From a virus: DNA of 41,840 nucleotides. Of this stretch, positions 1 to 41,840 are shown one piece after another. The notes beneath the pieces were generated by a model. That model ran no database searches, had not been told where the DNA came from, and saw nothing but the letters and a program-made list of their open reading frames with translations. Positions within the stretch are counted from its first letter, which is position 1; the number at the start of each line of letters is the position of its first letter. Position numbers and translations under genes: made by a program. Location of the stretch: the UHGV virus genome UHGV-0211239, one strand, 5' to 3'.

Positions 1-9
1 ATTGAGAAT

Positions 10-30
10 ATAGTAGAGTGCTTCTATCAT
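10..30. promoter_or_regulatory. Arc operator (Oarc) in the divergent Pant/Pmnt control region
   Basis: Sequence atagtagagtgcttctatcat is the reverse complement of the 21-bp P22 arc operator as I recall it (two symmetric TAGA boxes); lies between arc and mnt. Confidence 0.75.
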
Positions 31-57
31 GTCAATACACTAACTTGGGGTGATGGC

Positions 58-306
58 ATGGCTAGAGACGATCCGCACTTTAACTTCCGTATGCCTTTGG
101 AAGTAAGAGAAAAATTGAAATTAAGAGCAGAGGCTAACGGAAGGTCAATGAACTCTGAGTTATTACAAATCGTTCAGGATGCTCTCTCAAAGCCATCACC
201 GATTGCAGGCTATCGAGACGAAGCTGAACGCTTGGCTGATCAGCAAGCAGAAATTGTTAAGAAGATGGTGTTTGAAACCCTGAAAAAAATGTACGAGACC
301 AGATAG
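58..306 (+). CDS. mnt: Mnt repressor (ribbon-helix-helix, Arc/MetJ family)
   Basis: 82 aa; N-terminus MARDDPHFNFRMP..EVREKLK.RAEANGRSMNSELLQIVQDAL matches P22 Mnt; divergent from arc; SD ggggtga upstream. Confidence 0.9.
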   Translation: MARDDPHFNFRMPLEVREKLKLRAEANGRSMNSELLQIVQDALSKPSPIAGYRDEAERLADQQAEIVKKMVFETLKKMYETR

Positions 307-348
307 GTCAATGTTTGTTCGTTGATATAAAATAACAAGGTATACATT

Positions 349-948
349 GTGATTGAGATAGGCGTTATGGCCATCCTGAATCAAGAGCCAGGAAAAATTG
401 AAAACGTTTTTTCTGACATATCAACATCTATCGAGCGTTCAATTTCAGACTTTGATCGCAGTCATAGCGGCTCTTTGTCTAAAAAACAGGCTTCTGAAGC
501 TCTTAGCAAGATCTACTGCGTTATGTCACCTGTAGAGGAAGTTTGCAAAAAGTACATTACATTCATTGACATATTAAGTAATGGTACGGAAGAAGATATT
601 TCCTCACTTGATATTCAACATGACGATGTAGATATGTTGAACGATCAAATATCTAAGCTTGATTATGGTATCGCGAAACTGTTGTATACCTTCTTCATCG
701 CTGAGAACAGCGATGCGTGGAAGCCCCATATGTCAACTCTTACAACAATGAAAAACCACTCAATAAATACTTTTATAGAATACAAAAGGCTAACTATGGG
801 GCTTGTGACGCTAGCAATGCAGCACATACCACTATCATATGCTGAACCTGAAGAGTTCACTGAAGAAGAGTTGGCTTCATTCAAGAAATCAGTTGAAGAT
901 TCACATAAAAGATTTGGCATGGAAGCACCAAAATGGAAAACCGCATAA
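349..948 (+). CDS. Hypothetical protein (first gene of cluster at sieA position)
   Basis: 199-aa ORF, GTG start at 349 (alternative ATG at 367); no motif recognised; 3' end overlaps next ORF by 16 nt. Confidence 0.5.
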   Translation: MIEIGVMAILNQEPGKIENVFSDISTSIERSISDFDRSHSGSLSKKQASEALSKIYCVMSPVEEVCKKYITFIDILSNGTEEDISSLDIQHDDVDMLNDQISKLDYGIAKLLYTFFIAENSDAWKPHMSTLTTMKNHSINTFIEYKRLTMGLVTLAMQHIPLSYAEPEEFTEEELASFKKSVEDSHKRFGMEAPKWKTA

Positions 949-1352
949 GCATTGTTGTAGATGCAGCGGCTGGACCATTAGAACAATACTTTGCGAAGGC
1001 TCTTGCAAACTACAAAAACAGAGGCACCGTTTCAGCTTATCTTGGTAAGATTGGTGGGTTTGAGAGAAACCATCACGCCGTCTTATCGGGAATTTACAAG
1101 TCGCACATCAGGATCCCTGGAGTAGATGATCCTTGGTTAAAAACAACGCCAATACATCGTAGAGTTAGCGATAACTTTTTGATATTTGCGGTACACAACA
1201 CATATCCAATTCATATCCAGATCATTGCTATCATTAAACCTGATGGTCATGAGAAGGTAAAAAAACTATTGCCAGCCATCATTGATATAACTGAAAAAAG
1301 ATTCCAATCTCTAAATGAGAGGGAGCTTAACTCGTTGATTTCATACAAATAA
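933..1352 (+). CDS. Hypothetical protein; weak RelE/ParE-like beta-strand/His pattern near C-terminus (unverified)
   Basis: 139-aa ORF, ATG at 933 overlapping upstream gene; segment HRRVSDNFLIFAV...IHIQIIAIIKPDGHEK is reminiscent of toxin folds, by eye only. Confidence 0.45.
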   Translation: MENRISIVVDAAAGPLEQYFAKALANYKNRGTVSAYLGKIGGFERNHHAVLSGIYKSHIRIPGVDDPWLKTTPIHRRVSDNFLIFAVHNTYPIHIQIIAIIKPDGHEKVKKLLPAIIDITEKRFQSLNERELNSLISYK

Positions 1353-1374
1353 AATATCAACTAAGGGGGTTAGT

Positions 1375-1704
1375 GTGCTTGAATGGTTTCTGTTGGCTGC
1401 ATTAGTCGTTTCTGGTTTGGTGTATGAGTATCGAATGCACTCTCTAACAAAAAAAATAGGAATTCTAGAAAACGAATATTGTGCTCTCAAATCCTCACTG
1501 GAACGTGATCAAGGAGACTTAAAAATCTCTCTGTCTAGCATTGAGCGTTCTATAGAGAGCCTAGAGGATAAGGTTGATCGTATAAAGAATGAGGATATTC
1601 ATGATATTAAGGACGACATATCCTTCTTAAAATCTTGGTTGAAAAATGTTGGGAAAATTGCCACATCAACACGAGATAAGCTCAATCCATCCATGGATGA
1701 CTAA
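1375..1704 (+). CDS. Small membrane-anchored coiled-coil protein
   Basis: 109 aa, GTG start with SD aaggggg; N-terminal hydrophobic helix WFLLAALVVSGLVY then heptad-rich region; convergent with and abutting gene 16. Confidence 0.5.
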   Translation: MLEWFLLAALVVSGLVYEYRMHSLTKKIGILENEYCALKSSLERDQGDLKISLSSIERSIESLEDKVDRIKNEDIHDIKDDISFLKSWLKNVGKIATSTRDKLNPSMDD

Positions 1705-3825
1705 TTACTCCTGTGCCATTCCACTTAGCGATGCCACAATTCCAGCCCTTGCTAAACGCTGGAACTCTTCGTTTCCTAGTGCCTCGCGTATTGCTTTTAC
1801 GGCGGCCTTATTTGCCATAAATCTGCGTTCCGCCGCCGCTAATGCACCATCACTTGCCCCAACCTTAACTGCCTTTGTTGCCTCTTGAACAGCCTTTTCA
1901 ATAGCGTAACGACCGCTTCTAGTTGCGGATAATTTCGCTATCGCTCCTTTTGCCATTGCATCAATTGCTCCACCTGCAGCGCCACCCGCTATTGCTCCAA
2001 TAACGCCTCCTCCAGAGAACCCTGCGATAGTGCCAGTAGTTCTAAAAGCGCCAGACAATGCGCTCTCTAAAACTGGATGAAGGCCATTCTCAAGAGTGCT
2101 AATGGCTGGCATAGATCGCCCTGTCTGTTCAACATATCGAAGTGGCTTTGTTGCTGCTCTTGCAAGTTCTCCGTATGAACTTGTAATCCTGCCAAGTTCT
2201 GGAGAATATCGACTAATTGCCTTCACGTTTTGTGGGGTAAGAATAGTCGCGATATGCTTAATTCCAGCCTCTTCAGACTTACCTCCGCGTACCCCTTGCG
2301 ACATTGCATCTTGTAATATTGATGCAATTGCTGGCGCGCGTTCCGACTCAGGTAGGGCGCTTATTATTTTATGGAACTGACCTGTTCCACTTTTTGCTGA
2401 GCCCTGTAACGCCTTAGAGCCATTATTTACCAACTGATCAGTTGCAAGGTCTCTGCCAAACGCTGCTTCAGCCTGTTCTTGTGCTGTAAATCTTGCCTTT
2501 GACAGGTCATTAGCTTTTTGCCAGTCATCAAGAAAACCGCCATTTTGAGCCATTATGCGCATATCTTCCGTTGCTGCATCACGAAGCTCAGCCATGCGCC
2601 TTGCCGTATTTGCCTCACCAGACCTTATATACTTCTGCTCTGCGTCAGCAAGTTTACTTCGCCATGCCTTCATGGCATCAAACGTGATTCCTTTTTTACC
2701 AGTTTTAGCATAAGCAGATGCGAATTGTTTCATCTCAGGAGTTAGCGGCATGCCAGCCAAAATATCACCCTGAATTGTAGCGTTCAGGTTTGACATTCTG
2801 GCCTTTGCGTCAGGCATCGTGGAGCGGACGCTATCCCATGCGGCCTTTTCTGAATTTTTCATTTTATCAATGCTTGCCAAAACCCTCTGTTTTATGGCTG
2901 CACTTTTTTCTGATGCAGTTCCTGCTTCAGCCCCAAACTCATCCAATGCTGAGTTAAATTTCGACTCTATTTCACTGAATGCTTTGGTGTGTGCATCCTG
3001 TGTAATTCCGGGCTTTGACGCCAGAATCCCCTCCGCCTGAGCAAGACCACGACTACCTGATCTCATGCCAGGAGTTAATGCGTTGATATCTATTCCAGCA
3101 GTATCTGCTGCTTTTGCTATTTCGTCTGACACGTTAGCTGACTGTCTGGCAATAATCTCTCTTCCTGTACCAGACTTTGCCATTTTCGAAACATCATTAG
3201 CAGAATTCAGTGCTGCACCACCAAGAGCCTGTGAAACCCTTGGCGCAATAACGCGCCCGACACCTGAAAGAACGCCTTGAGCACCAATATTGATACCACC
3301 GTTAATGGCAGCATTTTGTGCAAAGTCGCCCTCCTGATTTGCAGCATCAGCAAGAGAACCTGCAATCATGTTTCCTGCGGAACCGATATCTCCAGCGAGC
3401 TTTGCTGGCGCTCCAGCAACTTTTGCCGCTGTGCCAATTGGCAGGAGATACCCACCAATTGTTTCACCGGCTTGCGCGTAAGGGTCTGTCGGTCGATCTA
3501 CTGGACGATAGACATCATCCAAAACCTTGGGGCCACCAAGCCCCTGACTGATTGCATTAATCAGACTTGCGCCACCCTGCAATACGTCAAATGGTATGTT
3601 TACCAGACCACGACCAGCCTGTTCTGCAATTTGCCCTGCACTTTGACCACCAGTGAGCCAGTCAGTAGCTTTTCCCACCAGAGATTGTTCTTCTGGCTGC
3701 GATTGGTTTTGAGTGGATTGATCACCAGAAGACAGCATCTGAGCAATGCGACGTGCTCCCTCAGTATCGCCGGCAGCATCAGCATTCCTTAACGCCGTCA
3801 TCAACTGTTCACGACTATAGGCCAT
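1705..3825 (-). CDS. Ejection (internal/injection) protein, P22 gp16-like
   Basis: 706 aa; last of the gp7-gp20-gp16 triplet downstream of gp14; Ala/Gly-rich low-complexity composition. Confidence 0.8.
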
Positions 3826-5201
3826 TACTGCCCTCCGAGATATTTGCTAATTAATTCGTCATCGGACAATTGCTGTTGAGGTTGGCTATCGCCATAACTT
3901 GAGGAAAGAAAACGTTTTGCCGCAGAGTTCAATGATTCACCCTTCTTAACATCCATCCCCATGATGTTTCGGTTGCGATCAGATTGTCCTGGGCTGCCAT
4001 TTGCACTCATCCACTCTGACCTAAACTCGTTGAACTTCGCGTTATTACTTTCCATTTTTGCCATACCCCTTAACCATCGAGCCATGACCATTGGATTATC
4101 CGTTTCGCTTGGAATGCCTTTCCTTGCAAACTCAATATCCTTATCTGATGCAGGGCCGGGAGGGAGAAGCTTGGTTGCCTGCGCATTGGCTAGTTGGTTG
4201 AATCTAATCCGCATATCTCGGAGGTAGTTATCTTGCCCCGTAAGCTTAGTGAACATATTTTCAGCGTTACCGAACAAACCAGGAGTTGGCTTCTCCTTCT
4301 CAAGCGTGTCAGCAAGCGTTGTCATTGAATCGGCAGCATTACGACTAGCTGCCGCATCACCTGCTGATTTTTCTATAGCCTTTTCCATGTTCACGGATAG
4401 TTTTGGCGCAGCATTAATAAGTTCATCGGCCTTCTTTTGTGCCTGTTGTACTTCAAAACCGAATTTCTGCTTATCAAGTGCCAGTCTTTCTGCTGCAAGT
4501 CCGTGTCCTGTCATTGCTGACTGATAGGAAAGGTTTTGCCCTCTCGCCTGAAGTGCTTCTCCAGCCTGATTGCTGCGGATTGTCTCTGCCAGCCTACCTC
4601 GGTCAATCTCACGACCTGCCATCTTGTCCTGAACATTGAAGTAATCAATCGGACCAAGAGCAGCCATCCCAAGGTGATCAACAAACTCACCAAATCCTGA
4701 AGGATTCTGCTGATACATCTGAGCAACGTTGTTAGGATCAACACCGACGCGCGCCAGTTCCTTGGCGTTGTTTTGCAGCCATGATTGCATTGCTTCTGGA
4801 GACGATGATGCAAGGCGTGCGCCAGCCGCTAATGTGCCGATAGAATTGCGCTGGTCTTCATCAATGAATCCCATGCCTTTACGAACAGATTCAATCTGGT
4901 CTGGATATTGAGTAGCCAACTGACGCAAAGCACCGCGATCACCAGACGCATAAGCATTAGCGTATGCCTGCTGAAATTCTTTCTGCCGCTGAGCCTGCTT
5001 TTCCTGCTGAAAAACACCCGCAATACCTGAAATACCTTGCAAAGCAGTCAACCCAATATTATTGGCTCCTGAACGCTCAATATCATTGTTCTGCCTGATA
5101 AGCTGAAGCGTATTGCCGATGTCATTTACGCTCGGAGCGTTTGAGTTCACACCACCGATACCGGCCAACAATCCGCCATTTGATCCTTGCCAAGTAGCCA
5201 T
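3825..5201 (-). CDS. Ejection protein, P22 gp20-like
   Basis: 458 aa; position between gp7 and gp16 homologs; start overlaps gp16 stop. Confidence 0.8.
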
Positions 5202-5210
5202 GATTCCCCC

Positions 5211-5906
5211 TTAAAACAACGAGCCAAGCAGGCCAAGTCCGCCGCCAATTGCCGCACCTAATCCAGTGCCAAGTCCGGGAACAATAGAGCCAAGAGCAGC
5301 GCCAGTCATAGCTCCTGAAGCTCCGCCGCTAATTGCTGTCTGAAGGCCTGATGGTTTATTGGCGTTAGCAGCGGCAAGAGCTGCGCTTTGCTGTGCAATG
5401 CTGCTCATGTTGTTGGCGTATGTCTGCCCGGCGTTCGCCTGACCTTGCAGCGCACCAAGGCCAATGTTTGCCAGATTGTTGTAGTTGCTCATCTGGTTTG
5501 ATAACCACGACTGACCGAGAGTCGGAGCAATCGTAGCCAGTTGATTGCTTGTGGCTGTCGAACCAAGTCCCCCCGTCGCCTCCGCAGCAGCAAGATTCTG
5601 GTAGCGAGCCTGACCTGCCAAGTCTTTATACTGCTGAGAGTTGTAATACTGATTAAGTGCCTGCTCCTGACCTTCTAAACTGGAAAGATTCTGAAGCTGG
5701 TTAACATACTGCTCCGCAAGCGGCGTGAACGGAGCAAGGTTTTTCATGATCGTCTGCCACTGTTGATTTTGCAGGTCTGCGGCATACTTCTGAGCTTCTG
5801 CGGCATACTTTGCACTTTTATCAGAACTGCCACCTTTACCGCCTTTTTCAGGGCAATAAGGTTCCTCGCCGCGCAGTTTTCTGCCCAGCTTAAATGCATA
5901 TAACAT
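5211..5906 (-). CDS. Ejection protein, P22 gp7-like
   Basis: 231 aa (P22 gp7 about 229 aa); Gln/Asn/Ala-rich with Gly-rich hydrophobic C-terminus; synteny. Confidence 0.8.
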   Translation of the reverse strand: MLYAFKLGRKLRGEEPYCPEKGGKGGSSDKSAKYAAEAQKYAADLQNQQWQTIMKNLAPFTPLAEQYVNQLQNLSSLEGQEQALNQYYNSQQYKDLAGQARYQNLAAAEATGGLGSTATSNQLATIAPTLGQSWLSNQMSNYNNLANIGLGALQGQANAGQTYANNMSSIAQQSAALAAANANKPSGLQTAISGGASGAMTGAALGSIVPGLGTGLGAAIGGGLGLLGSLF

Positions 5907-5908
5907 GG

Positions 5909-6367
5909 CTATCTCCCGTGATTCAGGAAGTCGATTAGTTCTTCGCGTGTGGCGCTGTAAAACGTCACGTCATCCACGCCTTTGAAGTATTTCTTGATGG
6001 TTCCTACACGCTTAAGGCCAATCATTGCGCAGTACATCTGCCCGTGGCGGAATTTGCGTGCGGCGAACGATGTGACGCACTGAACGGTGGTGTTAGTCAG
6101 AATGTATCGCCAGAACGCCAGACCGATTTCCTTGCTGAATCCACGAACCTCTGGCAGGTACATGGCGTGGCAATCGAATGTAAGCGGCTGAATCTCCTGA
6201 TAGTAAACAATGCCGCCGAACTGCCCGTGCACGTTCACCTCGAAGTAACGGCATTCAGGCTTGTAGTCGTATCCATCACCGTTGTTGCTCCCGGCGATAA
6301 TGTCGGGGTGATTTCCCACGGCTTCTATCAGGTCGATGTTTCGCGTTGGTTTGAACTGAATCATCAC
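5909..6367 (-). CDS. Head-completion/DNA-stabilisation protein, P22 gp14-like
   Basis: 152 aa ORF between tail needle and gp7; assigned by synteny. Confidence 0.65.
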
Positions 6368-7317
6368 TGCTCCGCGATTATCTTGATGGTTGTGGCAGTA
6401 AACGCCGCACCATTCGACTGAATGGTTAACGTACTGCCATTTGTGGCAAGAAATCCGTCTTTATCCACGCTGAAGAATGTAGCTAACAGGATGTTGTCGG
6501 TTGTTGTCGCCGCATTACGACTGCTGACCAGCGTATCAGGAACAGAGCCGGAAAAAGTTAGCTGCATTGACCTGTTGGCGGTTCCGCTGGGCCACGTCCC
6601 GACGATCGACAGCTTGAAGAACAAGGTTTTGTTCTCGTTGAACACAACCATCTTGTTGTTAACGGTGTCGAAGAATGGTGCCAACGTGCCGGATGACGGC
6701 GTGAGCGTTTTCAGCAGGCTAACAAGGTTGGTAGGCGCTGTCGGAATTGTTACCGATACCCCTGAGTAAACAACCTCTGATTTCTTGCGCGTGGTGGCAT
6801 ACTCAAGCGCAGATATTCTTGTTGAGTGATCACCAACTGTGCTTTGTAGCGTCGAAATACTTCCCTCTGCCGCTGTGAGCCTGGTATCAAGTGCGTCGAT
6901 ATCGGTTGTATTCTGAGTTATGCGCGCATCATGGTTTGCTAACTCAGATTCATTGGCAGCAATTCGCGTCTCGTGATCAGCCAGCTCTGTTTCAGCAGCC
7001 GTAATCCTTGTTTCATGATCTGCAAGAGTGCTTTCCGCTGCTGCAATTCTATGTTCATGATTGATGAGAGTTGCTTCAGCAGCTTCAATTCTGGATTCAT
7101 GGTCTGCAAGGGTGACATCCTGCTCATCGTTCCTGACCTGTGCATCATAAGCGCCCTGTCCGGCCTCGTTGGCTTTGTTAGCCACGTTACCAACATCAGT
7201 GCCCTGTGCGATAACGTAAAGCAGATACGACTGCGAGAAGATATTGCGTGGAAGGACTGATGTGTCGAGCCGTGTGGCCTGAATGATTACCGGAACATTG
7301 AGATTCGAATCCGCCAT
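6364..7317 (-). CDS. Tail needle (P22 gp26-like) with extended coiled coil and C-terminal knob domain
   Basis: 317 aa; N-terminus [43 protein letters not shown] matches gp26 N-terminal domain; heptad repeats (ADHETRI motif several times); about 130-aa C-terminal extension. Confidence 0.8.
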
Positions 7318-8735
7318 TACTCAATCCTTATCTGAGCGCCAGACAGAGTGACAGGTGACTTCGTGATAACGCGCAATTTGAAACCAATGTTTTTCCTGAT
7401 GCGCCCTACTTTCTTCCACAAAACGCGTTTGTCGTAAACGAACGGTTCATTCTGCTCAATCATCTGCTCACGACCGTAATTTATGCCGTCAGTGGTTGCA
7501 GAGAGAAAAAGGCGGTCAGCGTACTGAGCAACACCCGTCGATGATTCCACCTCCAGATCAAAGCATCTGGCGTTATCTGCTTTGAAGAGTGGAGTAAACA
7601 GCAGGTGTTCCTGCTGCTTGTCATACTGGCTGCTGATATCGAACTGCAATTTCCCGGTCACGGATTCCAGCTTATCGCCGCACGTTATCTGATTGCCTTC
7701 GTAAATGAAGTCGATAGCACGGTACACATCGTCATACAAGCCAGTTTTCAACACACACCATTGCGGACCATTGGCGCTTGAAGATGCGTCGTACACGAGA
7801 ACATGGCGCGGAAGGTGGATAATCAGCAACTCATGAGCATCAAATCGCAGCGATTCCATCACACCATCAGCCAGTTCATCAGCAGTGTAGGAGCGGAGGA
7901 TTTTCTCAATGCTCGCGCTGGCGATTGGTGACACCTGACCGGAGCCGATGATGTATACAGACGGCGCACCTGTTGCCGGATTGCTGATGAACGCATACGA
8001 GTCAGCGAATGGCGTTTTGCAGTAAGTCCCGGCGATGCCTTTTTGCACCATCAGTGATGGCTGTGCGACATACAAAGCTGCACCAACGGTGGTTGCACCA
8101 GTCAGGGAGAAATATTCAATCGTCGATGAACCAAAGCAGACGATGAAGTCTCGCCATGTGCCGATGCCGATGATGCCGTCCGGCTGCGATTCTGCGCGAT
8201 ATTGTGCGCTGTAGCGGTCAGGATGCGATTCGTCTTCAAGATCAGTGATAAACCATGAATCAGTTCCGTCTTTTGACCACGCATAACGCCCACGTAAGCG
8301 CGTAATATCGCGGACTGAGCCTAACTCATACTGAGTGAATCCGCTGTCTGTAGGCCAGTTTGAGACGGTTTTAACCGTGCCATCATAGCGATACTCGACC
8401 AGTTGACCATTAACGCCTACCGCCTGTGATGTCCTACCATGCGCCATTGATACGCGACCACTTCCGGAGACGTCACCGACTTCGCTTTCGCCTTTGTAAA
8501 GCTTCCCACCACACACGCGATAAACAGCACTCTGCGCCATGTTGTACTCGACGCCGCGAGATACACCGTTCACATCAGAGCGTTTGGCAATGCCAGGGAA
8601 TGAGCGAAGATATCCCGATGAATTCAACACCTCCTTGGGCGTAGCTAAAAGATTGACTGGAAGTTGGTCTATATAATCAGCATTAACCGCACTTTTCCCT
8701 AATCCCTTCATTAGTGGTAGTTGTTGTATTGCCAT
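7317..8735 (-). CDS. Tail accessory/head-completion protein, P22 gp10-like
   Basis: Start set to ATG at 8735 ([14 protein letters not shown]...); the track start at 8744 is TTG; stop overlaps gp26 start (TAATG). Confidence 0.85.
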
Positions 8736-9267
8736 TGGAATCAACCTTTATATGAACCCAGTTAGCATCACGCTTTAGCCTACTTGCCCAAGTCTTAGAT
8801 ATCCCGTACTTAGCCGCAATTACTGACAAGCTTTCTTTTGATGACTTGATTGCAAGAACATCGTCATCACTCAACTTGTGTTTTGGGTGCTTGGTTCCGA
8901 AAAACTTGATTGGTTTCTTTAATCCTGTGGCGTATGCATGTTTGATGTTTTCGCTTTGAGTGCACCACTCAAGATTATTGACGTTATTATTGAGTGGATT
9001 GCCATCAATATGATTTACCTGAGGCTTGTTTTCAGGATTTGGCAGGAATGTCATTGCAACGATTCGATGGGCAAAAGTCCATTTTGCTCCGATATTATAA
9101 AGCACCCTTCCCTGATTTATTTTAGGCTTTAACCAGCGCCCCTTTCTGAGTTGCGTGCTGCCATGCGCAGCCTTAACAACACGTGAGTGAGAATACACCC
9201 TGCCATCTTCTGTTACGGCATAAACACCTTCAAATCCAGGTATATCTTTAGCATTCTCAGAAAGCAT
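8683..9267 (-). CDS. HNH homing endonuclease (NUMOD4 - HNH - C-terminal HTH)
   Basis: 194 aa; GFEGVYAVTEDGRVYS (NUMOD4-like), HIDGNPLNNNVNNLEW...N (HNH), C-terminal DDDVLAIKSS..LSVIAAKYGISKTWASRLKR (HTH); SD aaggag; 3' end overlaps gp10 start in another frame. Confidence 0.8.
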   Translation of the reverse strand: MLSENAKDIPGFEGVYAVTEDGRVYSHSRVVKAAHGSTQLRKGRWLKPKINQGRVLYNIGAKWTFAHRIVAMTFLPNPENKPQVNHIDGNPLNNNVNNLEWCTQSENIKHAYATGLKKPIKFFGTKHPKHKLSDDDVLAIKSSKESLSVIAAKYGISKTWASRLKRDANWVHIKVDSNGNTTTTTNEGIREKCG

Positions 9268-9303
9268 ATCTACTCCTTAAAGTTTCGATTTTTCATGTAC
9301 TTA

Positions 9304-9408
9304 TTATATCAAAATTGCCAGCATATTCACTGGCAGATAGTCGATATAGTCAGCGTTTCGAAAGTCTTTGCCGACACCTTTCATAAGCGGAAGTTGCTGA
9401 ATCGGCAT
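9304..9408 (-). pseudogene. Duplicated 5' fragment of gene 10 (34 codons then stop)
   Basis: Translates [34 protein letters not shown], paralogous to the intact gp10 N-terminus; ATG abuts the gp4 stop as expected for the native gene 4-10 junction. Confidence 0.7.
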
Positions 9409-9909
9409 TTATTCGCTCCCGTTATCGCAAGGTTCCTTTCGGTGGAAGTAATTCCAACCGTTCCACTTCGCCAACTGATTACCGCTACCAACAGGCATAC
9501 GGTTTGGATAACCGGACTTACATTTAGCGGCTTTTGCTCTGTCCATTGCAGACAGTTTGACGAGTCGCTCTTTCCCGTATCTGGCAGTGGTTATAAGTTT
9601 TGCAGACGCTTCCAGCGCATAATCTGGAGCAATGCGGCAGGCAAGGTTGAAAATGACGGCATTGATAGCGTTATTTGACAAACCGTGCTCATCGCCAGGA
9701 TCCGGAGCGACATCTGCATCAGCGAAAATGTAGCCAACGTTGATACCAGGTGACGCATCACCGCCAAGCCATTCAGCCATCATCATTTCAAGGTCGTTGA
9801 CGCCGTCTTCCATAGACTGCGGTTCGACATCGGTTAACGTGGCATTTGATGCAACACCGAGCTTACGTAATGCTGCAAGGACTAAATCACCCTTCGTTGT
9901 CAGGTTCAT
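9409..9909 (-). CDS. Tail accessory/head-completion protein, P22 gp4-like
   Basis: Start re-set to internal ATG ([33 protein letters not shown]...) giving about 166 aa as in P22 gp4. Confidence 0.8.
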
Positions 9910-10129
9910 CTGCTGCCGCCTTAGGTTTTCGACCAGGCTTTTTACGCTGTTTTTCTTCTGGCTCTGGCTCTGGCTCTGACTCTGCAACATCCTTCAGAAG
10001 GTCATCGGGATGTGCAAACCAGCCAGCATCCAGATATTCCTGAAGCTCTTCGGCTTTCACGATTTCAAAGTCGTATCCAACGCCTTTCCACTTCTTCATG
10101 TCTCCATGACGAAAGATCATGTGTGTCAT
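9887..10129 (-). CDS. Small acidic hypothetical protein between coat and gene 4
   Basis: About 80 aa from ATG at 10129 ([14 protein letters not shown]...), SD ggaga; C-terminus has (EP)n encoded by a hexanucleotide repeat; overlaps gp4 start. Confidence 0.4.
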
Positions 10130-10144
10130 GCTTGTCTCCAGATA

Positions 10145-10166
10145 AAAAAGGGAGCCGAAGCTCCCT
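10145..10166 (-). terminator. Intrinsic terminator/attenuator after coat gene
   Basis: Minus-strand RNA gggagc-uucg-gcuccc followed by UUUUUU, directly after the coat stop. Confidence 0.6.
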
Positions 10167-10173
10167 CTGGTTA

Positions 10174-11469
10174 TCACGCGGTCTGGTTAGGCAGACCAAC
10201 ACCAATTGCCTCTGGTCGTACAGCACATGCTGAATACCACACAGCAATACGGCACTTACCAGACAGAGTATTGATATCACCCTGCGTTGCGAAGATGCCG
10301 TTAACACCAATACCAGGAATGCTGAAGGAAGACGTTTTCATGCCAGCAAACAGTTCATGGGTTACCGGGATCGGCTGAGACAGCAGACGGATTGAGTCAT
10401 CAGCCCAGAACACGTTAGCGGTGGTTGTTGCCACGTTCAGAACGTTTACCGTAGTGGCATCAGCAAGAGAGGTGTTTACGTTAGCGTAAGCCTTCTCTTC
10501 TTTTGTCAGTGACGCGTCATCCAGTGCAATCGGTTTCGGCGTGATTTCGATGTGAGTACCATCGATCACACGGGTGATTGAGAAAGTCGCATCATCAGTC
10601 AGCACGTTCTTCGCCATCTGAGACAGGAATTTCACACCAGTGAAGCTGATTTTGTCGCCGCGCTTAAATCCGGTGGTGGAGGATACGGTCACCGTTGCAA
10701 CACGGTTGTCGACGTTCTCTTTGTTACCATCGGTATCAAGGGTGTATGCCTGCGGCTTAAACTTCTGCGCACCAGAAACAGTTACACCAGTAGCGGTTGA
10801 CTTGGTAACTGCAGGAAGTTTCGGTGAGCGAAGAATTTCATCAAAGCCAGCAATCTGACGCTGAATAGTACCGTTGCGATAAGCTTCTTCAGGAACGCGC
10901 CCAAAGATGTCACCATCTACCAGGTTGCGGCCTGCTTTGCGGTAATCGTCAGGGTTCAGGAAGTAACTGATGCCCATGTCGCGGTTGAGTTCGCGGGAGA
11001 ACATCAGGCGCTCTGCATCAGACACAAAATCCCAGCCAGACAGGCCAGTAGATGGACCAATTGCGCGGGTATCGTGAACAACAAGCGAGCCCATTTCAGT
11101 TGCCTGTTTGGCAATCGCTGACTCAATGTTATTCGCCAGTTTTTTGGCGGATGCCTGGATGCGGCGACGGTAAGAACGCTCATCACGCAGGTCATCTGCA
11201 CGAAGCTCGAAGAAATCGTTATCCGGATCGCCCATGTTGCATTTCACGGACAGTTCCAGAATACCGGTAGCGTTGCCAGTTAAATCCCAGCCAGTCTGAG
11301 TTGGCGCTTCCTGCTCAACAGGCATCCACACGGTGTTGCTTGAACGTTGCATGGATTCTGCCGGAGGGGTGTATTTTGTCACTTTGGACGCCATTGGCGT
11401 CAGGTTCTGGACGGTTTCGATGATTTCATCCAGAGCATACGTGACCAGTTGACCTTCATTTAATGCCAT
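10174..11469 (-). CDS. Major capsid (coat) protein, P22 gp5-like
   Basis: 431 aa; collinear high similarity to P22 coat as recalled (MALNEGQ.VT...[14 protein letters not shown]...NRDMG.SYF.NP.DY.KAG...LSG.CRIA.WY...[13 protein letters not shown]). Confidence 0.95.
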
Positions 11470-12380
11470 TATCGAATTCCTTTATTCAGTTGCGCCTTGA
11501 GCTTGCGGTATGTCTCTACATCCCCTTTGTTTGCTGCCGCTTCCATCTGCTTTTCAATCGCAGATATATTTGCAGCAACAGCGTGTCCCTGAATGGGTTC
11601 ATCAGGTAGCGGGGCTTCTGAAACAGGTTTGGCTCGAGGCTTGAGAGTTAAACGTTCTGACAGTCGAGTGAGTTCAATCAGCGCGGATTGCCCGTCCATC
11701 GCCAGCAACTGGCGTGTTTTCTCAGGATTAGCACCAAGGTGATACATGAGAGCGGCGGATTTCTCCGGGAAGAGGCGCATGATGTCGGCACCGACTGCTG
11801 GCGGCACCAGTTGCATGAATGCATCCTCTTTCTCCTGATAGTCAGGGATATTGAGCTTTTCCGCTGCGTCGTAGTGCTTACGGGCTGCCTCGACGTATTG
11901 CGCTGATTGCTGGGTGAACTCCTGAGTTTTGCGCCCCTGCTCGGCGACAGCCTGGCTTCGTGCGTCCATAGCCTTGATCTGCCATTCACTGTTTGCCTGC
12001 TGGAAGGCAGCCAGTGCGCGGCTCTGGTCATAGTCGTACTTAGCCAGTGCATCTTCGGAAAGATAATCGTTAGGGTCTGGTTGTTTTGGTAACTCAGGGT
12101 TCACCCGCAGGTGCTCCGGCAACTCTCCACGCTTAACCGCCTCCATCTGCTGCTCAAGCTCACGCTGGCGTTTGCGTTCGATGCGGCGACGGGCAAATTC
12201 AGCATTAGTTGCCGGGTCTTGTTTTGGTTTCTCATCGTCTTTCAGGACAATCTCGAAGCCTTCTTCCTGACCTGCGTTGTCGTTGGCATTATCGACAACT
12301 AAGCCATCAGCAGATGCCGCTGCATGATTGCCGGGCAGGGTTAATTCTTCAGAAGCCTGAATGTCGGTGGTTTGGTCCAT
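11469..12380 (-). CDS. Scaffolding protein, P22 gp8-like
   Basis: 303 aa (same as P22 gp8); charged, helix-rich composition; between portal and coat. Confidence 0.85.
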
Positions 12381-12393
12381 GATTAACTCTCTC

Positions 12394-14559
12394 TTATTGA
12401 GGTGTCTCGGCTACTCCGCCGGAGGGGATTTGAACTTGACGCATAAGATTCGCGAAATCCATGCGTTGTGAATGAGTCTGGTCTGCATCTTTAAGAAGCA
12501 GCTCAGCGTTAGCACGAGCATCTTTGCTGCGCTGTTGCTGGAATTGACCTACGAGCTTGAGGTACTCACGCAGTTCTGCCTGCTTGTCGAGGTCCATATT
12601 GTTGAAGATTTCTGCAATCTTCGCGGCGTTGAGTTGGTTTTGGGCTTCAACCTTGGCGGCTTCAACCTGAATCTGCGCCTGTTGGTTCTCTGCCTTGAGC
12701 AATTCAGCCTGACCTTGCAGAAGGATACCCTGAGCCTGAATTTGCTCTGCTGATGGCTGCTGCGGCTGTTGTTGTGCCTGCTGTACCATCTCCATCTCTT
12801 CAGGTGTTTCTGGTTTCTTCAGCCCCATCATCACCAGTTGCTTGTTCGCGTACTCTCGCATCATCTCGACGCCTTTACCGTCAAGCAGCGTGAAGTATTG
12901 CAGCATCAGCATCTGGAACTCTGGAGTACCTTGCGGAACCTTGGTGAGTAACTCCTGAATCTCTGCGCGGTTCTGTTCCTTCATGCTCTGGAAGGATGGC
13001 CCAACGTCCGTATAGCACTCATAGCGACCGCGAATGTCGTTGAGTGTGACCACATTGCCGGACTGGTAATCTACAACTTGCGCATAGAGTTGAACGTCTT
13101 TCTCGCTTCCATCTTCAAGTGTCAGCGTTACATGACGAGGAACGTCATAAATATCGTTGACCATTGAGGCATAAATCTCGCCATCACGTCGCATTGCGGT
13201 AGCAAGGTTATCCTGAAACACGTATGTCTCAAGGTCTGCCCGCATGTTCAGTTGATTGACGGTATCGAAAGCGACCTGACCATTTGCCGCCTGCGCATCC
13301 ACGCCAAGACTAGCCACCTCTTTCACTGCGTTGGTGGCTGCCTCAAGCATGTAAGCGTTGGCTTGCGGCACTTCAGGGTTTTCCATGTAGGAGATTGGAC
13401 CAATCGGCAGGTCGTTGCCGTTTTCATCGGTCTTGTTCTGCAAATAGTACGGATAGTCATCATTTCCACCGTACATGTATTCGTAGCCTTCGATTTGCTC
13501 AGGGAAGAAGGTCGGTTTCTTCTTCGGTGAACGAGCAACAATATCGGCGTTGAATGACATGATCATGTTACGAAGGCGTTGACCGTCTTTCGTCAGCCTT
13601 ACCACTCCTTCGTAGCACTCCTTGTCACCAGCGAATGACCATTCGCCATACACTGGAACGATTGGAATATGCTCTCCGGCTATCTTCTCGCGGTCTTTCA
13701 GTATCTGCGTGCAGGTGATGATCGACTTATACACACGCCGACGCTTGACCTTACGCTCTGCTACCTTAATGAATCCACGATTAGCCAGGTCATCGATGAC
13801 GTCTTTGATATCCTGCTGGTAATAGCTGACCGGCTCACCTGTCAGCGGGTCGCGGTAGATGAAGACTTTCTCCTTCTTCTCTTCTACCTCGTAATACTCA
13901 GCGACGTAGACGACATCATTCGACACCCAAGGAAACAGCCATGTGTCGTTCGGATTCTGGAAAGATGGCAAGGTGTCCGGATCAATACCGTAATCCTCTG
14001 CGAACTCTTTCCAGCCATTGCGTGACAAGGCGTTAATCACCGTGCAGTGCTTAGCGTCGCTCTTATCCATCTGCTTGCTGTTGGCGTCCCATATGACGTG
14101 TGAGCAGGCTTCATGGATTGGCAGGCGTCGGATTACCTGATTGTTGCTTGTTGGGTCGTTGTCTTCGTACTGGGTGACCAGACGCCATGCACCAACGCCG
14201 GACTCTATCTGCTCACGAACGCCAACGTTAACGGCAATCTTTGCCGTGTTATGGCGCATATCAGTACGATACATTCCCATCAACACATCGGCAGCATCAG
14301 GATTAGCGCCGTCTTTGGGTCGGAAGAGAACGTCGATAGGGTTCCGTCGCATCTCTGCTACCAGTTTCCTGACCACCGGGCGAACAACATCGAATTGTCC
14401 GCGATATTGCAGGGTAGTGTAGTTTGATAGCCAGTCATCCCATTGCGACACTCGGCTAAAATACAGGTCATTTGTCGCCTCGGTTCTGGCTTCATCGCTC
14501 GCCATCCAGTCCGCGTCAAACTTACACAGAATGGAATTGAGTCTGTTTTCGTCGGCCAT
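12394..14559 (-). CDS. Portal protein, P22 gp1-like
   Basis: 721 aa; N-terminus [23 protein letters not shown] and long Gln-rich C-terminal helical barrel typical of P22 portal. Confidence 0.9.
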
Positions 14560-16059
14560 TTAAGTTCTCCGTGCGATGGGCCTGATTGGGGCTGGTATCT
14601 TTTTCTCTTTTGGTTTTTTGATGTCGCGCATCATTTTGGCGAAGCGGCGCATCATGTATGCATAGCGAACGGCTGAGAGAACGTCGTCGTTAAGCTTGAC
14701 GATTTTCCCGTTTTCATCACGGTGATAGAGGCGGAACTCCTCAAAGAATGGCTCACAGGTGTTGAATACTTTGAAGCGACCATCGAGCATCATGTCGCGC
14801 AATTCAGTGATGCCAGGCTCCACAGCATTACCGCCATCAGGCCATGTCGCATGCTCCTGCAACATCATAAAACCAGCATCTGCATACTGCCCTTTGAGCT
14901 GCTCACCGCCGCCCTTCTCGTGCTGGTTTCCGTCATGAGGCCATGCGGTTGGCACTTTATGCGCCCATGATTTAACAGCTCCCCATGCCTGAACGGCTGT
15001 TTTTTCTTTCGCCTTCCACACGCGTGAAACGTAGATTGTGTCTGCGTCCTTATCCCACCAAAGCTGAACCTGCGCCTGTGGGTGATCCCATCCGAAATCC
15101 ATCCCGCCAATTACGTAGAAGTGATCAGGACACTCGAACGGCTGACACTTAATCGTCTCTTCCGGTATCTGGAAGATTCGACCACTACCCATCGTAGGAA
15201 TACCGCGAGCACGCGCCTCTCTCTCATGCTCGGGATAGGATGCGATGATTTGCTCTTTCTGCTCGTCTGTGTAGTGCTCAGCGTCGTAGATGGTCATGTT
15301 GACCACTTTCTGTGACTTGCTGGGATTCTTCAGGAACTTGGTAACAACGTCAGACATCCCCATCAGCGGGGTAAACGTCAGAATTGAGAATTGCCCGTAT
15401 TTGTTGGTACGGGTAAGACCTTCGCCATAAATGCTGTATGGTGGCTCTTCGTCAAACCACACGCCGTGGATTGTGTCACCCTGCCAGCGAGCACGGCCTT
15501 GCGAGTATGGTTTGAAGTAGCAGATTGAAATGCCATCTTCAACGCCATCAGCCGTGTGATGCTTAACCAGAAGATGATCAACAAGGTTCGGAAAGAAAGG
15601 AGACTTCTTCCAGCTAATGATGTCTTCTTTCGGTATGGAACCGTAGCCAGGCTCATCATTCTCTTCGATACGACCGCACAGGATACGTTGAGTCGTTTTG
15701 GTTACAGTCTCGTTTGTCTCGCCGCCAATCCAGAAGACAACAGGCTCATAGAAACGCTTACCTTTCCACTCCCCGCCATATTTACCATCAGCCGGATAGC
15801 CTTTTGTGCCCGGATAACGCCCGGTAAGGTGAAACGCGACTTCAGCAGCACCAGTAAATGACTTACCAAGCTGGTTACCAGCCATAAAACATCGCTCTGG
15901 ATAGTCATGTCCGGCGTCGATGAACTCACGCTGTTTGCTGTATGGCGTAAATTCATATAGCAAGTGTGTGTTCCGGTAGTTCTCTTCTTCTTCGAGTAGC
16001 TCGAGCAACTCGATTTGCTCTTCGTCGCTCAGGTTATCAAGAATCGCGTCCAGTTCCAC
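14560..16059 (-). CDS. Terminase large subunit, P22 gp2-like
   Basis: 499 aa (same as P22 gp2); ATPase and nuclease regions; directly upstream of portal. Confidence 0.9.
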
Positions 16060-16531
16060 GGTTGAATAGCTCCTTGATACGAGAACGTCGCTTATCGCGA
16101 TCTCCCTTATCAGGTGTCACGTCTTCAACTTGCGACTGCTCTTTGAGGCCCAAATCACGGGCGATGATGTTAGCGTTGAGAAGGTCAGCGGCTGCGCCAG
16201 AGAATTTCTGGTCGTAGATGATGTCTTCCGCTCGTGATGTGACGTCAGAAAAACCTTCCATTGACCGGAAGGTTCCCCATGTTTGCCTGGTGATATCAAG
16301 GAAGGTACACAATCCTGAAATCGTCATGGCTCGCATCTTAGGGACATTAGCCTTAATTATTTCTCCCTGATATGAAAATACCTTACCCTCCCATAGCGGG
16401 TTATCATCAGCCCACTCGAAGTATTCACAACAAGCAGCCCACAGCGCCTCAGGCGATTCGAATTTAGGATTTCGCCCATGACTACTGCGGGCCTCCCAAA
16501 ATCGGTTGCCCTTTGGTGCTGCCATATTCAT
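16037..16531 (-). CDS. Terminase small subunit, P22 gp3-like
   Basis: 164 aa; [46 protein letters not shown] matches P22 gp3 N-terminus; overlaps terL start. Confidence 0.9.
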
Positions 16532-16560
16532 CTCACTTAGTTGTTATTTCAGGTTGAGCA

Positions 16561-16803
16561 TCATGCTCCGGTAGTGAACAGGTCTAACGCTTCCTTCGAT
16601 TTACGCACTGCTTCGAATGTGCGGATCGTGATATCTGAATTAGCGCCGCCTGACTGGAAGTGAATTTTGAATAACTCAAGCTTCAGTTCGTCAGTGCCAA
16701 TGAACTGAAATGCTTCTTCTGCGGCTGCGTTCTGGTTCATGACCAGTTTGTAAATCTCTAACTGGAATTTCTGTTCTTCAGTCATGGGAATAATCTCTGC
16801 CAT
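16561..16803 (-). CDS. Hypothetical protein between lysis and packaging genes
   Basis: 80-aa ORF with ATG start; no motif recognised. Confidence 0.45.
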   Translation of the reverse strand: MAEIIPMTEEQKFQLEIYKLVMNQNAAAEEAFQFIGTDELKLELFKIHFQSGGANSDITIRTFEAVRKSKEALDLFTTGA

Positions 16804-17107
16804 TGTTGGCTCCGTTTATCCGTTAAAAGGGATATCAGTTAAGTTATCCCGTGTAGGGTATAAGCCATTATCAAAGCCACTCTGTAGGAAGTGGCTTTTG
16901 TAATGGCAATAAAAAGCCCCGCGAATGCGAGGCTAAATCCTGGTATTTGTAATGACTGGCTCTTATCTCAACGCAGCCCCTTACCGCGCGCAAAATGCTC
17001 AATATCAAGCATCAGCAATGAGATGTTTAATCTGGATTCACTCCAGAAGTGAGCACCACCCTGTCTACAGAGCCAGATGTGAAGGATGATGAGTAAAATT
17101 ATCGCTA

Positions 17108-17575
17108 TCATCGAAGGCATTGCGTCCTGATGTATTCCTGAAGCGTTCTCAGTGCTGTTTGGTCGCGGATAATTCCGTCCCGGATACCGAGAACGTTTCG
17201 TCCAGCAACTGGAGAGAGTTCGACGGTGGCATCATTGCCCATGCCGGAGGCGCTGGAGGTTTCGTCTGAGGATGGCACAGGGCATTTTCCTTTGACGAGC
17301 ACCCTGCCACCATTATCAAGCTTGCGCCGAAGAGCATCATTTTCAGCTTTCGCATCAGCTAACTCCTTCGTGTATTTATCATCGAGTGCATCAGCATCAC
17401 GCTGGCGCTGCTGCATGTCAGTAATGGTGGCGTTCGCCTTCTCCAGTTCACTGGCCTTGTTATCGCGCTGTTCTTTGTAGGCGATTGCATTATCACGGTA
17501 ATGATTAACAGCCCATGACAGGCAGACGATGAAGCAAATAACCAGAGCGGAGATAATCGCGGTTACTCTGCTCAT
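17108..17575 (-). CDS. Rz: i-spanin Rz
   Basis: 155 aa; N-terminus [31 protein letters not shown] matches lambda Rz; C-terminal half diverged. Confidence 0.85.
17149..17355 (-). CDS. Rz1: o-spanin Rz1 (lipoprotein, embedded in Rz in +1 frame)
   Basis: 68-aa ORF inside Rz; lipobox LIMVAGC followed by Pro-rich PPAPPAW. Confidence 0.75.
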
Positions 17576-18048
17576 ACCTCAATCTCTCTGACCGTTCCGC
17601 CAGCCTCTTTGAATTTTGCAATCAGGCTGTCAGCCTTATGCTCGAACTGACCATAACCAGCGCCCGGCAGTGAAGCCCAGATATTGCTGCAACGGTCGAT
17701 TGCCTGACGGATATCACCGCGGTCAATCATCGGCAAAGCGCCACGCTCTTTAATCTGCTGCAATGCAACAGCATCCTGGCTTTTAGGAGAGAAGTCTTTC
17801 AGGCCAAGCTGCTTACGGTAGGCGTCCCACCAACGGGAAAGAAGCTGGTAACGGCCTGCAGCTGTTGATTTGAGTTTGGGGTTTAGCGTGACAAGTTTGC
17901 GAGGGTGATCGGAGTAATCAGTGAATAGCTCTCCGCCAACAATGACGTCATAACCATGATTTCTGGTTTTCTGCCGTCCGTTATCAGTTCCCTCTGACCA
18001 CGCCAGCATATCGAGGAACGCCTTACGTTGATTATTGATTTCCACCAT
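17572..18048 (-). CDS. R: Endolysin (lambda R-type lytic transglycosylase)
   Basis: 158 aa; near-identical to lambda R as recalled ([35 protein letters not shown]...). Confidence 0.9.
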
Positions 18049-18355
18049 CTTCTACTCCGGCTTTTTTAGCAGCGAAGCGTTTGATAAGCGAACCAATCGA
18101 GTCAGTACCGATGTAGCCGATGAACACGCTCGTTATATAAGCGAGGTTGCTACTTAGTCCGGCGAAGTCGAGAAGGTCACGAATGAACCAGGCGATAATG
18201 GCGCACATCGTTGCGTCGATTACTGTTTTTGTAAACGCACCGCCATTATATCTGCCGCGAAGGTACGCCATTGCAAACGCAAGGATTGCCCCGATGCCTT
18301 GTTCCTTTGCCGCGAGAATGGCGGCTAACAGGTCATGTTTTTCTGGCATCTTCAT
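18032..18355 (-). CDS. S: Holin/antiholin S (dual-start MKM)
   Basis: 107 aa; [43 protein letters not shown] matches lambda S. Confidence 0.9.
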
Positions 18356-18598
18356 GTCTTACCCCCAATAAGGGGATTTGCTCTATTTAATTAGGAATAA
18401 GGTCGATTACTGATAGAACAAATCCAGGCTACTGTGTTTAGTAATCAGATTTGTTCGTGACCGATATGCACGGGCAAAACGGCATGAGGTTGTTAGCGCA
18501 ACCTCCTGCCACCCGCTTTCACGAAGGTCATGTGTAGAAGGCCGCAGCGTAACTATCACTGATGAATTCAGGATAGCCAGTGGCTACGGCTCAGTTAT

Positions 18599-18673
18599 GG
18601 TGCTGGTTAACGGACTTGAACCGCTACACATTCGCTTACAAGGCGACTGCTCTACCATTGGAGCTAAACCAGC
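18599..18673 (-). tRNA. tRNA-Thr-like (anticodon UGU)
   Basis: Manual cloverleaf on minus strand: 7/7 acceptor stem, 4-bp D stem, anticodon loop CUUGUAA, T stem with loop UUCAAGU, discriminator A then CC; one non-WC pair at 27-43 and C at position 14. Confidence 0.55.
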
Positions 18674-18678
18674 ATATT

Positions 18679-18753
18679 TGGCGGGACAGCGTGGACTCGA
18701 ACCACGATAAGAAGGTTAACAGCCTTCCGTAATGACCTTTATACGACTGACCC
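18679..18753 (-). tRNA. tRNA-Asn-like (anticodon GUU), possibly degenerate
   Basis: Manual cloverleaf: anticodon stem 5/5 with loop CUGUUAA, T arm CGUGG-UUCGAGU-CCACG, encoded CCA; acceptor stem has one U-U mismatch, D stem 3 bp. Confidence 0.45.
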
Positions 18754-19010
18754 AAATAAAAAATCCCGAAACCGTTATGCAGGATCTAACTATTACCTGC
18801 GAACTGTTTCGGGATTGCATTTGCAGACCTCTCAGCCTGCGATGGTTGGAGTTCCAGACGATACGTCGAAGTGACCAACTAGGCGGAATCGGTAGTAAGC
18901 GCCGCCTCTTTTCATCTCACTACCACAACGAGCGAATTAACCCATCGTTGGGTCAAATTTACCCAACTTTATTCAAAAAGTCAATATCATGCCGTTAATA
19001 TGTTGCCATC
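18754..19010 (-). promoter_or_regulatory. Late promoter PR', qut and 6S-RNA/tR' leader (lambda-type)
   Basis: Minus-strand sequence ttgactttttgaataaagttgggtaaatttgacccaacgatgggttaattcgctcg...cccgaaac...ggtttcgggatttttt matches the lambda PR'/6S leader ending in the tR' hairpin and U-run. Confidence 0.65.
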
Positions 19011-19026
19011 CGTGGCAATCATGCTG

Positions 19027-19650
19027 CTAACGTGTGACCGCATTCAAAATGTTGTCTGCGATTGACTCTTCTTTGTGGCATTGCACCACCAGAGCGTCAT
19101 ACAGAGGCTTAACAGTGCGTGACCAGGTGGGTTGAGTAAGGTTTGGGATTAGCATCGTTACAGCGCGATATGCGGCGCTTGCTGGCATTCTTGAATAGCC
19201 GACACCTTTGCATCTTCCGCACTCTTTCTCAACAACTCTCCCCCACTGCTCTGTTTTGGCTATATCAACCGCACGGCCTGTACCGTGGCAATCTCTGCAT
19301 CTTGCGCCCGGCGTAGCGGCACTACGACAATAATCCGCATAAGCGAATGTTGCGAGCACTTGCAGTACCTTTGCCTTAGTATTTCCTTCAAGCTTTGCCA
19401 CACCACGGTATTTCCCCGATACCTTGTGTGCAAATTGCATCAGATAGTTGATAGCCTTTTGTTTGTCGTTCTGGCTGAGTTCGTGCTTACCACAGAATGC
19501 AGCCATTCCGAATCCGGCTTGTGATTGCGCCATCCCCATAGCAGCCATCACATCAGTACCGGAAAGAGAGTCAGAAGCCGTAGCCCGTGGTGAGTCGCTC
19601 ATCATCGGGCTTTTTGGCGAATGAAATTTAGCTACGCTTTCGAGTCTCAT
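19027..19650 (-). CDS. Q: Late antiterminator Q (lambda-type)
   Basis: 207 aa; essentially identical to lambda Q as recalled ([28 protein letters not shown]...). Confidence 0.9.
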
Positions 19651-20312
19651 GCGCCTTCTCCCTGTACCTGAATCAATGTGAGGTTTCCGCAGAACACTGC
19701 GCCGGTATCGATATACATCTGGTTGGCAAACTTGAGTGGTTTCACTGCTGGCGTATGACCAAAGATGAACGTGTCCGCTCCTTTGATTTCTTTTACGATC
19801 CCGTCTTGTGAGTTGCTGATTCGTTCGCGGTTCCAGATTACCTGCTGATGATCAACTGGCTTTCCAAACTCGTATTCGTCACAAGGATAATCGGCGTGGC
19901 AGATGACATATTTTTTATCTTTGCTCACCAGTTCGATGATTAACGGAAGTTCATCTGCTTTATGGGCAAGAGCTTTAGCCAGAATTTCTTTGTCGTAATC
20001 GAGATTAAAGAACCAGCCACCGCCATTAAGCATCCAGTGATTGACGTTTCCGCGCTCTGATAAGCCATCAATCATCATTTGCTCATGGTTTCCACGTACA
20101 GCTCTGAACCAGGGGAATGTGATTAATTCCAGGCATTCGACGTTCTCTGTACCGCGATCGACCAAATCGCCAACCGAGATAAGCAGGTCTTTTTTGGTGT
20201 CGAATCCTATCGTCTCCAGTTTTTTCATCAGGTTCGTGTAGCATCCGTGCAGATCGCCAACTACCCAAATATTTCGGTATTTGCTGCCATCAATTTTTTC
20301 GTAATAGCGCAT
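19647..20312 (-). CDS. ninI: Ser/Thr protein phosphatase NinI
   Basis: Start re-set to [25 protein letters not shown] (track start is upstream); metallophosphatase motifs GDLHG, GDLVDRG, GNHE. Confidence 0.9.
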
Positions 20313-20496
20313 CTCTTTCACTCCATCCGCGATGAACCATGAGAACGTCGTTGACGATGGCGTGCATTTTCCCGTCTTTATCATCAACGTATTTTCTGAC
20401 CGTACCGCGACTACATTTCAGTCTGCGTGCTACTTCTGTCTGGTTTCCGTATGCTTCAACGAGCATGTCTGGAATGGTTTTTACTGAGAACGTCAT
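20290..20496 (-). CDS. ninH: NinH
   Basis: 68 aa; [37 protein letters not shown] matches lambda NinH. Confidence 0.85.
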
Positions 20497-21104
20497 GCGG
20501 CCTCACTTCTGCTATTTCGCAGGTCTTTGAGTTTCTGTTGGTACTCTGCCTTGATCGCCTTGCACTCTTCGATAGTCCAGCGATGGCGGTTATGGTTTGA
20601 TTCGATTTCGTCTACTGCTTCCTGCCCGATGCGATTAATCAGTTCGACGCGATACGGAACGAGATTTCCGCTTTTGTGCTGGTTGCACACCACGCATTGC
20701 TTGTGAATATTGCGTTCATCAAATCGGAGTTGAGGTGCCGCAGCAGTTGTCCGGTAATGTCCGGCATCCCACTGAGCAGACGTGAGCGTTCCGCACGAGA
20801 TACATGGTAAGTCGCGGTCTCTTTCTCTGATGAAGGCGTTTACGGCTTGTTGGGCTTGTTTAATCCAGTAACTGCGGGGCTTTAAGGCGAGTTTTCGAAT
20901 CTTCAGTTTATCTTTCTGTTTCTGCTCCTCTCGTCGTAGTTTCTTCTCTGCTGCTTTTTCCGCTTTTTCGCGTTCTTTACTTCGTCGTTCGAGTGCTATC
21001 TTTGTTCCACACTCTGGAGAGCACCACCACTGATTAGCGAATGCAGGGTGAAACCATTCCCGACATTCATCGTTTTTACATCGTCTTCGCGCTGGTTTAG
21101 CCAT
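20493..21104 (-). CDS. ninG: NinG (Rap) recombination endonuclease
   Basis: 203 aa; Cys-rich [20 protein letters not shown]...; matches lambda NinG. Confidence 0.85.
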
Positions 21105-21273
21105 CGTCTTCTTCCTCGTACATTGAGCTATTCGGATCGCTCATCAGTTCTGCGCAGCAGTGCTCACACACGTGAACTTCCAGCACATGCAGCTTCTGGC
21201 CGCAGTTAGCGCACGTTAAAGCCCGCTCGAAGCTTTCTTTCTGGTATTGAAGGGATTGGGATGGGCTAAGCAT
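21097..21273 (-). CDS. ninF: NinF
   Basis: Not in ORF track (under 60 aa). Manual translation [58 protein letters not shown]; overlapping start/stop with neighbours. Confidence 0.75.
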
Positions 21274-21638
21274 TATTGGATTCTCTGCATCATGAGAAAG
21301 ACAATCATGGCGGCGCGGAGGGGATTTTCATGTATAGCTCGCTTAGATTTACAGTAGGCCACACCGCGTGCACCCCACTCGTCTTCATCGAGATTGATAA
21401 TGCTAATCCTGTATTTTTCAATAATCGGCCATGCGTCTGCTGGGTTTACGCATGGGTTAAATGATCCGCGCTCAACTTCTACTTCAACTGCGTCTCCGTT
21501 TACAACGTCTCCCTCAAATGAGACAAACACCATATCGCCATTCTCACCTTCTTTGTAATCCGGTGATCCGTTATGAATGGCTTCGAATACCGCCACGTTA
21601 ATTTCAAAATCACTTAACTGTGAATAATCCATTGTCAT
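21273..21638 (-). CDS. nin-region hypothetical protein
   Basis: Start re-set to [15 protein letters not shown] with SD gaggaa; acidic protein. Confidence 0.55.
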
Positions 21639-21811
21639 TTCCTCGCACGATGTCTTAGCCACCGGATATCCCACAGGTGAGCCGTGTAGTTGAAGGTTTT
21701 TACGTCAGATTCTTTTGGGATTGGCTTGCGTTTATTTCTGGAGCGTTTCGTTGGAAGGTATTTGCAGTTTTCACAGATTATGTCGGTGATACTTCGTCGC
21801 TGTCGTCTCAT
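21635..21811 (-). CDS. ninE: NinE
   Basis: Start re-set to [27 protein letters not shown]...; ATGA overlap with ninB stop. Confidence 0.7.
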
Positions 21812-22218
21812 TCGTACCTCCTGTCGGTAAATCTGACACCCTGACCAATAGCCCAAGCTGTTGTGTACTCGATAAGACTTGCCATACGCTTCACACTCAT
21901 CTGCGCGCTGCTTTCGCGAATGTTGACGTATTCGCCTTCAAGCCCGGGCAAAACATCAGCTTCCTGTTTTGTTGCCACTGCATGACCGCTGATCAACAAA
22001 ACCTTCCATTGTTCCGGTTTTAACCATTTTCCGCACCATTGAACCTGACGTGCGATATCCGCCAGCATCGCGTGAAATTTTGCGTTCTGGTCAAGGTTGC
22101 GCTTGTAGTCAGTAATGCGGATGGTGACTGGCTTGTCTTTATCGAGTGGTGTTGCGAGGATGGCATTTATTGCAGCTTGCTGTTGTTGCTTAGTTCGGAG
22201 GAAGATTGTTTGCTTCAC
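21808..22218 (-). CDS. ninB: NinB (Orf-family recombination mediator)
   Basis: 136 aa; ...[24 protein letters not shown]... resembles lambda NinB. Confidence 0.8.
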
Positions 22219-22229
22219 TGAATACTCCT

Positions 22230-22421
22230 TTATTTTTTATGCCTGTAACCCCATTCTTCCAGCAACCTTGCGGCGTACCACCCAAGAAACAAAGGAAAGT
22301 ACATTACAATGAGATATTCCCCGCCACGGTCAATGTTCGAAATTGACCAGATTACGATGTAACCAGTGCAGGACAGGAATATTACAAACCCCAAAAAGCT
22401 ACTTCGTCGACTCATGCTCAC
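22230..22421 (-). CDS. Small hydrophobic protein (two predicted TM helices)
   Basis: 63-aa ORF, FLGFVIFLSCTGYIVIW and FPLFLGWYAARLL segments. Confidence 0.4.
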   Translation of the reverse strand: MSMSRRSSFLGFVIFLSCTGYIVIWSISNIDRGGEYLIVMYFPLFLGWYAARLLEEWGYRHKK

Positions 22422-22732
22422 TCCTTCACTTTTATTCCAGCGGCGCGGATGTTTTCCTCATAAGCATCCATTGCATCACCGAAGCCATTGGAATAATCAA
22501 CAGTAAACCCTTTGGCTAATGCTTCTCTGCTGTCGATAAACTTTGGCGCGATTATTTCAATAGCTGCTCGCGATGCCTGCCATAAAGCCCACCACTCATT
22601 TAAGGAGTGACGAATATCCATGCTTGAAAATGCAAAGTACCTATCACCATTTCTTGCCTCGGTTATCATCTCGAATGGTAATCTCAATTTTTTGGCAACG
22701 TATTCCTCAAACTGCTTTCTTGATTCGTCCAT
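22418..22732 (-). CDS. nin-region hypothetical protein
   Basis: 104-aa ORF; ATGA overlap with downstream gene. Confidence 0.5.
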   Translation of the reverse strand: MDESRKQFEEYVAKKLRLPFEMITEARNGDRYFAFSSMDIRHSLNEWWALWQASRAAIEIIAPKFIDSREALAKGFTVDYSNGFGDAMDAYEENIRAAGIKVKE

Positions 22733-22749
22733 CGATACTTACCCTCAAT

Positions 22750-22956
22750 TCAACTAACAAAACGCCACGCCATTTTTGCTACGACAACAGGCATAACACC
22801 GATAATCACCCAGACAAATGCAGCGCCAAACAACGTATACCATGGGTCTTTACCGTCATTCACAAGACGAATGTAGCTATGCAGAACAATAAAAAACGTC
22901 AGAAGAATCCATCCAACGCCAACGCATTTGAATGCGACGAGCATAAACTCAGCCAC
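22750..22956 (-). CDS. Small hydrophobic protein (two predicted TM helices)
   Basis: 68-aa ORF with hydrophobic segments GVGWILLTFFIVL and FGAAFVWVIIGVMPVVV. Confidence 0.4.
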   Translation of the reverse strand: MAEFMLVAFKCVGVGWILLTFFIVLHSYIRLVNDGKDPWYTLFGAAFVWVIIGVMPVVVAKMAWRFVS

Positions 22957-22975
22957 GATTTACTCTCCCCCAAAT

Positions 22976-23002
22976 AAAAAGGCCTGCGATTACCAGCAGG
23001 CC
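22976..23002 (-). terminator. Intrinsic terminator after replication genes (tR2-like)
   Basis: Minus-strand RNA ggccugc-uggtaatc-gcaggcc followed by UUUUUAUUUG, just downstream of the helicase stop. Confidence 0.6.
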
Positions 23003-23031
23003 TGTTATTAGCTCAGTGATGTAGATGGTCA

Positions 23032-24483
23032 TCAGAATCCTCCTTTCTTCTTGGACTGCGGTTCCTCACGTTCACGGCGGCGCATTTCAGCAGACTGTTG
23101 GTCTGTGTCATAAATAGCGCCATTTGCCTGTATGCAATACACCGTGCCGGTATTGCCATGACGATTGAGGCGAAGGATTAGTTCGGTTTCACCAGGAGGA
23201 ACGCTGTCATCAAAAGCACCTTCCCGATGGATCCCAACCCAATAATCGCAATCCTGTTCAATCTGCCCTGTATCTCGCGAGTCACTTGGTAATGGGCGTT
23301 TATTGGTTCGGCTTTCCAATGCGCGGTTAAGCTGCGTCAGAAGCACAACAACGCAATCAAGCTCTTTGGCAAGGTTCTTCAGTCCTTTGGTGATCATGCC
23401 GTAAGCAAGGTCGTTGCGATCGGCCTTTTCAGCGGTCATTAGTGTCAGGTAATCGACCAGAATCATGCCAACACATCCTTTTTCTCGCTTGATTAGACGG
23501 CTTTCGCTGACGATTTGAGCCAGAGATAATCCCGGCGTGTCGTCGATGTAAAGCATGTCGATTTCACTCAAGCGATTGGCTGTTTCGATCGCCCTGTTGA
23601 AGTCACCATCGTAATCACCCTGATAGCCGTCATCAGCGTCATTTGTCGCCGGAAGGTAAAAAATATTCGGGTTAACACCTGACTTCTGTCCTACCAGTTT
23701 TTCCAGTATCTGGTCACCGGGCATTTCAAGGCTGAACATCAGAGCGGGCTTTTTCTCATGCACTGCGCAGTTGATTGCCATCTGGCTGTATAGCGTCGTT
23801 TTCCCCATCTTAGGGCGAGCGCCAATGACAAACAGAGAGCCTTTCACCAGACCTTTCGGTGACAGCATCCTGTCCAGCGATGGGATCCCTGTGCTCATTC
23901 CTCGTTGTTCGCCTGACGGGTCAAATCGCTTCTCAAGGTCGCTAACCCAGTCTTCCATGACCTCACCAAATGAGCGAAGGCCGCGACGCGATCCGGTTTT
24001 TGCATGGTCTGTCAGTTGCGTGAAAATCGCCTGAATAGCTTCGTACTTCTGCGTTGCAGTCATTCCGTTGCGGGAATAGAGCAATTCCGTCGCTTCAGTC
24101 ATACGGTTGATGGCGTAGCGTTCCATTGCGGTTTCGCGAACCTGCATTGCATAGGCAACGATGTTTGCGGCGCTCGGCGTGTTCTTTGCGATCTCAGCGA
24201 TATAAGCAAAACCGCCAACAGACGCCGTTAACGATTTACGCTCCAGTTCATCGAAAAGCGTCAGGCCATCTACTGGCTTTTGCTCCCGGTGCATTCTGGT
24301 TATTTCTTCGAAAAGGATTTTGTGTGGTCGGCTGTAAAATGAATCAGGCTTCAGCATCGCCAGAACTTTCCGGACGCGCTCACTGCTGTCATCATCCAGA
24401 AGCAATCCACCAATAACCGCCTGCTCTGCCTCGATGCTATGGGGCGGCGCATAAAAATTATCGGTCATCGTGTTCACCCTCAC
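23032..24483 (-). CDS. Replicative DNA helicase (DnaB-like; P22 gene 12 analogue)
   Basis: 483 aa; Walker A GARPKMGKTT; DnaB-like N-terminal region. Confidence 0.9.
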   Translation of the reverse strand: MRVNTMTDNFYAPPHSIEAEQAVIGGLLLDDDSSERVRKVLAMLKPDSFYSRPHKILFEEITRMHREQKPVDGLTLFDELERKSLTASVGGFAYIAEIAKNTPSAANIVAYAMQVRETAMERYAINRMTEATELLYSRNGMTATQKYEAIQAIFTQLTDHAKTGSRRGLRSFGEVMEDWVSDLEKRFDPSGEQRGMSTGIPSLDRMLSPKGLVKGSLFVIGARPKMGKTTLYSQMAINCAVHEKKPALMFSLEMPGDQILEKLVGQKSGVNPNIFYLPATNDADDGYQGDYDGDFNRAIETANRLSEIDMLYIDDTPGLSLAQIVSESRLIKREKGCVGMILVDYLTLMTAEKADRNDLAYGMITKGLKNLAKELDCVVVLLTQLNRALESRTNKRPLPSDSRDTGQIEQDCDYWVGIHREGAFDDSVPPGETELILRLNRHGNTGTVYCIQANGAIYDTDQQSAEMRRREREEPQSKKKGGF

Positions 24484-25357
24484 GAACTTTCAGGTAGGTA
24501 TTGTCGTTAAGCAGGAAATCAAATCCCTTTTTGTGCCAGACGGTTCCGCGTTGATGGTTTGGACGTTCTTCGAACATCCATCGGCAATTTTCGCCTACGT
24601 AGATCAAATAATTTCTCCAGTCCTGCATCGTGAACCCATGCCCGTCAAGCTGGCGGGTTATCACTCCGGCTTTGCGCCAGAACGTTCGGATCTGGTTTTT
24701 ACGCTTGTCATTCAGTGCGCGGATTTTTGGCGCTTCAGGAAGGATTTCGTGGTAAGCATCGACAACATCCTGACAGCTAACGGAAGGTTTTTTCTTGTCA
24801 GACTTTTTGTCTGCTGTGGCACTCTCTAATACGTCAGTATTAGAGATAATATTATTATATTCTTTATCTGTGGTAATTTGCTGGTAATCTGCTGGTACAG
24901 TATTGCTTACAGGCATTGGTATTGCTGGATTTGAGGTGGTAATTTGCTGGTAATCTGCTGGTACAAAATTTGACTGATAATCGTCATATTTCTCTACCGA
25001 GAAAACTGAGAATTTACCGTGTGAAACCCAGTCAATCATGCCGAGTTTTTTGAACTTTCTAAGCAGGTACTGAACGCGATCTGGTTTGAGTCCTGTTTCA
25101 AACGCCAGAGAGTTTCTACCGCCAAGTAGCTTCCCTCTGCCTACCAGAATTTCTCCTGCGTCAGTCATTACATACTCAGGCGTATGCTTTGCTTTGAGGA
25201 TTAAGTGAACCCACAGATGCGCTGCTTCTGCGTCCTTGTAAAACGGCACATCCATAATTTTACGGTGCAGCAAGGCATACCCCTTACCGCTGCTTTGATG
25301 CGGTTGTTGTAGCCTTCTGGCCTCTCTGGCTTCGGCTAGATTAGATATGTTACTCAT
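24458..25357 (-). CDS. Replication initiator (lambda O-like; P22 gene 18 analogue)
   Basis: 299 aa; O-like N-terminal domain; internal duplicated peptide [10 protein letters not shown] encoded by the ori iterons. Confidence 0.85.
24838..24960. repeat. Origin of replication: iterons plus AT-rich stretch inside the O-like gene
   Basis: Two copies of ggtaatttgctggtaatctgctggtaca separated by about 60 bp, adjacent AT-rich tract attagagataatattattatattc. Confidence 0.65.
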
Positions 25358-25486
25358 GACCTTTCTCCTTCTGCATCAGCTTCACCTTTTCCAACTCAGC
25401 CCGGAATCGACCAGGCTGCTTGAAGCTGGACAGGAAGCGATCACGTAGTATGTGTTTGTGAATTTTGTCCTGGTAAGGACTGAGTT
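25343..25486 (-). CDS. Small ORF between cII-like gene and replication initiator
   Basis: Manual translation [48 protein letters not shown] (47 aa), SD aggag; not in track (under 60 aa). Confidence 0.3.
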
Positions 25487-25518
25487 GTTTTGTCATAATT
25501 ACTCCTGTGGATTGATCC

Positions 25519-25815
25519 AGTAATTCCCTCAGAATTGCATATCAATTTGCTTAAAATCCTCGGTGGCGGCCGGGGATTTTTTCTTTGTGATTTCATCAAG
25601 CGCATACTTAAAAGCCCTGCTAATCGGACTGATGTCTGATGCCATTCCGAAAGCACACAAGACCGAAGCAATAAATCTTCAGTCCGTTCTGCTTATCTTC
25701 GATTCATGACAGCCAATCATCTTTGCCAGACCGCGCTGGGTAATGGCTGACAGATTGATAAGTAAATCTGTTTCTGCGCGATCAACGTCACGCTGTGATA
25801 GTTTGCTGTAACTTG
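25519..25815 (-). pseudogene. cII-like transcriptional activator interrupted by in-frame TGA at codon 49
   Basis: MERTSYSKLSQRDVDRAETDLLINLSAITQRGLAKMIGCHESKISRTD-TGA-RFIASV...[24 protein letters not shown]; HTH and C-terminus KK.PAATE....Q..F resemble lambda CII; the TGA aligns with a Trp codon. Confidence 0.6.
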
Positions 25816-25900
25816 TTCTTTCCATTTCTTAAGATTTCCAATAGTGAATAGTTAGTTGAAAGGTATGCGTGGAAACGCATATGGCCTTAGTTGGTCAGAT

Positions 25901-25917
25901 ATATTGGGACTCGCTTT
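25901..25917 (-). promoter_or_regulatory. nutR boxB hairpin (P22 type)
   Basis: Minus-strand ucgcUGACAAAgcga downstream of cro; same loop as the nutL hairpin. Confidence 0.55.
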
Positions 25918-25963
25918 GTCAGCGACGTAGGACGAATGTCCATTGTGAAAATAGCGGTGTTAC

Positions 25964-26191
25964 TTATGCAGCCAGAAGGTTCTTTTTGCTTATTTCAAGC
26001 ATTTCGCTTGCTTGATATTTGCCACCAGAAATCTCTTCGATTTTTGATGCGTATTTCGTTTTCCCAAAAAACTCAGTCTTAGGGAGGAAGCCGTTTTTGA
26101 GCCACTTATAGACAGCCCTTTCGCTAACTCCACAAGCCTTCGCAACTTCAGGGATGCCGACACCTTTAATCGGCTCATCAAGATTTTGCAT
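25964..26191 (-). CDS. cro: Cro-like repressor
   Basis: Start re-set to MQNLDEPIKGVGIPEVAKACGVSERAVYKWLKNG (HTH), SD aagga; divergent from the CI-like gene. Confidence 0.75.
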   Translation of the reverse strand: MQNLDEPIKGVGIPEVAKACGVSERAVYKWLKNGFLPKTEFFGKTKYASKIEEISGGKYQASEMLEISKKNLLAA

Positions 26192-26194
26192 AGG

Positions 26195-26269
26195 GATATC
26201 CTTTTTCGTACTTTCAGTACGCATTATGATTGAACTGAAAGTTTTTGCAAGTGCTTTAGTATCGTACTC
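26195..26269. promoter_or_regulatory. OR operators with divergent PR/PRM
   Basis: Palindrome cgtactttcagtacg plus repeated half-sites (actgaaagt, tcgtact); minus-strand TTGCAA-17-ATAATG as PR; repressor ATG directly at 26270 suggests a leaderless PRM transcript. Confidence 0.6.
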
Positions 26270-26977
26270 ATGGTTCAGAATGAAAAAGTGCGCAAAGAAT
26301 TCGCCCAGCGGCTAGCGCAAGCCTGTAAAGAAGCTGGTCTTGATGAACATGGTAGGGGAATGGCTATAGCCCGTGCCCTTTCTCTTTCGTCCAAAGGCGT
26401 TAGCAAATGGTTTAATGCTGAGTCTTTACCGCGTCAGGAAAAAATGAATGCGCTTGCGAAATTTCTAAACGTTGATGTTGTTTGGCTTCAGCACGGCACT
26501 TCGTTAAATGGAGCGAATGATGAAGATACTCTTTCATTTGTTGGCAAATTAAAAAAAGGGTTAGTGCGCGTGGTTGGTGAGGCAATTCTTGGTGTTGATG
26601 GTGCCATCGAGATGACCGAAGAGCGCGATGGGTGGCTCAAGATTTATAGCGATGATCCAGATGCCTTTGGTCTTCGTGTGAAAGGAGACAGCATGTGGCC
26701 TAGAATAAAATCAGGAGAATATGTACTCATTGAGCCTAACACCAAAGTATTCCCGGGTGATGAGGTGTTTGTCAGAACCGTTGAAGGACACAACATGATC
26801 AAAGTTCTTGGCTATGACAGAGACGGAGAATACCAGTTTACAAGCATCAACCAGGACCATAGGCCAATAACGTTGCCTTATCATCAAGTAGCAAAGGTGG
26901 AGTATGTGGCTGGTATTCTGAAGCAATCTCGCCATCTGGATGACATCGAGGCAAGGGAGTGGCTGAAAAGTTCGTGA
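26270..26977 (+). CDS. CI-like prophage repressor (HTH_XRE + S24 LexA-like peptidase domain)
   Basis: 235 aa; N-terminal HTH (MAIARALSLSSKGVSKWF), C-terminal GDSMWP motif with downstream Lys. Confidence 0.9.
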   Translation: MVQNEKVRKEFAQRLAQACKEAGLDEHGRGMAIARALSLSSKGVSKWFNAESLPRQEKMNALAKFLNVDVVWLQHGTSLNGANDEDTLSFVGKLKKGLVRVVGEAILGVDGAIEMTEERDGWLKIYSDDPDAFGLRVKGDSMWPRIKSGEYVLIEPNTKVFPGDEVFVRTVEGHNMIKVLGYDRDGEYQFTSINQDHRPITLPYHQVAKVEYVAGILKQSRHLDDIEAREWLKSS

Positions 26978-27020
26978 CTTCATCGTCACATAGCTGATAG
27001 CCAGTGGCCTGAAGAGACGT

Positions 27021-27049
27021 TTGGGTGATGAAACCACTTTTATCTACAA
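27021..27049 (+). promoter_or_regulatory. Putative sigma70 promoter for the two-gene operon
   Basis: TTGGGT-17 bp-TACAAT between repressor stop and the operon start. Confidence 0.35.
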
Positions 27050-27067
27050 TTTACAGGGCGGTAAACA

Positions 27068-27625
27068 TTGGCAAAAATAGATGATTATCAGCCAAGCCAA
27101 GTAGAAGTTGATAAAGTACTTTATTGTAAAAAAATAGTTAACTTTTCTGGCGTTAAATGGAAACAGAAACCAAGTCGCTCTGATATGTGGCTACAAACTC
27201 ATATCATCCCCTTGGATGAGGATTGTATACCTATACAAGGGCTAAAGTTTGAACTGAAATGGAAACCAGATCAGGATTCAGAACCTGATGACCCGATTTC
27301 TTACCCTAAAATAAATATTATTGCTTTCTATCATAACAAGAGGGTTTTCGCGGTAGATACCTATCACTTTGACAAACACACGAATAGTTACAAGGTCGAT
27401 CATCCGAAGTACCAAGATATCATTTACGGTGCTCACTACCATGTATACTATGAAGAAGCTGGATACTATAGTGATAGAATAGCGTTTCCAATCGAAGATG
27501 ACATAAACCCAGATGACCTGGTAGGGTATTGGAATTACTTCTGTAAACATCTGAACATAACTTACTCTGGGAGAATACCTTTACCACTTGAAGATGAGTC
27601 GGGGCAAATGGGGTTTGGAATATGA
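27068..27625 (+). CDS. Hypothetical protein A of candidate two-gene system at rexAB position
   Basis: 185 aa, TTG start with SD agggcgg; AT-rich codon usage; His/Tyr-rich segment HYHVYYEEAGYY; no recognised domain. Confidence 0.55.
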   Translation: MAKIDDYQPSQVEVDKVLYCKKIVNFSGVKWKQKPSRSDMWLQTHIIPLDEDCIPIQGLKFELKWKPDQDSEPDDPISYPKINIIAFYHNKRVFAVDTYHFDKHTNSYKVDHPKYQDIIYGAHYHVYYEEAGYYSDRIAFPIEDDINPDDLVGYWNYFCKHLNITYSGRIPLPLEDESGQMGFGI

Positions 27626-28374
27626 TGTGCTCAACAGTGATCTCACAACTAGGTTTCGAATGCCATCCAATAGGCAAGACCTTGAGAATTATCAGTCCAT
27701 TCACTTACTGTGATGATGGAGAGCATGTCGGTGCCTTTATCCGTGAAGTCAATGGTAGGTATTTAGTTAGTGATAGATGCGATGCCTTAATGAATATGGA
27801 GGCAAGAGGGATCTCGCTTACCAAAAAACGACTTGATGAGATACGACAATTACTGCTTAAAGAAGGCGCAGAGCTCAATGATCGAGGAGAAATCATTGCT
27901 TGGGCAACAGAAAAGGATGTCGGTGCGATTACATCGAACATAATTAGAGCTGGTATACTCGCATCAACTTTGTCGTTAGACTGGTATCAGCCAGTTCAAG
28001 CTGAAAAGTTTGAAAGTATGGTTATTGATTATCTATATCACACAGAGCTTAGAGACGCACTTTCTCTTCGTGAAAACGTATATGGCTTGAGTGGACATCA
28101 AATTACCGTCCCTGTAACAATAAAAACCGACATACCTAAATACGTTTTTACATCAAGCGTGAAACACGGAGGAAGCTGGAATAGTGCTTACTCATTGCTT
28201 GGGAAACTAATTGATCTTAAAGCATCAAGTGAGGAGTATAACAACAGATTTGTTGTTATAGACAGCGAAGCAATTGGTGACCAAATGCAACAACTCTCCT
28301 TACTCTTCCATGAATCAAGCCAAGTTCTACCATTCTCCAAAAGAGAGACTTGGGTTAAGAGACTTGCAGCATAA
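27622..28374 (+). CDS. Hypothetical protein B of candidate two-gene system
   Basis: 250 aa; ATG overlaps stop of gene A (ATGA); AT-rich; followed by a terminator; no recognised domain. Confidence 0.6.
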   Translation: MMCSTVISQLGFECHPIGKTLRIISPFTYCDDGEHVGAFIREVNGRYLVSDRCDALMNMEARGISLTKKRLDEIRQLLLKEGAELNDRGEIIAWATEKDVGAITSNIIRAGILASTLSLDWYQPVQAEKFESMVIDYLYHTELRDALSLRENVYGLSGHQITVPVTIKTDIPKYVFTSSVKHGGSWNSAYSLLGKLIDLKASSEEYNNRFVVIDSEAIGDQMQQLSLLFHESSQVLPFSKRETWVKRLAA

Positions 28375-28379
28375 TACAA

Positions 28380-28405
28380 CCCGGCCTCAGCGCCGGGTTT
28401 TCTTT
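28380..28405 (+). terminator. Intrinsic terminator
   Basis: cccggc-ctcagc-gccggg followed by ttttcttt, six bases after gene B stop. Confidence 0.7.
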
Positions 28406-28569
28406 GCCTCTCGCCCAAAAAAAACACATAACCAATTGTATTTATTGATGTAACTCGCTAAACCATACAGTTCTGATCCCTGCCGCATAACCTTCATCAG
28501 CCACATTTTCAAAAATAAATTTCCTTATATATCAGAATCATACTTCGTAGAGTTAATAAATCACCAAAA

Positions 28570-28615
28570 TTCGTACCAATAGTTCTTGATAATGTCGAAC
28601 TATTGGTTCATTATT
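28570..28615. promoter_or_regulatory. Putative OL/PL
   Basis: Inverted repeat accaatagttc / gaactattggt sharing half-sites (tcgtac, tYgaact) with the OR region; overlaps TTGATA-17-CATTAT. Confidence 0.4.
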
Positions 28616-28683
28616 ATCGTCATCAGCAGGACGCACTACTCACCAGGGCGGTGAATATACAACGATTCGAATATGAATCTACG

Positions 28684-28698
28684 GCGCTGACAAAGCGC
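28684..28698 (+). promoter_or_regulatory. nutL boxB hairpin (P22 type)
   Basis: gcgcTGACAAAgcgc upstream of the N-like gene; identical to the P22 boxB as recalled. Confidence 0.6.
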
Positions 28699-28863
28699 AA
28701 TAACCAAAGTGAACTTTGGGGTGTGGTGAAGGGTTCATGGACGGGAATATGTCGCACGTAAAGCGGCGAGGCCTGCGGGACTATTGCCGAATTGAAGTAG
28801 GCCGAAACAGGTCGAAATGGGTCTCCCACCTACCACACCACCAAAGTTCATCAGGAGGTCTAT

Positions 28864-29247
28864 ATGACACGCAGAACTCAGTTCAAAGGCAATTCACGTT
28901 CTCGTCGTCGTGAGCGTTTAAAGGCAAAGGCATTAGCTAACGGCGTACTGGCCCGCGAAGAAGCAATAAGTTCAGAAGTATTACACCGCCCTACTCTAAG
29001 CAGAGCGCAGATTCAGGCTAAAGGTACTCACGAAACGCCTGAGCGCATAGAAGACGCTAAGCCAATTAAGTTCATTGCACAGGACGTGATCTGGCAACAG
29101 AAAGAATACAGACGCAATCTGGAGCGAGCGGCCATTGTGTACGCGAATGAGTTTGGACATAAGCAACCAGAAACTGGTGTATGTCTTCCAAACGTAGCCA
29201 TTTACGCGGCAGGATACCGGAAATCAAAACAACTGACAGCGAGGTAA
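28864..29247 (+). CDS. N-like transcription antiterminator (P22 gene 24 analogue)
   Basis: 127 aa; N-terminal arginine-rich motif RRTQFKGNSRSRRRERLKAKA; first gene after the PL/nutL region. Confidence 0.7.
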   Translation: MTRRTQFKGNSRSRRRERLKAKALANGVLAREEAISSEVLHRPTLSRAQIQAKGTHETPERIEDAKPIKFIAQDVIWQQKEYRRNLERAAIVYANEFGHKQPETGVCLPNVAIYAAGYRKSKQLTAR

Positions 29248-29250
29248 GTG

Positions 29251-29475
29251 ATGAATCAGACATACATTCCATCATGCTTGAGAAATCTGCCAAAGCAGAA
29301 AGCAAAGCCCCGCAAGCAAGCCATAAAGGACGCTAAGGCAGAGGTTATTGATCAAGCAATACAATTGCTCAGGGAGGAGTTAAGAAGTGGCAAGCTCGAA
29401 GGAATGATGATGCCCTATCAGCGCGGATATCTATCGGCGATTAGTAAGTTGGAAGTATTGAAGAGTGAATTATGA
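29251..29475 (+). CDS. Small early hypothetical protein
   Basis: ATG at 29251 (track start 29248 is GTG); 74 aa, basic. Confidence 0.4.
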   Translation: MNQTYIPSCLRNLPKQKAKPRKQAIKDAKAEVIDQAIQLLREELRSGKLEGMMMPYQRGYLSAISKLEVLKSEL

Positions 29476-29537
29476 ACTATCTGGAATTTCCGGATGGTTC
29501 ATTGTTTTGGCAGCAAACCACTTATTTGAGGTGAGAT

Positions 29538-30008
29538 ATGACAAAATCATGGAGCGTACCTTTTCCTGAATCAGAAACTGAACATGATGGAATGCCTGTT
29601 TTCTGGAGATTCCAAGCGACAGTTGAAGAAGATGGAATCAAAATATTCGCACTTCAATATATAGCTTTTCATCAGACAGAGCATTATGCATGGTTGGTTC
29701 CTGCGCATTGGATTGTTGATTTTAAACCAGCACCAAATCAATGGTTACGGGAATGGAAACAAAGGATAAATAGATATGCAATTAAGAAAGTAGCAAAAAA
29801 TGCAGAAAGATCTTTTGCATTCCCAACGAAGAAACTTGCCATTGAGAGTTTATTGCGCCGGAAGAAATACCATTTAATGAGAATCAAACAAGATTTGGCT
29901 GTTGTATCAACTCTTGTTGATGGGATGAAGAATATTGATACATCAACACCAGATATTGAATATAACTTTGGACACAACCAAGAAACAGAAAATTGGGTAT
30001 TCTACTAG
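29538..30008 (+). CDS. Hypothetical early protein (AT-rich moron at esc/sieB position)
   Basis: 156-aa ORF; no TM segments or recognised motif. Confidence 0.5.
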   Translation: MTKSWSVPFPESETEHDGMPVFWRFQATVEEDGIKIFALQYIAFHQTEHYAWLVPAHWIVDFKPAPNQWLREWKQRINRYAIKKVAKNAERSFAFPTKKLAIESLLRRKKYHLMRIKQDLAVVSTLVDGMKNIDTSTPDIEYNFGHNQETENWVFY

Positions 30009-30151
30009 GACGCATAGTCGACCTTTATTTTTGGCATAAACAACAGAATAAACACTGCACTGTGTATTCATTCCAACGAGTGAATACACGGAGCAATGTC
30101 GCTCTTAACTAAACAGGAGCCGACTTGTTCTGATTATTGGAAATCTTCTTT

Positions 30152-30177
30152 GCCCTCCAGTGTGAGGGCTTTTTTAT
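30152..30177 (+). terminator. Intrinsic terminator within early-left operon (tL-like)
   Basis: gccctc-cagtgt-gagggc followed by tttttt. Confidence 0.6.
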
Positions 30178-30241
30178 ATGCATACCAATAACGCTTCACT
30201 CGAGGCGTTTTCGTTATGCAATCAAATATAAGGAGTTACCC

Positions 30242-30376
30242 ATGATGCACTTTCAGCTCGCGGGTAGCGGCGTCATGTCCGCTTTCTACCCGCACGAATC
30301 TGAATTATCACGCCGAGTTAAACAATTAATCAGAGCAGCAAAGAAACAACTGGAGGCGTTATGCGCAATGAAATAG
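30242..30376 (+). CDS. Small early protein (Kil-like position)
   Basis: 44 aa from ATG with SD aaggag (MMHFQLAGSGVMSAFYPHESELSRRVKQLIRAAKKQLEALCAMK); the track's longer start lies inside the terminator. Confidence 0.35.
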   Translation: MMHFQLAGSGVMSAFYPHESELSRRVKQLIRAAKKQLEALCAMK

Positions 30377-30594
30377 CCATCAATCACCAGATGCTTCGTG
30401 CTGCACAGAACAAAGCAGTAATAGCCAGATTTATTGGTGATTCCAAAATGTGGCTTGAAGCAAATAAAGCGATGAAATCAGCGATCAACACTCCGTGGTA
30501 TCGCAGGAAATGAGTTTTACAGATAACTGGTCAGGCGAAGAATTCATTCGTCAGATGAACAAAATGCTCAATCAGCACAAAGAACAGGAGAAAG

Positions 30595-30906
30595 ATGATG
30601 ATTCTGACTCTGAATGATAAGCGCGAAATATCACAAATAATCGCAAGTTTTACTGATGCAGATTACGAGCGAATCAACAGTGAAGTTGATCGCCTCTGCA
30701 AACGTTGCGACCCAATAAGCGAAATGCTTCGCTCATATAAACCAGATGAACACACTAAGGACGCCATCGACTGGCTGGAAGATGATGACTGTAACTATCA
30801 GGAAAAAGCCGCTGAATGGTTCTGGGATGCAATAACCGAAAGAGTTAAGGCTGAATATGCCTTCGCAATATTCAAACGCAGACATATTTATGGAGAAGCT
30901 GCATGA
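30595..30906 (+). CDS. Hypothetical protein upstream of recT (possible Abc/Gam-position anti-RecBCD function, by position only)
   Basis: 103 aa, SD aggaga; acidic. Confidence 0.45.
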   Translation: MMILTLNDKREISQIIASFTDADYERINSEVDRLCKRCDPISEMLRSYKPDEHTKDAIDWLEDDDCNYQEKAAEWFWDAITERVKAEYAFAIFKRRHIYGEAA

Positions 30907-31805
30907 GCAATATCGTTGAATTCGTTAAACAGCAAGAGCAGTTATTCTGCGGAGCATTGACTGAACAGACGGTGACATGGGCTAAGGAAAGCCAGTTTGC
31001 AATTCAGTATTTCCAGAAAAACGATTACCTTGCTAAAACGGCACTGGCAAATCCAACCAGCGCACAGAACGCCATCATCAATGTTGCGGCGATCGGTATC
31101 ACCTTAAACCCGGCTAGCAAACTGGCTTATCTGGTTCCGCGCGACGGCATGGTTTGCCTTGATATCAGCTATATGGGATTACTTCATCTTGCGCAATCGA
31201 CAGGCTCAATTAAGTGGGGGCAATGCAAACTGGTGTACTCAAACGACACCTATGAATCAAATGGCCTTGATTCAGCACCAACTCACAAATACAACGCATT
31301 TGGAGAGCGAGGCTCTATTGTTGGTGGTTATTGCACGGTAAAAACAGCAGATGGTGACTACCTGACTGAAGAAATGAGTCTGGCAGAAATTAAAGCAGTG
31401 GAAGCAACGAGCAAGGCAAAGAATGGACCGTGGAAAACATTCTGGGAAGAGATGGCGCGTAAAACAATAGTTAAACGCGCCAGCAAATACTGGCCTAAAG
31501 CCCAGCGACTGGATAATGCCATTCACCTGCTTAACGAAGATGAAGGTATGCATCAGGAACCAGTTATGCCGCACAAATCAGAGGAAGATATCCGCGAAGA
31601 TGAACGGAAACGCCAGCAGGAAATAATGGATAAAGCACAACTTCTTTGCGATGAAATGGCTCAGGCAGAAAACATGGATGATTTGAAGCGATATTTTGCA
31701 GAAGCATATCGCCTGACATCTGGAATGAAATTGCAGCAGAACGTACAAGCCATTTACATAGAATGCAAAGCGAAACTGGAGGTTGCCAGTGAGCAAACTG
31801 TATGA
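30903..31805 (+). CDS. recT: RecT-family single-strand annealing recombinase
   Basis: 300 aa; NGPWKTFWEEMARKTIVKRASKYWP resembles RecT signature region as recalled. Confidence 0.8.
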   Translation: MSNIVEFVKQQEQLFCGALTEQTVTWAKESQFAIQYFQKNDYLAKTALANPTSAQNAIINVAAIGITLNPASKLAYLVPRDGMVCLDISYMGLLHLAQSTGSIKWGQCKLVYSNDTYESNGLDSAPTHKYNAFGERGSIVGGYCTVKTADGDYLTEEMSLAEIKAVEATSKAKNGPWKTFWEEMARKTIVKRASKYWPKAQRLDNAIHLLNEDEGMHQEPVMPHKSEEDIREDERKRQQEIMDKAQLLCDEMAQAENMDDLKRYFAEAYRLTSGMKLQQNVQAIYIECKAKLEVASEQTV

Positions 31806-32271
31806 AATAGCCAATGAATACGCAAAGCTGATGGATTCAGATTTAGAGCCAGAGATGATTGCTGACACAATAGAAGGCATGGAAGGAGAATTTACCGATA
31901 AAATAGAGCAACTTCTTGCCATTATTAAAAATGAATCTGGTTATGCTGAACGCCTCAAGGAAGAGGCAAAGTCACTGAATGAGCGAGCCGCAGTAATTCA
32001 AAATAAGATTGAGAGCATCAAATCATATATAGCGTCATCGCTTGAAATGGTTGGCAAGAAAAAGATTCGAGCAGGTATTCACCAGGTAACAATCCGCAAA
32101 CCGTCAGAAACTGTAGAAATCATCGACTCAAGCGCCCTTCCTCCTGAATACGTTGAGTTTGAAACGACAATTAAAGCCGACAAACTGGCAATCAAACACC
32201 AACTAAAAGCAGGAATAAATATCCCCGGCGCTCAACTCAAAGTTGGGAAACCTTCACTTCTTATCAAATAA
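31789..32271 (+). CDS. Hypothetical protein (Gp157-like partner often seen with phage recombinases)
   Basis: GTG start at 31789 with SD ctggagg; coiled-coil-rich; family assignment from memory, unverified. Confidence 0.45.
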   Translation: MSKLYEIANEYAKLMDSDLEPEMIADTIEGMEGEFTDKIEQLLAIIKNESGYAERLKEEAKSLNERAAVIQNKIESIKSYIASSLEMVGKKKIRAGIHQVTIRKPSETVEIIDSSALPPEYVEFETTIKADKLAIKHQLKAGINIPGAQLKVGKPSLLIK

Positions 32272-32282
32272 CGGTATCGACT

Positions 32283-32597
32283 ATGAAAAAGACTCCATGG
32301 GAGAAATGGGAAGTCGATTTCTTGCGCGAGGTAGCGGCGACAATGCCAGTTGAAGTTATCGCTGAAAAACTGGAAAGGACTGAAAAAGCAGTAATGGCGA
32401 AAGCAACAAGGATTGGCGCTGACATTGTTAGCCGACTTCGTGGAAGACGATGGACAAGAGCCGAAGTATCACTTTTCGGTAAGTTCTCCGCAGAAGAAAT
32501 AGCAATTGCAACCTGCCGCTCAATTTATTCAGTAAGAGCTATGCGATACAAGCTAAAAAAACTCGATGAAGAAAGAGCAGGCATACGAATAAATTAA
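32283..32597 (+). CDS. Hypothetical early protein
   Basis: 104-aa ORF with ATG start. Confidence 0.5.
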   Translation: MKKTPWEKWEVDFLREVAATMPVEVIAEKLERTEKAVMAKATRIGADIVSRLRGRRWTRAEVSLFGKFSAEEIAIATCRSIYSVRAMRYKLKKLDEERAGIRIN

Positions 32598-32613
32598 CAT
32601 GGAGTAATTAACA

Positions 32614-32895
32614 ATGAAGCTAAACATCGACCTTGGAAAATACGTTATTACCGGAACCAAACACGACCTGATTCTTAGTGAAAGAGGAATTATCAAAGAA
32701 GGCGAGAATGCAGGGAAAGAAACACTAAGTCGTATCGGTTATTACAGCAAGTTTGAGCATCTGGTTAAAGAGTTATGCAACCGTGAAATCCTGTTATCTC
32801 AGGCGCAGACACTACAGGATATTCAGCAGCATATCGAGACTTTAGGTGTATCACTTAGCACGGCTGTTGACCAGTTCGCGGAGAGTAAATCATGA
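32614..32895 (+). CDS. Hypothetical early protein
   Basis: 93-aa ORF with ATG start. Confidence 0.5.
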
Positions 32896-33055
32896 GAGGA
32901 CTTGCATACAATCCCGGCATTCTTCCGGCAGAAATGATTATTCGCCAACGCGTAAAGCCAATGCCATCGAGAGAGGAATTGCTCAAGAGAAATTCTTTTC
33001 CATCAGTAAATCAAAACAAATATCTGAATGCGATGTTGCGCAAAGGAGGTAACCA

Positions 33056-33541
33056 GTGACTGGACATGCAGCAATCCTCGACATGTGCTGTGGCAGTCGC
33101 ATGTTCTGGTTCGATAAGAAGGACGTCCGGGCGATATTTAGCGATATCAGAAAGGAAGAGCACACATTGTGTGATGGACGACGGCTGATAATTAGCCCTG
33201 ACCTGATAGCAGATTTTCGTGCATTACCATTTGCAGACGCATCGTTTCCGGTTGTTGTATTCGACCCTCCGCATCTTGAGCGTGTTGGTGATAACGCCTG
33301 GATGGGAAAGAAATATGGACGGCTGAATAAAGATACCTGGCGTGATGATTTGCGGCAGGGATTTAAAGAAGCCTTTCGTGTGTTGCGGCCATACGGCGTT
33401 CTGATTTTTAAATGGAATGAAACGCAAATACCTGTTCGCCAGATATTGGCACTGACCGACAGAAAGCCTGTTATCGGTCAACGAACAGGAAAAGGTGACA
33501 AGACCCACTGGATTATTTTTATGAAGGAGGGCAACCAGTGA
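33056..33541 (+). CDS. Putative SAM-dependent DNA methyltransferase (small phage MTase)
   Basis: 161 aa, GTG start with SD aaggagg; motif I-like ILDMCCGS and motif IV-like VVFDPPH. Confidence 0.4.
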
Positions 33542-34314
33542 ACAAGATTGACTATCAGGTACTGCGTGAAAAAGCAGAGAAAGCAACGTGTGGTGAGTGG
33601 TCGCTCGAATATGGAGAGAGCCGATTTGATTGTGATGATGCGCTAATTCATCGTGACGTTGTTGGATATCTTCCCATTTGCAGAATTGAAGGAGCGCATC
33701 CTGAAAGCGGTTTCGATGAAGATTTCCAAATGGAACAGCAGGCCAATGCTGAATTCATCGCTGCAGCCAATCCGGCTACCGTGCTGGCACTGCTGGATGA
33801 ACGGGAAAGAAACCAGCAATACATCAAAAACCGTGATCAGGAGAACGAGGATATTGCGCTAACGGTAGGGAAGCTGCGTGTTGAGCTGGAAGCCGCAGAG
33901 AACAACCTTATTGATAGTGAGTGCCATGTTGCTGAACTGGAAGAAGCGCTACGCGATAAGCAGGCGTTACTTGAAGCATCAGAGAAGCGCATAGCAGAAC
34001 TGGAAGCCGAACCTGTAAGCCAGGCTTACAAGTTGAACGCGCTGGATGGCAACTCTCCGGTAACTCCGGATGGTTGGGTTATAGTGCCGAAGAAACTAAC
34101 CGCTGAGAACGGCGCTAAGGGTGTGCTATCCGGTGAATTTTCAGAAACTACGTTTATAAGCTGCCCGGAATGCTTTGGTGATGATGATTGCGAAACTTGT
34201 GACGGCAGCGGGAGAATCGAAATCAAGGTTCCAGTCAGTTGGACAACTATCAAAACTATTTGGGCTAAAGGGTGTGAGTACTTTTCAATAGTAGCACCGC
34301 AGCAAGATGGGTGA
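33538..34314 (+). CDS. Ead/Ea22-like early protein
   Basis: 258 aa, GTG start with SD gaaggagg; central coiled coil; Cys-rich C-terminal CPECFGDDDCETCDGSG; family assigned from memory. Confidence 0.55.
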   Translation: MNKIDYQVLREKAEKATCGEWSLEYGESRFDCDDALIHRDVVGYLPICRIEGAHPESGFDEDFQMEQQANAEFIAAANPATVLALLDERERNQQYIKNRDQENEDIALTVGKLRVELEAAENNLIDSECHVAELEEALRDKQALLEASEKRIAELEAEPVSQAYKLNALDGNSPVTPDGWVIVPKKLTAENGAKGVLSGEFSETTFISCPECFGDDDCETCDGSGRIEIKVPVSWTTIKTIWAKGCEYFSIVAPQQDG

Positions 34315-34440
34315 TGAAAACAAGTATTTATAACTTAAAAGCATTAAAAAATCGCTTATAGATCAAAAGAAATCTACGTCAAATATTACTATATTTCAAT
34401 GTGTTATAATTACCCCGTACATAAAATGGGGGGACACAAA

Positions 34441-34683
34441 ATGTTCAAACGCTGCATCACCAAGTGTGGAAGCACACCTGACATCCAAGCTTTTATTAAT
34501 GAAGATGGTAAGCTTGTTGTTGAGAGGAGTGGTCCTTTTATTAGCAAACAACTTATCATTACCTCTCCAGCGGAGATGGCCGGGGAATGGATAGTTTCTG
34601 AACCAGAGGAGTTGCACATCCCGCTTCCTTATGGCCCTCAGGGACTGATTTATAACCGTTATGTTCAGAAGGAGGCGGGTTGA
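34441..34683 (+). CDS. Hypothetical protein
   Basis: Start re-set to ATG with SD gggggga (MFKRCITKCG...); 80 aa. Confidence 0.4.
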   Translation: MFKRCITKCGSTPDIQAFINEDGKLVVERSGPFISKQLIITSPAEMAGEWIVSEPEELHIPLPYGPQGLIYNRYVQKEAG

Positions 34684-34963
34684 CAATGTCAGGCATAACA
34701 TCGCCGAGAAATCGAAAGAAAAACAGAACAAGGTAAACGTTGACCTTGCAGCATCAGGCATGGAGTACAGAGAGCGCCTTAACATACCTGTTATCACTGA
34801 GCAGGTATCATGAGAGCAACCTGAGCACTCACGCGAGTATTTCATGGAGCGCATCAGATACTATCGCGAGCAGTCGTTAAACATGCCCAAGGGAAGCAAC
34901 CCATGGTATATCGATATGGATGAACAGAACGCCAAGAAGTAAACGCAATTTGAACGAATGCGA

Positions 34964-35018
34964 ACCCGCCGAGTGCGGGTTTTCTTTTATCTGAACTCGC
35001 TACGGCGAGTTTTGTTTT
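34964..35018 (+). terminator. Two tandem intrinsic terminators
   Basis: acccgc-cgagt-gcgggt + tttctttt, then actcgc-tacg-gcgagt + tttgtttt. Confidence 0.65.
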
Positions 35019-35031
35019 ATGGAGACAAGAA

Positions 35032-35376
35032 ATGTCAGATTTGGCTATGAAGGTTTTGAAATGGCAATCGACTGGCGATGTCGGCATCAGTAGCGCAACT
35101 CTTGCCTCAATCGCATGTGGACTGAAAAAGAATATCTATGGTCATCACTTCGGCGCTCCCCATGACGCAGCAGACTTTAGGCGATGCGTTGCACTTGTTG
35201 AGCAGATTCCAGAAATCAGAGATTCATTCGACAAGGTTGCAAAGCGCGTTCCGGCATTCAAAGGAATCCTCAACGAATGGGATTCACTCGTTGCTCTGTT
35301 GAAGTCTGAAATGAAGATACACGGAAACAAAGCACCAGAGACTTACAGAAGAATCAGCGAGCTACGCAAGGACTAA
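35032..35376 (+). CDS. Hypothetical protein upstream of xis
   Basis: 114-aa ORF with ATG start. Confidence 0.5.
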   Translation: MSDLAMKVLKWQSTGDVGISSATLASIACGLKKNIYGHHFGAPHDAADFRRCVALVEQIPEIRDSFDKVAKRVPAFKGILNEWDSLVALLKSEMKIHGNKAPETYRRISELRKD

Positions 35377-35476
35377 CCATGAAATAACACCGCCTCACAC
35401 TCGGTGAGGCCTGTTCATTGCTCAATGATATCCAGACCTACCGCAATAATACCAATTCAATAAATGGAGATTCCAA

Positions 35477-35824
35477 GTGGAAGAAGAAATCTTCACTCGT
35501 GAAGAAGCTGCGTCGTATCTGAAGGTAGACAAAGGCACTATCACGCAGTGGATACGAAGTGGACGACTTCAGGCCGCAAAGATAAATCCAGATAAACCTA
35601 AAAGCCCATATCGCATTTGCAAGTCAGACTGCATTGCGGCGCTTAAGTCTGTGAGACACAATAGCGCGGTGAATGCGGTTGATGTGCAGGAGGTTAAAGC
35701 ATGTCAATCAAACTACGCGGTGGCACGTGGCACTGCGATTTCGTCGCGCCAGATGGATCAAGAGTTAGACGCTCTCTTGAAACATCGGACAAAAGGCAAG
35801 CGCAAGAACTTCACGATCGTCTGA
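35477..35824 (+). CDS. xis: Excisionase (MerR-like HTH)
   Basis: TREEAASYLKVDKGTITQWIRSGRL HTH near N-terminus; immediately upstream of and overlapping int. Confidence 0.65.
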   Translation: MEEEIFTREEAASYLKVDKGTITQWIRSGRLQAAKINPDKPKSPYRICKSDCIAALKSVRHNSAVNAVDVQEVKACQSNYAVARGTAISSRQMDQELDALLKHRTKGKRKNFTIV

Positions 35825-36861
35825 AAGCAGAAGCGTGGAGAGTAAAAAATCTCGGGGAATCGCCGAAAAAGCTATTCAAGGAAGCCTGCATACGGTGGCT
35901 GCGTGAGAAATCGGATAAGAAGTCCATTGATGATGACAAGAGCATTATATCGTTCTGGATGTTGCACTTCAGAGAAACCATTCTCTCTGACATAACAGCA
36001 GAAAAAATAATGGAGGCGGTAGACGGGATGGAAAACCGCCGCCATCGCCTGAACTGGGAGATGAGCCGGGACAGGTGTTTGCGGCTTGGCAAGCCAGTGC
36101 CGGAGTATAAACCAAAGCTGGCAAGCAAAGGAACGAAGACGAGGCATCTGGCAATACTTCGCGCCATTCTCAATATGGCTGTTGAATGGGGATGGATTGA
36201 CAGGGCGCCAAAAATATCAACACCACGCGTTAAGAATGGACGCATTAGATGGCTTACAGAAGAAGAATCAAAGCGCCTGTTTGCAGAAATAGCTCCTCAT
36301 TTCTTCCCTGTTGTCATGTTTGCAATCACGACAGGCCTTCGCCGCTCCAACGTTACAGACCTTGAGTGGTCACAGGTCGATCTGGATAAGAAAATGGCAT
36401 GGATGCACCCTGATGAAACAAAAGCTGGCAATGCGATCGGAGTTCCTCTTAACGAAACCGCATGCCAGATATTAAGAAAACAGCAGGGTCTCCATAAGAG
36501 ATGGGTATTTGTCCACACCAAACCTGCCTACCGAAGCGACGGAACAAAAACAGCAGCGGTAAGGAAGATGAGAACCGACAGCAACAAGGCATGGAAGGGA
36601 GCGTTAAAGCGGGCAGGCATTAGCAACTTCCGATTCCATGACTTGAGGCATACTTGGGCAAGCTGGCTGGTTCAGTCCGGTGTCTCTCTTCTTGCACTTA
36701 AAGAGATGGGAGGATGGGAAACTCTCGAAATGGTTCAAAGATACGCTCACCTTTCAGCCGGGCATCTCACCGAGCACGCGAGCAAAATCGATGCGATTAT
36801 AAGTCGCAATGGCACAAATACGGCACAAGAGGAGAACGTGGTTTACTTAAATGTGAGGTAA
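35701..36861 (+). CDS. int: Tyrosine integrase (P22 Int-like)
   Basis: 386 aa; catalytic-domain motifs (HDLRHTWASWLVQSGV, MGGWETLEMVQRYAHL); attP adjacent. Confidence 0.9.
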   Translation: MSIKLRGGTWHCDFVAPDGSRVRRSLETSDKRQAQELHDRLKAEAWRVKNLGESPKKLFKEACIRWLREKSDKKSIDDDKSIISFWMLHFRETILSDITAEKIMEAVDGMENRRHRLNWEMSRDRCLRLGKPVPEYKPKLASKGTKTRHLAILRAILNMAVEWGWIDRAPKISTPRVKNGRIRWLTEEESKRLFAEIAPHFFPVVMFAITTGLRRSNVTDLEWSQVDLDKKMAWMHPDETKAGNAIGVPLNETACQILRKQQGLHKRWVFVHTKPAYRSDGTKTAAVRKMRTDSNKAWKGALKRAGISNFRFHDLRHTWASWLVQSGVSLLALKEMGGWETLEMVQRYAHLSAGHLTEHASKIDAIISRNGTNTAQEENVVYLNVR

Positions 36862-36876
36862 CTTATTGATTTAAAT

Positions 36877-36921
36877 GGTGCCGATAAGAGGAGTCGAACC
36901 TCCGACCTTCGCATTACGAAT
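36877..36921. other. attP core: 3' half of a tRNA-Thr gene (thrW-type)
   Basis: Reverse complement reads AUUCGUAAUGCGAAGGUCGGAGGUUCGACUCCUCUUAUCGGCACCA (anticodon loop, T arm, acceptor, CCA); 16 bp after int stop. Confidence 0.7.
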
Positions 36922-37250
36922 CTGTAGAACCAATCATAACTATCTGTTTTAGCAAGCATTAACCGCATTCACCAAGCAATAGTTGATGGCACAAACAGAA
37001 AGTTGATGCATGATGTTGTCATGTGTATGTCACAAATACGGCACAACGATCTTCAAACATGTAGCCACCCAGCATAGAAGAGCACAAAGCCTTGCAATCC
37101 AGTGCAAAGCTTTGTGTACCTTAGTTTTGTCTCATAGGTAATTCTGCTTTAACTGCGATGCAGGAATCTGTCACCAGACGCACGTCTCGTTGTCTTATGG
37201 TTTTCCGTTCATGATTAATATGTTAGCTTGTCAAAGTTTGTGTTTAAGAT

Positions 37251-37922
37251 ATGGTGATTGATGCAATGTTAAGCGTTCAGATGACTCCACAAGCAAAAGT
37301 TAGCTTCGAGGAGCAATGTTTTTTTCATGCTTCAGGTCTTGTTGTTGCCCCAATAAATGTTGGAGCATTCTCCTACTTTGGCGCTAATTGTATGCTCGGC
37401 GGCTTTACGATGGGTAGATTTTGTTCAGTTGCTCCAGGAGTAAAAATTGGCCTTGGCGAGCATGAAACTGGGTATTTTTCTACGCATCCTTTTTTCTTTG
37501 GCTCAAAAAATGGTTTTAAAATCCCTGATGGTATAGGAATGCAACGCGACCTCTCTCAACAGAAGCATGGTATACCAAGAATTGGTCATGACGTATGGAT
37601 AGGTGCAAATGCGGTTATCAGGCGAGGTATAACTATTGGTACTGGCGCTGTTATTGCTGCTGGCGCTATTGTCACCAAAAATGTCGAGCCATATTCAATC
37701 GTAGGTGGCGTTTCTGCAAAACACCTAGGGTACAGATTTGAGGAATCAATCATCAAAGAGTTACTGGATAGCCAATGGTGGGAATATGATTTAAGCTCAT
37801 TTATTGGGATTGATACAAGGACACCGACGACTTTTTTAGAGCAGTTTAATGCTGTAAAAGATAAAAAGAAGGCATCTTATAAGAGATTTACAATTCTTCC
37901 ATCCGGTGAAATTGTTGAATAG
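37251..37922 (+). CDS. Hexapeptide-repeat (left-handed beta-helix) acetyltransferase; candidate surface-polysaccharide O-acetylase
   Basis: 223 aa; repeats [31 protein letters not shown]; AT-rich; convergent with tailspike at the P22 seroconversion locus. Confidence 0.75.
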
Positions 37923-37941
37923 CGCATCCCTGCGCTATATT

Positions 37942-40308
37942 TTAAATAAACATAAGAATAAACATCAGAAGTTCCTCGTATCTGATACCATACTGATAAC
38001 CAGCAGGTTTAATAATAACCTGCCTTCCTGTGTAATATTCCTCGTCGTACCACTCTCCTGTTTCATTGTTTTTAACACTCCTAATTAATACCTCTGGAGC
38101 ATAAATATCATCCCATTCATCATAACACCAGAACGCATAGTTATTAGGGTCAAGACCGTATTTTCTGAGAATATTACCTACAGTTTGTGCACCAACACCG
38201 AAATGAATCCGAGCGCCATCACTCTTGATCTTTACTGCATCTTTAAATTTAAACCTCCAGATATTTTTCTTTATTTCAAGCGCAGCAAGACGCTCTGATT
38301 CTGTTGTTTTCTCGTCAGCCTCAATACGCAATTTCAGCTCTTCATTCGACGTGTTGATACTGCCAGTACCAGCGTATACCTGTGACCATCGAAATGCTGA
38401 TGTTCCGTTTGAGTTAACATTATCAACAGTTGGTTTTATAAGGCCAGAAAAATGAGTTTCAGGTGATGTATGAAGAAGATATCCGCCAGAATCGTTTTTT
38501 GTGCGTAATTCTATAGAGTCTACAATTATTCCACTGCGACGAATAATGATAGCGTTATTACCTTGTGCACCATTGTCTTTCTGAGTGGATAGTGTGTATC
38601 CGGTACGAGTATCTATCCTCCATCTTTTGGTATCTTCTGATGCTTCCTGATTATAAAGATAAATAGAGTTATCAGTGTAATTATTTTTGCCATCAATATT
38701 TGTAAGTGTAAATTTGTTATTTACTTTGTCATCATTGACCATGAAATTGGCAAGAGTGTAGAGAGGAGATGCAGTATACTGGCTGCAATTAAAACCACGT
38801 GCGTTTTGTATGTTAAGTAATGTTGTGACATTAGCATTAATGCTAATATTGGAAAAGTTTGTCGCCTGATTTGCTCCATGTATTGATGATGTTACTCCTA
38901 TCTGAGCTCCAATATCCAATGTACCAAAACTTACATTAATGAAGTTGTTTGCATCGCCACCATCTATAATTATTCCTTTTTTAGTCGTCGTATAACCTGA
39001 TGCACTGCTAATCTCCAATCCATTAATGGTGCACACTCTTGGTCTGATGAGTCTAATTCCTACCCATTCATTTCCGTGGTCATATCCTCCTCCTGCTCTA
39101 TGTATGGCTAGTCCATTAGCAATCAAAAGAAATCTGTTATCAAGATTAATAGGGTGAAGCTGGCTATTAATGATAACGTTTGTCCATATAGACTCACCAT
39201 ACGCATAGCGATTTGATTCGAACACTCTATCCTGAGCATCATAAACACCGTTTAGGGATCTAGCAACATCGACATTGGTAAGATTGAAATATGTCTTCTG
39301 CTTAATTTCAAAAAAATTGGCAACGTTATGCGTTGTGATATCACTCACACGCATGGATAAAATACCTTCTTCTGGAGCGGTGCGAATGAATCCATCAAGG
39401 AACTGTTCATTATAACTTTTGGCTATCTGATAACATCCAACAGCATCAATGCGTTCGATTGTGAACTGCCAACTATCACCACAGTTAAAAGACCATTCCC
39501 AACCGTACTTCTGTGCGAATTCATCAGAATCAATATTTGCAGTCTCAGAACAGAAAGATAAAAATCTAAATGTTGGTTTTGGCCTTAGATGATTAAGCCC
39601 GACACCTCTTGGGGTATATATGGCATTAGCTCCATTCCCGCCTTTGCTTTTAATTGTAAGGTGACTTAAACCAAATTCAACATCATGCTTAGTTGGTGCA
39701 GCGAAAACAAATCCATCTTTTGGTGATGTGGTATTATCAAACACAATAACTGTTTTACCCTGTCCATCGCCACACATATTCACTGGTGGTATATTAACTG
39801 GTCCAATTAAATTATATGTTCCAGTTGGAATATATAACTTTCCACCATCTCCAAGAGCATTTGCTGCTGCAATAAATGCCACCGTATCATCGTTAACACC
39901 GTCACCTTTCGCCCCATAATGCTGTGGCGTAATTAACAGCATACGGTCAGAAAAAATCTCTTCCCTAAGTTGATCAGGATCGTATTTTAATACATTTGGA
40001 AAATAAAACTGCTGAGTGCCATATGCATCATATACAGCCATAGAATGGCCTTGCACAGTTACGAATTTGGCAATCTGCCCGTTATATACCGGATATCCAG
40101 CAGCGTTAATGATGATTGGTTGCGAAACAGGAACATGAGAGCCGTCTTCGTTCTCTACATAAACCTGAATCTGGTTTTCAGGATTTACCGGGTCAGTATC
40201 AATTTTACCGATATAAATTTTGCCATTGGCTACGGATTTAAAAGAACGCGCCATAGTGAAGAGTTGCGAAGGCATACTCACTACAACATTGGCTGTAATG
40301 TCTGTCAT
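37942..40308 (-). CDS. Tailspike: P22-type head-binding N-domain, pectate-lyase-like beta-helix, C-terminal intramolecular chaperone (S74-like)
   Basis: 788 aa; N-terminal about 110 aa matches P22 gp9 ([11 protein letters not shown]...VLKYDPDQ); [13 protein letters not shown] motif; C-terminal SNEELK...[10 protein letters not shown] resembles self-cleaving chaperone domains. Confidence 0.8.
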
Positions 40309-40444
40309 TTAATTTGCTCCAGATACAATGAATCGCCGCAGCGTGGCCACGGTGAGTATTTGTTTGCTTTTTGCACTACACTTTTTGTGTAGTGCTATCT
40401 CTCAAGGCCATAGCCGCTGAGTAGCTACGGTGAATTTTGGGCAT

Positions 40445-40467
40445 AAAAAAACCCAGCCGAAGCTGGG
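40445..40467 (-). terminator. Intrinsic terminator after ant
   Basis: Minus-strand RNA cccagc-uucg-gcuggg followed by UUUUUUU. Confidence 0.65.
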
Positions 40468-40486
40468 TCGTTGAGTTGGTTATCTG

Positions 40487-41365
40487 TCAGTAGTTATGTA
40501 CTGAAGGAGGTAATTCTTTATTCTTAAGTCTCATCCATGCGGAAAGATTCGTTGGTCCGTCTGGCTCATTAATATCAACATCTCGTGTATGGTTGATTAA
40601 AACATCTCTCGCCATTCCGATAACATACGAGAACTCATGACCGTAGTCGTAGCATCTGCCGGAATAATTCGATTGAATTTGTTTTAATGCCGGATACAGT
40701 TCGCGGAATAATGCCTGTGAGCGGTTGGCATAATCCCATAACCATACAAGACTGTTTGCTTCTTTTGCAGAAAGCTCGTTGGTTTTCTTCTCTTGCTTGC
40801 CGATGAACTCACCTTCAAGCACTACCCTGTGGATGTACTCTACGGCCAGCGGGATTTGTTCAATTGAAAGTTCATCAATGCTGTCAATACCAAAACGCTG
40901 ATGAACCATATTGTATGCATCGTCATAGCGAAGTCCTTTCTTTCCTACCAGCATGTTTACTGCATCGCGTAGCGGTGTTCTTTCCTCAACAGTGGTTTTC
41001 TTTCCTTTTACATACTCGTCATGTTTGCGAATTGAAGGCAGAACTTCTGCTGTTACCCACTTGCGGAATTTGTGCGGGACTGAACCTTTATTGACTGCAT
41101 CGCGGCAGCGCAGAACCAATGTATACATACCTGATTCGCTCACAATGCTTATATTCTGCTCACCACCAAGGGTGTAACTTAAAGTTACTCCCTTTTCATC
41201 GTCATCAAGTGCAGTAAGCGCCTTGCGTGAGTTAGTCAAAGCTAAAGCATCACAAACATCTTTAGCTACAAACCACGGCTCGCCGCACTTGTTAATGACG
41301 CGAATTTCACTGTCGCCAAATTTGAAGATGGTGAAATCGTTTTGTGCCTTTGCTATACTTTTCAT
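40487..41365 (-). CDS. ant: Antirepressor (Bro-N domain)
   Basis: 292 aa; N-terminal [30 protein letters not shown] is Bro-N-like; downstream of arc. Confidence 0.7.
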
Positions 41366-41427
41366 GTCAATATTTCCTAATCCGATTTGTTGATACCGAA
41401 GCCCTGACTGTTACCGCAGTTGGGGCT

Positions 41428-41652
41428 TCAACTTTTCACTTCTTTAAAGTGCCTACCTTCTACAGTTGCTCTGAGATAAAAATTCTTATCTTTACCGTTT
41501 AGTGCTTCCCAAGCATCAACAATGCACTTATTACAGATGTGGACTTCTCGATAACCAATAGCTTTCCTGTCAATATTAGTGAACATAACAGTTTCTTTAT
41601 CTGTCAATGTGGATGCATGACAGAAGTCGCAATCTATATAAGATACCTTCAT
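41428..41652 (-). CDS. Small CxxC...CxxC zinc-ribbon protein between arc and ant
   Basis: 74 aa; Cys at 8, 11, 40, 43; ATG overlaps arc stop; SD gagaggggat. Confidence 0.5.
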   Translation of the reverse strand: MKVSYIDCDFCHASTLTDKETVMFTNIDRKAIGYREVHICNKCIVDAWEALNGKDKNFYLRATVEGRHFKEVKS

Positions 41653-41807
41653 ACCGTTATCCCCTCTCTCTTCAGGCTGTCCATCACTCGCTTGTAAATC
41701 TCAGAGTTAACAGATCGCCCGTTCTCTTCCGCCACCTTACGCACCAAATCCAATACTTCTTTAGGCCACCGCAAATTGAACTGCGGCATTTTGCTCATTC
41801 CTTTCAT
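41649..41807 (-). CDS. arc: Arc repressor (ribbon-helix-helix)
   Basis: Start re-set to ATG at 41807 (MKGMSKMPQFNLRWPKEVLDLVRKVAEENGRSVNSEIY...) matching P22 Arc (53 aa); SD gaggtg. Confidence 0.9.
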   Translation of the reverse strand: MKGMSKMPQFNLRWPKEVLDLVRKVAEENGRSVNSEIYKRVMDSLKREGITV

Positions 41808-41821
41808 ATTCACCTCACAAT

Positions 41822-41840
41822 ATAGGTCCACCGTGGACCT
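41822..41840. promoter_or_regulatory. Mnt operator (Omnt) palindrome, truncated by the window boundary
   Basis: taggtccaccgtggacct; with base 1 (a) it completes a 19-bp palindrome taggtccaccgtggaccta. Confidence 0.75.

Follow-up and report, generated by a model that had tools for sequence, protein, structure and literature searches.

What is carried between mnt and gene 16 of a P22-like prophage, at the place where P22 itself holds sieA, and do the genes found there work as one unit? The question is raised by the viral genome UHGV-0211239, which was analysed at its full length of 41,840 nucleotides and is called here the window. A previous sequence-only reading had regarded three genes at this place as one cluster, probably co-transcribed from Pmnt in lysogens, and had looked on it as replacement exclusion or toxin-type cargo. 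In the present study we propose, with a probability of about 65%, that the first two genes form a bicistronic type II toxin-antitoxin cassette, which is expressed in lysogens and includes a new antitoxin family.

The interval between mnt and gene 16

The host element of the interval is a P22-like E. coli prophage of the CUS-3/HK620 kind. The features of the region are the following.

Positions 2-30, plus strand: Pmnt promoter-like site, TTGAGA-17-TATCAT
Positions 35-7, minus strand: Pant promoter-like site, divergent from Pmnt, TTGACA-17-TATATT
Positions 58-306, plus strand: mnt, Arc/Mnt-family repressor of immunity region I (Pfam Arc E=1e-27, Repressor_Mnt E=5.5e-15)
Positions 349-948, plus strand: ORF1, putative antitoxin, 199 aa
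Positions 933-948, plus strand: overlap of ORF1 and ORF2, exactly 16 nt
Positions 933-1352, plus strand: ORF2, predicted YafO-family toxin, 139 aa
Positions 1375-1704, plus strand (1360-1704 with its ribosome-binding site): ORF3, which is hkcB, 109 aa
Positions 1705-3825, minus strand: gene 16, ejection or DNA-transfer protein, convergent with hkcB

The coordinates confirm the arrangement described before, with three plus-strand genes in the same orientation between mnt and gene 16, an overlap of 16 nt between the first two, and a position that corresponds to the sieA slot of P22 in the immI region. Full-length homologues in other genera together with low dN/dS values (0.19 for ORF1, 0.10 for ORF2 and 0.23 for hkcB, purifying selection in all three) indicate that the three ORFs are real genes. 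The ATG of ORF2 sits within the K-W codons of ORF1, which suggests translational coupling, and the 16-nt overlap is kept in Pectobacterium and Xenorhabdus. At the other end of the interval hkcB and gene 16 meet with zero spacer between them.

The layout and hexamers of Pmnt and Pant are identical to those of P22, the mnt genes of both phages share ~86% nucleotide identity, and the Mnt operator palindrome spans both ends of the window. No terminator-like site was predicted anywhere in positions 1-2000, so that read-through from Pmnt is possible; P22, unlike the window, has terminator-like sites after mnt and after orf59a.

ORF2 as a predicted YafO-family toxin

A weak RelE/ParE-like pattern had been noticed by eye in the second ORF, and both profile and structure searches substantiate it. 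ORF2 matches the Pfam family YafO_toxin (PF13957) with 45.1 bits against a gathering cut-off of 25, residues 26-122 covering model positions 2-98 of 101. Its predicted model is a confident RelE/HigB-like fold of the RelE/BECR type, the top fold-search matches being HigB2 (5mje), HigB1 (7nbu), HigB (6af3), YafQ (4q2u) and RelE (1wmi and 2khe), which are ribosome-dependent mRNA interferases. The predicted pI is 9.6, and NCBI already annotates the protein as YafO-family. Profile and model place ORF2, as a predicted toxin, in the YafO family and in the RelE/ParE (BECR-fold) superfamily. YafO itself acts as a translation-dependent mRNA interferase and is neutralised by YafN (PMC2814082), and PF13957 is among 13 BECR-fold toxin families with an antitoxin-toxin gene order (PMC11980606).

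The relationship with K-12 YafO is a remote one. The identity is ~20% (BLASTP 19%), and the NCBIfam equivalog for K-12 YafO, NF007377, gives 14.2 bits against a cut-off of 153. By hhalign the motifs xHI(R/H)x, R..(S/T)D and IAI(I/L)KP(D/E)xH of both proteins align, and so do the clade-conserved basic and histidine residues of ORF2 with their K-12 counterparts; K56, H58, R77, H88 and H106 are among the residues invariant in the clade. ORF2 is thus best assigned, by sequence, to a distant YafO clade and not to the orthologues of K-12 YafO, and with ~20% identity and a score below the equivalog cut-off its target could differ from that of YafO. A further protein of 139 aa, gp15 of ε34, encoded on the opposite strand, was considered as an inverted ORF2 and rejected (BLASTP E=14, with only a weak PEGA match).

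ORF1 as a putative antitoxin

ORF1 is an acidic protein (pI 4.9) predicted to be a helical bundle, with the following parts.

Flexible N-terminus: contains the conserved ERSISDFDRSH motif, residues 29-39
Residues 45-157: long three-helix bundle, predicted
Residues 158-171: acidic linker
C-terminal helix and tail: bears SHKRFGMEAPKW

Translation is assigned from GTG 349, which is supported by the conservation of the N-terminus in distant homologues; an alternative start is ATG 367. ORF1 has no sequence match in Pfam, NCBIfam or the PDB and corresponds to phrog_18235, of unknown function. A set of 1.84 billion proteins contains just 18 cluster representatives of the family, and no homologue was found on plasmids. 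The AF2 model has a pLDDT of 82 and retrieves only generic helical-bundle matches in the fold search.

Neither Pfam nor the fold search gave HTH, RHH, AbrB or Phd domains in ORF1, and DNA binding is still conceivable; the protein has twice the size of a typical type II antitoxin, and this size together with the lack of a DNA-binding fold leaves classical autoregulation unsupported, and ORF1 might serve as a sensor or adaptor and not as a plain antidote. A relationship with YafN was discarded (1.8% probability for the ORF1 profile against YafN, and no Pfam match), and the Panacea domain of SocA/PanA (PF13274) is absent by Pfam.

The C-terminal region varies within the family. In members with another tail (PEWVKSGDDFVKW), the gene that follows encodes a different partner, 125-130 aa long. 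We infer that the toxin would be held by the C-terminal helix of ORF1 and its S-H-x3-G-x3-P-x-W tail, and that this unnamed and very rare family may represent a new family of antitoxins. The 130-aa partner of a distant ORF1 homologue was also examined as a hidden YafO relative, and was rejected at an hhalign probability of 0.1% and with no Pfam or PADLOC matches.

Pairing of ORF1 and ORF2

In all complete loci fetched an ORF1-family gene lies directly upstream of the YafO clade, except in Avibacterium, where the upstream partner of the ORF2 homologue is not detectably related to ORF1. All loci checked upstream with the family profile show an ORF1-family neighbour on the same strand, including 9 reached via the toxin alone; many of the examined loci were found through ORF1 itself, so the pairing count is inflated. 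The profile for the genome scan came from a 10-sequence alignment. The pairing reaches toxins 35-39% identical whose partners are only ~16% identical (hhalign probability 98.5%), and in Xenorhabdus the partners co-diverge, with 43% and 54% identity. The charges of both proteins are complementary (pI 4.9 versus 9.6). As in type II modules, the two small genes are adjacent and co-oriented, 199 aa followed by 139 aa, and the pair is kept together from genome to genome and changes place without its neighbours.

An improbable reading of the same pair takes ORF1 as a sensor, chaperone or effector instead of an antitoxin, with ORF2 being a catalytically altered, YafO-like RNA-binding partner, so that the two would make up a two-component system of another logic. 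It would accommodate the large size of ORF1, its lack of a DNA-binding domain and of a place in any known antitoxin family, and the great distance between ORF2 and characterised YafO; moreover ERSISDFDRSH, the most conserved motif, lies in an N-terminal region modelled with low confidence, and is present or absent irrespective of the type of partner. However, gene order, overlap, charge complementarity and co-divergence are classic antitoxin-toxin features, the C-terminal tail of ORF1 switches with the partner, and the alignment of the basic and histidine residues of ORF2 with K-12 YafO also opposes it. We consequently favour the interpretation of ORF1 and ORF2 as antitoxin and toxin, and to this extent the toxin-type cargo proposed for the locus was correct, on the basis of the YafO-family match and of the conserved pair.

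A mobile cassette and its distribution

DNA alignments delimit a cassette of two genes and the elements preceding them.

Positions ~311-1358, plus strand: two-gene cassette ORF1+ORF2, ~1.05 kb, boundaries approximate
Positions 323-331, plus strand: upstream element TG-n-TATAAA, extended -10-like, candidate promoter
Positions 337-340, plus strand: ribosome-binding site AAGG upstream of ORF1

The left edge is the onset of homology to the chromosomal copies of Pectobacterium and Xenorhabdus, and the right edge lies between the stop codon of ORF2, where that homology ends, and ~1359, the start of the match to HK620. In the chromosomes of Pectobacterium, Xenorhabdus and Photorhabdus the pair stands without hkcB, and housekeeping genes flank the lone cassette in Pectobacterium and at two different Xenorhabdus sites. 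Four other kinds of prophage site harbour it as well, namely downstream of cI in a lambdoid prophage, in a nin region and in two different tail-gene clusters. ORF1 and ORF2 are therefore a mobile cassette, autonomous from hkcB.

A search of 5426 complete E. coli genomes found the cassette in 44, at an identity of at least 99%. It is present in the well-studied extraintestinal pathogenic E. coli K1 strains UTI89, IHE3034, UM146 and APEC O18, whose annotations still call its first gene hypothetical.

When the aligned sequences are compared by hand, the window shares a conserved TATAAAAT and AAGG with Pectobacterium and Xenorhabdus. The chromosomal cassettes also bear a -35-like TTGCGT or TTGCTG, which the phage copy lacks. 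A consensus promoter scan flagged nothing between mnt and ORF1, and a transcription start predicted from the extended -10-like element would coincide with the ribosome-binding site; we regard this element as a lead towards a possible promoter.

hkcB as a separate gene

The third gene has its own strong ribosome-binding site, AACTAAGGGGGTTAGT-GTG, which HK620, ε34 and CUS-3 share, together with the start, regardless of what lies upstream. HkcB (phrog_5962, function unknown) is 97-98% identical to HkcB of HK620 and 49-50% identical to the allele of ε34 and CUS-3. The protein begins with a membrane anchor, continues as a coiled coil and ends in a conserved C-terminal tail, LKSWLxNVGxIATSTRDKLNxSMDD. 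Residues 1-19 are hydrophobic (Kyte-Doolittle 1.48), and the heptad pattern of residues ~24-90 was matched by just 1-3 of 1000 shuffles. Hence the description of the third ORF as a membrane-anchored coiled-coil protein holds, and HkcB is predicted to be a coiled-coil protein of the inner membrane with a single anchor.

A very improbable explanation is that the three genes are one superinfection-exclusion operon replacing sieA, with HkcB acting together with ORF1 and ORF2. The shared orientation, the tight spacing, the lack of a terminator between the genes, the occupation of the P22 sieA position and the matching three-gene order in CUS-3 would be compatible with it. The pair, however, is found without hkcB in at least five other contexts, and of 58 related viral contigs with hkcB 54 lack the pair and 4 have both. 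Furthermore, the window and CUS-3 share the same cassette, their hkcB alleles being just 50% identical, and a recombination joint lies at ~1359. A similarity to SieA is also missing: P22 SieA, one of the three known SieA types, was compared by BLASTP and tblastn with the three ORFs and with the entire window and had no match below E=2, and by hydropathy ORF1 and ORF2 have no segments typical of membrane spans. The view of the three ORFs as one cluster is consequently not supported. Replacement exclusion fares no better, none of the three proteins being related to SieA or multi-pass, and survives as a positional analogy for HkcB only.

The partner of hkcB is rather gene 16, which it adjoins in nearly all of the 58 contigs that have this flank; the last 100 residues of gp16 co-vary with the hkcB allele, with 94-99% identity where the type is shared and 73-77% where it differs. 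hkcB lies outside the cassette, as a gene of its own that is tied to gene 16. This linkage gives some appeal to the idea that HkcB is the functional counterpart of SieA and disturbs the gp16/gp20 ejection conduit when P22-like phages infect, since the mutations that escape SieA are located in the C-terminal parts of gp16 and gp20 (PMC10883804), and its own strong ribosome-binding site and an orientation fitting lysogen expression are in keeping with such a role. The idea is nevertheless doubtful. HkcB has neither sequence nor topology likeness to SieA, with one N-terminal hydrophobic segment versus three or more hydrophobic peaks, the positive-inside rule would make the coiled coil cytoplasmic and so distant from the conduit, which is periplasmic, and the linkage between alleles may reflect mere adjacency. 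A literature search on hkcB, on YafO in UTI89 and on YafO in prophage defence found no functional study, and so no publication on the function of HkcB. Set apart from the cassette, HkcB becomes a candidate for study of its own beside SieA.

Discussion

Returning to the toxin-antitoxin cassette, we propose that the immI region of a CUS-3/HK620-like prophage received it in the stretch of variable cargo that separates mnt from hkcB. ORF2, like the characterised members of its family, would cut mRNA under translation, with arrest of protein synthesis, and ORF1 would act as its cognate neutraliser. Lysogens would express the cassette through transcripts reading on from Pmnt, and possibly through starts at the -10 element that it has retained; such expression is expected from its orientation against late transcription and from the absence of a terminator after mnt. 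The likeliest benefit would be an abortive-infection-type protection of the lysogen, or a stabilisation of the prophage.

Cargo of several kinds makes the interval between mnt and hkcB a hot spot. In other phages with hkcB its content is a Panacea antitoxin, a second YafO, a PIN protein, HicA plus a DUF1902 protein, or a Clp-like or P63C protein; the 198-aa partner of the second YafO was examined and is not a member of the ORF1 family. The hot spot is thus a place to mine for lysogen-expressed functions of P22-like phages. These contents bear on a somewhat unlikely alternative, in which the pair is a toxin-antitoxin module serving addiction, with death or arrest of cells whose prophage is lost or inactivated, or purely selfish persistence, with no effect on infecting phages. 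As expected for selfish islands, the lone chromosomal copies lie between housekeeping genes with their own promoter-like -35 and -10 elements; PADLOC-DB v2 gave no significant defence-model match, only weak partial ones (E 0.002-0.006), and surveys list many orphan YafO partners with no link to defence (PMC10790755, PMC3141249). On the other side, the pair recurs at lysogen-expressed positions beside prophage repressors (mnt and cI), and other toxin-antitoxin-type cargo occupies the mnt-hkcB slot, both patterns being typical of prophage-borne defence, and an integrated prophage, unlike a plasmid, is not lost by segregation. None of these counterpoints is decisive.

A more elaborate and quite unlikely version of the defence role makes the ORF1 family a new kind of sensor antitoxin with no DNA-binding domain, whose bundle and ERSISDFDRSH motif would detect an infecting phage or host shut-off and release the RNase of the YafO clade in abortive infection; the second tail variant would then control an unrelated, so far undescribed toxin of ~130 aa, and the mnt-hkcB interval would be a dedicated hot spot for toxin-antitoxin and defence genes. 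If true, this would mean an abortive-infection defence for P22-like, lambdoid and other lysogens.

As cargo of lysogens the proposed cassette is of a kind already known; its novelty lies in the putative antitoxin family alone. In one survey most E. coli YafO partners are unknown (PMC10790755), and ORF1, as the likely cognate partner of a whole YafO clade, would define a new antitoxin family and a testable pair. Another survey did not see YafO on phages (PMC3141249), in contrast to the repeated prophage carriage found here.

Among known systems, yafNO of K-12 is close in composition, with a toxin of PF13957, a RelE-like fold and the antitoxin preceding the toxin. The partners differ, since YafN has 97 aa and ORF1 is an unrelated helical bundle of 199 aa, so that ORF2 is not accompanied by a YafN (Phd/YefM-type) protein; the location differs as well, yafNO belonging to the dinB operon whereas ORF1 and ORF2 are phage-borne and mobile. 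SieA of P22 shares the position between mnt and gene 16, the orientation against late transcription and the expression from the prophage (PMC10883804), but it has multiple hydrophobic segments and no homology to any of the three ORFs. Comparable by place are the PanAT modules, whose Panacea antitoxin sits in the mnt-hkcB slot of sister phages, and rexAB of lambda, although neither the Panacea domain nor RexAB is related to the cassette in sequence. Like the cassette, rexAB, downstream of cI, is lysogen-expressed cargo beside a repressor gene, and a distant pair of the ORF1/ORF2 type occupies the exact rexAB position in a lambdoid prophage.

Gene organisation

The window starts with divergent Pant/Pmnt promoters in a P22-like immunity-I region, and the three ORFs found between mnt and gene 16 are real. 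The sequence-only reading had described them as plus-strand ORFs and placed them correctly, overlap included.

Features of the immunity-I region
2-30 (+) and 35-7 (-): promoter-like sites (promoter scan)
58-306 (+): mnt, matching Arc plus Repressor_Mnt
349-948 (+): ORF1, putative antitoxin, 199 aa
933-1352 (+): ORF2, putative toxin, 139 aa, 16-nt overlap with ORF1
1375-1704 (+): ORF3 (hkcB), 109 aa
1705-3825: gene 16, converging on ORF3 with zero spacer
Opposite end of the window: Arc and Ant genes plus a small ORF

The region is 99.9% identical to chromosomal prophages of avian pathogenic E. coli K1 and 95.6% identical to ECRS218_0007, ECRS218_0008 and hkcB of phage CUS-3. The dN/dS values of ORF1 (0.19), ORF2 (0.10) and hkcB (0.23) indicate purifying selection on all three genes. 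The 5' end of gene 16 (3826-3873, -) is unlike those of APEC E19035, HK620 and CUS-3; the frame used by these three contains two stop codons in the window at 3826-3873, and thus the window gene begins at 3825 (MAYSREQ..., 706 aa vs about 720).

ORF2 and its partner

The RelE/ParE-like pattern seen by eye in the second ORF was borne out by Pfam, in which YafO_toxin (PF13957) matches nearly its full model to ORF2 with E=1.1e-11 and 45.1 bits, above the gathering score of 25. RefSeq already names the protein 'type II toxin-antitoxin system YafO family toxin'. Its identity to K-12 YafO is 19% by BLASTP and it stays below the NCBIfam YafO equivalog cut-off (14 vs 153 bits); comparison of the two profiles gives a probability of 89%, with the motifs H-I-(R/H), R..(S/T)D and IAI(I/L)KP(D/E)xH aligned. 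ORF2 is a YafO-family, RelE-fold putative toxin distant from the characterised YafO of K-12. The literature describes YafO as an mRNA interferase that depends on translation (PMC2814082) and counts PF13957 among the 13 families of BECR-fold toxins in which the antitoxin gene precedes the toxin gene (PMC11980606).

ORF1 has no match in Pfam, NCBIfam, PADLOC or PDB sequences, its sole family match being phrog_18235, of unknown function. The family is very rare, with 18 proteins among 1.84 billion cluster representatives in a profile search, from E. coli, Salmonella, Pectobacterium, Xenorhabdus, Photorhabdus and metagenomes. ORF1 is acidic (pI 4.9) vs a basic ORF2 (pI 9.6). The AlphaFold2 model (pLDDT 82) predicts a flexible N-terminus with a strongly conserved ERSISDFDRSH motif (residues 1-44), three long bundled helices (45-157), an acidic linker (158-171) and a C-terminal helix with tail (172-199). 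Fold searches returned generic helical bundles only and no DNA-binding fold. YafN was considered as a relative and rejected as unrelated.

Wherever upstream sequence existed, a profile scan of all fetched loci, including 9 reached via the toxin alone, found an ORF1-family gene directly upstream of the ORF2-clade gene and on the same strand. The two proteins have diverged in parallel in Xenorhabdus (43% and 54% identity). In E. coli and Pantoea prophages, toxins 35-39% identical to ORF2 have 190-aa partners of about 16% identity to ORF1 that are still caught by the ORF1 profile (E=2e-21 and 5e-12; hhalign 98.5%), and both ORF1 and these partners end in the motif S-H-x3-G-x3-P-x-W. An Avibacterium ORF2 homologue has a 165-aa partner without detectable relation to ORF1. 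ORF1-family members with another C-terminal tail (PEWVKSGDDFVKW) precede a different, conserved partner of 125-130 aa (L005:2065-2457, L014:889-1266 and L015:881-1123 in the comparison loci) with the motifs LPGRNK, HYHVGH and GDWTS. Since the tail switches with the partner and the N-terminal motif does not, we infer that the ORF1 C-terminus would be the toxin-binding region. Neither Pfam nor PADLOC matches the 125-130-aa partner, and no relation of it to YafO could be detected; it may represent a toxin family not described before that uses the same antitoxin scaffold.

Mobility and cargo interval

The cassette formed by ORF1 and ORF2 recurs as an isolated two-gene island flanked by an ABC transporter gene and gcvP in Pectobacterium, at two distinct housekeeping sites in Xenorhabdus, in the Photorhabdus chromosome, downstream of cI (the rexAB position) in a lambdoid prophage, in a nin region, in two different tail-gene clusters and, in an unrelated phage, 3' of mnt. 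These contexts indicate that the pair is a mobile unit. DNA alignments place its left edge a few bases past the mnt stop and its right edge at most about 10 nt past the ORF2 stop. Among 5426 complete E. coli genomes, 44 carry it at >=99% identity, without exception chromosomal and in single copy; UTI89, IHE3034, UM146 and APEC O18 are among the carriers. It was absent from the plasmid collection searched.

The contents of the mnt-hkcB interval vary among hkcB-bearing P22-like contigs (L032-L089), and therefore this slot is a hot spot, much of its cargo being of toxin-antitoxin type.

Other contents of the mnt-hkcB interval (cargo assigned by Pfam)
hkcC + orf59a
ε34 gp15
SocA/Panacea antitoxin: 6 loci, e.g. 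L034
Second YafO toxin, with unrelated 198-aa partner on the opposite strand: L052
PIN + 239-aa protein: L042
HicA + DUF1902 protein: L086, SEN22
Clp protease-like + 164-aa protein: L040
P63C protein: L037

hkcB and the comparison with sieA

The three genes had been read as one cluster, which does not hold: ORF1 and ORF2 occur in only 4 of the 58 hkcB-bearing viral contigs, and gene 16 is a nearly constant neighbour of hkcB. This distribution indicates that hkcB is a separate gene, independent of the adjoining cassette. CUS-3 has the same cassette with the other hkcB allele (ε34 type, 50% identical), joined at about 1359, immediately 5' of the conserved hkcB ribosome-binding site; HK620 HkcB is 97-98% identical to ORF3 (phrog_5962, function unknown). 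The description of the third ORF as a membrane-anchored coiled coil agrees with one hydrophobic stretch at the N-terminus and with a heptad pattern at residues 24-90 matched by 1-3 of 1000 shuffles. Replacement exclusion had also been proposed for the cluster; P22 SieA has no similarity to ORF1, ORF2, HkcB or the rest of the window, leaving a positional analogy for HkcB only. We found no functional study of HkcB in the literature.

Comparison of window 1375-1704 and 1705-2004 with L001 (CUS-3), L002 (HK620) and L003 shows that the hkcB allele (HK620 vs ε34 type) varies together with the final 100 residues of the gp16 chain but not with its first 300; this could reflect a functional link or mere adjacency. 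In P22, SieA-escape mutations map to the gp16 C-terminal region (PMC10883804). The annotated gp16 proteins of CUS-3 and HK620 are 78% identical by global alignment, against only 26% in the SieA paper (PMC10883804).

Expression

Positions 1-2000 have no terminator-like sites and the mnt-ORF1 spacer is unstructured, unlike P22, which has terminator-like hairpins 3' of mnt and of orf59a; read-through from Pmnt into the downstream genes is thus plausible. P22 sieA has its own promoter (PMC10883804). The TATAAAAT / AAGG element 5' of ORF1 is kept in chromosomal copies of the cassette, which add a -35-like hexamer, whereas the phage copy has TG-n-TATAAA instead; this retained -10-like element may add to transcription. 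A strong ribosome-binding site precedes hkcB itself, and because an opposite-strand gene intervenes in HK620 and ε34, expression of hkcB there would have to occur without mnt read-through.

Other features of the window

26270-26977: cI-type repressor
27068-28374 (+): second overlapping gene pair, in the lambda rexAB slot; 185 aa (weak DUF6978) and 250 aa (DUF1828), 4-nt overlap
28864-29247: N
37251-37922 (+): hexapeptide-repeat acetyltransferase, adjoining the tailspike
37942-40308 (-): tailspike, P22-type head-binding domain and pectate-lyase-like body

In PADLOC, the second pair, flanked by the repressor and N, matches PDC-M24, a candidate defence system (E=4.6e-4 for A and 4.4e-10 for B). 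The tailspike differs from the CUS-3 endosialidase, and so the two phages probably target different surface polysaccharides.

Discussion

We propose that ORF1 and ORF2 would form a type II toxin-antitoxin cassette whose toxin is of the YafO clade and whose antitoxin represents a family not described before, placed in a cargo hot spot of a P22-like prophage, beside yet independent of hkcB. The cassette may protect against phages or simply stabilise itself. Direct tests are possible for the antitoxin family, for its tail as a module and for the role of HkcB. The mechanism class of the cassette is familiar, and the toxin gene annotation is already known in public genomes. As the partners of YafO toxins were mostly unknown in prior surveys (PMC10790755, PMC3141249), what is new is the partner family, the finding that prophages carry the cassette repeatedly, and the hot spot.

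Follow-up and report, generated by a model that had tools for sequence, protein, structure and literature searches.

A free-standing HNH nuclease gene and a replacement gene start within the 5' end of gene 10 of P22-like phages: a probable homing cassette

The locus lies in the UHGV virus genome UHGV-0211239, a stretch of 41,840 nt that was analysed as a whole and is called the window below. Positions are those of the window, and all genes of the locus are encoded on the minus strand. The following features were recognised:

9409..9909, minus strand: gene 4 (head-tail adaptor), the upstream neighbour; Pfam P22_Tail-4, E = 1.7e-58
9316..9408, minus strand: native gene-10 stub, comprising resident codons 1-31 together with their native ribosome-binding site and ATG; Pfam Phage_stabilise, E = 7e-11
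9316..9335, minus strand: hairpin TGCCAGTG-AATA-TGCTGGCA in native codons 25-31, followed by ATTTTG of the cassette; terminator-like, marks the insertion point
8616..9315, minus strand: putative mobile cassette of ~700 nt, made up of stop codons, promoter-like motif, leader, HNH gene and replacement gene-10 codons 1-40; missing from insert-free alleles
9303..9311, minus strand: extended -10 promoter-like motif TGATATAAT, which also provides the TAA TAA stops of the stub ORF; conserved across lineages, function inferred
9274..9280, minus strand: Shine-Dalgarno sequence TAAGGAG of the HNH gene, 6 nt before its ATG; read from the sequence
8683..9267, minus strand: intact gene of a putative HNH homing endonuclease, 194 aa; Pfam HNH_3, E = 1.9e-10, and NUMOD4, E = 1.3e-8
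8616..8735, minus strand: replacement start (gene-10 codons 1-40) of the cassette, which continues in frame into the resident body; from alignment to native alleles
7317..8615, minus strand: resident gene-10 body, nt 121-1419; Pfam Phage_stabilise, E = 2.8e-297 for the whole protein

The gene-4 ORF as listed reaches 9990, and the P22-like start MNLTTKGD is found at 9909. Directly after the gene-4 stop (TAAATG) a 34-codon ORF begins (9304-9408), in agreement with a preliminary description of this DNA in which a short copy of the gene-10 start abutted gene 4. It reads from native codon 31 into the cassette, where the residues ILI are added before TAA TAA closes the frame. A free-standing HNH gene had also been reported, and the intact 194-codon ORF at 8683-9267, with its NUMOD4 and HNH_3 domains, corresponds to it. 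The complete gene 10 that had been described downstream was found as well: it has 472 codons, starts with the ATG at 8735, where it is served by a weak Shine-Dalgarno sequence (AAAGG, 8745-8749), ends at 7317 and overlaps the 3' end of the HNH gene by 53 nt.

The position of the insert had to be revised. It had been placed in the junction between genes 4 and 10, but gene 10 itself is interrupted, at nt 92/93, after codon 31. A target duplication had been proposed, and codons 1-31 are indeed present twice; native codons 32-40, in contrast, are absent from the carrier, having been replaced and not duplicated, which differs from a target duplication of the transposon style. Similarly, the intact gene 10 does have a diverged start, as had been noted, but this was not recoded in place: it is a cassette-borne homologue that spans codons 1-40 (8616-8735). 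The feature also reaches past the originally given span of 8683-9408, as far as 8616. Base composition also changes, with a GC content of about 0.41 in the cassette versus 0.50. The hairpin stem at the insertion point also occurs in insert-free alleles, and an alignment of diverged cassette lineages showed that the hairpin at the junction is poorly conserved among them. The same arrangement recurs base for base in other sequences (phage UPF_BP1, E. coli genomes, IMG/VR and metagenome contigs), which excludes both chance and an assembly artefact as the origin of the arrangement.

The HNH protein consists of a NUMOD4 beta-domain, the HNH catalytic motif and a C-terminal helix-turn-helix; its last ~18 residues are an unconserved, disordered read-through across the gene-10 start. 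The HNH_3 match scored over the Pfam cut-off. By sequence it matched I-HmuI (PDB 1U3E, E = 1e-8, ~24% identity), the intron-encoded HNH nicking enzyme of the Bacillus phage SPO1. The AlphaFold2 model (pLDDT 88) has strands at residues 16-65 and three C-terminal helices at 134-165, and in a Foldseek search of the PDB with this model 1U3E was the sole hit with E < 0.001 (probability 1.00, 196 aligned columns, covering the whole length). Both proteins share the order NUMOD4, HNH, C-terminal helix-turn-helix as well as the catalytic His and Asn residues: N85, H86, N98, N107 and H110 are invariant among 48 homologues, and the conserved residues align to the DH...N...N motif of I-HmuI. The cassette protein differs from I-HmuI in being free-standing and in carrying the 18-residue tail over the gene-10 start. 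Many I-HmuI-like free-standing HNH genes occur in phages. Among GTDB species representatives no close relative of the HNH protein was found, the best match having 49% identity.

The possibility that the ORF is a degenerate copy, raised in the preliminary description, was also evaluated. The ORF was intact in 38 of 39 copies; one copy was frameshifted and one was interrupted by an IS element, which indicates that loss of function is tolerated. Within the conserved part of the gene, 12 codons had synonymous and 5 non-synonymous polymorphisms (P = 1e-4 in a binomial test with a neutral ratio of 3:1). Purifying selection acts on the HNH gene, and the nuclease, with its invariant catalytic residues, looks functional. 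We infer its activity and its cleavage site, the latter from missing and changed bases only.

When the replacement start was compared to native codons 1-40, 74 of 120 nt were identical (62%; about 62-64%). The two starts differ by 22 synonymous and 8 amino-acid changes, and their longest common run is 5 nt. The GC3 value of the replacement start (0.35) is close to that of the HNH gene (0.39), while that of the native gene-10 start is 0.57. Codons 29-30, ATG-CTG in the native gene, are always altered in cassette copies, to CTT-TTA or similar. In carriers the native sequence over nt 93-120 is missing and 46 of the 120 positions of the cassette copy are changed, a comparison that does not by itself define the recognition site. 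Over the first 90 nt, cassette copies have a mean identity of 68% among themselves and of 59% to native copies; the cassette-borne starts of five diverged lineages group together, and the stubs group with native alleles.

In order to locate copies of the replacement start outside the cassette, a degenerate DNA pattern covering 13 residues was used, and no replacement start lacking the HNH gene was found: the matches in IMG/VR (27 plus L204) and in metagenomes (8 of 8) were all HNH carriers. A donor phage with a whole gene 10 of the recoded type was considered and rejected, since a tblastn search of 50,697 phage records with the 40 replacement residues gave at best native alleles at 80-84%. The same 40-residue peptide, a short query for a search of this kind, retrieved two fragments only from an index of 5.8 billion proteins. 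As no donor allele was found and no copy lacks the HNH gene, the replacement start appears to be a long-standing component of the cassette and not a recent import. From these comparisons it can be described as a long co-evolving, cassette-borne homologue of the gene-10 start.

In each of the five diverged cassette lineages an extended -10 motif is retained at 42-44 nt before the HNH ATG. The whole 41,840-nt window, both strands included, has just two such motifs. A generic sigma-70 promoter scan of positions 8400-9700 returned no promoter; the motif was recognised only through the alignment of diverged lineages, and the promoter call is based on TGnTATAAT by itself. On this basis TGATATAAT is the probable, predicted extended -10 promoter of the HNH gene. 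The HNH leader, from AATCGAAAC to GGAGTAGATATG, is common to related HNH genes.

Insert-free alleles, whose existence the preliminary description had proposed to check among relatives, are the rule. The insert is lacking in 116 of 118 matching phage records, the two carriers both being phage UPF_BP1, and in 889 of the 907 E. coli genomes with this junction (about 98%), leaving 18 carriers. The same layout was found in ~55 further sequences, namely Salmonella phage UPF_BP1, 18 complete E. coli genomes, 28 IMG/VR contigs and 8 metagenome contigs, although many of these come from overlapping public data sets and the number of independent observations is below 55. The site is fixed, with junctions identical to the base across carriers. 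Together with the intact and selected HNH ORF, these alleles support the originally proposed invasion by a homing endonuclease, with the corrections given above.

The carriers span four or more gene-4/capsid backgrounds, the amino-acid identity of gp4 to that of the window being 100%, 59% and 40%, and their gene-10 bodies interleave with those of non-carriers, so that carriers are not a clade. Some carrier genomes hold a second P22-like junction. Nucleotide diversity is 0.003-0.006 in the cassette; it steps up sharply at both edges, to 0.03-0.04 in the stub and to 0.06 in gene 10 from nt 121. Insert-free alleles of phages Louie and IME10 share 97-99% identity with the stub of the window, and right after nt 120 the gene 10 of the window is 95% identical to that of Louie. 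Among carriers the stub has 22 nucleotide variants, and since their differences are almost all synonymous, this variation must have been inherited from functional alleles; it points to repeated acquisition of the cassette. In UPF_BP1 the stub is 100% identical to P22, the cassette is 98.9% identical to that of the window, and gene 10 belongs to the E. coli type, with HK620 as its nearest match (95.5%). A crossover at the stub therefore took place in the ancestry of this phage. The sequences show in this way a cassette that moves between backgrounds as a discrete unit.

Site and layout (stub, TGnTATAAT, HNH gene and replacement start) are shared by HNH relatives at 83, 82, 72 and 69% identity, and the genomes of the diverged lineages L213-L219 are themselves ~68-70% identical to known P22-like phages. 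Judging from this divergence, the gene-start replacement layout is old.

Taken together, the locus probably holds a free-standing HNH homing-endonuclease cassette of the I-HmuI type that resides within the beginning of gene 10 in P22-like phages. Such a cassette would close the truncated native start with stop codons and supply a probable promoter, a strong ribosome-binding site, the HNH gene and a new in-frame start, and gp10 would still be produced because this start joins the resident body in frame. During a mixed infection, or when a prophage is induced beside a related phage, the enzyme would introduce a nick or a cut near codons 27-40 of an insert-free gene 10, with the cassette-bearing genome as the template for repair of the break. 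The left homology arm would be the 93-nt native stub, together with gene 4 where that is homologous, and the right one the gene-10 body from nt 121, all sequence between the arms being copied into the recipient. Carriers would be immune to their own enzyme because no intact native site would remain in them: the stub lacks the downstream half of the site and the cassette copy is altered at 46 of 120 positions. The two gene-10 starts, with no common run longer than 5 nt, would be too unlike to recombine and delete the cassette.

Passive inheritance has to be weighed against this. The HNH gene could have invaded once, long ago, and the cassette could since have been a fossil reshuffled by ordinary mosaic recombination. 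P22-like genomes are highly mosaic, gene-4 and capsid types switch right beside the cassette, and inactivated HNH copies exist; free recombination among P22-like phages, combined with a selective sweep, could equally disseminate a cassette and give it sharper edges. A passive insert of great age would nevertheless be expected to match its flanks in diversity, whereas the cassette is about 10-fold less diverse, with sharp boundaries. Its HNH ORF is intact in nearly all copies and under purifying selection, and even lineages that have diverged by up to 31% in their HNH genes retain the layout. A stub of 93 nt without any use would moreover be expected to decay, yet its variation is almost wholly synonymous and matches local functional alleles. 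We regard a fossil insertion as distinctly unlikely; the spread of the cassette was probably driven by the nuclease. An alternative that overlaps with homing has somewhat more to commend it, while still being rather unlikely: the nuclease may be kept mainly as an exclusion weapon that cuts gene 10 of cassette-free relatives to the benefit of the phage or lysogen, homing being a by-product. The target would be an essential head-completion gene, and the extended -10 motif upstream of the HNH gene in all five lineages would permit expression independent of the late operon, but this promoter is predicted from sequence. Exclusion by nucleases among related phages is documented for endonucleases encoded in introns and for free-standing ones (PMC11620839, PMC2330249), and the competition of I-HmuI with I-HmuII is cited in PMC12724721. 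Rarity bears on all three readings: the cassette was found in about 2% of the E. coli genomes with the junction and in one distinct phage, which is low for an efficient homing element, agrees with a fossil insertion and speaks against a strong advantage of exclusion.

Two further explanations carry very little weight. The HNH gene could be part of a self-splicing intron or intein with the stub as exon 1, as its closest solved relative, I-HmuI, is intron-encoded and the interruption lies inside a coding sequence. However, no Rfam family, group I and II introns included, matched positions 8300-9800 even at E <= 1, the stub ORF closes with two stop codons (TAA TAA), the HNH gene is out of frame with gene 10, and the downstream gene has a complete start codon and N-terminus of its own, so that splicing would duplicate 31 residues. 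These results effectively refute the splicing explanation, which we consider to have a negligible chance of being right. Hardly more credible is a normal packaging component acting with terminase and portal, as in cos phages of the HK97 type. The gene is located in the head-gene cluster and is annotated merely as 'HNH endonuclease'. On the other hand, about 98% of its carriers' close relatives do without it and are viable, P22, HK620 and Sf6 being examples, and its set of domains (NUMOD4, HNH_3, helix-turn-helix) is that of I-HmuI. It is also not located beside the terminase, as the HK97 gp74 type would require, and phages of the P22 type package by headful.

The homing cassette was compared to known systems. 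T4-type free-standing homing endonucleases comprise the seg and mob genes (SegG, SegB, MobE), and endonuclease-split genes are represented by mobE in Aeh1 nrdA and mobA in T4 gene 39/60 (PMC2988022, PMC2790892, PMC2330249). As in these systems, the nuclease gene is free-standing, and related phages either have it or lack it at one fixed site; the T4-type genes spread by break repair with co-conversion of flanks, and some interrupt essential genes. They are, however, intergenic or split the host gene into two reassembling polypeptides, whereas the cassette keeps gp10 in one piece by means of the replacement start, and the native start persists as a stub. The elements e14 and phage 21 in icd are alike in that a mobile element inside a gene supplies a diverged duplicate of the displaced end and leaves the gene functional. 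They differ in using an integrase for site-specific recombination at the 3' end of a bacterial gene, with no homing nuclease.

The closest parallel is provided by the mORF gene hybrids of fungal mitochondria, which are described in Allomyces macrogynus atp6, in atp6, atp9, cox2 and nad3 of Glomus, in Rhizopus atp9 and in Mortierella cox2 (PMC3630166). In both cases an endonuclease ORF is linked to a foreign, diverged terminal copy in frame with the resident gene, and the displaced native terminal part, here the 93-nt stub, stays behind as an unused remnant. The divergence of the two ends is also similar, as the two Glomus atp6 ends are 63.5% identical (PMC3630166) and those of the cassette 62-64%. 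The cassette differs from them in its position (5' instead of 3' end), its nuclease (HNH instead of LAGLIDADG or GIY-YIG) and its setting (phage or prophage instead of organelle), and it must bring a translation start, apparently together with a promoter, and not a stop. It thus works like an mORF hybrid, yet is no member of that group. In the open-access literature, that on UPF_BP1 included, no prior description of the cassette or of phage endonucleases with duplicated target-gene ends was found.

A wider proposal, somewhat more likely to fail than to hold, would be that homing cassettes which replace a gene start form a long-established family in P22-like phages, every member having a promoter of its own and an immune copy of the first 40 codons of an essential head gene. 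The stub would be kept as the left arm for jumps between unrelated gene-4 types, and the family would represent the mORF hybrids, in mirror image at the 5' end, for the first time in phages. From that promoter the prophage might also express the nuclease as a weapon of exclusion.

Homing endonucleases normally spare their host by sitting in introns, inteins or intergenic gaps. Here a free-standing nuclease lies inside an essential phage gene and harm is avoided by a spare gene start; a selfish nuclease with its own replacement gene start is a layout previously described mainly in fungal mitochondria. The combination of nuclease, immune recoded target and short arms parallels engineered gene drives. 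P22 and its relatives are the most tractable podovirus system, and this compact, natural and apparently recently mobile element would allow homing, co-conversion tracts, minimal arms and phage competition to be measured in them.

The arrangement also affects annotation and phylogeny. In carriers, gene 10 has a history over its first 120 nt that differs from that of its remainder. The start of gp10 is miscalled or given as TTG, and in UPF_BP1 the protein had been annotated as N-terminally shortened. The stub, in turn, is flagged as a pseudogene, PGAP describing it as 'missing C-terminus'.

The window represents a temperate phage or prophage of E. coli. It is a mosaic of P22-like (Lederbergvirus-type) character whose virion genes are encoded on the minus strand. 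The arrangement noticed in the preliminary description, with a gene-10 start fragment abutting the gene-4 stop and an intact gene 10 overlapping the 3' end of the HNH gene, was confirmed, as follows.

9409-9909, minus strand: gene 4 (Pfam P22_Tail-4), ending in TAA with an ATG immediately after
9304-9408, minus strand: 34-codon ORF directly after this TAA; codons 1-31 are the gene-10 start (Pfam Phage_stabilise, E=7e-11)
8683-9267, minus strand: intact HNH gene of 194 codons (NUMOD4 and HNH_3), 36 nt past the 34-codon ORF
ATG at 8735, end at 7317, minus strand: full-length gene 10 of 472 codons, overlapping the HNH gene 3' end by 53 nt

The junctions were mapped by aligning the window with the insert-free alleles of Louie, IME10, HZ41 and P22 and about 20 IMG/VR contigs. 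Across the site, insert-free alleles read ...GTGAATATGCTGGC(T/A)|ACACCCAAAGAAATCCTCAACAGCAGC|GGATATCTTCGC... The window retains native nt 1-93 as a stub (9316-9408); after it come ATTTTGATATAATAA..., the HNH gene and another gene-10 start. This second start diverges from the native sequence up to nt 120; the sequence is ordinary again from GGATATCTTCGC (nt 121), with 114/120 positions identical to Louie over nt 121-240. The element thus interrupts gene 10 itself, following codon 31, and is not in the 4-10 junction where the preliminary description had placed it. Codons 1-31 are present twice, but native codons 32-40 were replaced and are gone from the genome. The inserted unit, or cassette, spans 8616-9315 (about 700 nt), with a GC content of ~0.41 versus ~0.50 in the flanks. 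A terminator-like hairpin, TGCCAGTG-AATA-TGCTGGCA followed by ATTTTG (9316-9335, minus strand), is located precisely at the stub/cassette junction, its stem coming from native gene 10 and its T-run from the cassette; it showed no clear conservation in diverged lineages.

The replacement start shares 74 of 120 bases with the native one (10 codons identical, 22 synonymous-different and 8 amino-acid-changing), and the longest run common to it and the stub is 5 nt. Its GC3 (0.35) is close to that of the HNH gene (0.39) and unlike that of native gene 10 (0.57). Between the window and the diverged lineage L213, the replacement starts are 84% and the HNH genes 81% identical.

Mean identity over the first 90 nt of gene 10
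Cassette-borne starts among themselves: 68%
Stubs and native alleles among themselves: 74%
Cassette-borne starts versus stubs and native alleles: 59%

All native and stub copies read AAT ATG CT(G/T), and all cassette copies AAT (CTT/CTG/TGC) TTA. This fixed difference, together with the clustering of the cassette-borne starts, argues that the replacement start is a long-term passenger of the cassette. The preliminary description had taken it for a recoded gene-10 5' end; a diverged start does exist, but recoding in place was rejected, as the cassette copies resemble each other more than native ones. Recent import from an identifiable donor was likewise rejected, since searches for a donor of the replacement start found none.

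Insert-free alleles, sought among relatives, were the majority (116 of 118 phage records and 889 of 907 E. coli genomes). The insert was detected in Salmonella phage UPF_BP1 only (two records) among the phage-collection records matching the region, and in 18 of the 907 junction-matching genomes among 5,426 complete E. coli genomes. Further carriers were found in IMG/VR (28) and metagenomes (8), and the layout was identical in all. The carrier counts include overlapping public data. Carriers comprise at least four gene-4/capsid types, gp4 being 100%, 59% or 40% identical to that of the window. In RefSeq, PGAP annotates the stub as a gene-10 pseudogene 'missing C-terminus' beside an 'HNH endonuclease'; no published interpretation of this arrangement was found in the open-access literature.

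Nucleotide diversity was computed among 38-39 carriers.

Nucleotide diversity (pi) among carriers
Spacer: 0.003
HNH gene: 0.006
Replacement start: 0.006
Stub: 0.03-0.04
Gene 10 from nt 121: 0.06

The diversity step is confined to about 30 nt at either cassette edge, and the gene-10 bodies of carriers resemble one another no more than they resemble those of non-carriers. The stub tracks whichever background is resident. UPF_BP1 combines a stub 100% identical to P22 with a cassette 98.9% identical to that of the window, and the remainder of its gene 10 belongs to the E. coli type (closest HK620, 95.5%). Nearly all of the 22 stub variants encode the same peptide, indicating that their differences date from when these genes were functional, prior to cassette entry, and pointing to repeated entry into different gene-10 alleles. 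Along with the diversity step and the gene-10 comparison, this is evidence that the cassette is mobile as one piece. UPF_BP1 gene 10 (1018-2436 of locus L001) is itself a patchwork, with nt 121-300 and 601-1419 of E. coli type and nt 301-600 100% P22; in RefSeq its gp10 begins only from an internal codon (1018-2328), so that the cassette-borne start is left out. Salmonella phage SEN22 (L016, about 2001-2121), which lacks the HNH gene at this site, has a 1-nt insertion at the gene-10 5' end that disrupts the reading frame at codon ~17, reflecting either damage to the gene or an error in sequencing; its record annotates gene 10 from further downstream.

The large protein database held HNH relatives at 83, 82, 72 and 69% identity, all four between genes 4 and 10 of more distant P22-like phages. 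These lineages carry a native-type stub to ...LPVNML (shortened in one) and a stop, then TG(A/C)TATAAT and a leader ...AATCGAAAC..GGAGTAGA(T/C)ATG, then the HNH gene, overlapped at its 3' end by a replacement gene-10 start. The layout is thus old. In 5/5 lineages a perfect extended -10, TGnTATAAT, precedes the HNH ATG by 42-44 nt, while the surrounding spacer varies. The window as a whole, both strands included, has just two such motifs, and this one doubles as the source of the TAA TAA ending the stub ORF. A generic promoter scan, dependent on a -35 element, gave no hit in the region; the motif is a probable promoter of the HNH gene.

The only solved relative by sequence is the homing endonuclease I-HmuI (1U3E, E=1e-8), also the only significant PDB fold match of the AlphaFold2 model (mean pLDDT 88, 48 homologues), over its full length and with probability 1.00. 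N85, H86, N98, N107 and H110 are invariant among homologues. The last ~18 residues, without conservation and predicted disordered, are simply ORF read-through over the gene-10 ribosome-binding site and start. A degenerate HNH copy, considered in the preliminary description, was checked for: the gene is intact in 38 of 39 aligned copies, and residues 1-174 contain 12 synonymous and 5 non-synonymous polymorphic codons, an excess unlikely under neutrality (binomial P=1e-4 versus a 3:1 expectation). The protein is an I-HmuI-like HNH endonuclease in every testable feature, with predicted nuclease activity. The one inactivated copy among these, in E. coli ES5 (L007, NZ_CP133871.1, 2584-3167), has lost 1 nt, and its annotation shows two ORFs. 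Another cassette copy (L211, metagenome contig QZLW01004587.1, about 905-2854) has a ~1.95-kb insertion within the HNH gene, encoding IstA-like (340 aa) and IstB-like (260 aa) proteins, with 11 bp of the HNH gene repeated at both ends; judged by these proteins, it is probably an IS21-family element.

We propose that the HNH enzyme would nick or cut insert-free gene 10 near the junction, at a target we infer around codons 27-40. Repair would then copy the cassette from a carrier, with the stub as left arm and the gene-10 body as right arm. By this layout carriers would lack an intact site, and recombination would not delete the element, the two gene-10 starts being too different. The 93-nt native arm would allow entry into phages with unrelated gene 4, in agreement with the observed distribution. 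Passive spread by ordinary recombination is a less likely alternative, a poor fit to the diversity pattern and to selection acting on the HNH gene. The nuclease may also serve in phage-phage competition, a role that does not conflict with homing and gains plausibility from the promoter motif. An intron was ruled out by the lack of Rfam hits, the stops ending the stub and the complete second N-terminus of the downstream gene, and a packaging HNH by its absence from about 98% of relatives.

The arrangement is functionally like the mitochondrial mORF gene hybrids of Allomyces, Glomus, Rhizopus and Mortierella, in which a foreign C-terminal gene segment arrives with an endonuclease ORF and the native terminal piece stays behind as a remnant (PMC3630166); the phage cassette differs in being mirrored to the 5' end, with an HNH enzyme and in a phage genome. 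In reviews of T4-type elements, endonuclease genes take intergenic positions or a gene is divided into two polypeptides, but a replacement start with a stub is not described (PMC2988022). The phage group carrying the cassette is genetically tractable, which adds to the attraction of the finding.

The head-gene cluster of P22-like phages is a general hotspot for HNH elements. Unrelated HNH genes adjoin the major head gene in phage Louie (L003, 4562-4825) and lie between terminase and portal in SEN22 (PMC5261728). Two more HNH classes, 55% and 43% identical to the 4/10 HNH, are found where gene 10 meets gene 26 in other P22-like phages (loci L002 (HZ41), 1595-2140; L008, 663-1196; L038, L040, L041; L045-L056; L064-L068). 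They are absent from the window, where genes 10 and 26 abut at 7317. They have the leader AAATCGAAAC..AAGGAGTAGATATG and the first ~47 residues in common with the 4/10 HNH, without TGnTATAAT. Beside them, the final ~240 nt of gene 10 are strongly diverged (55-72% identity), which suggests a second cassette, carrying a replacement gene end and leaving no stub. Finally, a hexanucleotide repeat, (GGCTCT)n, occurs at ~9950-9985 of the window, read as EPEPEP in a small ORF between the coat gene and gene 4 (9887-10177, minus strand) and as SQSQSQ in an upstream extension of the gene-4 ORF; HZ41 has one extra unit, so the copy number is polymorphic.

Follow-up and report, generated by a model that had tools for sequence, protein, structure and literature searches.

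A hexanucleotide coding repeat of variable copy number in a small late-operon gene of P22-like Escherichia coli phages

The hexanucleotide tract that lies just ahead of gene 4 in the P22-like genome studied here is very probably a hypermutable in-frame coding microsatellite, in which gains and losses of whole Glu-Pro units change the length of a spacer in a small gene of the late operon, and not of gp4. The window, by which we mean the whole 41,840-nucleotide stretch of DNA that was analysed, is an E. coli phage or prophage of P22-like (Lederbergvirus) type. Its late morphogenetic operon runs on the minus strand, with the small gene placed after the coat gene and ahead of gene 4 (Table 1), and with gene 4 followed by an HNH endonuclease ORF and then by gene 10. 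Among sequenced phages, those closest to the window are Louie, HZ41, CurroJimenez_Bas106, Dewey, IME10 and APC_JM3.2, which share 94-97% identity with it over positions 9409-10177. A prophage of E. coli TUM9803 is completely identical to the window over 9860-10180 and shows 1 mismatch in ~1550 nt of flank. P22-like prophages with this locus occur in 217 of 5426 complete E. coli genomes.

Table 1. Features of the late operon around the hexanucleotide repeat, in coordinates of the window.
Feature	Position	Strand	Remarks
Portal	12394-14559	-	
Scaffold	11469-12380	-	
P22-type major coat protein gene	10174-11469	-	Pfam PF11651 (P22_CoatProtein), E=8.8e-167; directly 5' of the small ORF in the operon
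Terminator-like hairpin	10139-10168	-	GGGAGC-TTCG-GCTCCC plus T run; between coat stop and small ORF start
Small ORF	9887-10129	-	80 aa plus stop; between coat gene and gene 4
N-terminal folded domain of the small protein (residues 1-49)	9983-10129	-	Beta-hairpin and two helices; conserved GW..HP motif
In-frame upstream extension of the gp4 ORF	9910-9990	-	M-L-(QS)4..., from ATG 9990; not a real part of gp4
Hexanucleotide coding repeat, in reading phase	9959-9982	-	GAGTCA + GAGCCA x3 = E50-S-E-P-E-P-E-P57
Basic tail of the small protein (residues 60-71, from K60)	9917-9952	-	Same DNA holds the gene 4 ribosome-binding region
Gene 4 (head-tail adaptor / P22 tail accessory factor gp4)	9409-9909	-	166 aa; Pfam PF11650 (P22_Tail-4), E=1.7e-58

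On the plus strand, the tract consists of three copies of GCTCTG (9961-9978) followed by a single variant, ACTCTG (9979-9984). Tandem Repeats Finder places it at 9957-9984, with a period of 6, 4.7 copies, 95% matches and a score of 49; its perfectly periodic part covers 22 nt (9957-9978), and there is no longer short-period tandem in the window. When the window was shuffled so that dinucleotides were preserved, none of 200 shuffles equalled the tract at periods 4 to 9, the self-matching run being 16 in the observed sequence against a maximum of 13 in the shuffles. The window therefore has the at least three perfect head-to-tail copies beyond chance that define a VNTR, and the three perfect units plus one variant reported in a preliminary description of this DNA are real by direct reading of the plus strand, by Tandem Repeats Finder and by the shuffles. 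That description had placed the repeat at 9958-9984; the right end holds, while the left end falls 3 nt before the first full unit as phased here. In the sense direction the unit is GAGCCA (Glu-Pro). Across the tract the small protein reads E-S-(E-P)3 and continues with E-E, since the variant unit, GAGTCA in the frame of the small ORF, encodes Glu-Ser rather than Glu-Pro. The gp4 start codon (9909) follows 50 nt downstream of the tract.

The tract can be read through in two minus-strand frames, that of the 80-aa ORF and that of an upstream extension of gp4. The small ORF begins at ATG 10129, with a GGAG Shine-Dalgarno sequence 6 nt upstream, and stops at 9887-9889. Its product matches phrog_1175 over the full length (E=5.9e-37) and has 346 database homologues, and PGAP annotates an identical ORF in E. 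coli TUM9803. In the N-terminal part, which lies outside the repeat, variable sites are distributed 6/1/17 over codon positions 1/2/3; the last 72 nt of the ORF contain just 8 variable sites across 90 loci (4/2/2), too few to inform. The frame is uninterrupted in 90 of 90 loci checked. Taken together, the family match, codon bias and intact frame lead us to regard the 80-aa ORF as the real gene that carries the repeat, in agreement with the earlier proposal that the tract encodes (EP)n in a small upstream ORF.

Alternatively, the repeat might form an (SQ)n N-terminus of gp4, in which case slippage would make the head-tail adaptor variable at its N-terminus. ATG 9990 does open a frame that is continuous with gp4, and three GenBank records (Louie, Dewey and IME10) annotate the locus in this manner, giving gp4 an (SQ)n N-terminus encoded by the repeat and truncating or omitting the small gene. 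However, when the long gp4 ORF is aligned with the 166-aa P22 gp4 of solved structures (e.g. PDB 8tvu), its Met28 falls on residue 1 of the latter, and position 3 of the Pfam PF11650 model falls at residue 29, so that homology to gp4 starts at Met28 (ATG 9909), downstream of the repeat. Moreover, 8 of the 90 loci have no ATG at 9990 and in 1 other the extension is interrupted by an in-frame stop, whereas the EP frame is open in all of them. An AAGG (9919-9922) lies 9 nt upstream of ATG 9909, whereas an AAGG abuts ATG 9990, which is poor spacing, and a 166-aa gp4 is annotated together with the small gene by PGAP (TUM9803, 501 nt) and in the records of Bas106 and APC_JM3.2. Because gp4 homology begins at Met28 and the frame upstream of it is not conserved, we conclude that gp4 starts at ATG 9909, with the repeat upstream of that start as previously described, and that the final 23 nt of the small ORF are shared with the start of gene 4. 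On the strength of the Pfam start, the alignment to P22 gp4 and the lost start codon or stop in relatives we rejected the (SQ)n extension, and consider a variable gp4 N-terminus highly improbable; the "N-terminal extension" of gp4 in some relatives is an annotation artefact. Assigning the repeat to the small gene resolves the conflict among GenBank annotations of gp4, which sets the records of Louie (L001), Dewey (L004) and IME10 (L005) against three others (L003, L006 and L092). As a separate matter of annotation, PGAP labels the small gene of a 29-unit allele (E. coli ECONIH6) a pseudogene.

The preliminary description had suspected the tract to be slippage-prone and had suggested comparing repeat number across related genomes. 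Far from being invariant, the number of units varies from 2 to 8 among the window and the six closest phages (Bas106 2, window 4, Louie 5, HZ41 5, Dewey 6, IME10 8 and APC_JM3.2 8), between flanks that are nearly invariant. Across 93 related loci it ranges from 1 to 29, and each array is a whole multiple of 6 nt. These 93 loci comprise 80 from IMG/VR along with the window, the close phages and several E. coli prophages; the 80 are those most similar to the query, and the distribution of copy number among them is accordingly not a population estimate. Units are exactly GAGCCA in 506 of 552 cases (92%), and purity extends to the longest arrays, 11 of the 12 with at least 9 units being perfectly pure. 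One long array consists of GAACCA x10, showing that a variant unit has been homogenised. Whole-unit differences in copy number among close relatives, a further property expected of a VNTR, are thus plainly present.

The same range, 1 to 29 units, is obtained from 48 evenly spaced full-length matches in complete E. coli genomes, where copy number was mostly inferred from match length alone and a few matches are off a multiple of 6 by 1 nt. One of these offset matches, in H65 (L094), nonetheless encodes an intact protein with 13 units. Counts verified from the sequence itself are 1 (0H26), 13 (2012C-4431), 19 (NRZ105822) and 29 (ECONIH6). There are also three pairs of loci with 0 mismatches in ~1550 nt of flank, which carry 4 versus 11, 4 versus 3 and 6 versus 5 units. 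Because copy number differs between loci whose flanks are identical, the tract must change faster than nearby sequence acquires point substitutions. Larger duplications happen at this site as well, as is shown by an E. coli homologue of 93 aa (P0001) with a 13-residue tandem duplication just before the EP tract.

How might such alleles arise, and what would they do? Slipped-strand mispairing during replication within the perfect array would create them; unequal recombination within the array is an alternative source, from which the same outcome in unit number would be expected. With a unit divisible by three, slippage can do no more than lengthen or shorten the spacer, and a tract built from 6-nt units cannot turn on or silence either the small gene or gp4. 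A Glu-Pro pair extended as polyproline-II spans ~6 Å per unit. The (EP)n stretch would form an extended, disordered, acidic and proline-rich spacer that leads from a folded N-terminal domain of ~49 residues to a basic tail. The length of this spacer appears to be loosely constrained, so most variation in it is probably near-neutral, neutrality being an assumption on our part, even though an EP-rich spacer is itself conserved throughout the family.

Given its position, one may ask whether the repeat is instead a regulatory switch that acts on gp4 or the small gene via phase variation, mRNA structure or translational coupling. The gp4 start does lie 50-75 nt downstream of the tract, and translation of the small ORF passes through the gp4 ribosome-binding site, the two genes overlapping by 23 nt. 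Yet all 93 of the 93 arrays are multiples of 6, which keeps both the frame and the stop/start overlap constant. We also found no promoter-like site, and the tract falls in neither a promoter nor a Shine-Dalgarno spacer. It therefore has neither of the hallmarks of a contingency locus, that is, a unit not divisible by 3 or a repeat placed in a promoter or Shine-Dalgarno spacer. Finally, a 181-nt segment of mRNA around the repeat folds no better than its shuffles (z=-0.55). We rejected phase variation in view of the 6-nt unit, the whole multiples in all arrays and the small ORF open in all 90 loci checked, and a role in RNA structure in view of the ordinary fold. With no frame shift, no promoter or Shine-Dalgarno site and an unexceptional mRNA fold, an effect on gp4 expression is unlikely, and we attach very little credence to a switch of any of these kinds.

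The 5' end of neuO illustrates what a switch of this sort looks like: its heptanucleotide repeat has a 7-nt unit, slippage shifts the frame, and the gene undergoes on/off phase variation. Whereas the 7-nt unit of NeuO is frame-shifting, the 6-nt unit of the window never costs the frame. In other respects the two are alike, the NeuO poly-psi VNTR of the P22-like E. coli prophage CUS-3 (PMC3046976) being also a slippage-prone coding repeat whose copy number varies between strains.

If the repeat is an in-frame microsatellite of the small gene, it matters what kind of protein that gene encodes. Judged by its sequence and its place in the operon, the window protein is a short form of epsilon34 gene 6 and of orf186 of phages ST64T and L. 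It occupies the same slot, with a P22-type coat gene before it and gene 4 after it, its 3' end running into the start of gene 4, and it has both the homologous N-terminal domain (W..G....GW..HP) and the basic C-terminal tail (KKPG.KPKA) of this family. An alignment with the SEN22 and ST64T proteins, to which it is 38-40% identical, has W14, G16, G36, W37, H40 and P41 as invariant residues and K.RK..G.KPKA as the common basic tail; phrog_3769 is also matched, by the tail only (E=1.9e-08). Long forms have a WDGH domain (PF25311) inserted between the N-terminal domain and the tail, as in ST64T orf186 and in the homologue P0133. The window protein has no Pfam match to this domain, which makes it a short form like that of SEN22, a form with neither WDGH domain nor EP tract. 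Where epsilon34 gene 6 and orf186 have their central WDGH domain, the window protein has the hexanucleotide (EP)n array instead, and Salmonella forms of the family retain only a single "KEP" remnant at that place. Gene 6 is known to vary in length among P22-like phages, its function being unknown (epsilon34 genome paper, PMC2629481), and orf186 is likewise listed as of unknown function in the phage L paper (PMC8022706).

AlphaFold2, run on a shallow alignment of 23 sequences that are at least 93% identical, predicts strands at residues 3-8 and 21-26 and helices at 29-34 and 41-51, with pLDDT of 78-90 over most of the N-terminal domain. For residues 51-80 pLDDT drops to 52-56, consistent with a disordered or extended spacer plus tail. 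Searches with the small protein returned no match in Pfam, NCBIfam or PADLOC and none better than E=0.23 among PDB sequences. Foldseek retrieved only uncharacterised phage proteins from BFVD (best E=2e-3) and nothing below E=7 from the PDB. The tail of the window protein contains KKPGRKPK, which lacks the Arg-Gly-Arg-Pro core with basic flanks of an AT-hook; AT-hook-like motifs, RRGRPPK or KRRGRPS, are found in some homologues (P0132, P0136).

Is the EP spacer peculiar to the close relatives of the window? A search of 1.8 billion cluster representatives yielded only 25 relatives. Among these, most of those that are diverged, at 36-59% identity, have (EP)2-5 or mixtures of DP and EP at the same position before the basic tail. 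Three of these distant homologues, those whose DNA was read, have perfect arrays of their own, CCAGAG x5 (L096), CCAGAG x4 (L097) and GAGCCT x4 (L098), in loci with the same order of coat, small gene, gp4 and gp10 as the window. Long forms with the WDGH domain in E. coli also have GAGCCA next to the tail, 3 units in L095 and 1 in P0133. The tract and the independent hexamer arrays of distant relatives indicate that an EP spacer before the basic tail recurs in the family, where it is repeatedly kept as, or regenerated into, a slippage-prone array. That distant lineages retain (EP)n suggests some selection on the spacer. One of the distant P22-like prophages (L098) has, in addition, an extra ORF of 76 aa at 1268-1498 of its locus, after the terminator hairpin of the coat gene and ahead of the small gene with the EP tract; this ORF has no Pfam match.

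These patterns might be taken further, to argue that spacer length is adaptively tuned, the repeat being a contingency-type VNTR and (EP)n a ruler or tether whose length is favoured by the host or by the capsid/portal background. Adaptive tuning would account for the retention of (EP)n in homologues of only 36-59% identity, where different synonymous hexamers re-encode it, for the very wide range of 1-29 units, and for the array adjoining the tail in both short and WDGH-containing forms. However, SEN22-type homologues and P0130 have no EP tract at all, the P22 counterpart of epsilon34 gene 6 is non-essential (PMC2629481), and very different lengths are found between identical flanks, as drift would give. 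On balance, adaptive tuning seems unlikely to us. A bolder version, to which we would assign a slim chance, would have (EP)n act as a selected "length dial", in which a head- or portal-proximal domain is tethered by a rigid acidic spacer of ~6-180 Å to a basic, AT-hook-like tail that binds nucleic acid. If this were true, slippage would let phage populations retune the spacer distance fast, and the independently homogenised EP hexamer arrays at ~40% protein identity would be a sign of selection for mutability itself.

Other systems resemble this in-frame microsatellite in one respect or another. The proline-rich spacer of TonB has (Glu-Pro)n and then (Lys-Pro)m, extended between domains. As in the window protein, an acidic EP run is succeeded by a basic stretch rich in Pro and Lys, and one homologue (P0140) carries the TonB-spacer-like EPDPEPESKPAAKPKAKAKAKA. 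The likeness is one of composition only: the membrane anchor and C-terminal domain of TonB are absent from the 80-aa window protein, which has no Pfam or NCBIfam match. Hexanucleotide VNTRs are used in MLVA of Enterobacteriaceae, an example being Salmonella STTR6 in prophage Gifsy-1. Such VNTRs share with the window tract their 6-nt units, the location of some of them in prophages, and copy numbers that differ among near-identical strains; the window locus, for its part, is in no typing scheme that we found, and sits in a structural-operon gene of P22-like phages. The tandem repeats of Borgs are likewise perfect, fast-evolving and in-frame, and they form disordered acidic or Pro-rich segments (PMC9879509). 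Borgs differ from the window tract in the elements concerned, in scale and in repeat units, so the parallel is conceptual only.

An in-frame coding microsatellite is an ordinary kind of feature, and that is what the window tract is. A literature search for this particular repeat found no description of it; the GenBank record of APC_JM3.2 marks a repeat_region at the tract, and the corresponding genome announcement is silent on the repeat. The practical value of the locus is modest and current understanding is left unchallenged. It does provide a highly polymorphic marker for P22-like prophages that could aid strain or phage typing, and at the same time it is a source of noise in assembly and variant calling. 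The analysis also draws attention to the gene-6/orf186 family, with its conserved arrangement of folded N-terminal domain, EP spacer and basic tail that overlaps the translation start of gene 4.

Several observations on the surrounding region are worth recording. At the site of the strong terminator-like hairpin that follows the coat stop codon directly and precedes the small ORF (Table 1), relatives (L090, L091, L095-L098) have an equivalent GC hairpin with a T run, distant P22-like prophages included, and the hairpin after the coat gene may serve to attenuate the genes downstream of coat.

The HNH/NUMOD4 endonuclease ORF (8683-9267, minus strand) is inserted at the junction of gp4 and gp10 (region 8683-9408), where the TUM9803 prophage, otherwise near-identical to the window, lacks it. 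The original 5' end of gp10 persists in the window as a remnant of 34 aa (9304-9408, minus strand), and this 5' end occurs a second time, as a diverged copy (ATG 8735) that runs into an intact gp10 of 472 aa (7317-8735), whose start is overlapped by the 3' end of the HNH ORF over 53 nt. The region looks like a homing-endonuclease cassette that brought along or duplicated a cleavage-resistant target. Louie (L001) and Dewey (L004) have no HNH gene at the gp4/gp10 junction; they have a different one, on the opposite strand, between scaffold and coat (locus positions ~3629-3781).

Two other sets of repeats were noticed in the window. At 24866-24897 and 24937-24963 lie two neighbouring arrays with an 11-nt unit (ATCTGCTGGTA / TGGTAATCTGC), of 3.0 and 2.5 copies respectively. 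A 42-nt tandem repeat at 6991-7114 (3.0 copies, 68% matches) is contained in a minus-strand ORF of 317 aa (6364-7317), the TUM9803 counterpart of which is annotated as a tail needle knob protein; the 14-residue periodicity that a 42-nt unit produces would fit the coiled coil of a needle.

Follow-up and report, generated by a model that had tools for sequence, protein, structure and literature searches.

Introduction

In headful phages, the choice of DNA for packaging depends on pac specificity, and so do the set of host loci transferred by generalized and lateral transduction and the range of satellites that can be mobilised (PMC8575950). The closest described system for the locus studied here is that of P22, a Salmonella phage in which pac lies inside gene 3, the gene for the small terminase subunit TerS (gp3) (PMC8022706). 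GenBank record BK000583.1 annotates a 'packaging recognition by terminase (pac) site' at bases 4-25, with the sequence GAAGATTTATCTGAAGTCGTTA. This corresponds to bp 268-289 of gene 3, a 22-bp asymmetric site within terS, and the same 22-mer is given as P22 pac in PMC4837284, PMC5261728 and PMC11447400. High-transducing (HT) phenotypes come from point mutations in TerS (PMC6636781). The C-terminal tail of P22 gp3 binds the large terminase TerL; experiments in vitro have yet to show that P22 TerS binds pac sequence-specifically, and how it recognises the site is not settled (PMC9611059).

P22-like phages may also carry a second type of terminase, that of Sf6. Leavitt's work of 2013 is said to describe the DNA-binding region of Sf6 TerS, with pac embedded in it, as a self-contained module that can be exchanged horizontally. 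A pac inside the recognition-specifying segment of terS, exchanged as a module, is known biology. A third relevant system is that of satellites that capture the packaging signals of their helpers, the SaPI/PICI paradigm. EcCIMP1, which belongs to the phage-inducible chromosomal islands (PICIs), is mobilised by phage Kapi1 at very low frequency; no terminase gene was reported for it, and its packaging mechanism was left open (PMC11773190).

Here we analyse the small terminase gene in a 41,840-nucleotide stretch of viral DNA (the window), in which an earlier note had pointed out a divergent pac region. From sequence comparison, and with a probability of roughly 0.6, we propose that a 22-mer in this gene is the pac site of this Lederbergvirus phage, embedded in an exchanged terS cassette and with a specificity distinct from that of P22.

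Results

A P22-like terminase block

On its minus strand at 16037-16531, the window carries a terS of the P22 gp3 type, whose product has 164 amino acids if the first ATG is used and 162 if translation begins at 16525, the equivalent of the P22 start. The ORF matches the PF16677 profile (GP3_package, 'DNA-packaging protein gp3') over residues 19-135, with an E value of 8.6e-31 and 106.7 bits against a curated cut-off of 29.4. It also aligns over residues 3-164, full length, with the solved P22 gp3 nonamer subunit 3P9A (E 1.2e-90). The T4-type large terminase gene terL (minus strand, 14560-16059; 499 aa; matches to PF03237 and PF17289) overlaps the end of terS by 23 nt, as P22 gene 2 does, and is followed by a 721-aa portal ORF at 12394-14559, which is the gene order of P22; packaging would run in the terL direction. 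Protein family, gene order, the 23-nt terS/terL overlap and the position of the site within terS are common to both phages, whereas their hosts differ, E. coli for the window phage and Salmonella for P22.

Identity to P22 is 94-98% over the first ~1.4 kb from the terS start, and 93-99% around the swapped cassette described below, from -300 to +1400 relative to the terS start (~1.7 kb). It falls from ~95% to ~74% near the terL 3′ end, into the portal gene (14560-14660, beyond +1400), and collapses upstream of -300. The loss of identity on both sides indicates that the P22-like terminase block is itself a mosaic segment.

The window as a whole (1-41840) looks like a complete mosaic P22-like genome. 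Its virion module is nearest to APC_JM3.2 and IME10 (~96%), and its early/replication region to Stx-converting, HK75 and mEp-type lambdoid phages (~96%). It encodes a 386-aa integrase ORF at 35701-36861 and a tailspike-sized ORF of 788 aa at 37942-40308. Two tRNA genes, tRNA-Thr(TGT) at 18598-18673 and tRNA-Asn(GTT) at 18679-18753, lie on the minus strand, with the late-gene activator region on one side and the lysis genes on the other; in Kapi1 this pair of tRNA genes occupies the same place on the map.

A swapped cassette inside terS

Within terS, identity to P22 breaks sharply at gene positions 122 and 310. The 189-bp cassette between these boundaries (16222-16410, minus strand; residues 41-104) is 64.5% identical to P22. 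Its flanks are 99.2% identical at positions 1-121 and 99.5% at positions 311-495, the latter being the conserved 3′ part of the gene (16037-16221, minus strand; residues 105-164), which includes the C-terminal tail. About 30 residues differ from P22 gp3, all of them within positions 41-104; the N-terminal 40 and C-terminal 59 residues are identical in the two proteins. With the N-terminal part and the TerL-binding tail unchanged, the exchange would amount to a retargeting of the same motor.

The allele is shared by a group of E. coli Lederbergvirus phages (IME10, E212, HZ41, EC.P3, Louie, Dewey and CurroJimenez_Bas106), whose cassettes are at least 98.9% identical to that of the window and whose 22-mer is the same. 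Their terS genes are 99.0-99.4% identical to that of the window, with IME10 gene 3 at 99.4%, and their records label the gene just 'terminase small subunit'; we see no substantive difference between them and the window. The cassette also occurs in more than 55 IMG/VR contigs, and terS is matched at 95% identity or more, in some cases only in part, by about 150 complete-genome records of E. coli. Several E. coli phages that have been sequenced and numerous prophages already contain the allele, which makes it, as such, an ordinary finding. In the E212 paper, the papers mentioning IME10 and the records of the allele we found no packaging-end mapping or pac annotation for it. A TerS 100% identical to that of the window, with an identical 22-mer, is also found on JAUVQU010000080.1, a 9.7-kb contig of a 'Cellvibrionaceae bacterium' MAG. 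The contig most probably belongs to an E. coli phage and was binned into a marine MAG by mistake.

The cassette is composite. Emek-type alleles differ from the window in residues 41-66 and share residues 69-103, and a type-D allele (locus L072) is P22-like up to about residue 67-68 and different afterwards.

A 22-mer homologous to P22 pac

The interval flagged in the earlier note, 16226-16267, covers terS codons 89-102 on the minus strand (reverse complement CGGTCAATGGAAGGTTTTTCTGACGTCACATCACGAGCGGAA). In the HMMER alignment to 3P9A it pairs with P22 RLREDLSEVVTRAE, and the heptapeptide EGFSDVT, encoded by 16238-16258, pairs with P22 REDLSEVVTRAE. This pairing shows that EDLSEVV, which the note had given as the P22 peptide, is right, and together with the translation it bears out the reading EGFSDVT in its place.

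Gap-free alignment to the annotated P22 pac places the homologous 22-mer, GAAGGTTTTTCTGACGTCACAT, at 16237-16258 on the minus strand (terS positions 274-295, numbered from the upstream ATG), making it the candidate packaging recognition site. It is identical to GAAGATTTATCTGAAGTCGTTA at 15 of 22 bases, including 15 of the first 18, and shares with it the framework GAAG.TTT.TCTGA.GTC; the DNA has thus changed along with the peptide, as had been stated, with 7 bases differing. The 22-mer is single-copy in the 41.8 kb when up to 3 mismatches are allowed (0 expected by chance), and no sequence in the window comes within 3 mismatches of the P22 pac. At 15/22, the window's 22-mer does not count as the P22 pac sequence or as a variant of it with only a few tolerated changes. 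Set against the rest of the cassette its identity is not exceptional, at 16/22 at best, with other 22-nt windows reaching 19/22, so pairwise identity alone is uninformative about function.

Family-wide constraint on the DNA at the site

We compared 63 gp3-family loci, one genome per species, ranging from Enterobacterales to Rhizobiales and Cellvibrionales. The usable set comprised 55 genes, whose GC3 lies between 0.28 and 0.77. The most biased third positions in the gene are those of codons 92, 93 and 94, which are almost always A/T (z -6.8, -6.0 and -6.8), and the third position of codon 97 is always G/C and almost always C (z +6.8); the sequences are non-independent, which inflates the absolute z values and leaves the ranking within the alignment fair. 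Four of the five most extreme codons fall within the 8 codons under the annotated P22 pac (P ~1.4e-5).

As a same-amino-acid control, codon use at the site was compared with that elsewhere in the same genes. Glu at codon 92 is GAA in 35 of 35 cases (52% elsewhere), Asp at codon 93 is GAT in 35 of 38 (51% elsewhere), and at codon 94 Phe is TTT in 36 of 37 (29% elsewhere) and Leu is TTA or TTG (TTR) in 14 of 15 (23% elsewhere). At codon 97, Val is GTC in 34 of 35 cases, against 24% elsewhere, and Ile is ATC in all 18, against 53%. These controls exclude ordinary codon usage as the cause of the frozen positions. Conservation of the DNA at this site therefore exceeds what the encoded protein requires. 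The frozen codons 92-94 and 97 indicate that the gp3 family maintains a nucleotide framework, GAA-GAT/GGY-TTT/TTA…RTC, exactly here, and the window's 22-mer keeps it as GAAG.TTT......RTC.

This pattern bears on whether the 22-mer could be coding sequence only, with the functional pac elsewhere or with initiation that is imprecise or non-specific. A precedent of a kind exists in the P22-like phages with Sf6-type terminases, which reportedly initiate packaging over a broad region, also according to Leavitt in 2013. The terminase of the window is of the gp3 type instead, and synonymous positions are frozen at precisely this site across hosts of very different GC, which coding constraint cannot explain. 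We regard a pac outside the 22-mer as very improbable, and take the 22-mer to be the probable functional site in this phage.

Polymorphism within alleles was too sparse to add power to this comparison: in the 22-mer, 1 site varies in the window group (1.7 expected) and 0 in the P22-type group (2.3 expected). Third-position bias also occurs outside pac, at codon 79 (16295-16297, the Asp of FLDI; z -5.4) and codon 6 (16514-16516, Pro; z -6.3). These may be further DNA-level constraints in terS or phylogenetic artefacts.

Evidence bearing on specificity

Gene 3 of the widely used high-transducing P22 derivative HT105/1 int-201 (MN161573.1, a record flagged UNVERIFIED) differs from the wild type (BK000583.1) by a single change, G277A, which replaces Asp93 (residue 91 in the 162-aa numbering) by Asn. 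The changed base is pac position 4 and lies inside both pac and the region of the swapped module, which contains residue 93. Because the base is part of pac and its change also alters the protein, the mutant changes TerS and its own pac together. In the window, the corresponding codon 93 (16253-16255, minus strand; pac positions 4-6) is GGT and encodes Gly, in place of the Asp that is altered in HT105/1; within this codon, at pac position 5, the window carries G and P22 A. The window phage thus differs from P22 in 7 of the 22 pac bases, in about 30 residues of TerS and at the very residue that is changed in HT105/1.

Upstream of the 22-mer, alleles that share the motif TRQTWGTFR keep GAAGGYTTTTCTGACRTCAC, though their cassettes are only 70-83% identical to that of the window. 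Other upstream motifs occur with other cores: P22-type TLETWRTYR with GAAGATTTATCTGAAGTCGTTA, and type-D SDETWRRFR with GAAGGTTTTTGTGGAGTCACTA. This covariation of motif and pac core is confounded by shared ancestry. The motif that covaries with the pac-like core falls in a putative helix-turn-helix just upstream of pac (codons 69-89; 16265-16327, minus strand), which is suggested by the sequence pattern. An AF2 model built on a 64-sequence alignment places helices at residues 71-77 and 82-89 with low confidence (mean pLDDT 51), and single-sequence prediction of TerS was likewise of low confidence (pLDDT 48.7). On the pattern and the alignment-based model, residues 69-89 would form a recognition helix-turn-helix.

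The same data can be read as one site with effectively one specificity, in which recognition depends on the shared framework GAAG.TTT.TCTGA.GTC. The 7 differences would then be tolerated, neutral or a consequence of protein divergence, and the two terminases would recognise each other's sites. Agreement at 15 of 22 bases, with 15 of them among the first 18, fits such an account, as does the fact that the framework positions are those frozen across the whole gp3 family. Moreover, UAB_Phi20, whose P22-type pac is changed at positions 6 and 15, still packages (PMC4837284), and pac position 6 is polymorphic within the window's allele group as well. Against these points, the altered-specificity mutant HT105/1 is marked by one change, at pac position 4 and residue 93, and it is this residue, along with the neighbouring base of its codon, that differs in the window. 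The module was swapped in one piece, the protein changes gather around the site, and distinct cores are stably tied to distinct upstream motifs. We consider a shared specificity rather unlikely, but it takes most of the probability left beside our preferred reading, and with the framework retained the two specificities may overlap in part. The swapped cassette, the freezing of synonymous positions and the HT105/1 change at pac position 4 lend indirect support to the suggestion in the earlier note that the recognition sequence is not that of P22, and we conclude that the specificity of the window's pac probably differs from P22's.

A terS fragment in EcCIMP1-family islands

A search of 5426 complete E. 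coli genomes returned about 350 with a short match to terS positions 274-380 only, located under genes annotated as 'ash family protein'. The matches lie in an island at tRNA-Thr next to proA with the gene order integrase, HTH regulator, antirepressor, DUF4222, terS fragment, ash, icd-like, TOPRIM/DUF927 primase and P22-like genes 14, 7, 20 and 16. This element is the EcCIMP1 family of PICIs. The fragment is about 119 bp long (gene positions ~262-380) and starts about 10 bp before the 22-mer; its retention in the islands counts in favour of our preferred reading of the 22-mer as pac. It is found at ~24920-25045 in E. coli MP1 (NZ_CP139039.1, locus L241), at ~8990-9107 in loci L003 and L004, at ~1190-1307 in loci L169-L174, and also in locus L088. 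The fragment runs on the strand opposite to the island genes and overlaps the annotated ash-family ORF; the Pfam Ash domain of this ORF begins past the terS fragment, at residue 124.

All 10 islands examined have the core TTTTTGTGGAGTCAC unchanged. Downstream of the island 22-mer, the next 15-20 bases form a patchwork of window-type, P22-type and type-D tracts, which indicates repeated recombination of the islands with phage terS genes; some islands show tracts of the window's own allele type. EcCIMP1 itself, which has this piece of terS and no terS gene, carries the exact type-D 22-mer, which is identical to that of the window at 17 of 22 bases; the window contains no such island fragment.

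Kapi1 (MT813197.1) encodes at 18704-19132 a 142-aa TerS of the Sf6 type (PF20901), and profile comparison of the gp3-type with this Sf6-type TerS gave a probability of 0.1%, that is, no meaningful similarity. None of the three 22-mers occurs in Kapi1 within 5 substitutions. The absence of a matching 22-mer fits the very low frequency of EcCIMP1 transfer and suggests that other helpers, of the gp3 type, exist.

A full type-D terS (EGFCGVT) was present in 1 of the 5426 complete E. coli genomes (NZ_CP174273.1, ST131 MB1159, 1580421-1580538) and in three IMG/VR contigs (L072/L089, L090 and L091), while the type-D 22-mer occurs in at least 150 island fragments. A straightforward account of the islands by an abundant cognate helper is unsupported, given this rarity. 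A scan of IMG/VR for the island junction gave one locus only.

We put forward, tentatively, that the pac 22-mer and ~100 bp downstream of it form a portable signal that circulates between gp3-type P22-like phages and EcCIMP1-family islands and has been captured for packaging. Islands lacking terS would then be packaged by gp3-type terminases through the captured fragment, and recombination of island fragments with phage terS alleles would reshuffle pac specificities. We think this possible, on balance doubtful; the fragment may instead be a relic. If true, it would explain the packaging route of EcCIMP1 and part of the cassette diversity.

The cassette could have been selected for a reason other than a retargeting of packaging, such as escape from a satellite or defence system that exploits or senses TerS or pac, or hitch-hiking with the beta-hairpin region, and the pac difference would then be a by-product. 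The composite nature of the cassette, with its Emek-type and type-D patterns, agrees with this, and satellite pressure is plausible given EcCIMP1-family PICIs that carry pac-like fragments and a patchwork exchange with terS alleles. Such selection is compatible with a distinct pac specificity and does not exclude it; as the explanation in its own right we find it decidedly unlikely.

Discussion

In our preferred reading, that of a pac with its own specificity inside an exchanged cassette, TerS would recognise the pac 22-mer to start headful packaging. Recombination would have brought a cassette of ~189 bp, containing the beta-hairpin region, the putative helix-turn-helix and the pac 22-mer, into a terminase region otherwise identical to that of P22. 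As in P22, pac would lie within the terS codons for part of the region of the protein that determines recognition. A pac in this position links the protein determinant physically to its DNA target, so that the two travel together. The TerS residues encoded over and beside the 22-mer differ from those of P22, as does the site itself.

The arrangement resembles the Sf6 module in that the recognition site would lie within the DNA that codes for the recognition part of TerS, and in that part of the gene is exchanged while the part that interacts with the motor stays constant. It differs in the fold family of TerS (PF20901 in Sf6, PF16677 in the window) and in the place of the module, which is central in gp3 (residues ~41-104) and N-terminal in Sf6.

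For annotation, the frozen GAA-GAT/GGY-TTT/TTA…RTC codons provide a rule by which the pac core can be located in terS genes of the gp3 family. A second defined pac/TerS pair on an otherwise P22-identical motor would in addition offer a clean experimental handle on the way in which terminases of the gp3 type read DNA.

Follow-up and report, generated by a model that had tools for sequence, protein, structure and literature searches.

Two tandem tRNA genes in the late leader of a P22-like Escherichia coli phage, and the probable role of tRNA-Thr in replacing host tRNA destroyed by nucleases

The locus discussed here lies in UHGV virus genome UHGV-0211239, a sequence of 41,840 nucleotides that is called the window below. 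Directly downstream of its late terminator are two tandem tRNA genes, for asparagine and threonine, and they raise a simple question: are they working genes, and if so, what does the phage gain from them? A sequence-only reading had described both genes and several irregularities in their structures, and considered that they might be either functional phage tRNAs or decaying copies.

The phage is of the P22-like (Lederbergvirus) type and has E. coli as its host. This is concluded from its best relatives, namely IME10, APC_JM3.2, and Kapi1-like and P22-like phages, together with a match to sar, the antisense RNA from the immI region of P22 (41367–41433, plus strand; Rfam RF00262, 72.7 bits). 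The sar match also suggests that a whole genome, circularly permuted, makes up the window. The phage has a late regulatory region of the lambda type.

The tRNA genes and their setting

ARAGORN and Rfam agree on two tRNA genes on the minus strand, which is the late strand, directly 3′ of the terminator tR′. The first is tRNA-Asn(GUU) (18679–18753), which has 75 nt including an encoded CCA, and G73. It is followed by a 5-nt spacer, AAUAU (18674–18678; AACAU in phage 21 and Sf6), and then by tRNA-Thr(UGU) (18598–18673), which has 76 nt including an encoded CCA, A73, and a private G46U change. The Rfam scores are 55.3 bits for Asn (E = 2.2e-09) and 59.9 bits for Thr (E = 1.2e-10), compared with a gathering score of 29 bits for RF00005; with these scores and E-values, which were computed over the whole window, both calls are far beyond chance. 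The sequence-only reading had identified the same two genes and placed them at 18599–18753, within 1 nt of the ARAGORN span of 18598–18753. ARAGORN found no other tRNA gene in the 41,840-nt window, and in particular none for Lys(UUU).

The tRNA-Asn has the complete set of core nucleotides (U8, A14, G18–G19, U33, a purine at 37, G53–C61, and U54-U55-C56), and tRNA-Thr has the same set except at position 14, which is C rather than A. In E. coli, tRNA-Asn is recognized by its anticodon G34-U35-U36 and the discriminator G73, while the identity set of tRNA-Thr is G1–C72, C2–G71, G35, and U36. As read from the sequence, the phage tRNA-Asn carries both the GUU anticodon and G73, and its aminoacylation is predicted. 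The phage tRNA-Thr carries its full identity set, in the acceptor stem (GCUGGUU...AACCAGC) and in the anticodon UGU.

The order on the late strand is Q, P_R′, tR′, Asn, the 5-nt spacer, Thr, a 242-nt leader, holin, endolysin, and Rz/Rz1. Q (19027–19650, minus strand) is a lambda-type late antiterminator of 207 aa (Q/gp23-like; Pfam PF03589 Antiterm, E = 1.3e-57), which is 100% identical to the Q protein of HK446 (gp54). The late promoter found by the promoter scan (18956–18984, minus strand) consists of TTGACT, a 17-nt spacer and TAAATT, and is P_R′-like, aligning to lambda P_R′ with two mismatches; the HK446 record marks the equivalent promoter as ‘similar to coliphage lambda PR' with 2bp mismatch’. 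The intrinsic terminator tR′ (18754–18815, minus strand) is a hairpin at 18815–18763, with a folding energy of −23.9 kcal/mol (z −5.4), followed by the U-tract UUUUUAUUU at 18762–18754. G1 of tRNA-Asn, at 18753, is the base right after this U-tract. On the other side of the pair, an imperfect hairpin of 50 nt (18541–18590, minus strand) begins 7 nt after tRNA-Thr. The rest of the lysis-gene leader (18356–18540, minus strand) is common to lambda and Sf6 in the alignment, and leads to the first late protein gene, an open reading frame for a lambda S-like holin (18032–18355, minus strand; 99% identical to the HK446 holin).

The leader is a mosaic, as is seen on alignment with lambda, Sf6, phage 21 and Klebsiella phage Mulock. 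The upstream segment is lambda-like, with tR′ nearly identical to that of lambda through the U-run. The 159-nt cassette that follows is Sf6/phage 21-like, and from AACTGAGCCGTAGCC onward the window sequence is again common with lambda. The late leader of lambda (P_R′, 6S RNA, tR′, S) is about 97% identical to the window across Q, P_R′, tR′, the hairpin of 50 nt and the leader of S, but where the window has the cassette, lambda has an unrelated stretch of 163 nt. No tRNA or tRNA relic was found in this stretch by ARAGORN or by Rfam.

The 50-nt hairpin marks the downstream boundary of the tRNA cassette in the mosaic. It folds with −26.7 kcal/mol (z −6.4, 20 bp) and is conserved in lambda (44951–45000), Sf6 and phage 21 (locus L002, about 1071–1120). 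In phage 21 it has a U7 tract directly 3′ and is terminator-like, whereas the hairpin in the window has no U-run. It had previously been taken for a tRNA-like fragment. The element exists, but it is a plain hairpin: Rfam gives no tRNA signal at 18541–18590 even at E ≤ 10, the alignment with the tRNA-Arg that phage Mulock has at that position is unconvincing, and the same element is present in lambda, which has no tRNAs. A tRNA relic was therefore rejected here. Among 22 variants of the hairpin there are no compensatory double changes and no excess over shuffled controls.

The Asn(GUU)–Thr(UGU) cassette in the late leader is already known from many phages of the lambdoid and P22-like groups. 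Annotations of it exist for Sf6, phage 21, BTP1, SfI, Kapi1, and mEp506, and the records of Sf6 and phage 21 place tRNA-Asn and tRNA-Thr directly 3′ of the late terminator. The SfI genome paper (2013) described two tandem tRNAs downstream of Q and listed one or both at the same position in Sf6, ST64T, PS3 and phage 21, citing a 1991 paper on the late region of phage 21. The 671-nt leader of the window is 98%–99% identical to those of HK446, mEp506, phiv205-1, and Kapi1, and the 171-nt segment with the tRNAs is 98.8%–99.4% identical to phage 21, SfI, BTP1, and mEp506, with a 100% match in the chromosome of E. coli CAU16175. Compared with phage 21 and HK446, tRNA-Asn is identical at 75/75 positions and tRNA-Thr at 75/76. 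Cassettes of the phage 21/Sf6/HK446 type have the same gene order as the window, a 5-nt spacer, the same position between tR′ and holin, and the trailing hairpin. They differ in what lies upstream: in HK446, mEp506, Kapi1 and the window the cassette stands behind Q, P_R′ and tR′ of the lambda type, whereas in Sf6, phage 21 and ST64T these are of the phage 21 type.

At least 80% of the tRNA pair was found in 59 phage records, and the full pair in 355 of 5,426 complete E. coli genomes (about 6.5%). A distant BLAST search of E. coli genomes with the pair retrieved no core host tRNA genes. Host genes were rejected as a recent source of the cassette, since thrU and asnT of K-12 are clearly divergent from the phage genes. 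Viral contigs were also scanned with a 15-mer from the D-arm of tRNA-Asn, giving 120 loci. ARAGORN found no tRNA in 25 of these, nearly all of them chance matches in unrelated contigs, and they were left out of the variant tallies. The tR′ context in related contigs is of the phage 21 type in 70 copies, the lambda type in 13 and the Mulock type in 10. The cluster is Asn-Thr in 79 of the sampled loci; the other arrangements include Asn-Phe-Thr-Arg(-Gly), Asn-Thr-Arg and Asn-X-Gly.

Both genes in the window are real and should be annotated as tRNAs; they are omitted from the records of HK446 and several other phages. In the HK446 RefSeq record (NC_019714.1), neither tRNA is annotated at 35097–35252, although ARAGORN finds both. 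A 2026 preprint credits HK446 with ‘a single’ Thr(UGU) tRNA, the adjacent tRNA-Asn having been overlooked.

tRNA-Thr and its anticodon stem

The reading that we favor is that both are intact and functional phage tRNA genes, that tRNA-Thr replaces a host tRNA destroyed by nucleases, and that tRNA-Asn may by inference do the same, with supply of tRNA for ACA codons as a secondary matter. We put the probability of this reading at roughly three in four. In the proposed mechanism, the phage tRNA-Thr would stand in for host tRNA-Thr(UGU) that is destroyed by Toprim anticodon-arm nucleases of competing elements.

Evidence comes from published work on very close relatives. The tRNA-Thr of phage 21 (Thr21) protects against P2-OLD and resists cleavage; its anticodon stem is shorter and it carries the changes C28U/G42A, and its resistance has been attributed to the altered CNG motif and the shortened stem. 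The 2026 preprint reports that the tRNA-Thr of HK446 gives strong counter-defense against OLD. It also reports that one viral Thr tRNA rescued neither lambda itself nor the toxicity of OLD in a recB mutant.

The Thr sequences of phage 21 and HK446 are identical, and that of the window differs from them only at position 46 (U rather than G). The anticodon arm is therefore the same: positions 27–31 are GUCGC and 39–43 are GCGAA, with UCG at 28–30, CGA at 40–42, and G27·A43 unpaired, which fits the published description of Thr21. This implies that the 27–43 ‘mismatch’, listed earlier as an imperfection, corresponds to the described resistance feature. The role of this mismatch in Thr21 would follow by analogy from the mutational dissection of a related tRNA, tRNA-Thr6. 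The Thr(UGU) tRNAs that counter OLD (tRNA-Thr6, Thr21, and those of T4, Bas32 and HK446) have the UGU anticodon, have lost the CNG pseudo-palindrome by having U28–A42 in place of C28–G42, and have a shortened anticodon stem, and the window is alike in each respect. It differs in that the tested alleles have G46 and were assayed from plasmids, whereas the allele in the window has U46 and lies in a late leader. The window would thus provide another tRNA of a temperate phage whose odd anticodon stem counters a prophage-borne tRNase, P2 OLD. The function against OLD was published in 2025–2026 for tRNAs that differ by one base, and so the present case is not new in kind.

Other elements of HK446 connected with OLD were also looked for. 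No homolog of its OLD inhibitor Oad2 (gp27) is present in the window, and its trigger Gp33 has only a partial match of 20 aa (30510–30569). The recombination region (30903–31805, plus strand, and neighboring open reading frames) codes for proteins of the RecT and Sipho_Gp157 families. A Pfam scan of the open reading frames in 28864–34314 gave RecT, Sipho_Gp157, N peptide, DUF5405, Ead/Ea22 and two weak matches, and no other family.

An alternative is that the main function of the pair is codon supply, with no link to defense systems. The sequence-only reading had proposed a check of codon usage, and the window was compared with a 50-kb sample of K-12. ACA has about double the frequency in the window (16.1 per 1000, or 29.5% of Thr codons) that it has in the K-12 sample (6.9–8.5 per 1000, or 13.7%–15.7%), and the SfI paper reports the same bias. 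However, Asn codons (AAT + AAC) are barely enriched, at 49 per 1000 compared with 37–41, and the SfI authors found no bias that would explain tRNA-Asn. The codons AGA (10.8 per 1000 compared with 1.5), AGG and ATA (13.3 compared with 3.3) are far more enriched than ACA, yet the phage has no matching tRNA for them. Codon supply can thus play a part for ACA, but it fails to explain this pair. It also leaves the conserved changes in the anticodon stem unexplained, and expression of host thrU does not give the protection given by phage Thr tRNAs. We consider codon supply unlikely as the main function, although extra capacity to decode ACA may be a secondary benefit. A useful comparison is the ileZ-argN-argO cluster of the lambdoid Stx phage 933W, which we take to lie downstream of Q, in the stretch from the late promoter and terminator to the first late genes. 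In its late placement it presumably resembles the window, but its genes are for Ile and Arg, read rare codons, and are usually explained by codon supply.

A second alternative is that the genes are decaying or non-functional pseudo-tRNAs in a prophage, and that their mismatches are the result of erosion. All the irregularities that had been pointed out are present in the sequence, namely G27·A43 and C14 in tRNA-Thr and U4·U69 in tRNA-Asn, and the private G46U change in tRNA-Thr can be added to them. They were assessed by counting cloverleaf pairs in distinct variants of the two genes, 16 of Asn and 19 of Thr. G27·A43 is unpaired in 19/19 Thr variants, position 4–69 is non-standard in 15/16 Asn variants, and C14 is found in 17/19 Thr variants, including the functionally tested tRNAs of phage 21 and HK446. 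Elsewhere in the stems there are compensatory double changes, at pairs 6–67, 7–66 and 28–42 in Asn and at pairs 3–70, 5–68 and 6–67 in Thr. The covariation scores of Asn and Thr are each above all 500 shuffles and all slid controls. It is concluded that the ‘imperfections’ are conserved features of the lineage and that the tRNA structure is under selection.

Decay is thus not supported by the irregular pairs: they stay fixed throughout the lineage while co-variation is seen at other pairs, and in the phage 21 ortholog the short anticodon stem has been described as part of the resistance to P2-OLD. The change peculiar to the window is G46U, in the variable loop; none of the 88 Thr copies from the sampled viral contigs carries it, and among 336 E. 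coli records it is found in 1. Clearly damaged copies do occur in relatives. In ST64T (L127, 788–856), tRNA-Asn is intact and the second gene, tRNA-like but divergent, has an anticodon loop that has collapsed (Rfam 42 bits, no ARAGORN call); it is probably a pseudogene, and single variants elsewhere carry damage in the T-loop or anticodon loop. In the window, however, the Rfam scores are about twice the threshold, and the Asn sequence is identical, and the Thr sequence one base off, to the tRNAs of phage 21 and HK446, whose tRNA-Thr has been shown to function in vivo. Erosion is therefore very improbable.

Equally improbable is a mainly cis-acting role, as punctuation by RNase P or RNase E that would separate a 6S-like leader from the lysis mRNA: tRNA-Asn stands right after the terminator U-run behind two types of tR′ (in 70 loci of the phage 21 type and 13 of the lambda type sampled) and a strong hairpin lies 3′ of tRNA-Thr, but in lambda this leader and hairpin exist without tRNAs, and Mulock-type loci have no adjacent terminator U-run. 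The related idea that the pair compensates for a host tRNA gene disrupted by integration, raised as a possibility by the authors of the 2026 preprint, was rejected because attP (36859–36921, minus strand; 96.8% identical to HK446 attP and adjoining the integrase open reading frame at 35701–36861) resembles host thrW (tRNA-Thr CGU), of which it carries the 3′ part, and is unrelated to the late-leader tRNA-Thr(UGU), while Kapi1, which also has the cassette, integrates at argW and leaves that gene intact.

tRNA-Asn and the pair

Replacement of destroyed host tRNA, as favored above for tRNA-Thr, may apply to tRNA-Asn by the same logic. A candidate nuclease is provided by the 2025 paper on PARIS, which showed that AriB cuts the host tRNAs Lys(UUU), Thr(UGU) and, less efficiently, Asn(GUU), between positions 40 and 41 and beside a UAAU motif. 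Lys(UUU) is the primary target, and tRNA-Lys is required for rescue. The phage tRNA-Asn has U36-A-A-C39-C40-U41 where the host has U36-A-A-U39-C40-C41, and the phage tRNA-Thr has U36-A-A-G39-C40-G41 where the host has U-A-A-U-C-A. Both phage tRNAs therefore differ from the host at 39 and 41, so that the positions flanking the AriB cut are changed. In addition, host asnT has CNG on each of the two anticodon-stem strands, and the phage tRNA-Asn has none.

These differences can be combined into the proposal that Asn-Thr is a two-part counter-defense module, in which tRNA-Asn would also be nuclease-resistant through loss of CNG and through C39 and U41. We put this forward tentatively, as possible but on balance doubtful. 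In Mulock-type tRNA-Asn the 28–42 pair is C–G and CNG is back on both strands, so that resistance of the OLD type cannot be general for Asn. As regards PARIS, the window has no tRNA for its primary target Lys(UUU), and the pair alone should therefore not defeat it. The set of Lys, Thr and Asn tRNAs by which T5 neutralizes AriB is a close parallel, and the window shares two of these three main targets, Thr(UGU) and Asn(GUU). T5 differs in being a lytic phage with a large tRNA array.

The combination of Asn and Thr also recurs elsewhere. P1 has adjacent genes with the same two anticodons in the same order, Asn(GUU) then Thr(UGU) (L131, 75–228), although their sequences and context differ from those of the window: P1 tRNA-Thr is about 81% identical, keeps CNG and has an anticodon stem of 5 bp. 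N4 is possibly a further case. Here ARAGORN calls Ser(UGA) and Thr(UGU) (L132, 1–236), the tRNA-Thr having U28/A42 and a 5-bp stem, and at the edge of the locus, upstream of Ser, a tRNA-like sequence of which the 3′ part is present, with GTT as its anticodon, can be read by eye as a partial Asn gene. If the module proposal is true, the recurrence of Asn(GUU) and Thr(UGU) in unrelated phages (lambdoid and P22-like phages, P1, and possibly N4) would suggest that these are critical targets of some widespread tRNase. Such a tRNase could be a relative of OLD, or of PARIS but lacking the Lys specificity.

Expression and cluster variants

The tRNAs would be co-transcribed from P_R′. The promoter scan found no other promoter-like site between P_R′ and the tRNAs, so that strong expression should need Q. 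For high-level synthesis, Q would have to carry transcription through tR′, which directly adjoins the 5′ end of tRNA-Asn. RNase P would then release the two 5′ ends, and trimming by exonucleases would proceed back to the genome-encoded CCA.

The sequence-only reading had gone further and suggested that the tRNAs are made only from Q-antiterminated transcripts. The abutting terminator and the lack of another promoter-like site agree with this, but ‘only’ is too strong in view of the expression of the orthologs in BTP1 lysogens. In the BTP1 paper, five genes exceed 100 TPM in cultures of the lysogen, a count given as ‘excluding the two tRNA genes’. Its supplementary table gives about 3–15 TPM for Q and about 5–48 TPM for holin, the tRNA values not being among those given. 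The orthologs are highly expressed in lysogen cultures, so that leakage through the terminator, or spontaneously induced cells, already give a substantial signal. Late, Q-dependent expression is oddly timed for an answer to a nuclease whose trigger comes early in infection.

An RNA-seq paper on lysogens of Kapi1, the leader of which is 98% identical to that of the window, describes a clear signal antisense to the tRNAs, and cites a similar antisense signal between the BTP1 tRNAs and the holin gene. On the plus strand, which is antisense to the tRNAs at 18598–18760, the scan found a terminator-like site at 18947–18967 but no promoter. The antisense signal could be an artifact of very abundant structured tRNA. 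Alternatively, this transcript and the hairpin after tRNA-Thr could belong to the regulation of the proposed module.

Longer clusters are found at the same position in Klebsiella phage Mulock (L004, 901–1220) and in L012, L066, L090, L117, and L123. They consist of Asn-Phe(GAA)-Thr-Arg(UCU), to which L090 adds Gly(UCC). In L016 (1215–1287, 1294–1365), L042, L105, L108, and L119, tRNA-Asn is followed by a chimeric gene, with positions 1–26 from the phage tRNA-Thr and 27–76 thrU-like (Rfam 47 bits, no ARAGORN call), and then by a glyT-like tRNA-Gly(UCC). Gly(UCC) is another reported target of OLD. The only changes in the anticodon arm of the chimera are G42U and U43C, which shorten the stem and break CNG on the 3′ strand. 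Judging from these sequences, the chimera looks as if the phage gene had recombined with the thrU-tyrU-glyT operon of the host and had then undergone an anti-nuclease change of the same kind.

Follow-up and report, generated by a model that had tools for sequence, protein, structure and literature searches.

Organisation of the Locus

The window, that is the whole stretch of DNA analysed here, comprises 41,840 nucleotides of the virus genome UHGV-0211239 and belongs to a P22-like phage. Two genes, ORF-A and ORF-B, lie between the gene of a CI-type repressor and the N antiterminator gene (Table 1). As an earlier sequence-only reading of this DNA had described, both are on the plus strand, encode 185 and 250 residues, and overlap by 4 nt in an ATGA motif (27622-27625). 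Their position between the repressor gene and the PL/nutL region was borne out as well, with cI upstream and a PL-like site, a boxB-like hairpin and N downstream. The element CATCAGCAGGACGCACT is found downstream of the PL-like site and is conserved with the lambda stretch between rexB and N; we take it to mark the start of the PL transcript. The host element is a P22-like/lambdoid E. coli prophage carrying the A-B pair in its cI-N cargo slot.

Table 1. Features of the cI-N region, in coordinates of the window.
Feature	Position	Strand	Description
cro-like ORF	25964-26224		divergent from cI
cI-type repressor gene	26270..26977	+	235 aa; Pfam Peptidase_S24 4.4e-16, HTH_3 1.2e-05
Cassette left linker	26998..27029	+	30/32 bases identical to lambda cI 3' end
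Putative weak promoter TTGGGT-18-TACAAT	27021..27050	+	proposed in the sequence-only reading
Swappable cassette (ORF-A + ORF-B)	27030-28376		between short linkers common to lambda
ORF-A	27068..27625	+	185 aa, TTG start
ORF-B	27622..28374	+	250 aa
Cassette right linker	28377..28448	+	BLAST breakpoints and alignment; common to lambda, AU5Stx1 and PhiR12
Intrinsic terminator	28378..28409	+	terminator scan and fold; homologue of the lambda post-rexB terminator
PL-like promoter TTGATA-17-CATTAT	28586..28614	+	promoter scan
nutL boxB-like hairpin GCGCTGACAAAGCGC	28684..28698	+	read from sequence; aligns with lambda boxB region
N antiterminator gene	28864..29247	+	Pfam N_peptide 2.8e-15

The clean terminator that had been proposed behind ORF-B is indeed present at 28378-28399 as a hairpin with an 8-bp stem containing six GC pairs, followed by a T tract, with a folding energy of -14.6 kcal/mol and z = -2.7. 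This terminator is identical to the one behind lambda rexB, and a 33-nt stretch here shows 100% identity to the rexB end in the lambda prophage of strain EMG2. The cassette is AT-rich, again in agreement with the earlier description, having a GC content of 39.3% compared with 46.2% in the window, which corresponds to the 5th percentile among segments of the same size.

Cassette Exchange in the cI-N Slot

The sequence-only reading had placed the pair in a slot equivalent to that of lambda rexAB, and this equivalence turned out to be literal: the 32 bp following cI are homologous to the sequence on one side of lambda rexAB, and the terminator with the stretch downstream of it is homologous to the other side. 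The lambda counterpart of the left linker encodes ..SQWPEETFG*, the C-terminal end of CI. This linker is at the same time a breakpoint, at which homology to PhiR57_1 begins and homology to AU5Stx1 stops. In AU5Stx1 the same cI is followed by an empty slot and in PhiR12 by a different cargo of 341 aa, while PhiR57_1 and ev207 carry a different cI next to the same cargo at 97.6-98.8% identity. The sharp homology breakpoints, together with the occurrence of the same cI with an empty slot or with other cargo, bear out the horizontal acquisition that had been suspected from base composition.

Since both genes are missing from close relatives that share this cI, the pair is dispensable for the phage life cycle. 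The same cassette accompanies at least two cI alleles, and phages with an unchanged cI can lack it; the cassette is therefore not tied to one immunity specificity. A-B appears to be a mobile, modular and translationally coupled two-gene cassette. The 32-bp and ~70-bp linkers conserved with lambda illustrate concretely how one cargo can replace another in the slot. Published work describes the cI-N region as a mosaic hotspot for cargo, where rexAB and bstA are also located, both of them expressed with the repressor (PMC8585504).

Transcription of the Pair

A plausible own promoter, TTGGGT-17-TACAAT, had been proposed for the pair, and this is the one interpretive element of the sequence-only reading that did not find support. 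Both motifs are present (TTGGGT at 27021-27026 and TACAAT at 27045-27050), but the spacer is 18 nt and the consensus match is 8/12, which falls below the threshold of 9/12 used in the promoter scan. Promoter-like sites in the region numbered 8, compared with 7.6 +/- 2.6 in shuffled sequences, i.e., there is no excess, and the -35 element of the putative promoter lies within the 32-bp linker that is a remnant of the lambda cI 3' end. Because the gap between the repressor gene and ORF-A measures just 8-45 nt in several homologous loci, an independent promoter in this gap was rejected as the main driver of expression. A terminator scan found none between cI and ORF-A.

Co-transcription with cI is more likely than transcription from an own promoter, and the two genes most likely form the distal part of the lysogenic cI message, which would end at the terminator homologous to that behind lambda rexB. 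A related arrangement is available in E. coli LF82, whose prophages lack the A-B pair: the slot of Gally is empty, and that of Perceval holds a different cargo gene with read counts similar to those of cI, while kil and gam, two early genes next to it, are hardly expressed (PMC9928086 supplement).

Properties of the Two Proteins

For ORF-A and ORF-B, synonymous sites are saturated (pS 0.71-0.89) and pN ranges from 0.14 to 0.45; the two ORFs match PHROG families at 1e-66 and 6e-107, and their AlphaFold2 models have pLDDT values of 87.7 and 84.0, respectively. Both are real genes under purifying selection and not chance ORFs. No TM segment and no signal peptide were found in either protein (maximum 19-residue hydropathy 0.34 for A and 1.19 for B), both are soluble, and a cytoplasmic location is predicted for both.

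Protein A is acidic and has a conserved disordered C-terminal tail. Five invariant residues, D97, H104, N106, H123 and H125, are placed by the model on neighbouring predicted strands, and the His/Asp cluster is predicted to form a metal centre. No solved structural relative of its confidently modelled fold was found, and Foldseek against viral models returned one uncharacterised siphovirus protein only. An exhaustive profile search among 1.84 billion proteins identified just 20 representatives of the A family, which therefore offers no informative fusions or annotations. Protein A was found to resemble Pfam DUF6978 in its C-terminal half only, with 21.9 bits (E 2.3e-4) against a gathering threshold of 29.6 bits, and 13 of 26 A-family members match this profile at E < 0.01; these matches suggest distant relatedness and not membership.

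The earlier statement that neither protein shows a nameable motif does not hold for B, which carries Pfam DUF1828 at residues 26-110 (35.5 bits, 1.3e-08, above the gathering threshold of 22 bits). In the structural model, this N-terminal domain adopts a T3SS-chaperone/YbjN-like fold, and the C-terminal domain adopts a restriction-endonuclease PD-(D/E)xK fold in which the alpha-beta-beta-beta-alpha-beta core is present. The canonical D...(D/E)xK motif is not conserved in B, its expected positions, as placed by secondary structure, being occupied by H159/Q160 and F176-T177-S178. Without this motif in the restriction-endonuclease domain, nuclease activity of B is doubtful. The residues invariant in the B family are S157-G158-(H159), T177 and D198; K181 and K173 vary.

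Several known active sites were compared with the conserved residues and rejected for a misfit in spacing, conservation or fold, namely those of the PD-(D/E)xK type and its NgoMIV/Cfr10I (SxK...E) variant, and those of HNH/His-Me finger, metallophosphoesterase, cupin and 2H phosphoesterase proteins. A PDB sequence search with the A- and B-family profiles returned a repeat-protein artefact and noise only, and an NCBIfam search with both proteins gave nothing meaningful.

Relation to the Candidate Family PDC-M24

When both proteins were scanned with PADLOC v2.0.0, PDC-M24 was the only match returned. B matches the PDC-M24B HMM at 4.4e-10 over its full length (residues 2-249 on profile positions 4-254 of 256), and all 14 B-family members tested match this model, the best at 1.8e-15. 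For A, the match to PDC-M24A is weak and partial, with 4.6e-4 for residues 104-163 on profile positions 79-134 of 148, thus covering 56 of the 148 positions in the half that contains the His motif. PDLC04536, the best-represented of the three PDC-M24A models hit, is matched by 7/26 A-family members (best 1.2e-4), and the A protein of one distant pair, L020, gave no match to the PDC-M24A models at 1e-3.

The A gene is followed directly by the B gene on the same strand in 23/23 loci checked, with A identities down to 22%; a related-loci search with a closer B alignment gave 6 genome loci. In 15 of 18 distinct contexts, the pair follows a CI-type repressor gene of the same orientation, either immediately or with one small gene in between; these contexts come from Escherichia, Klebsiella, Yersinia, Providencia, Xenorhabdus, Pantoea, Izhakiella and Aeromonas and from metagenomes. 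Among 5426 complete E. coli genomes, 239 (~4%) contain the pair. Pairs also occur on other mobile elements, one beside a resolvase and one on a D5-primase element. L020 adjoins a type I restriction enzyme and a PDC-M01/PtuA-like (Septu-like) ATPase pair, and another distant pair, L003, adjoins a retron RT-Toprim. No other defence system is found next to the copy in the window, which lies in a prophage immunity region without a restriction-modification (RM) neighbour. These profile matches and neighbourhoods suggest that A-B represents a diverged branch of the PADLOC candidate family PDC-M24 that is linked to repressors.

A Candidate Defence Cassette and its Possible Mechanism

The proposal that the pair is a candidate defence system gained support from the full-length PDC-M24B match of B, from the neighbourhoods of L020 and L003, and from the published use of the cI-N slot by rexAB and bstA; because its relatives adjoin known anti-phage systems, A-B is a good candidate for a new defence system. 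We consider it fairly probable that A-B is a lysogen-expressed cassette of the cI-N slot whose most likely role is to defend the lysogen against superinfecting phages, and the following mechanism can be envisaged. A and B would form a cytoplasmic complex in which the chaperone-like N-terminal domain of B binds a peptide, either the disordered C-terminal tail of A or a phage protein. Infection would alter this interaction and release a hydrolytic activity on nucleic acid, which could come from the predicted His/Asp metal centre of A, from the non-canonical restriction-endonuclease-fold domain of B, or from both. As a result, the incoming phage would be blocked, perhaps at the expense of the cell.

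A stronger version can be offered only tentatively, and we would sooner doubt it than rely on it: A-B may be a functional anti-phage system of an undescribed mechanistic type, in which an orphan-fold metalloprotein A is held or switched by B, whose peptide-binding T3SS-chaperone-like domain is joined to a restriction-endonuclease fold of non-canonical catalytic type, and which is distributed as a plug-in repressor-operon cassette across Enterobacterales and Aeromonas prophages. More speculatively, the near-obligate linkage to LexA/CI-type repressors might reflect a functional coupling beyond a convenient promoter, for example self-immunity on induction. No functional study or phenotype was found in the literature searched for the A-B pair, DUF1828, DUF6978 or PDC-M24, nor any functional study for the PhiR phages and ev207/ev017. 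Two other PADLOC PDC candidates gave no defence when tested in one native host (PMC12409345).

Alternative Explanations

The pair could instead be an addiction module similar to toxin-antitoxin systems, with a toxic protein and a neutralising partner; it would chiefly serve the stable maintenance of the prophage or mobile element, any anti-phage effect being secondary. Two small overlapping genes imply a fixed stoichiometry, the chaperone-like, peptide-binding fold of B could sequester A, and the pair is carried by mobile elements of various kinds, among them those with the resolvase and the D5 primase. However, searches of Pfam, NCBIfam and PADLOC linked neither A nor B to a known toxin or antitoxin, both proteins lack a DNA-binding domain such as type II antitoxins usually have, and the conserved insertion right after the repressor points to expression in the lysogen and not to plasmid-style stabilisation, so we regard this explanation as unlikely. 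Toxin-antitoxin activity and abortive-infection defence are not mutually exclusive.

A smaller chance is given to a role in the lysis-lysogeny switch or the induction of the prophage itself, as reported for RexA, in place of defence. Such a modulator would fit the presence of a CI-type repressor gene in 15 of the 18 contexts, and the literature mentions genes left of cI that might act in the switch or in exclusion (PMC12315714). Some family members, however, have no repressor nearby and are located beside the type I restriction enzyme, the Septu-like pair or the retron; moreover, the cassette accompanies different cI alleles and is missing beside an identical cI, and neither protein has similarity to RexA.

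Equally improbable is a host-adaptive moron, related for example to stress, metals or virulence, which would use the strong lysogenic promoter for a purpose outside phage conflict. Non-defence morons are common in prophage slots (PMC9928086), and the predicted metal-binding His cluster of A would be compatible with such a role, whereas the predicted cytoplasmic location of both proteins, the defence islands that form the non-prophage contexts of the family, and the match of B to a guilt-by-embedding defence candidate argue against it.

That the genes serve ordinary phage housekeeping, or are ORFs without a function, is highly improbable: they belong to the phage families PHROG 2017 and 1960, which have no assigned function, but close relatives with the same cI do without A-B, and non-coding or decaying ORFs are ruled out by purifying selection, conservation across genera and confident folds.

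Should the candidate cassette indeed defend lysogens, PDC-M24 would advance from a database candidate to a validated system, the classic rexAB/bstA slot would have a third occupant of known role, unrelated to the other two, and a function would be provided for two domains, DUF1828 and the DUF6978-like fold. About 4% of complete E. coli genomes carry it, relatives of Stx phages are among its carriers, and it extends to several other enterobacterial genera; the cassette could therefore affect phage-therapy host range and prophage competition.

Comparison with Known Systems

Like lambda RexAB, A-B is a two-gene accessory cassette behind cI with homologous linkers and terminator, and it would follow the same operon logic if it is co-transcribed with cI. 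The proteins themselves are different. BLASTP of A and B against RexA gave E >= 11 and that of B against RexB gave E 0.34 over 24 residues; the PADLOC RexA and RexB models match neither A nor B, although they recover the lambda proteins at 9e-110 and 9e-61 as a positive control. Homology to RexAB was ruled out by these comparisons. RexB is a membrane protein (literature cited in PMC8585504), whereas A and B are soluble and lack a TM segment, which excludes a membrane-depolarisation mechanism for the pair.

BstA of the Salmonella prophage BTP1 is an abortive-infection defence encoded directly downstream of a P22-like prophage repressor, with bstA presumably using the promoter of the repressor and having its own terminator (PMC8585504). 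A-B is likewise found downstream of the repressor in a P22-like phage. BstA, however, acts as one protein and has aba as its cognate DNA element for self-immunity. The PADLOC v2.0.0 scan gave A and B no match besides PDC-M24, which bears on BstA only if a BstA model is among its profiles.

At the level of folds, B resembles members of the PD-(D/E)xK superfamily (Can2, PspGI, NgoMIV, Tox-REase-5 and others) without sharing their catalytic residues. Its N-terminal domain resembles the T3SS class I chaperone/YbjN ('TY-chaperone') superfamily, but it is fused to a restriction-endonuclease fold and has an orphan-fold partner, and no secretion system is involved.

A close comparison is with PDC-M24, one of the 145 PADLOC candidates obtained by guilt-by-embedding, which corresponds to cassette CAS_00098, FAM_00129>>FAM_00065 (Payne et al., bioRxiv 10.1101/2024.01.29.577857). 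The A-B branch differs from it in lying mostly right after prophage repressors and not embedded in RM, BREX or DISARM systems; a BREX/DISARM/type I RM neighbourhood holds for the family, as in L020, and not for the locus in the window. Both have two adjacent genes on the same strand and in the same order, a DUF6978-like protein followed by a DUF1828 protein, and the distant pair L020, beside its type I restriction enzyme, is located in the kind of context that defines PDC-M24.

Layout of the immunity region

ORF-A and ORF-B, with products A and B, are coupled through an ATGA overlap and occupy a lysogenic operon slot 3' of the repressor gene cI. The + strand of the window corresponds to lambda's leftward direction. 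ORF-A begins with TTG, a start supported by the Met-Ala-Lys at the N-terminus of A, which is invariant in 18 homologues. The terminator after ORF-B has a fold energy of −14.6 kcal/mol (z = −2.7); in the cI-A gap no terminator was predicted and folding was not unusual (z = −1.3). Cassette GC is 39.3% vs 46.2% for the window, at the 5th percentile.

Features of the immunity region and of other parts of the window
Feature	Position	Strand	Remark
tRNA-Thr(TGT) and tRNA-Asn(GTT)	18598-18753		− strand; adjacent phage-borne tRNA genes
cro-like ORF	25964-26224		opposite strand to cI-A-B
cI	26270-26977	+	HTH_3 plus Peptidase_S24
ORF-A	27068-27625	+	185 aa
ORF-B	27622-28374	+	250 aa
Intrinsic terminator	28378-28399	+	directly after ORF-B
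PL-like promoter	28586-28614	+
boxB-like hairpin	28684-28698	+
N	28864-29247	+	Pfam N_peptide, 2.8e-15
Integrase	35701-36861
Hexapeptide acyltransferase gene	37251-37922		adjoins integrase
Tailspike	37942-40308		P22 head-binding domain
P22 antirepressor-like gene	40487-41365		Bro-N plus P22_AR_C
sar antisense RNA	41367-41433		Rfam, 72.7 bits

A mobile cassette in the rex slot

The points at which BLAST homology breaks off delimit a mobile cassette at 27030-28376, within the cI-N cargo site (rex slot). In the Stx1 phage AU5Stx1, the 3' 454 bp of cI are about 96% identical as far as 27029 and homology restarts at 28377, the intervening DNA being just 337 bp without a large gene. The cI of PhiR12 is the same as well, at 98.75% identity to 26999; its slot contains one 341-aa gene, and the match restarts at 28380. 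PhiR57_1, ev207 and ev017 combine a different cI with the same A-B cassette, 97.6-98.8% identical from 26999. In lambda, just the two linkers are shared, and rexA and rexB lie between them; 33 nt of the terminator match the end of rexB in the EMG2 lambda prophage at 100% identity. Of 5426 complete E. coli genomes, 239 carry the pair, as do 7 of 50,697 phage records at a coverage of 80% or more.

Just 3' of the stop codon of the window's own, different cI lies a 32-bp remnant of the 3' end of a lambda-type cI (26998-27029; lambda: ..SQWPEETFG-stop), which marks where the slot recombines on its left side. This remnant and the terminator linker (28377-28448) could serve as anchors for a survey of the cargo found in the slot. 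The alternative cargo in PhiR12_1 (L019:2659-3684) encodes a protein of 341 aa with the annotation 'T2SS GspM containing', for which a PADLOC search gave no match.

Transcription of the pair

The sequence-only reading had assigned the pair a plausible promoter of its own, TTGGGT and TACAAT with a 17-nt spacer. Both elements are present, 18 nt apart; they match 8 of 12 consensus positions and were missed by a scan reporting sites from 9 of 12, which found 8 promoter-like sites vs 7.6 ± 2.6 in shuffles, no excess. The −35 stretch sits in the 32-bp linker, where 30 of 32 bases match the lambda cI 3' end; it is therefore left over from an older repressor gene and is not a dedicated signal. In homologous loci as few as 8, 29 or 45 nt separate the repressor gene from A, so what is conserved cannot be a promoter between the two. 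Under the simplest model, A-B would be transcribed by read-through from the repressor promoter.

In the E. coli LF82 prophage Perceval, a different cargo gene in the slot, LF82_153, has lysogen read counts similar to those of cI, and the transmembrane protein gene that follows it, LF82_152, is highly expressed; kil and gam, which lie farther into the early left region, are nearly silent (PMC9928086 supplement). These counts support expression of the slot, not of A-B in particular. LF82_153 is equal to the PhiR12_1 341-aa gene in size and slot.

Conservation and genomic neighbourhoods

B has 47 matches (99% to 48% identity) across Enterobacterales and Aeromonas, and A has 21; an exhaustive profile search found just 20 members of the A family among 1.84 billion representatives. 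An A-type gene lies immediately 5' of a DUF1828 B-type gene in 23 of 23 loci, including those with A homologues of 22-42% identity, the two genes either overlapping or meeting end to end. Comparisons between genera show saturation at synonymous sites (pS 0.71-0.89; pN 0.14-0.45), and dN/dS, where computable, is about 0.06-0.18. Nonsynonymous change is about 1.2-1.7 times faster in A than in B in every genome pair (window 27068-28374 vs L012-L025; for example, dN 0.23 vs 0.15 and 0.69 vs 0.40), which would fit A as the component facing phage diversity.

In 15 of 18 distinct contexts, a CI-type repressor lies upstream on the same strand, directly or one small gene away. Among the exceptions, L020 adjoins a PDC-M01/PtuA-like (Septu-like) ATPase pair as well as a type I restriction enzyme, L003 adjoins a retron-type RT-Toprim (2.7e-29) and a resolvase, and L008/L009 is carried by a D5-primase element. 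The family is thus found in two kinds of setting by turns, repressor operons of prophages and defence islands. The upstream repressors have HTH plus Peptidase_S24, except for an HTH-only one in Klebsiella. An 82-aa ORF separates repressor and A in one locus, and an extra DUF3024 gene (3.4e-27; 113 aa) in three, L012:5044-5385 (Izhakiella), L014:5053-5394 and L015:5052-5393 (Providencia prophages); its product may belong to the system as an optional third member, or may be cargo in its own right.

Database placement and predicted structures

A PADLOC check, as the earlier reading had proposed, matched B to PDC-M24B over its full length (4.4e-10) and A to PDC-M24A in part (4.6e-4). All 14 B family members tested match PDC-M24B (E down to 1.8e-15), and 7 of 26 A family members match the best-represented PDC-M24A model. 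PDC-M24 is cassette CAS_00098, one of PADLOC's 145 'guilt-by-embedding' candidates; no test of its activity was found in the literature searched. Pfam gave DUF1828 for B and, below threshold, DUF6978 for A, and PHROGs gave families 2017 and 1960, function unannotated.

A and B are acidic, soluble proteins that lack TM segments. The model of B (pLDDT 84) has two domains, an N-terminal DUF1828 with a T3SS-chaperone/YbjN-like fold and a C-terminal restriction-endonuclease fold. Nuclease activity of B is uncertain because the canonical D...(D/E)xK is absent across the wide family, and the endonuclease-like domain may be non-canonical or may serve for binding alone. The residues invariant in the B family are C3, C14, D32, D51, G89-E90, W121, F130, S157-G158-(H159), T177, G194 and D198. 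C3 and C14 (27628-27630 and 27661-27663) are invariant family-wide to 29% identity while other cysteines vary, and might constitute a metal, redox or interface site.

The model of A (pLDDT 87.7, pTM 0.83) places H-x-N and H-x-H on neighbouring predicted strands, a likely metal site; K22, W31, R92, D97, H104, N106, G121, H123, H125, W155, F158, P173 and Q180 are invariant. The last ~10 residues are predicted to be disordered (from 176; 178-185 with pLDDT < 50), yet the stretch 168-185 is conserved, a predicted combination typical of docking peptides.

Other features of the window

The sar RNA, antirepressor-like gene and tailspike mark the window as belonging to a P22-like podovirus whose early region is lambdoid. 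The acyltransferase gene may be a lysogenic-conversion (surface-modification) gene. Just 3' of N, a 156-aa ORF (29538-30008, +) has the lowest GC checked (36.3%) and no match in Pfam or PADLOC; the early left operon could thus contain another accessory or moron gene here.

Proposed function and comparison with known systems

Lysogen-expressed anti-phage defence is the probable role of A-B, held with some reserve. In a specific clamp-and-release version, which is tentative and rather unlikely as formulated, A and B would assemble as a cytoplasmic complex in which the chaperone-like domain of B holds the tail of A or a phage protein. Infection would shift this interaction and free a hydrolytic activity on nucleic acid, from the metal centre of A, the endonuclease-like domain of B, or both, and the superinfecting phage would be halted, possibly via abortive infection. 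Among other functions, a toxin-antitoxin-like addiction module is a minor prospect; a regulator of the phage's own switch and a non-phage moron each have a slimmer chance, and a housekeeping or junk pair is highly improbable.

The slot, the idea of defence cargo and the flagging of the protein family as a PADLOC candidate are already known; what is new is this copy, a divergent member that is linked to a repressor and has a partner of orphan fold. The pair is noteworthy as common, portable, structurally unusual and directly testable. The cI-N region is described as a mosaic hotspot that carries rexAB in lambda and, in BTP1, a P22-like prophage, bstA; each is presumed to use the repressor's promoter (PMC8585504). 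A and B gave no match to RexA or RexB, whereas lambda's own proteins did; RexAB shares with A-B the slot and its flanking linkers but not protein similarity. BstA is the cI-N cargo of a P22-like prophage, as A-B is in the P22-like window.

Follow-up and report, generated by a model that had tools for sequence, protein, structure and literature searches.

ORF156, a widespread uncharacterised gene of the leftward early operon of a lambdoid coliphage and a candidate early accessory effector

What does the short AT-rich gene between N and cIII in the leftward early operon of this phage do? An earlier note placed this gene, here called ORF156, at the position of esc/sieB. It suggested a host-takeover, anti-defence, or abortive-infection factor. 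The window is the whole stretch of DNA that was analysed, 41,840 nucleotides of virus genome UHGV-0211239. It comes from a mosaic P22-like/lambdoid coliphage. The head genes are closest to those of APC_JM3.2, IME10, and the BASEL phages Bas106, Dewey, and Louie. The coordinates of the features discussed here are given in Table 1.

Table 1. Features of the window discussed in the text.
Feature	Position	Strand	Description
Two adjacent tRNA genes	18601-18753	-	Inside the phage
cI-type repressor	26270-26977		
DUF6978-like and DUF1828 genes	27068-28374	+	Overlapping pair, 185 aa and 250 aa
Terminator-like hairpin	28378-28399		
Block shared with 933W	28380-28870		97.6% identical to the tM/pL/nutL/N-start region of 933W
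pL-like promoter	28586-28614	+	933W type
nutL	28632-28698	+	933W type
Antiterminator N	28864-29247	+	H-19B/933W/HK97 type; first gene of the operon; PF25694, E 2.8e-15
orf75	29248-29475	+	PHROG 5305; compared with HK97 and 933W, an insertion precisely between N and ORF156
Weak hairpin	29472-29502		14 pairs, T-rich tail
Shine-Dalgarno of ORF156	29528-29534	+	GAGGTGA; GAGG core ends 6 nt before the ATG
ORF156	29538-30008	+	ATG start, 156 codons, 156 aa; HK97 gp45/933W L0079/PHROG 1636 family
Hairpin (inverted repeat)	30062-30089	+	GTGTATTCA...TGAATACAC; 12-14 bp, near-perfect; conserved with the gene in HK97, 933W, and H-19B
Octamer	30100-30107	+	CGCTCTTA; between hairpin and terminator
Intrinsic terminator	30152-30175	+	GCCCTCcagtgtGAGGGC + T6; 6-bp stem with 5 GC pairs, 6-nt loop
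cIII	30242-30376		Pfam/NCBIfam and PHROG matches
kil	30361-30513		Pfam/NCBIfam and PHROG matches
Acetyltransferase	37251-37922	+	Hexapeptide-repeat type
788-aa ORF	37942-40308	-	Read as tailspike
sar antisense RNA	41367-41433	+	P22 type, Rfam RF00262

The AT-rich frame described in the earlier note is present. Its GC content is 36.3% (GC3, 28%) against 46.2% for the window, and it has a good Shine-Dalgarno site. The dN/dS was 0.09 to 0.13 against the HK97 and 933W copies and 0.14 against the copy in a Rosenbergiella prophage. Between two homologues in prophages of plant pathogens it was 0.07. These values, homologues down to about 20% identity, and a full-length match to PHROG 1636 indicate that ORF156 is more than a chance frame. 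Judged by its pattern of substitution (dN/dS about 0.07 to 0.14), it is a genuine protein-coding gene under purifying selection.

The earlier note had found neither membrane segments nor known motifs, and our scans agree. The highest 19-residue Kyte-Doolittle mean was 0.56, so a membrane segment is not predicted. Pfam and NCBIfam scans gave no matches for ORF156 and nothing real for 75 of its relatives. Among the PADLOC defence profiles, the sole match was to Cas1_II (E 0.012, 13 bits), and it is spurious. The product is predicted to be soluble. Our best guess, which we hold with low confidence, is that it is cytoplasmic.

ORF156 is an already catalogued, widely distributed, uncharacterised gene. 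It is the same gene as HK97 gp45 and 933W L0079. The protein is 97.4 to 98.1% identical over 156 aa to HK97 gp45 (NP_037731) and 933W L0079 (NP_049479, ST933Wp19). Full-length relatives with 97 to 98% identity were also found in Phi24B (vb_24B_11c), BP-4795, Min27, Stx2 phage 86, and many Stx1a and Stx2a phages. Residues 1 to 156 match positions 1 to 156 of the PHROG 1636 profile (E 3.5e-110). The same profile is matched by all 75 of the 75 members of the family alignment (A2). The gene was present in 598 of 5,426 complete E. coli genomes (about 11%), with up to four copies per genome. Nucleotide identity across these genomes was 95 to 99%. The homologues are annotated as "hypothetical" or "prophage protein" in every source. 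Literature searches by gene names, locus tags, and accessions retrieved no study of the ORF156/HK97 gp45 protein.

The wider family was retrieved with a profile search of 1.84 billion representative proteins. It contained 87 relatives at E <= 0.001, mostly of 125 to 170 aa. Relatives at 55 to 85% identity were from prophages of Pectobacterium, Brenneria, Rosenbergiella, and Cronobacter and from the BASEL phage Bas81. Those at about 20 to 30% identity were from phages and prophages of Pseudomonas, Vibrio, Pantoea, Salmonella, Marinobacterium, and others. The family HMM did not match N4 gp2 or other N4 early proteins. The plasmid search retrieved only 11 records with the gene, all non-mobilizable, and it found no link to mobilizable or conjugative plasmids. 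No informative domain fusions were found among the relatives. Of the apparent fusions that were rejected, P0090 and P0108 were repetitive false positives, and P0079 had an N-terminal extension only. The gp17 of H-19B was also rejected as a homologue. It is encoded by a separate 103-aa gene downstream of the true homologue, which is unannotated.

ORF156 belongs to the pL (leftward early) operon, downstream of nutL and N. The operon runs from pL/nutL through N, orf75, ORF156, the terminator, cIII, and kil to RecT. The genes after kil are, in order, those for a PHROG 3486 protein, RecT, and Sipho_Gp157, small ORFs, Ead/Ea22, xis, and int. The orf75 gene begins with a GTG that directly abuts the stop codon of N. 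Its cassette was also found in phage phi367, and it is not part of the ORF156 module. The weak hairpin overlaps the end of orf75 and lies between that gene and ORF156. As part of the orf75 insertion, it might attenuate transcription into ORF156.

A consensus scan found no sigma-70-like sites on the + strand from 28614 to 30516. In HK97, the same kind of scan found no promoter-like site from pL to cIII, and no terminator-like site was found from pL to the terminator behind gp45, the stretch from N to gp45 included. With no separate promoter-like or terminator-like sites, ORF156 would be cotranscribed with N on the earliest pL transcript and would be silent in a repressed prophage. The motif scans thus suggest production together with N in the first minutes of infection or induction, and none from a repressed prophage.

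This early timing, and an operon shared with kil and cIII, would suit a Kil-type factor that kills the host or arrests its growth through early reprogramming or block of the cell. ORF156 resembles neither Kil nor any other known toxic early protein, and nothing specific favours such a role. We consider it very unlikely.

The conserved unit consists of the ORF156 gene and about 120 nt of 3' sequence that holds the hairpin and then the terminator. The earlier note had placed a terminator about 150 bp downstream, and the intrinsic terminator was located 144 nt past the stop codon. It is the element annotated as a putative terminator in the HK97 record. Without antitermination by N, the N/ORF156 transcription unit ends there. 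The 3' block (30057-30180) is conserved at 96 to 99% in HK97, 933W, H-19B, and phi367. It folds much better than shuffled controls (z = -5.5). Insertions are found directly after the terminator, ea10 in 933W and gene 17 in H-19B. The octamer between the hairpin and the terminator has two + strand occurrences in the window. It has the lambda boxA sequence and could be a chance occurrence. An Rfam search of the 3' region found no family. The region was also considered as a prophage anti-sRNA (AgvB, AsxR, or Pas) and rejected, because those RNAs map to the PR' moron site.

The closest DNA copy of ORF156 was found in E. coli H6 (NZ_CP010170.1, locus L024) at 99.6% identity. It lies behind a different N of 110 aa, with three other hypothetical ORFs before cIII. 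This neighbourhood shows that movement of the cassette is not tied to the N type. Phage phi367 has ral between N and the homologue. The N-to-cIII intervals of lambda and P22 contain no homologue. From these changing neighbours and the absence in lambda and P22, ORF156 is a mobile, dispensable cassette of the variable N-to-cIII interval. It is a non-essential accessory gene that some related phages carry and others lack.

Wherever the context was examined, the homologues lie among small early genes, the distant ones in temperate and non-lambdoid phages. In loci L018 and L019 and in Medea1, the homologue is inside the repressor-to-integrase operon. Other contexts are consistent with a phage-internal DNA-transaction factor, that is, a protein that aids early transcription, recombination, replication, or excision on phage DNA. 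A Brenneria prophage has the homologue immediately before xis and int, and in locus L021 it is followed directly by alpA and int. The homologues of Bas81 and Salmonella phage NX263 open an operon at a divergent promoter region. That operon also encodes a ParB-like protein and, as annotated in Bas81, a RusA-like resolvase. Genes for RecE, RdgC, RecT, or Erf neighbour the homologues in several phages, and in a Vibrio phage the homologue adjoins a divergent RecE gene. The conserved inverted repeat just downstream of ORF156 would also fit such a factor. Lambda and P22, however, perform all these processes without a homologue in their N-to-cIII intervals. No partner gene is conserved across the contexts, and neither is the position relative to int, xis, and the recombinases. 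The inverted repeat is missing in strain H6, though the gene is kept. A role in transactions on phage DNA is therefore an unlikely reading.

A DNA methyltransferase gene was present within 1 to 2 kb, in the same operon, in 5 of about 11 distant contexts (L012, L018, L019, L021, and L025). Assuming that early operons often contain methyltransferase genes, we judge the proximity unconvincing, and it may be coincidental.

Neither the ORF156 sequence by itself nor the profile matched anything in the PDB. AlphaFold with 21 close homologues gave a poor model (pLDDT 63). With 75 diverse relatives, the pLDDT was 94.9 and the pTM was 0.81. This model contains a three-stranded twisted beta-sheet (residues 19-30, 33-46, and 50-55) and a fourth strand (83-86). 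It also contains short helices at 57-61 and 66-74 and a 33-residue helix at 98-130. The C-terminal tail is as confident as the core (pLDDT >= 90).

None of the solved structures resembles the model. Its only fold resemblances are weak ones to small SH3/Tudor/KOW-type barrels (PipX, the UvrD/PcrA C-terminal domain, and the NusG/Spt5 KOW domain). Among predicted viral structures, there were 13 matches at E < 0.001 with TM-scores of 0.44 to 0.78, all to uncharacterised proteins. They are from phages of Erwinia, Achromobacter, Delftia, Rhizobium, Sinorhizobium, Cellulophaga, and Tenacibaculum. No characterised protein matches ORF156 by sequence or by fold. As modelled, the fold appears to be phage-restricted and widespread, without a solved representative. 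Structural relatives in phages of both Proteobacteria and Bacteroidota favour a widely available target.

The predicted pI of ORF156 is 8.8. Residues 61 to 120 are strongly basic, with a pI of 10.3 to 10.8 (10.8 for residues 83 to 120), and both ends are acidic. Conservation was assessed among 63 relatives with less than 40% identity, at around 20%. Position R24 is basic in 94% of them, K87 is basic in 97%, and K109 is a lysine in 84%. Further conserved basic positions are K75, K83, K84, and R91/92. E/Q46 is a glutamate in 95%, and T47 is a serine or threonine in 98%. G33 and A101 are invariant small residues. The family contains no conserved catalytic motif or metal-binding pattern. Since it is mainly lysines and arginines that have been kept over large distances, the simplest reading would be that the protein binds a polyanion, most likely nucleic acid.

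The explanation that we prefer, and offer tentatively, is an early nucleic-acid-binding accessory protein for counter-defence or host takeover. ORF156 would be made with N at the very start of infection or of the lytic programme. It may bind a polyanion stoichiometrically, most likely DNA or RNA, a step in which our confidence is low. The binding would serve counter-defence or host takeover, and the protein would be neither an enzyme nor a membrane exclusion protein. The predicted early expression with N and the accessory status fit this explanation, as does a setting among ral, gene 17, gam/abc2, and recombination genes. Anti-defence or host takeover would be the most reasonable functional class for ORF156, and it is plausible.

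Some observations count against parts of this explanation. An acidic protein or a phospholipid head group could be bound by the basic surface just as well. For a counter-defence gene, the conservation is unusually tight across the 598 E. coli genomes (95 to 99% nucleotide identity). The immediate-early timing comes from motif scans, and the hairpin at the end of orf75 might attenuate transcription.

ORF156 could also act without nucleic acid, as a protein-binding inhibitor that neutralises a host immune or housekeeping protein directly, like Ral, Gam, and Abc2, which belong to the same operon. It shares its accessory interval with ral and P22 gene 17. Its early timing, horizontal mobility, AT-richness, and lack of enzyme motifs would suit an inhibitor. 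The conserved residues, however, are basic rather than forming a variable interface. The wide range of phage hosts and the slow evolution are atypical for inhibitors of a specific defence. We regard an inhibitor as possible but rather improbable.

The nucleic-acid-binding explanation can be put in a more specific form. ORF156 would then be an immediate-early effector with a widespread, phage-restricted new fold. Its binding to nucleic acid would disarm or pre-empt a broad host function by an undescribed mechanism. In this form the claim is a doubtful one.

A large accessory-gene screen (Silas et al., bioRxiv 10.1101/2023.04.06.535777) identified orf184, a gene of the ral region, as a trigger of the gop-beta-cII abortive system. 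It encodes a different protein, of 107 aa, and was rejected as a copy of ORF156. ORF156 peptide motifs were absent from the 200 accessory genes of that screen, so the family lies outside it.

The gene is carried by 933W, Phi24B, BP-4795, many other Stx1 and Stx2 phages, and HK97. Its product is probably among the first proteins made on induction of these prophages. If it serves counter-defence or takeover, it would influence how Stx phages pass from strain to strain, and the known early phage effectors would gain a new fold. For now, ORF156 adds to the many conserved hypothetical genes for which this region is known. Its value is that of a well-defined candidate, with a confident model, a clear deletion target, and available model phages.

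The window contains other features of interest. The DUF6978-like and DUF1828 genes lie in the rex slot, with cI on one side and the tM-like terminator on the other. They match the PADLOC candidate defence pair PDC-M24A (E 4.6e-4) and PDC-M24B (E 4.4e-10), and the pair is likely a prophage-expressed defence candidate. The acetyltransferase gene lies between int and the 788-aa ORF. It is taken to be a putative O-antigen-modifying moron. The sar antisense RNA, an element of the P22 immI (ant) region, is matched over its full length (72.7 bits). The two tRNA genes scored 59.9 and 55.3 bits with Rfam.

The comparison with known systems begins with SieB and Esc, whose position the earlier note had assigned to ORF156. 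That assignment holds for the interval and not for the orientation. SieB and Esc are encoded in the same N (gene 24 in P22) to cIII interval in lambda and P22. The lambda and P22 records place them on the other strand from N, with an annotated promoter of their own in P22, whereas ORF156 is co-directional with N and has no promoter-like site upstream. The N-terminal sequences of SieB are visibly hydrophobic by eye (hydropathy was computed for ORF156 alone), whereas ORF156 has no transmembrane segment and is predicted to be soluble. BLASTP of ORF156 against lambda and P22 SieB gave a best E of 1.7 over 14 residues. No match below E 1 was found to Esc, Ral, P22 orf78, orf87, and gp17, or lambda Ea10.

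The analogy with SieB/Esc thus fails in strand, promoter, membrane segment, and similarity. For this reason, a superinfection-exclusion or abortive-infection protein expressed from the prophage is the least likely of the three roles that the earlier note proposed. We consider it extremely improbable, the shared interval being the point in its favour. The structural relatives also argue against it, as they occur in varied phages, including N4-like lytic ones, in which prophage exclusion would have no role. A weak further point is that the Phi24B lysogen-expression study (PMC3342100), which is non-exhaustive, does not give the coordinates of vb_24B_11c in its text.

The closest known relatives differ from ORF156 mainly in their surroundings. 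HK97 gp45, 933W L0079, and Phi24B vb_24B_11c lie directly after N, whereas here orf75 intervenes. They have the same 3' hairpin and terminator as ORF156. Relative to these phages, the window contains about 39 extra nt after the ORF156 stop codon, in addition to the 75-codon orf75 cassette.

Lambdoid morons are reportedly promoter-gene-terminator cassettes (Juhala et al. 2000, cited in PMC4104026). ORF156 resembles them in its AT-rich deviation, its presence or absence among relatives, and its own terminator directly downstream. Morons have their own promoter, whereas the sigma-70 consensus scan detected none for ORF156 here or in HK97, so that it would depend on pL. With that dependence, ORF156 is not expected to be expressed from the prophage.

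Ral is encoded in the same interval and on the same strand as ORF156, and in phi367 it co-occurs with the homologue. It contains 64 to 66 aa, including Cys, and has no similarity to ORF156. P22 gene 17 and ORF156 are both accessory genes with the same orientation as the N-type antiterminator, and each is the final gene ahead of the terminator in front of c3/cIII. The gp17 of P22 and H-19B is an acidic protein of 103 aa without sequence similarity to ORF156. The two genes are not alternatives to each other, since they lie side by side in H-19B. According to the P22 record, gene 17 lets P22 grow on a Fels-2 lysogen, which places a counter-exclusion function in a slot equivalent to that of ORF156. 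By position, P22 gene 17 is a better analogue of ORF156 than SieB/Esc.

Follow-up and report, generated by a model that had tools for sequence, protein, structure and literature searches.

P22 and Sf6 carry, in a slot used for O-antigen modification, genes (gtrABC and oac, respectively) whose products modify the receptor of the phage's own spike; they act on the O-antigen as membrane proteins, by a periplasmic pathway. CUS-3 of Escherichia coli K1 is likewise a P22-like temperate phage. Its endosialidase tailspike has a P22 head-binding domain and a self-cleaving chaperone, and neuO adjoins the spike near the attachment site. The product of neuO, a soluble acetyltransferase built of hexapeptide repeats, acts on a group 2 capsule (PMC3046976), and NeuO acetylation raises phage resistance (PMC13001214). 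An acetyltransferase may also reside in the capsule locus itself: region 2 of K13 encodes 'vatD', and K13, K20 and K23 differ only in O-acetylation (PMC12887879).

The virus genome UHGV-0211239 (41,840 nucleotides; this whole stretch is referred to as the window) contains a tailspike gene next to a gene for an acetyltransferase of the hexapeptide type. A literature search returned no paper describing this module, and none on phage PSK1.

Arrangement of the locus and architecture of the tailspike

Both open reading frames were found at the positions given in the initial annotation and are convergent, with a gap of 19 nt between the stop codons. The gene order is int, attP, acetyltransferase, tailspike and ant, and the features of the region are as follows.

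35701-36861, plus strand: tyrosine integrase (Pfam Phage_integrase, 8e-35), which bounds the conversion slot
36876-36922, no strand assigned: putative attP core resembling a tRNA 3'-half, between integrase and acetyltransferase, read from the sequence
37251-37922, plus strand: acetyltransferase ORF, 223 aa; soluble hexapeptide (left-handed beta-helix) enzyme of the XAT class, predicted capsule O-acetyltransferase
37919-37938, no strand assigned: G+C-rich hairpin with an 8-pair stem, candidate shared terminator by a terminator-like consensus match alone
37942-40308, minus strand: tailspike ORF, 788 aa
37945-38349, minus strand: intramolecular chaperone domain, residues 654-788 (phmmer to solved domains; Peptidase_S74 from residue 654)
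38332-38334, minus strand: codon of Lys659
38347-38349, minus strand: codon of Ser654
38350-38508, minus strand: stalk segment ahead of the predicted cleavage site, residues 601-653 (weak End_tail_spike match; structure alignments)
38509-39936, minus strand: right-handed beta-helix, receptor-binding and presumed depolymerase, residues ~125-600 (Pfam PF12708, AF2, Foldseek)
39970-40308, minus strand: P22-type head-binding (particle-attachment) domain, residues 1-113 (Pfam Head_binding)
40487-41365, minus strand: antirepressor (Bro-N and P22_AR_C, Pfam), next to the tailspike on its upstream side, as in P22
41367-41433: sar RNA

The slot between attP and the tailspike, in which the acetyltransferase gene lies, is the position of gtrABC in P22. 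The putative attP core, which we take to resemble tRNA-Thr(CGU), received no ARAGORN call; with attP at this site, the acetyltransferase would end up at the prophage end after integration. The G+C content of the window is 0.46; the acetyltransferase gene (0.41) and the receptor-binding part of the spike (0.38) are modestly AT-rich by comparison. A promoter scan for the acetyltransferase gave one weak site, compared with 3.1 expected by chance, and no significant one.

The N-terminus of the tailspike is a head-binding domain of the P22 type. The Pfam profile Head_binding (PF09008) matches residues 1-113 over 113 of 113 profile positions (E 4e-66), and the domain matches the N-domain of Sf6 gp14 (PDB code 7sg7; E 1e-64), to which it is approximately 93% identical in the Foldseek alignment. 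The central region is a beta-helix, as indicated by a match of Pect-lyase_RHGA_epim to residues 130-204 (E 1.6e-9) and by the AlphaFold model, in which the fold spans residues ~130-600, with pLDDT values above 90 up to residue ~520 and of 65-83 from there to 600. Foldseek retrieved the Sf6 and P22 spikes, phi29 gp12, CBA120 TSP3 and WceF, the last of which (6tgf) is among both the sequence and the fold matches. The beta-helix is presumed to act as a depolymerase. The receptor-binding family is small (31 clusters), its N-terminal anchors are interchangeable, and the domain is present on different phage types. Two spike alleles were found, which vary in the distal half of the beta-helix (residues ~350-600).

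The C-terminal domain is matched by phmmer to the solved chaperone domains 7y5s (1e-19), T5 pb1 (4uw8; 1.4e-14) and endoNF CIMCD (3gw6; 1.3e-10), with a Pfam Peptidase_S74 (PF13884) score of 19 bits that lies below the gathering score of 22 bits (E 0.0017). Ser654, located in the motif SNEELK, aligns with the position of the cleavage serine, which is Ser in 7y5s and Ala in 4uw8 and 3gw6, presumably S-to-A constructs. Lys659 aligns with the Lys of all three structures, giving a dyad with S-x4-K spacing, and the dyad is kept among the 27 family members (Ser in 23, Lys in 22). Residues 601-653 form a stalk that aligns with what precedes the cleavage site in the same structures, includes a weak match to Pfam End_tail_spike (residues 621-653, E 0.0021), and has low pLDDT in the monomer model. 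Autocleavage ahead of Ser654 is predicted to set the chaperone domain free.

The initial annotation had proposed a P22 head-binding N-domain, a pectate-lyase-like beta-helix and, around SNEELK, a segment resembling the intramolecular chaperones of endosialidase-type spikes, all next to a convergent, AT-rich hexapeptide acetyltransferase gene in the gtrABC slot. Each of these assignments is borne out by the profile and structure matches, including the Foldseek comparison suggested there, and by the coordinates and composition of the genes; the catalytic Ser and Lys that it took as decisive for the chaperone are both present.

The acetyltransferase

The acetyltransferase is matched by Pfam Hexapep (E 9.6e-12) and, in a phmmer search of the PDB, by the type-B CAT 6pu9 (3e-26) and VatA (3e-24). 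Its AF2 model has a pLDDT of 91.5, and the best Foldseek matches are likewise type-B CAT (CatB) and Vat enzymes. His71, invariant across 30 homologs, is aligned to the GHR-motif His of 6pu9, which we take to be the catalytic His of XAT enzymes. The start of the protein is probably Met6 (37266; 218 aa, as in RefSeq), because all homologs begin there. In a scan of reference genomes for the subfamily, the relatives among the matches listed had identities of 49% or less, a result that is uninformative on closer ones.

The similarity to NeuO (3jqy; E 8.9e-5) is confined to residues 112-157, that is, to 46 residues of the repeat core. No tandem repeat was found in or upstream of the gene; a phase-variation tract like the 5' heptanucleotide repeats of neuO is absent, and NeuO-like phase variation was therefore ruled out. 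The protein has no membrane-spanning segment (peak 19-residue hydropathy, 1.43), and the Pfam search gave no match to acyltransferase-3, the family looked for as the mark of a membrane protein of the Sf6 Oac type. Such a soluble hexapeptide enzyme, located in the cytoplasm, is easier to reconcile with action on a capsule while it is made at the cytoplasmic face, as with NeuO, than with modification of the O-antigen in the periplasm.

Host capsule, homolog contexts and the probable receptor

Region 2 of the kps locus of the host strain NRZ14408 encodes a 1,169-aa polymerase and a 329-aa alpha/beta-hydrolase-TPR protein. The latter is possibly a modifying enzyme already present inside the host locus, which makes the benefit of a second modification less obvious. 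The polymerase is similar to Bcs3 (E 3.9e-28) and homologous to polymerases with Capsule_synth and HAD signatures. Because its N-terminal module had no sequence match in a PDB search, the assignment of this module as a Kdo-transferase is one that we infer. Polymerases with Capsule_synth and HAD signatures match the description of the K13-K19 set (PMC13171606, PMC12887879), which consists of polymerases of >1,100 aa that combine a Kdo-transferase with a ribofuranosyltransferase-phosphatase (PMC12887879, PMC13171606). From the KrkA/Bcs3-like polymerase in region 2, a ribose-Kdo (ribofuranose-Kdo) polymer is predicted.

Of 5,426 E. coli assemblies, exactly 22 (0.4%) have a region 2 of the NRZ14408 type. 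All 10 records that bear the acetyltransferase belong to strains within those 22 assemblies (hypergeometric P ~1e-25, with kinship ignored and with duplicate assemblies among the records, namely NRZ14408 twice, and 2018-10-1CC and TBU0218). Among the sequenced strains of this K-type, which also occurs in ST131 strains, about one in two carries the acetyltransferase gene. Because the O-types of the hosts differ and one rare region 2 is common to all hosts of the acetyltransferase, the receptor is most likely the group 2 capsule and not the O-antigen. Three hosts of a related, non-P22 spike have no region 2 of the NRZ14408 type, and relatives of the receptor-binding domain may thus have other specificities.

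The genomic contexts of acetyltransferase homologs (46-59% identical) point in the same direction as the host association. The homologs lie beside homologs of the host polymerase in 7/7 non-phage contexts, 6 of which are kps-type ABC-transporter capsule loci, and the adjacent polymerases are 23-70% identical to that of the host. The gene of the window is itself prophage-borne and not adjacent to a polymerase, which the host supplies in trans. Several such capsule loci also encode Tat-exported beta-helix proteins homologous to the spike, one of them with a chaperone domain. In capsule loci, an acetyltransferase gene and one for a spike-like beta-helix protein are also found as convergent neighbours, with a gap of 16 nt as against 19 nt here. 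A diverged convergent pair is carried by another phage type (56% identity for the acetyltransferase, 59-61% for the receptor-binding domain). In another prophage with a related spike, the same slot holds a 48% homolog of the host's other region-2 gene; a lytic relative has no acetyltransferase. A housekeeping role, which the initial annotation had considered for the enzyme, is not what these contexts indicate, as the enzymes most closely related to it are encoded in loci for capsule biosynthesis.

We propose, with a probability of roughly 0.6, that the two genes constitute one module, for host range and for lysogenic conversion, in a P22-like temperate phage whose specificity is for a single rare group 2 capsule type of E. 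coli. The tailspike would attach to the virion via its P22 head-binding domain and trimerise with the aid of the C-terminal chaperone, which would then cut itself off before Ser654 using Ser654 and Lys659. The beta-helix would bind, and probably depolymerise, the capsule made by the KrkA/Bcs3-like polymerase. The acetyltransferase, a soluble and acetyl-CoA-dependent enzyme presumably expressed from the prophage, would O-acetylate this same capsule as it is being synthesised at the cytoplasmic face. A modification for which related capsule loci have their own gene in cis would in this way be provided in trans by the prophage. The outcome to be expected is an altered capsule antigen and a lower susceptibility to capsule-specific phages, including relatives of the phage itself. 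The initial annotation had predicted a distinct glycan receptor and conversion by O-acetylation of it; this part is supported by the comparative genomics, whereas on the receptor, for which it allowed LPS or capsule and drew the comparison with gtrABC, an O-antigen system, the data point to a specific group 2 capsule.

Among the alternatives, we consider it unlikely that the capsule is the receptor of the spike while the acetyltransferase modifies another glycan, or acts on the capsule to some end other than phage exclusion (for example, to evade immunity or to make recognition possible). In favor of this explanation, both substrate and phenotype are ones that we only infer, and PHROG 8280, which partially matches the spike, is labeled as colanic-acid degrading. 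In K1, acetylation by NeuO influences the interplay with host immunity as well (PMC8653822, PMC13001214). The pairing of homologs in cis with the orthologous polymerase, on the other hand, argues for the capsule as the substrate. Colanic acid loci are, to our knowledge, near-universal in E. coli, and a colanic acid receptor would leave the restriction to 0.4% of the genomes unexplained; the candidate was therefore set aside.

It is improbable that the association with the K-type is a by-product of clonal descent that says nothing of the receptor. The duplicate assemblies and the disregard of kinship in the count are compatible with this reading, but the hosts include both O7 and non-O7 strains and were isolated in several countries, from human blood and wound samples, from river water and chicken meat, and from a wild bird. 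The module also lies on different backbones, at different attachment sites and with different integrases, the spike has two alleles, and NRZ14408 carries the same receptor-binding domain on a second, unrelated prophage.

The chance that the receptor is the LPS O-antigen, with the acetyltransferase converting the O-serotype by analogy to gtrABC of P22 and oac of Sf6, appears very small. XAT-class acetyltransferases do occur in O-antigen clusters of E. coli, for example in O127 between wzx and wzy, the hosts NRZ14408 and Br_112_kylling are O7, and P22 and Sf6 use the slot for modifying the O-antigen. However, O7 wzy was present in just 3 of 15 spike-bearing records (counted with chimeric BLAST probes read per record) and absent from AVS0578, AH21A060 and GF43, so the O7 O-antigen was rejected as the receptor; a single capsule region 2, by contrast, unites all hosts of the acetyltransferase. 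The O127 enzyme is 37% identical to that of the window, less than the capsule-locus enzymes are, and the phage O-antigen acetyltransferases known to us are membrane proteins of the acyltransferase-3 type, whereas the enzyme here lacks a membrane segment.

An origin of the acetyltransferase as resistance cargo that modifies xenobiotics or antibiotics and is unrelated to the tailspike is hardly credible, since, for all its solved-structure matches to type-B chloramphenicol and streptogramin acetyltransferases, its RefSeq name 'CatB-related' and its conserved catalytic His, it scores far under the NCBIfam equivalog cut-offs for CatB (97.4 vs 350 bits) and Vat (99.6 vs 300 bits), is 32-41% identical over the core, and has close relatives that consistently adjoin capsule polymerases or phage receptor-binding genes.

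Significance and relation to known systems

Capsule types of E. coli guide the design of vaccines, antibodies and phage therapy. Recent in silico K-typing attributes some serotype differences to acetyltransferases that it could not locate inside the capsule locus (PMC13171606). If the proposed capsule-specific function is correct, the module would be a concrete example of such an acetyltransferase, and a mobile enzyme would alter the capsule antigen and the phage susceptibility of one K-type in roughly half of its sequenced strains. The tailspike would be a candidate depolymerase for the capsule of that K-type.

Taken jointly, the data allow a broader reading that we advance tentatively, at somewhat short of even odds. 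The prophage acetyltransferase would split one K-type into acetylated and non-acetylated chemotypes, the module would share ancestry with the convergent pair of the capsule loci, and genes for binding the receptor would have passed between capsule loci and phages jointly with genes for modifying it.

The enzyme is of the same class as the 'VatD-like' region-2 enzymes of K13, K20 and K23, to which it is likened by their published description, and the host polymerase is of the same KrkA-type set. The gene here, by contrast, belongs to a prophage, and the capsule locus to which it stands in trans has no such gene. The beta-helix homologs encoded in capsule loci, like WceF of Pantoea stewartii, are bacterial, Tat-exported proteins that are not bound to a virion. 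The chaperone is homologous to those of endosialidases and T5 pb1 (MEROPS S74), with both Ser and Lys aligned and a stalk preceding the domain, although its Pfam score is below threshold. With gtrABC of P22 and oac of Sf6 the locus shares the slot, but it encodes a soluble enzyme, and its receptor is most likely a capsule.

The closest parallel is CUS-3, from which the locus differs in its parts. The catalytic domain of the spike is a beta-helix in place of a sialidase, the enzyme is of the XAT class, resembles NeuO in the generic repeat core only and has no phase-variation repeats, and the target capsule is a different K-type. The module most likely follows the logic of CUS-3 and NeuO, with predicted capsule acetylation, while being built from unrelated parts. 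As a second, independently assembled example, if true, it would suggest that temperate phages specific for capsules use this strategy generally.

Gene order and domain structure of the tailspike

The sequence is the complete genome of a P22-like temperate phage of Escherichia coli, and its nearest public matches are prophages in E. coli TUM9803, AVS0578, AH21A060 and GF4, at 99–100% across the tailspike–acetyltransferase module. The two genes of the module are convergent, and the region is organized as follows:

35701–36861, + strand: integrase
about 36876–36922: tRNA 3'-half-like putative attP core, in the spacer between integrase and acetyltransferase
37251–37922, + strand: acetyltransferase (223 aa)
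37919–37938: G+C-rich hairpin filling the 19-nt gap that separates the stop codons of the acetyltransferase and tailspike
37942–40308, − strand: tailspike (788 aa)
40487–41365, − strand: antirepressor

Once integrated, the acetyltransferase would be expected at the prophage end, in the conversion slot that holds receptor-modifying genes (gtrABC in P22, oac in Sf6 and neuO in CUS-3). A sar antisense RNA, the P22 immI-type control element, is located directly upstream of the antirepressor (41367–41433, +; Rfam RF00262, 72.7 bits). The phage also encodes tRNA-Thr(TGT) and tRNA-Asn(GTT) at 18598–18753 (−), a pair likewise found in the near-identical phage_14408_1, between the Q antiterminator region and the lysis genes.

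Family matches in the N-terminal part of the tailspike are:

Residues 1–113: P22 head-binding domain (Pfam, 4e-66; N-domain of Sf6 gp14, 1e-64)
Residues 130–204: pectate-lyase-like family PF12708 (1.6e-9)

The head-binding domain (residues 7–108, 40008–40287) also matches Pantoea stewartii WceF (6tgf; E 2.8e-8), a bacterial protein encoded in an exopolysaccharide locus and folded like a tailspike. The AlphaFold model, computed from 27 family members, displays a beta-helix at roughly residues 130–600, with pLDDT values above 90 up to about residue 520 and of 65–83 from there to 600. Its fold matches the phage tailspikes of Sf6, P22 and CBA120 (TSP3), as well as phi29 gp12, AlgE4 and Pantoea WceF (Foldseek).

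The spike C-terminus is sub-threshold for Pfam Peptidase_S74 (19 versus 22 bits) and aligns clearly with solved chaperone domains (7y5s, 1e-19; T5 pb1 4uw8, 1.4e-14; endoNF 3gw6, 1.3e-10). Ser654 falls at the position of the cleavage serine, which is Ser in 7y5s and Ala in 4uw8 and 3gw6, both of which are S-to-A crystal constructs; Lys659 aligns with a Lys in all three. Within the family, Ser654 is conserved in 23 of 27 members and Lys659 in 22 of 27, with three of the exceptions lacking the whole chaperone domain. The initial annotation had proposed a self-cleaving chaperone, to be abandoned if the Ser/Lys dyad were absent; since both residues are present in the alignments, the proposal stands. 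By this alignment, the mature spike is predicted to comprise residues 1–653 and the released chaperone residues 654–788.

The description of the tailspike as chimeric was also borne out, as its receptor-binding domain and chaperone occur behind several different N-terminal anchors. Their family is small (31 clusters among 5.8 billion proteins); it is anchored by P22 head-binding, Tail_spike_N or T7 tail-fibre N-domains, and carried, among others, by a siphophage-type prophage, a lytic T7/SP6-like phage and a non-P22 second prophage of E. coli NRZ14408. The latter (L002 8034–10616, NZ_CP158426.1) adjoins yfgI and encodes an 860-aa 'GH28-related' spike that shares the receptor-binding and chaperone domains (78.5% amino acid identity) and has no adjacent acetyltransferase. 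A second allele of the P22-type spike (L001 20943–23309) is identical to that of the window up to about residue 300 and beyond about 650, and only 46–70% identical in the distal beta-helix (38509–39250, about residues 350–600); both alleles are present in hosts of the same K-type, and the acetyltransferase that accompanies them is 100% identical. At its extreme 3' end, the spike gene carries 2.2 copies of the 12-nt unit AATAAACATAAG (37945–37970), which encode a repeated LMFI motif at the spike C-terminus; this repeat is probably insignificant.

Capsular type of the hosts

The host NRZ14408 is O7, and the O7 O-antigen was considered as the receptor. A chimeric BLAST probe, in which receptor-binding-domain DNA was joined to O7 wzy and read via the places-per-record column, located O7 wzy in only 3 of 15 spike-bearing records, with a clear absence from AVS0578, AH21A060 and GF43. 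The hosts thus differ in O-type, and this candidate was rejected.

With a kpsE chimeric probe, at least nine host genomes proved to have group 2 capsule genes, compared with about 31% of E. coli overall. Region 2 of the NRZ14408 kps locus consists of two genes only, which encode a 1,169-aa "hypothetical protein" and a 329-aa alpha/beta-hydrolase-TPR protein, and is found at full length and at least 99.7% identity in exactly 22 of 5,426 assemblies. All ten acetyltransferase-bearing records come from strains among these 22 (hypergeometric P about 1e-25, uncorrected for phylogeny). The three hosts without this region 2 have the related non-P22 spike only. Purely clonal descent is an unlikely explanation, because the hosts were isolated from human blood and wound, river water, chicken meat and a wild bird, and the module occurs with two spike alleles and in backbones that differ in integrase and attachment site. 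A group 2 capsule is the most probable receptor of the spike.

Residues 424–786 of the 1,169-aa protein match the Haemophilus influenzae type b polymerase Bcs3 (3.9e-28) in its phosphatase-ribofuranosyltransferase part. Over its full length, the protein is homologous to polymerases bearing Capsule_synth and HAD Pfam signatures. In E. coli, the K-types K13_K23 to K19 have in common a protein of >1,100 aa, with Kdo-transferase and ribofuranosyltransferase-phosphatase, and Ribf-Kdo polymers (PMC13171606; KrkA, PMC12887879); the host polymerase fits this set. No PDB sequence match was found for its N-terminal module, and we therefore only infer the Kdo-transferase assignment and, with it, the polymer chemistry. 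The identical region 2 also occurs in O25b:H4-ST131 strains; a GT140-polymerase cluster labelled E_coli_O25b, present in ST131 strains, has no documented serotype (PMC12887879).

The acetyltransferase and its relatives in capsule loci

The acetyltransferase is a hexapeptide-repeat protein of the XAT class with a confident model (pLDDT 91.5), and among solved structures it is closest to type-B chloramphenicol and streptogramin acetyltransferases. His71, invariant across 30 homologs, falls in the alignment with the type-B CAT 6pu9 on the His of its conserved GHR motif, the XAT catalytic His. Identity as CatB (97 versus 350 bits) or Vat (100 versus 300 bits) was rejected by curated cut-offs, and a NeuO-like identity by a resemblance confined to the repeat core. 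Neither a membrane segment nor phase-variation repeats were found for the enzyme, nor any close relative among deposited phage genomes. Only ten E. coli records contain it, annotated "CatB-related O-acetyltransferase". E. coli GF4 (NZ_CP172217.1) carries the gene twice and matches the receptor-binding domain at three places, which implies that this host contains several related prophages. The nearest context-resolved homolog outside the prophage module (62% identity) lies at the end of a P2-like prophage (L005 518–1171; also L006 and L007), convergent with tail-fibre and tail-fibre-assembly genes, and adjoins host suf genes in L006.

Relatives with 46–59% identity were analyzed in seven non-phage contexts (L003/L004, L008, L017, L103, L104, L105 and L107). 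In all seven, the gene adjoins that of a 1,160–1,210-aa polymerase, a full-length homolog of the host polymerase (70, 60, 46, 28, 28, 28 and 23% identity), and six lie inside ABC-transporter capsule loci. The closest case, L003, belongs to a non-Escherichia enterobacterium with flanks 83.5% identical to E. coli. Its region 2 consists of the polymerase and the acetyltransferase. In the E. coli host, the locus encodes an ortholog of the polymerase but no such acetyltransferase; one is provided by the prophage. Region 2 of K13 holds a "vatD" acetyltransferase, and K13, K20 and K23 differ solely in O-acetylation (PMC12887879). The host capsule is probably the substrate of the phage acetyltransferase. 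In E. coli O15:H12 (NZ_CP061749.1 738415–756711), the kps-type capsule locus L017 occupies a non-standard site next to a BREX pglZ remnant; two IS5-family elements interrupt it, and its genes include those for a polymerase, an acetyltransferase and a beta-helix protein.

Linkage of spike and acetyltransferase, and comparison with CUS-3

On L009, a temperate phage whose spike has another anchor, a diverged pair is again adjacent and convergent (acetyltransferase 56%, receptor-binding domain 59–61%), and a lytic relative has the receptor-binding domain and lacks the acetyltransferase. In the siphophage-type prophage L012 (70% receptor-binding domain), the conversion slot is occupied by a 323-aa ORF with 48% identity (2e-111) to the host region-2 alpha/beta-hydrolase-TPR protein; it may represent a second class of capsule modifiers carried by phages. 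Such ORFs lie at L012 8539–9510 (GCA_036749695.1) and L020 12242–13231.

Capsule loci with acetyltransferase homologs also encode spike-homologous beta-helix proteins bearing twin-arginine export signals. In loci with KrkA-like polymerases, these genes are:

L104, 3896–6121
L017, 9527–11356
L008, 4629–6458
L107, 6128–7999

The 741-aa protein of L104 is 27% identical to the spike over 675 residues (E 2.5e-48), an alignment that extends through its Peptidase_S74 chaperone domain and the S-x4-K dyad therein (TSDERAK). For the 609- and 623-aa proteins, the E-value of the alignment is about 1e-10. The acetyltransferase and beta-helix genes of L008 and L017 converge, 16 nt apart, compared with 19 nt in the window. 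The module suggests that paired genes for binding and for modifying the receptor have been exchanged between capsule loci and phages. Strain 2018-10-1CC has a decayed prophage between torT and torS (L102 9193–10669, NZ_AP021894.1) with an intact acetyltransferase beside an IS1-truncated spike fragment and an integrase that differs from that of the window, which suggests that the gene is kept after prophage decay.

RefSeq annotation of both module genes is generic, and our literature search found no paper describing the module. It is a concrete candidate for the off-locus capsule acetyltransferases flagged as a gap by recent K-typing work (PMC13171606).

Domain identities, dyad conservation, gene arrangement, host K-type association and homolog contexts were observed directly. 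Beyond them, the chaperone would drive trimer folding and then cut itself off, and the beta-helix would depolymerise the capsule. The soluble acetyltransferase may O-acetylate nascent capsule at the cytoplasmic face with acetyl-CoA, as NeuO does for K1 (PMC3046976). By analogy, acetylation may alter antigenicity and lower susceptibility to capsule-specific phages (PMC13001214). The module shares its logic with CUS-3, the K1 phage with an endosialidase spike and a capsule O-acetyltransferase. The catalytic parts, however, are of other families: the spike has a beta-helix where CUS-3 has a sialidase, and the acetyltransferase is of the XAT class rather than NeuO-type; the module is without phase variation, and its capsule is a different, uncharacterised K-type.
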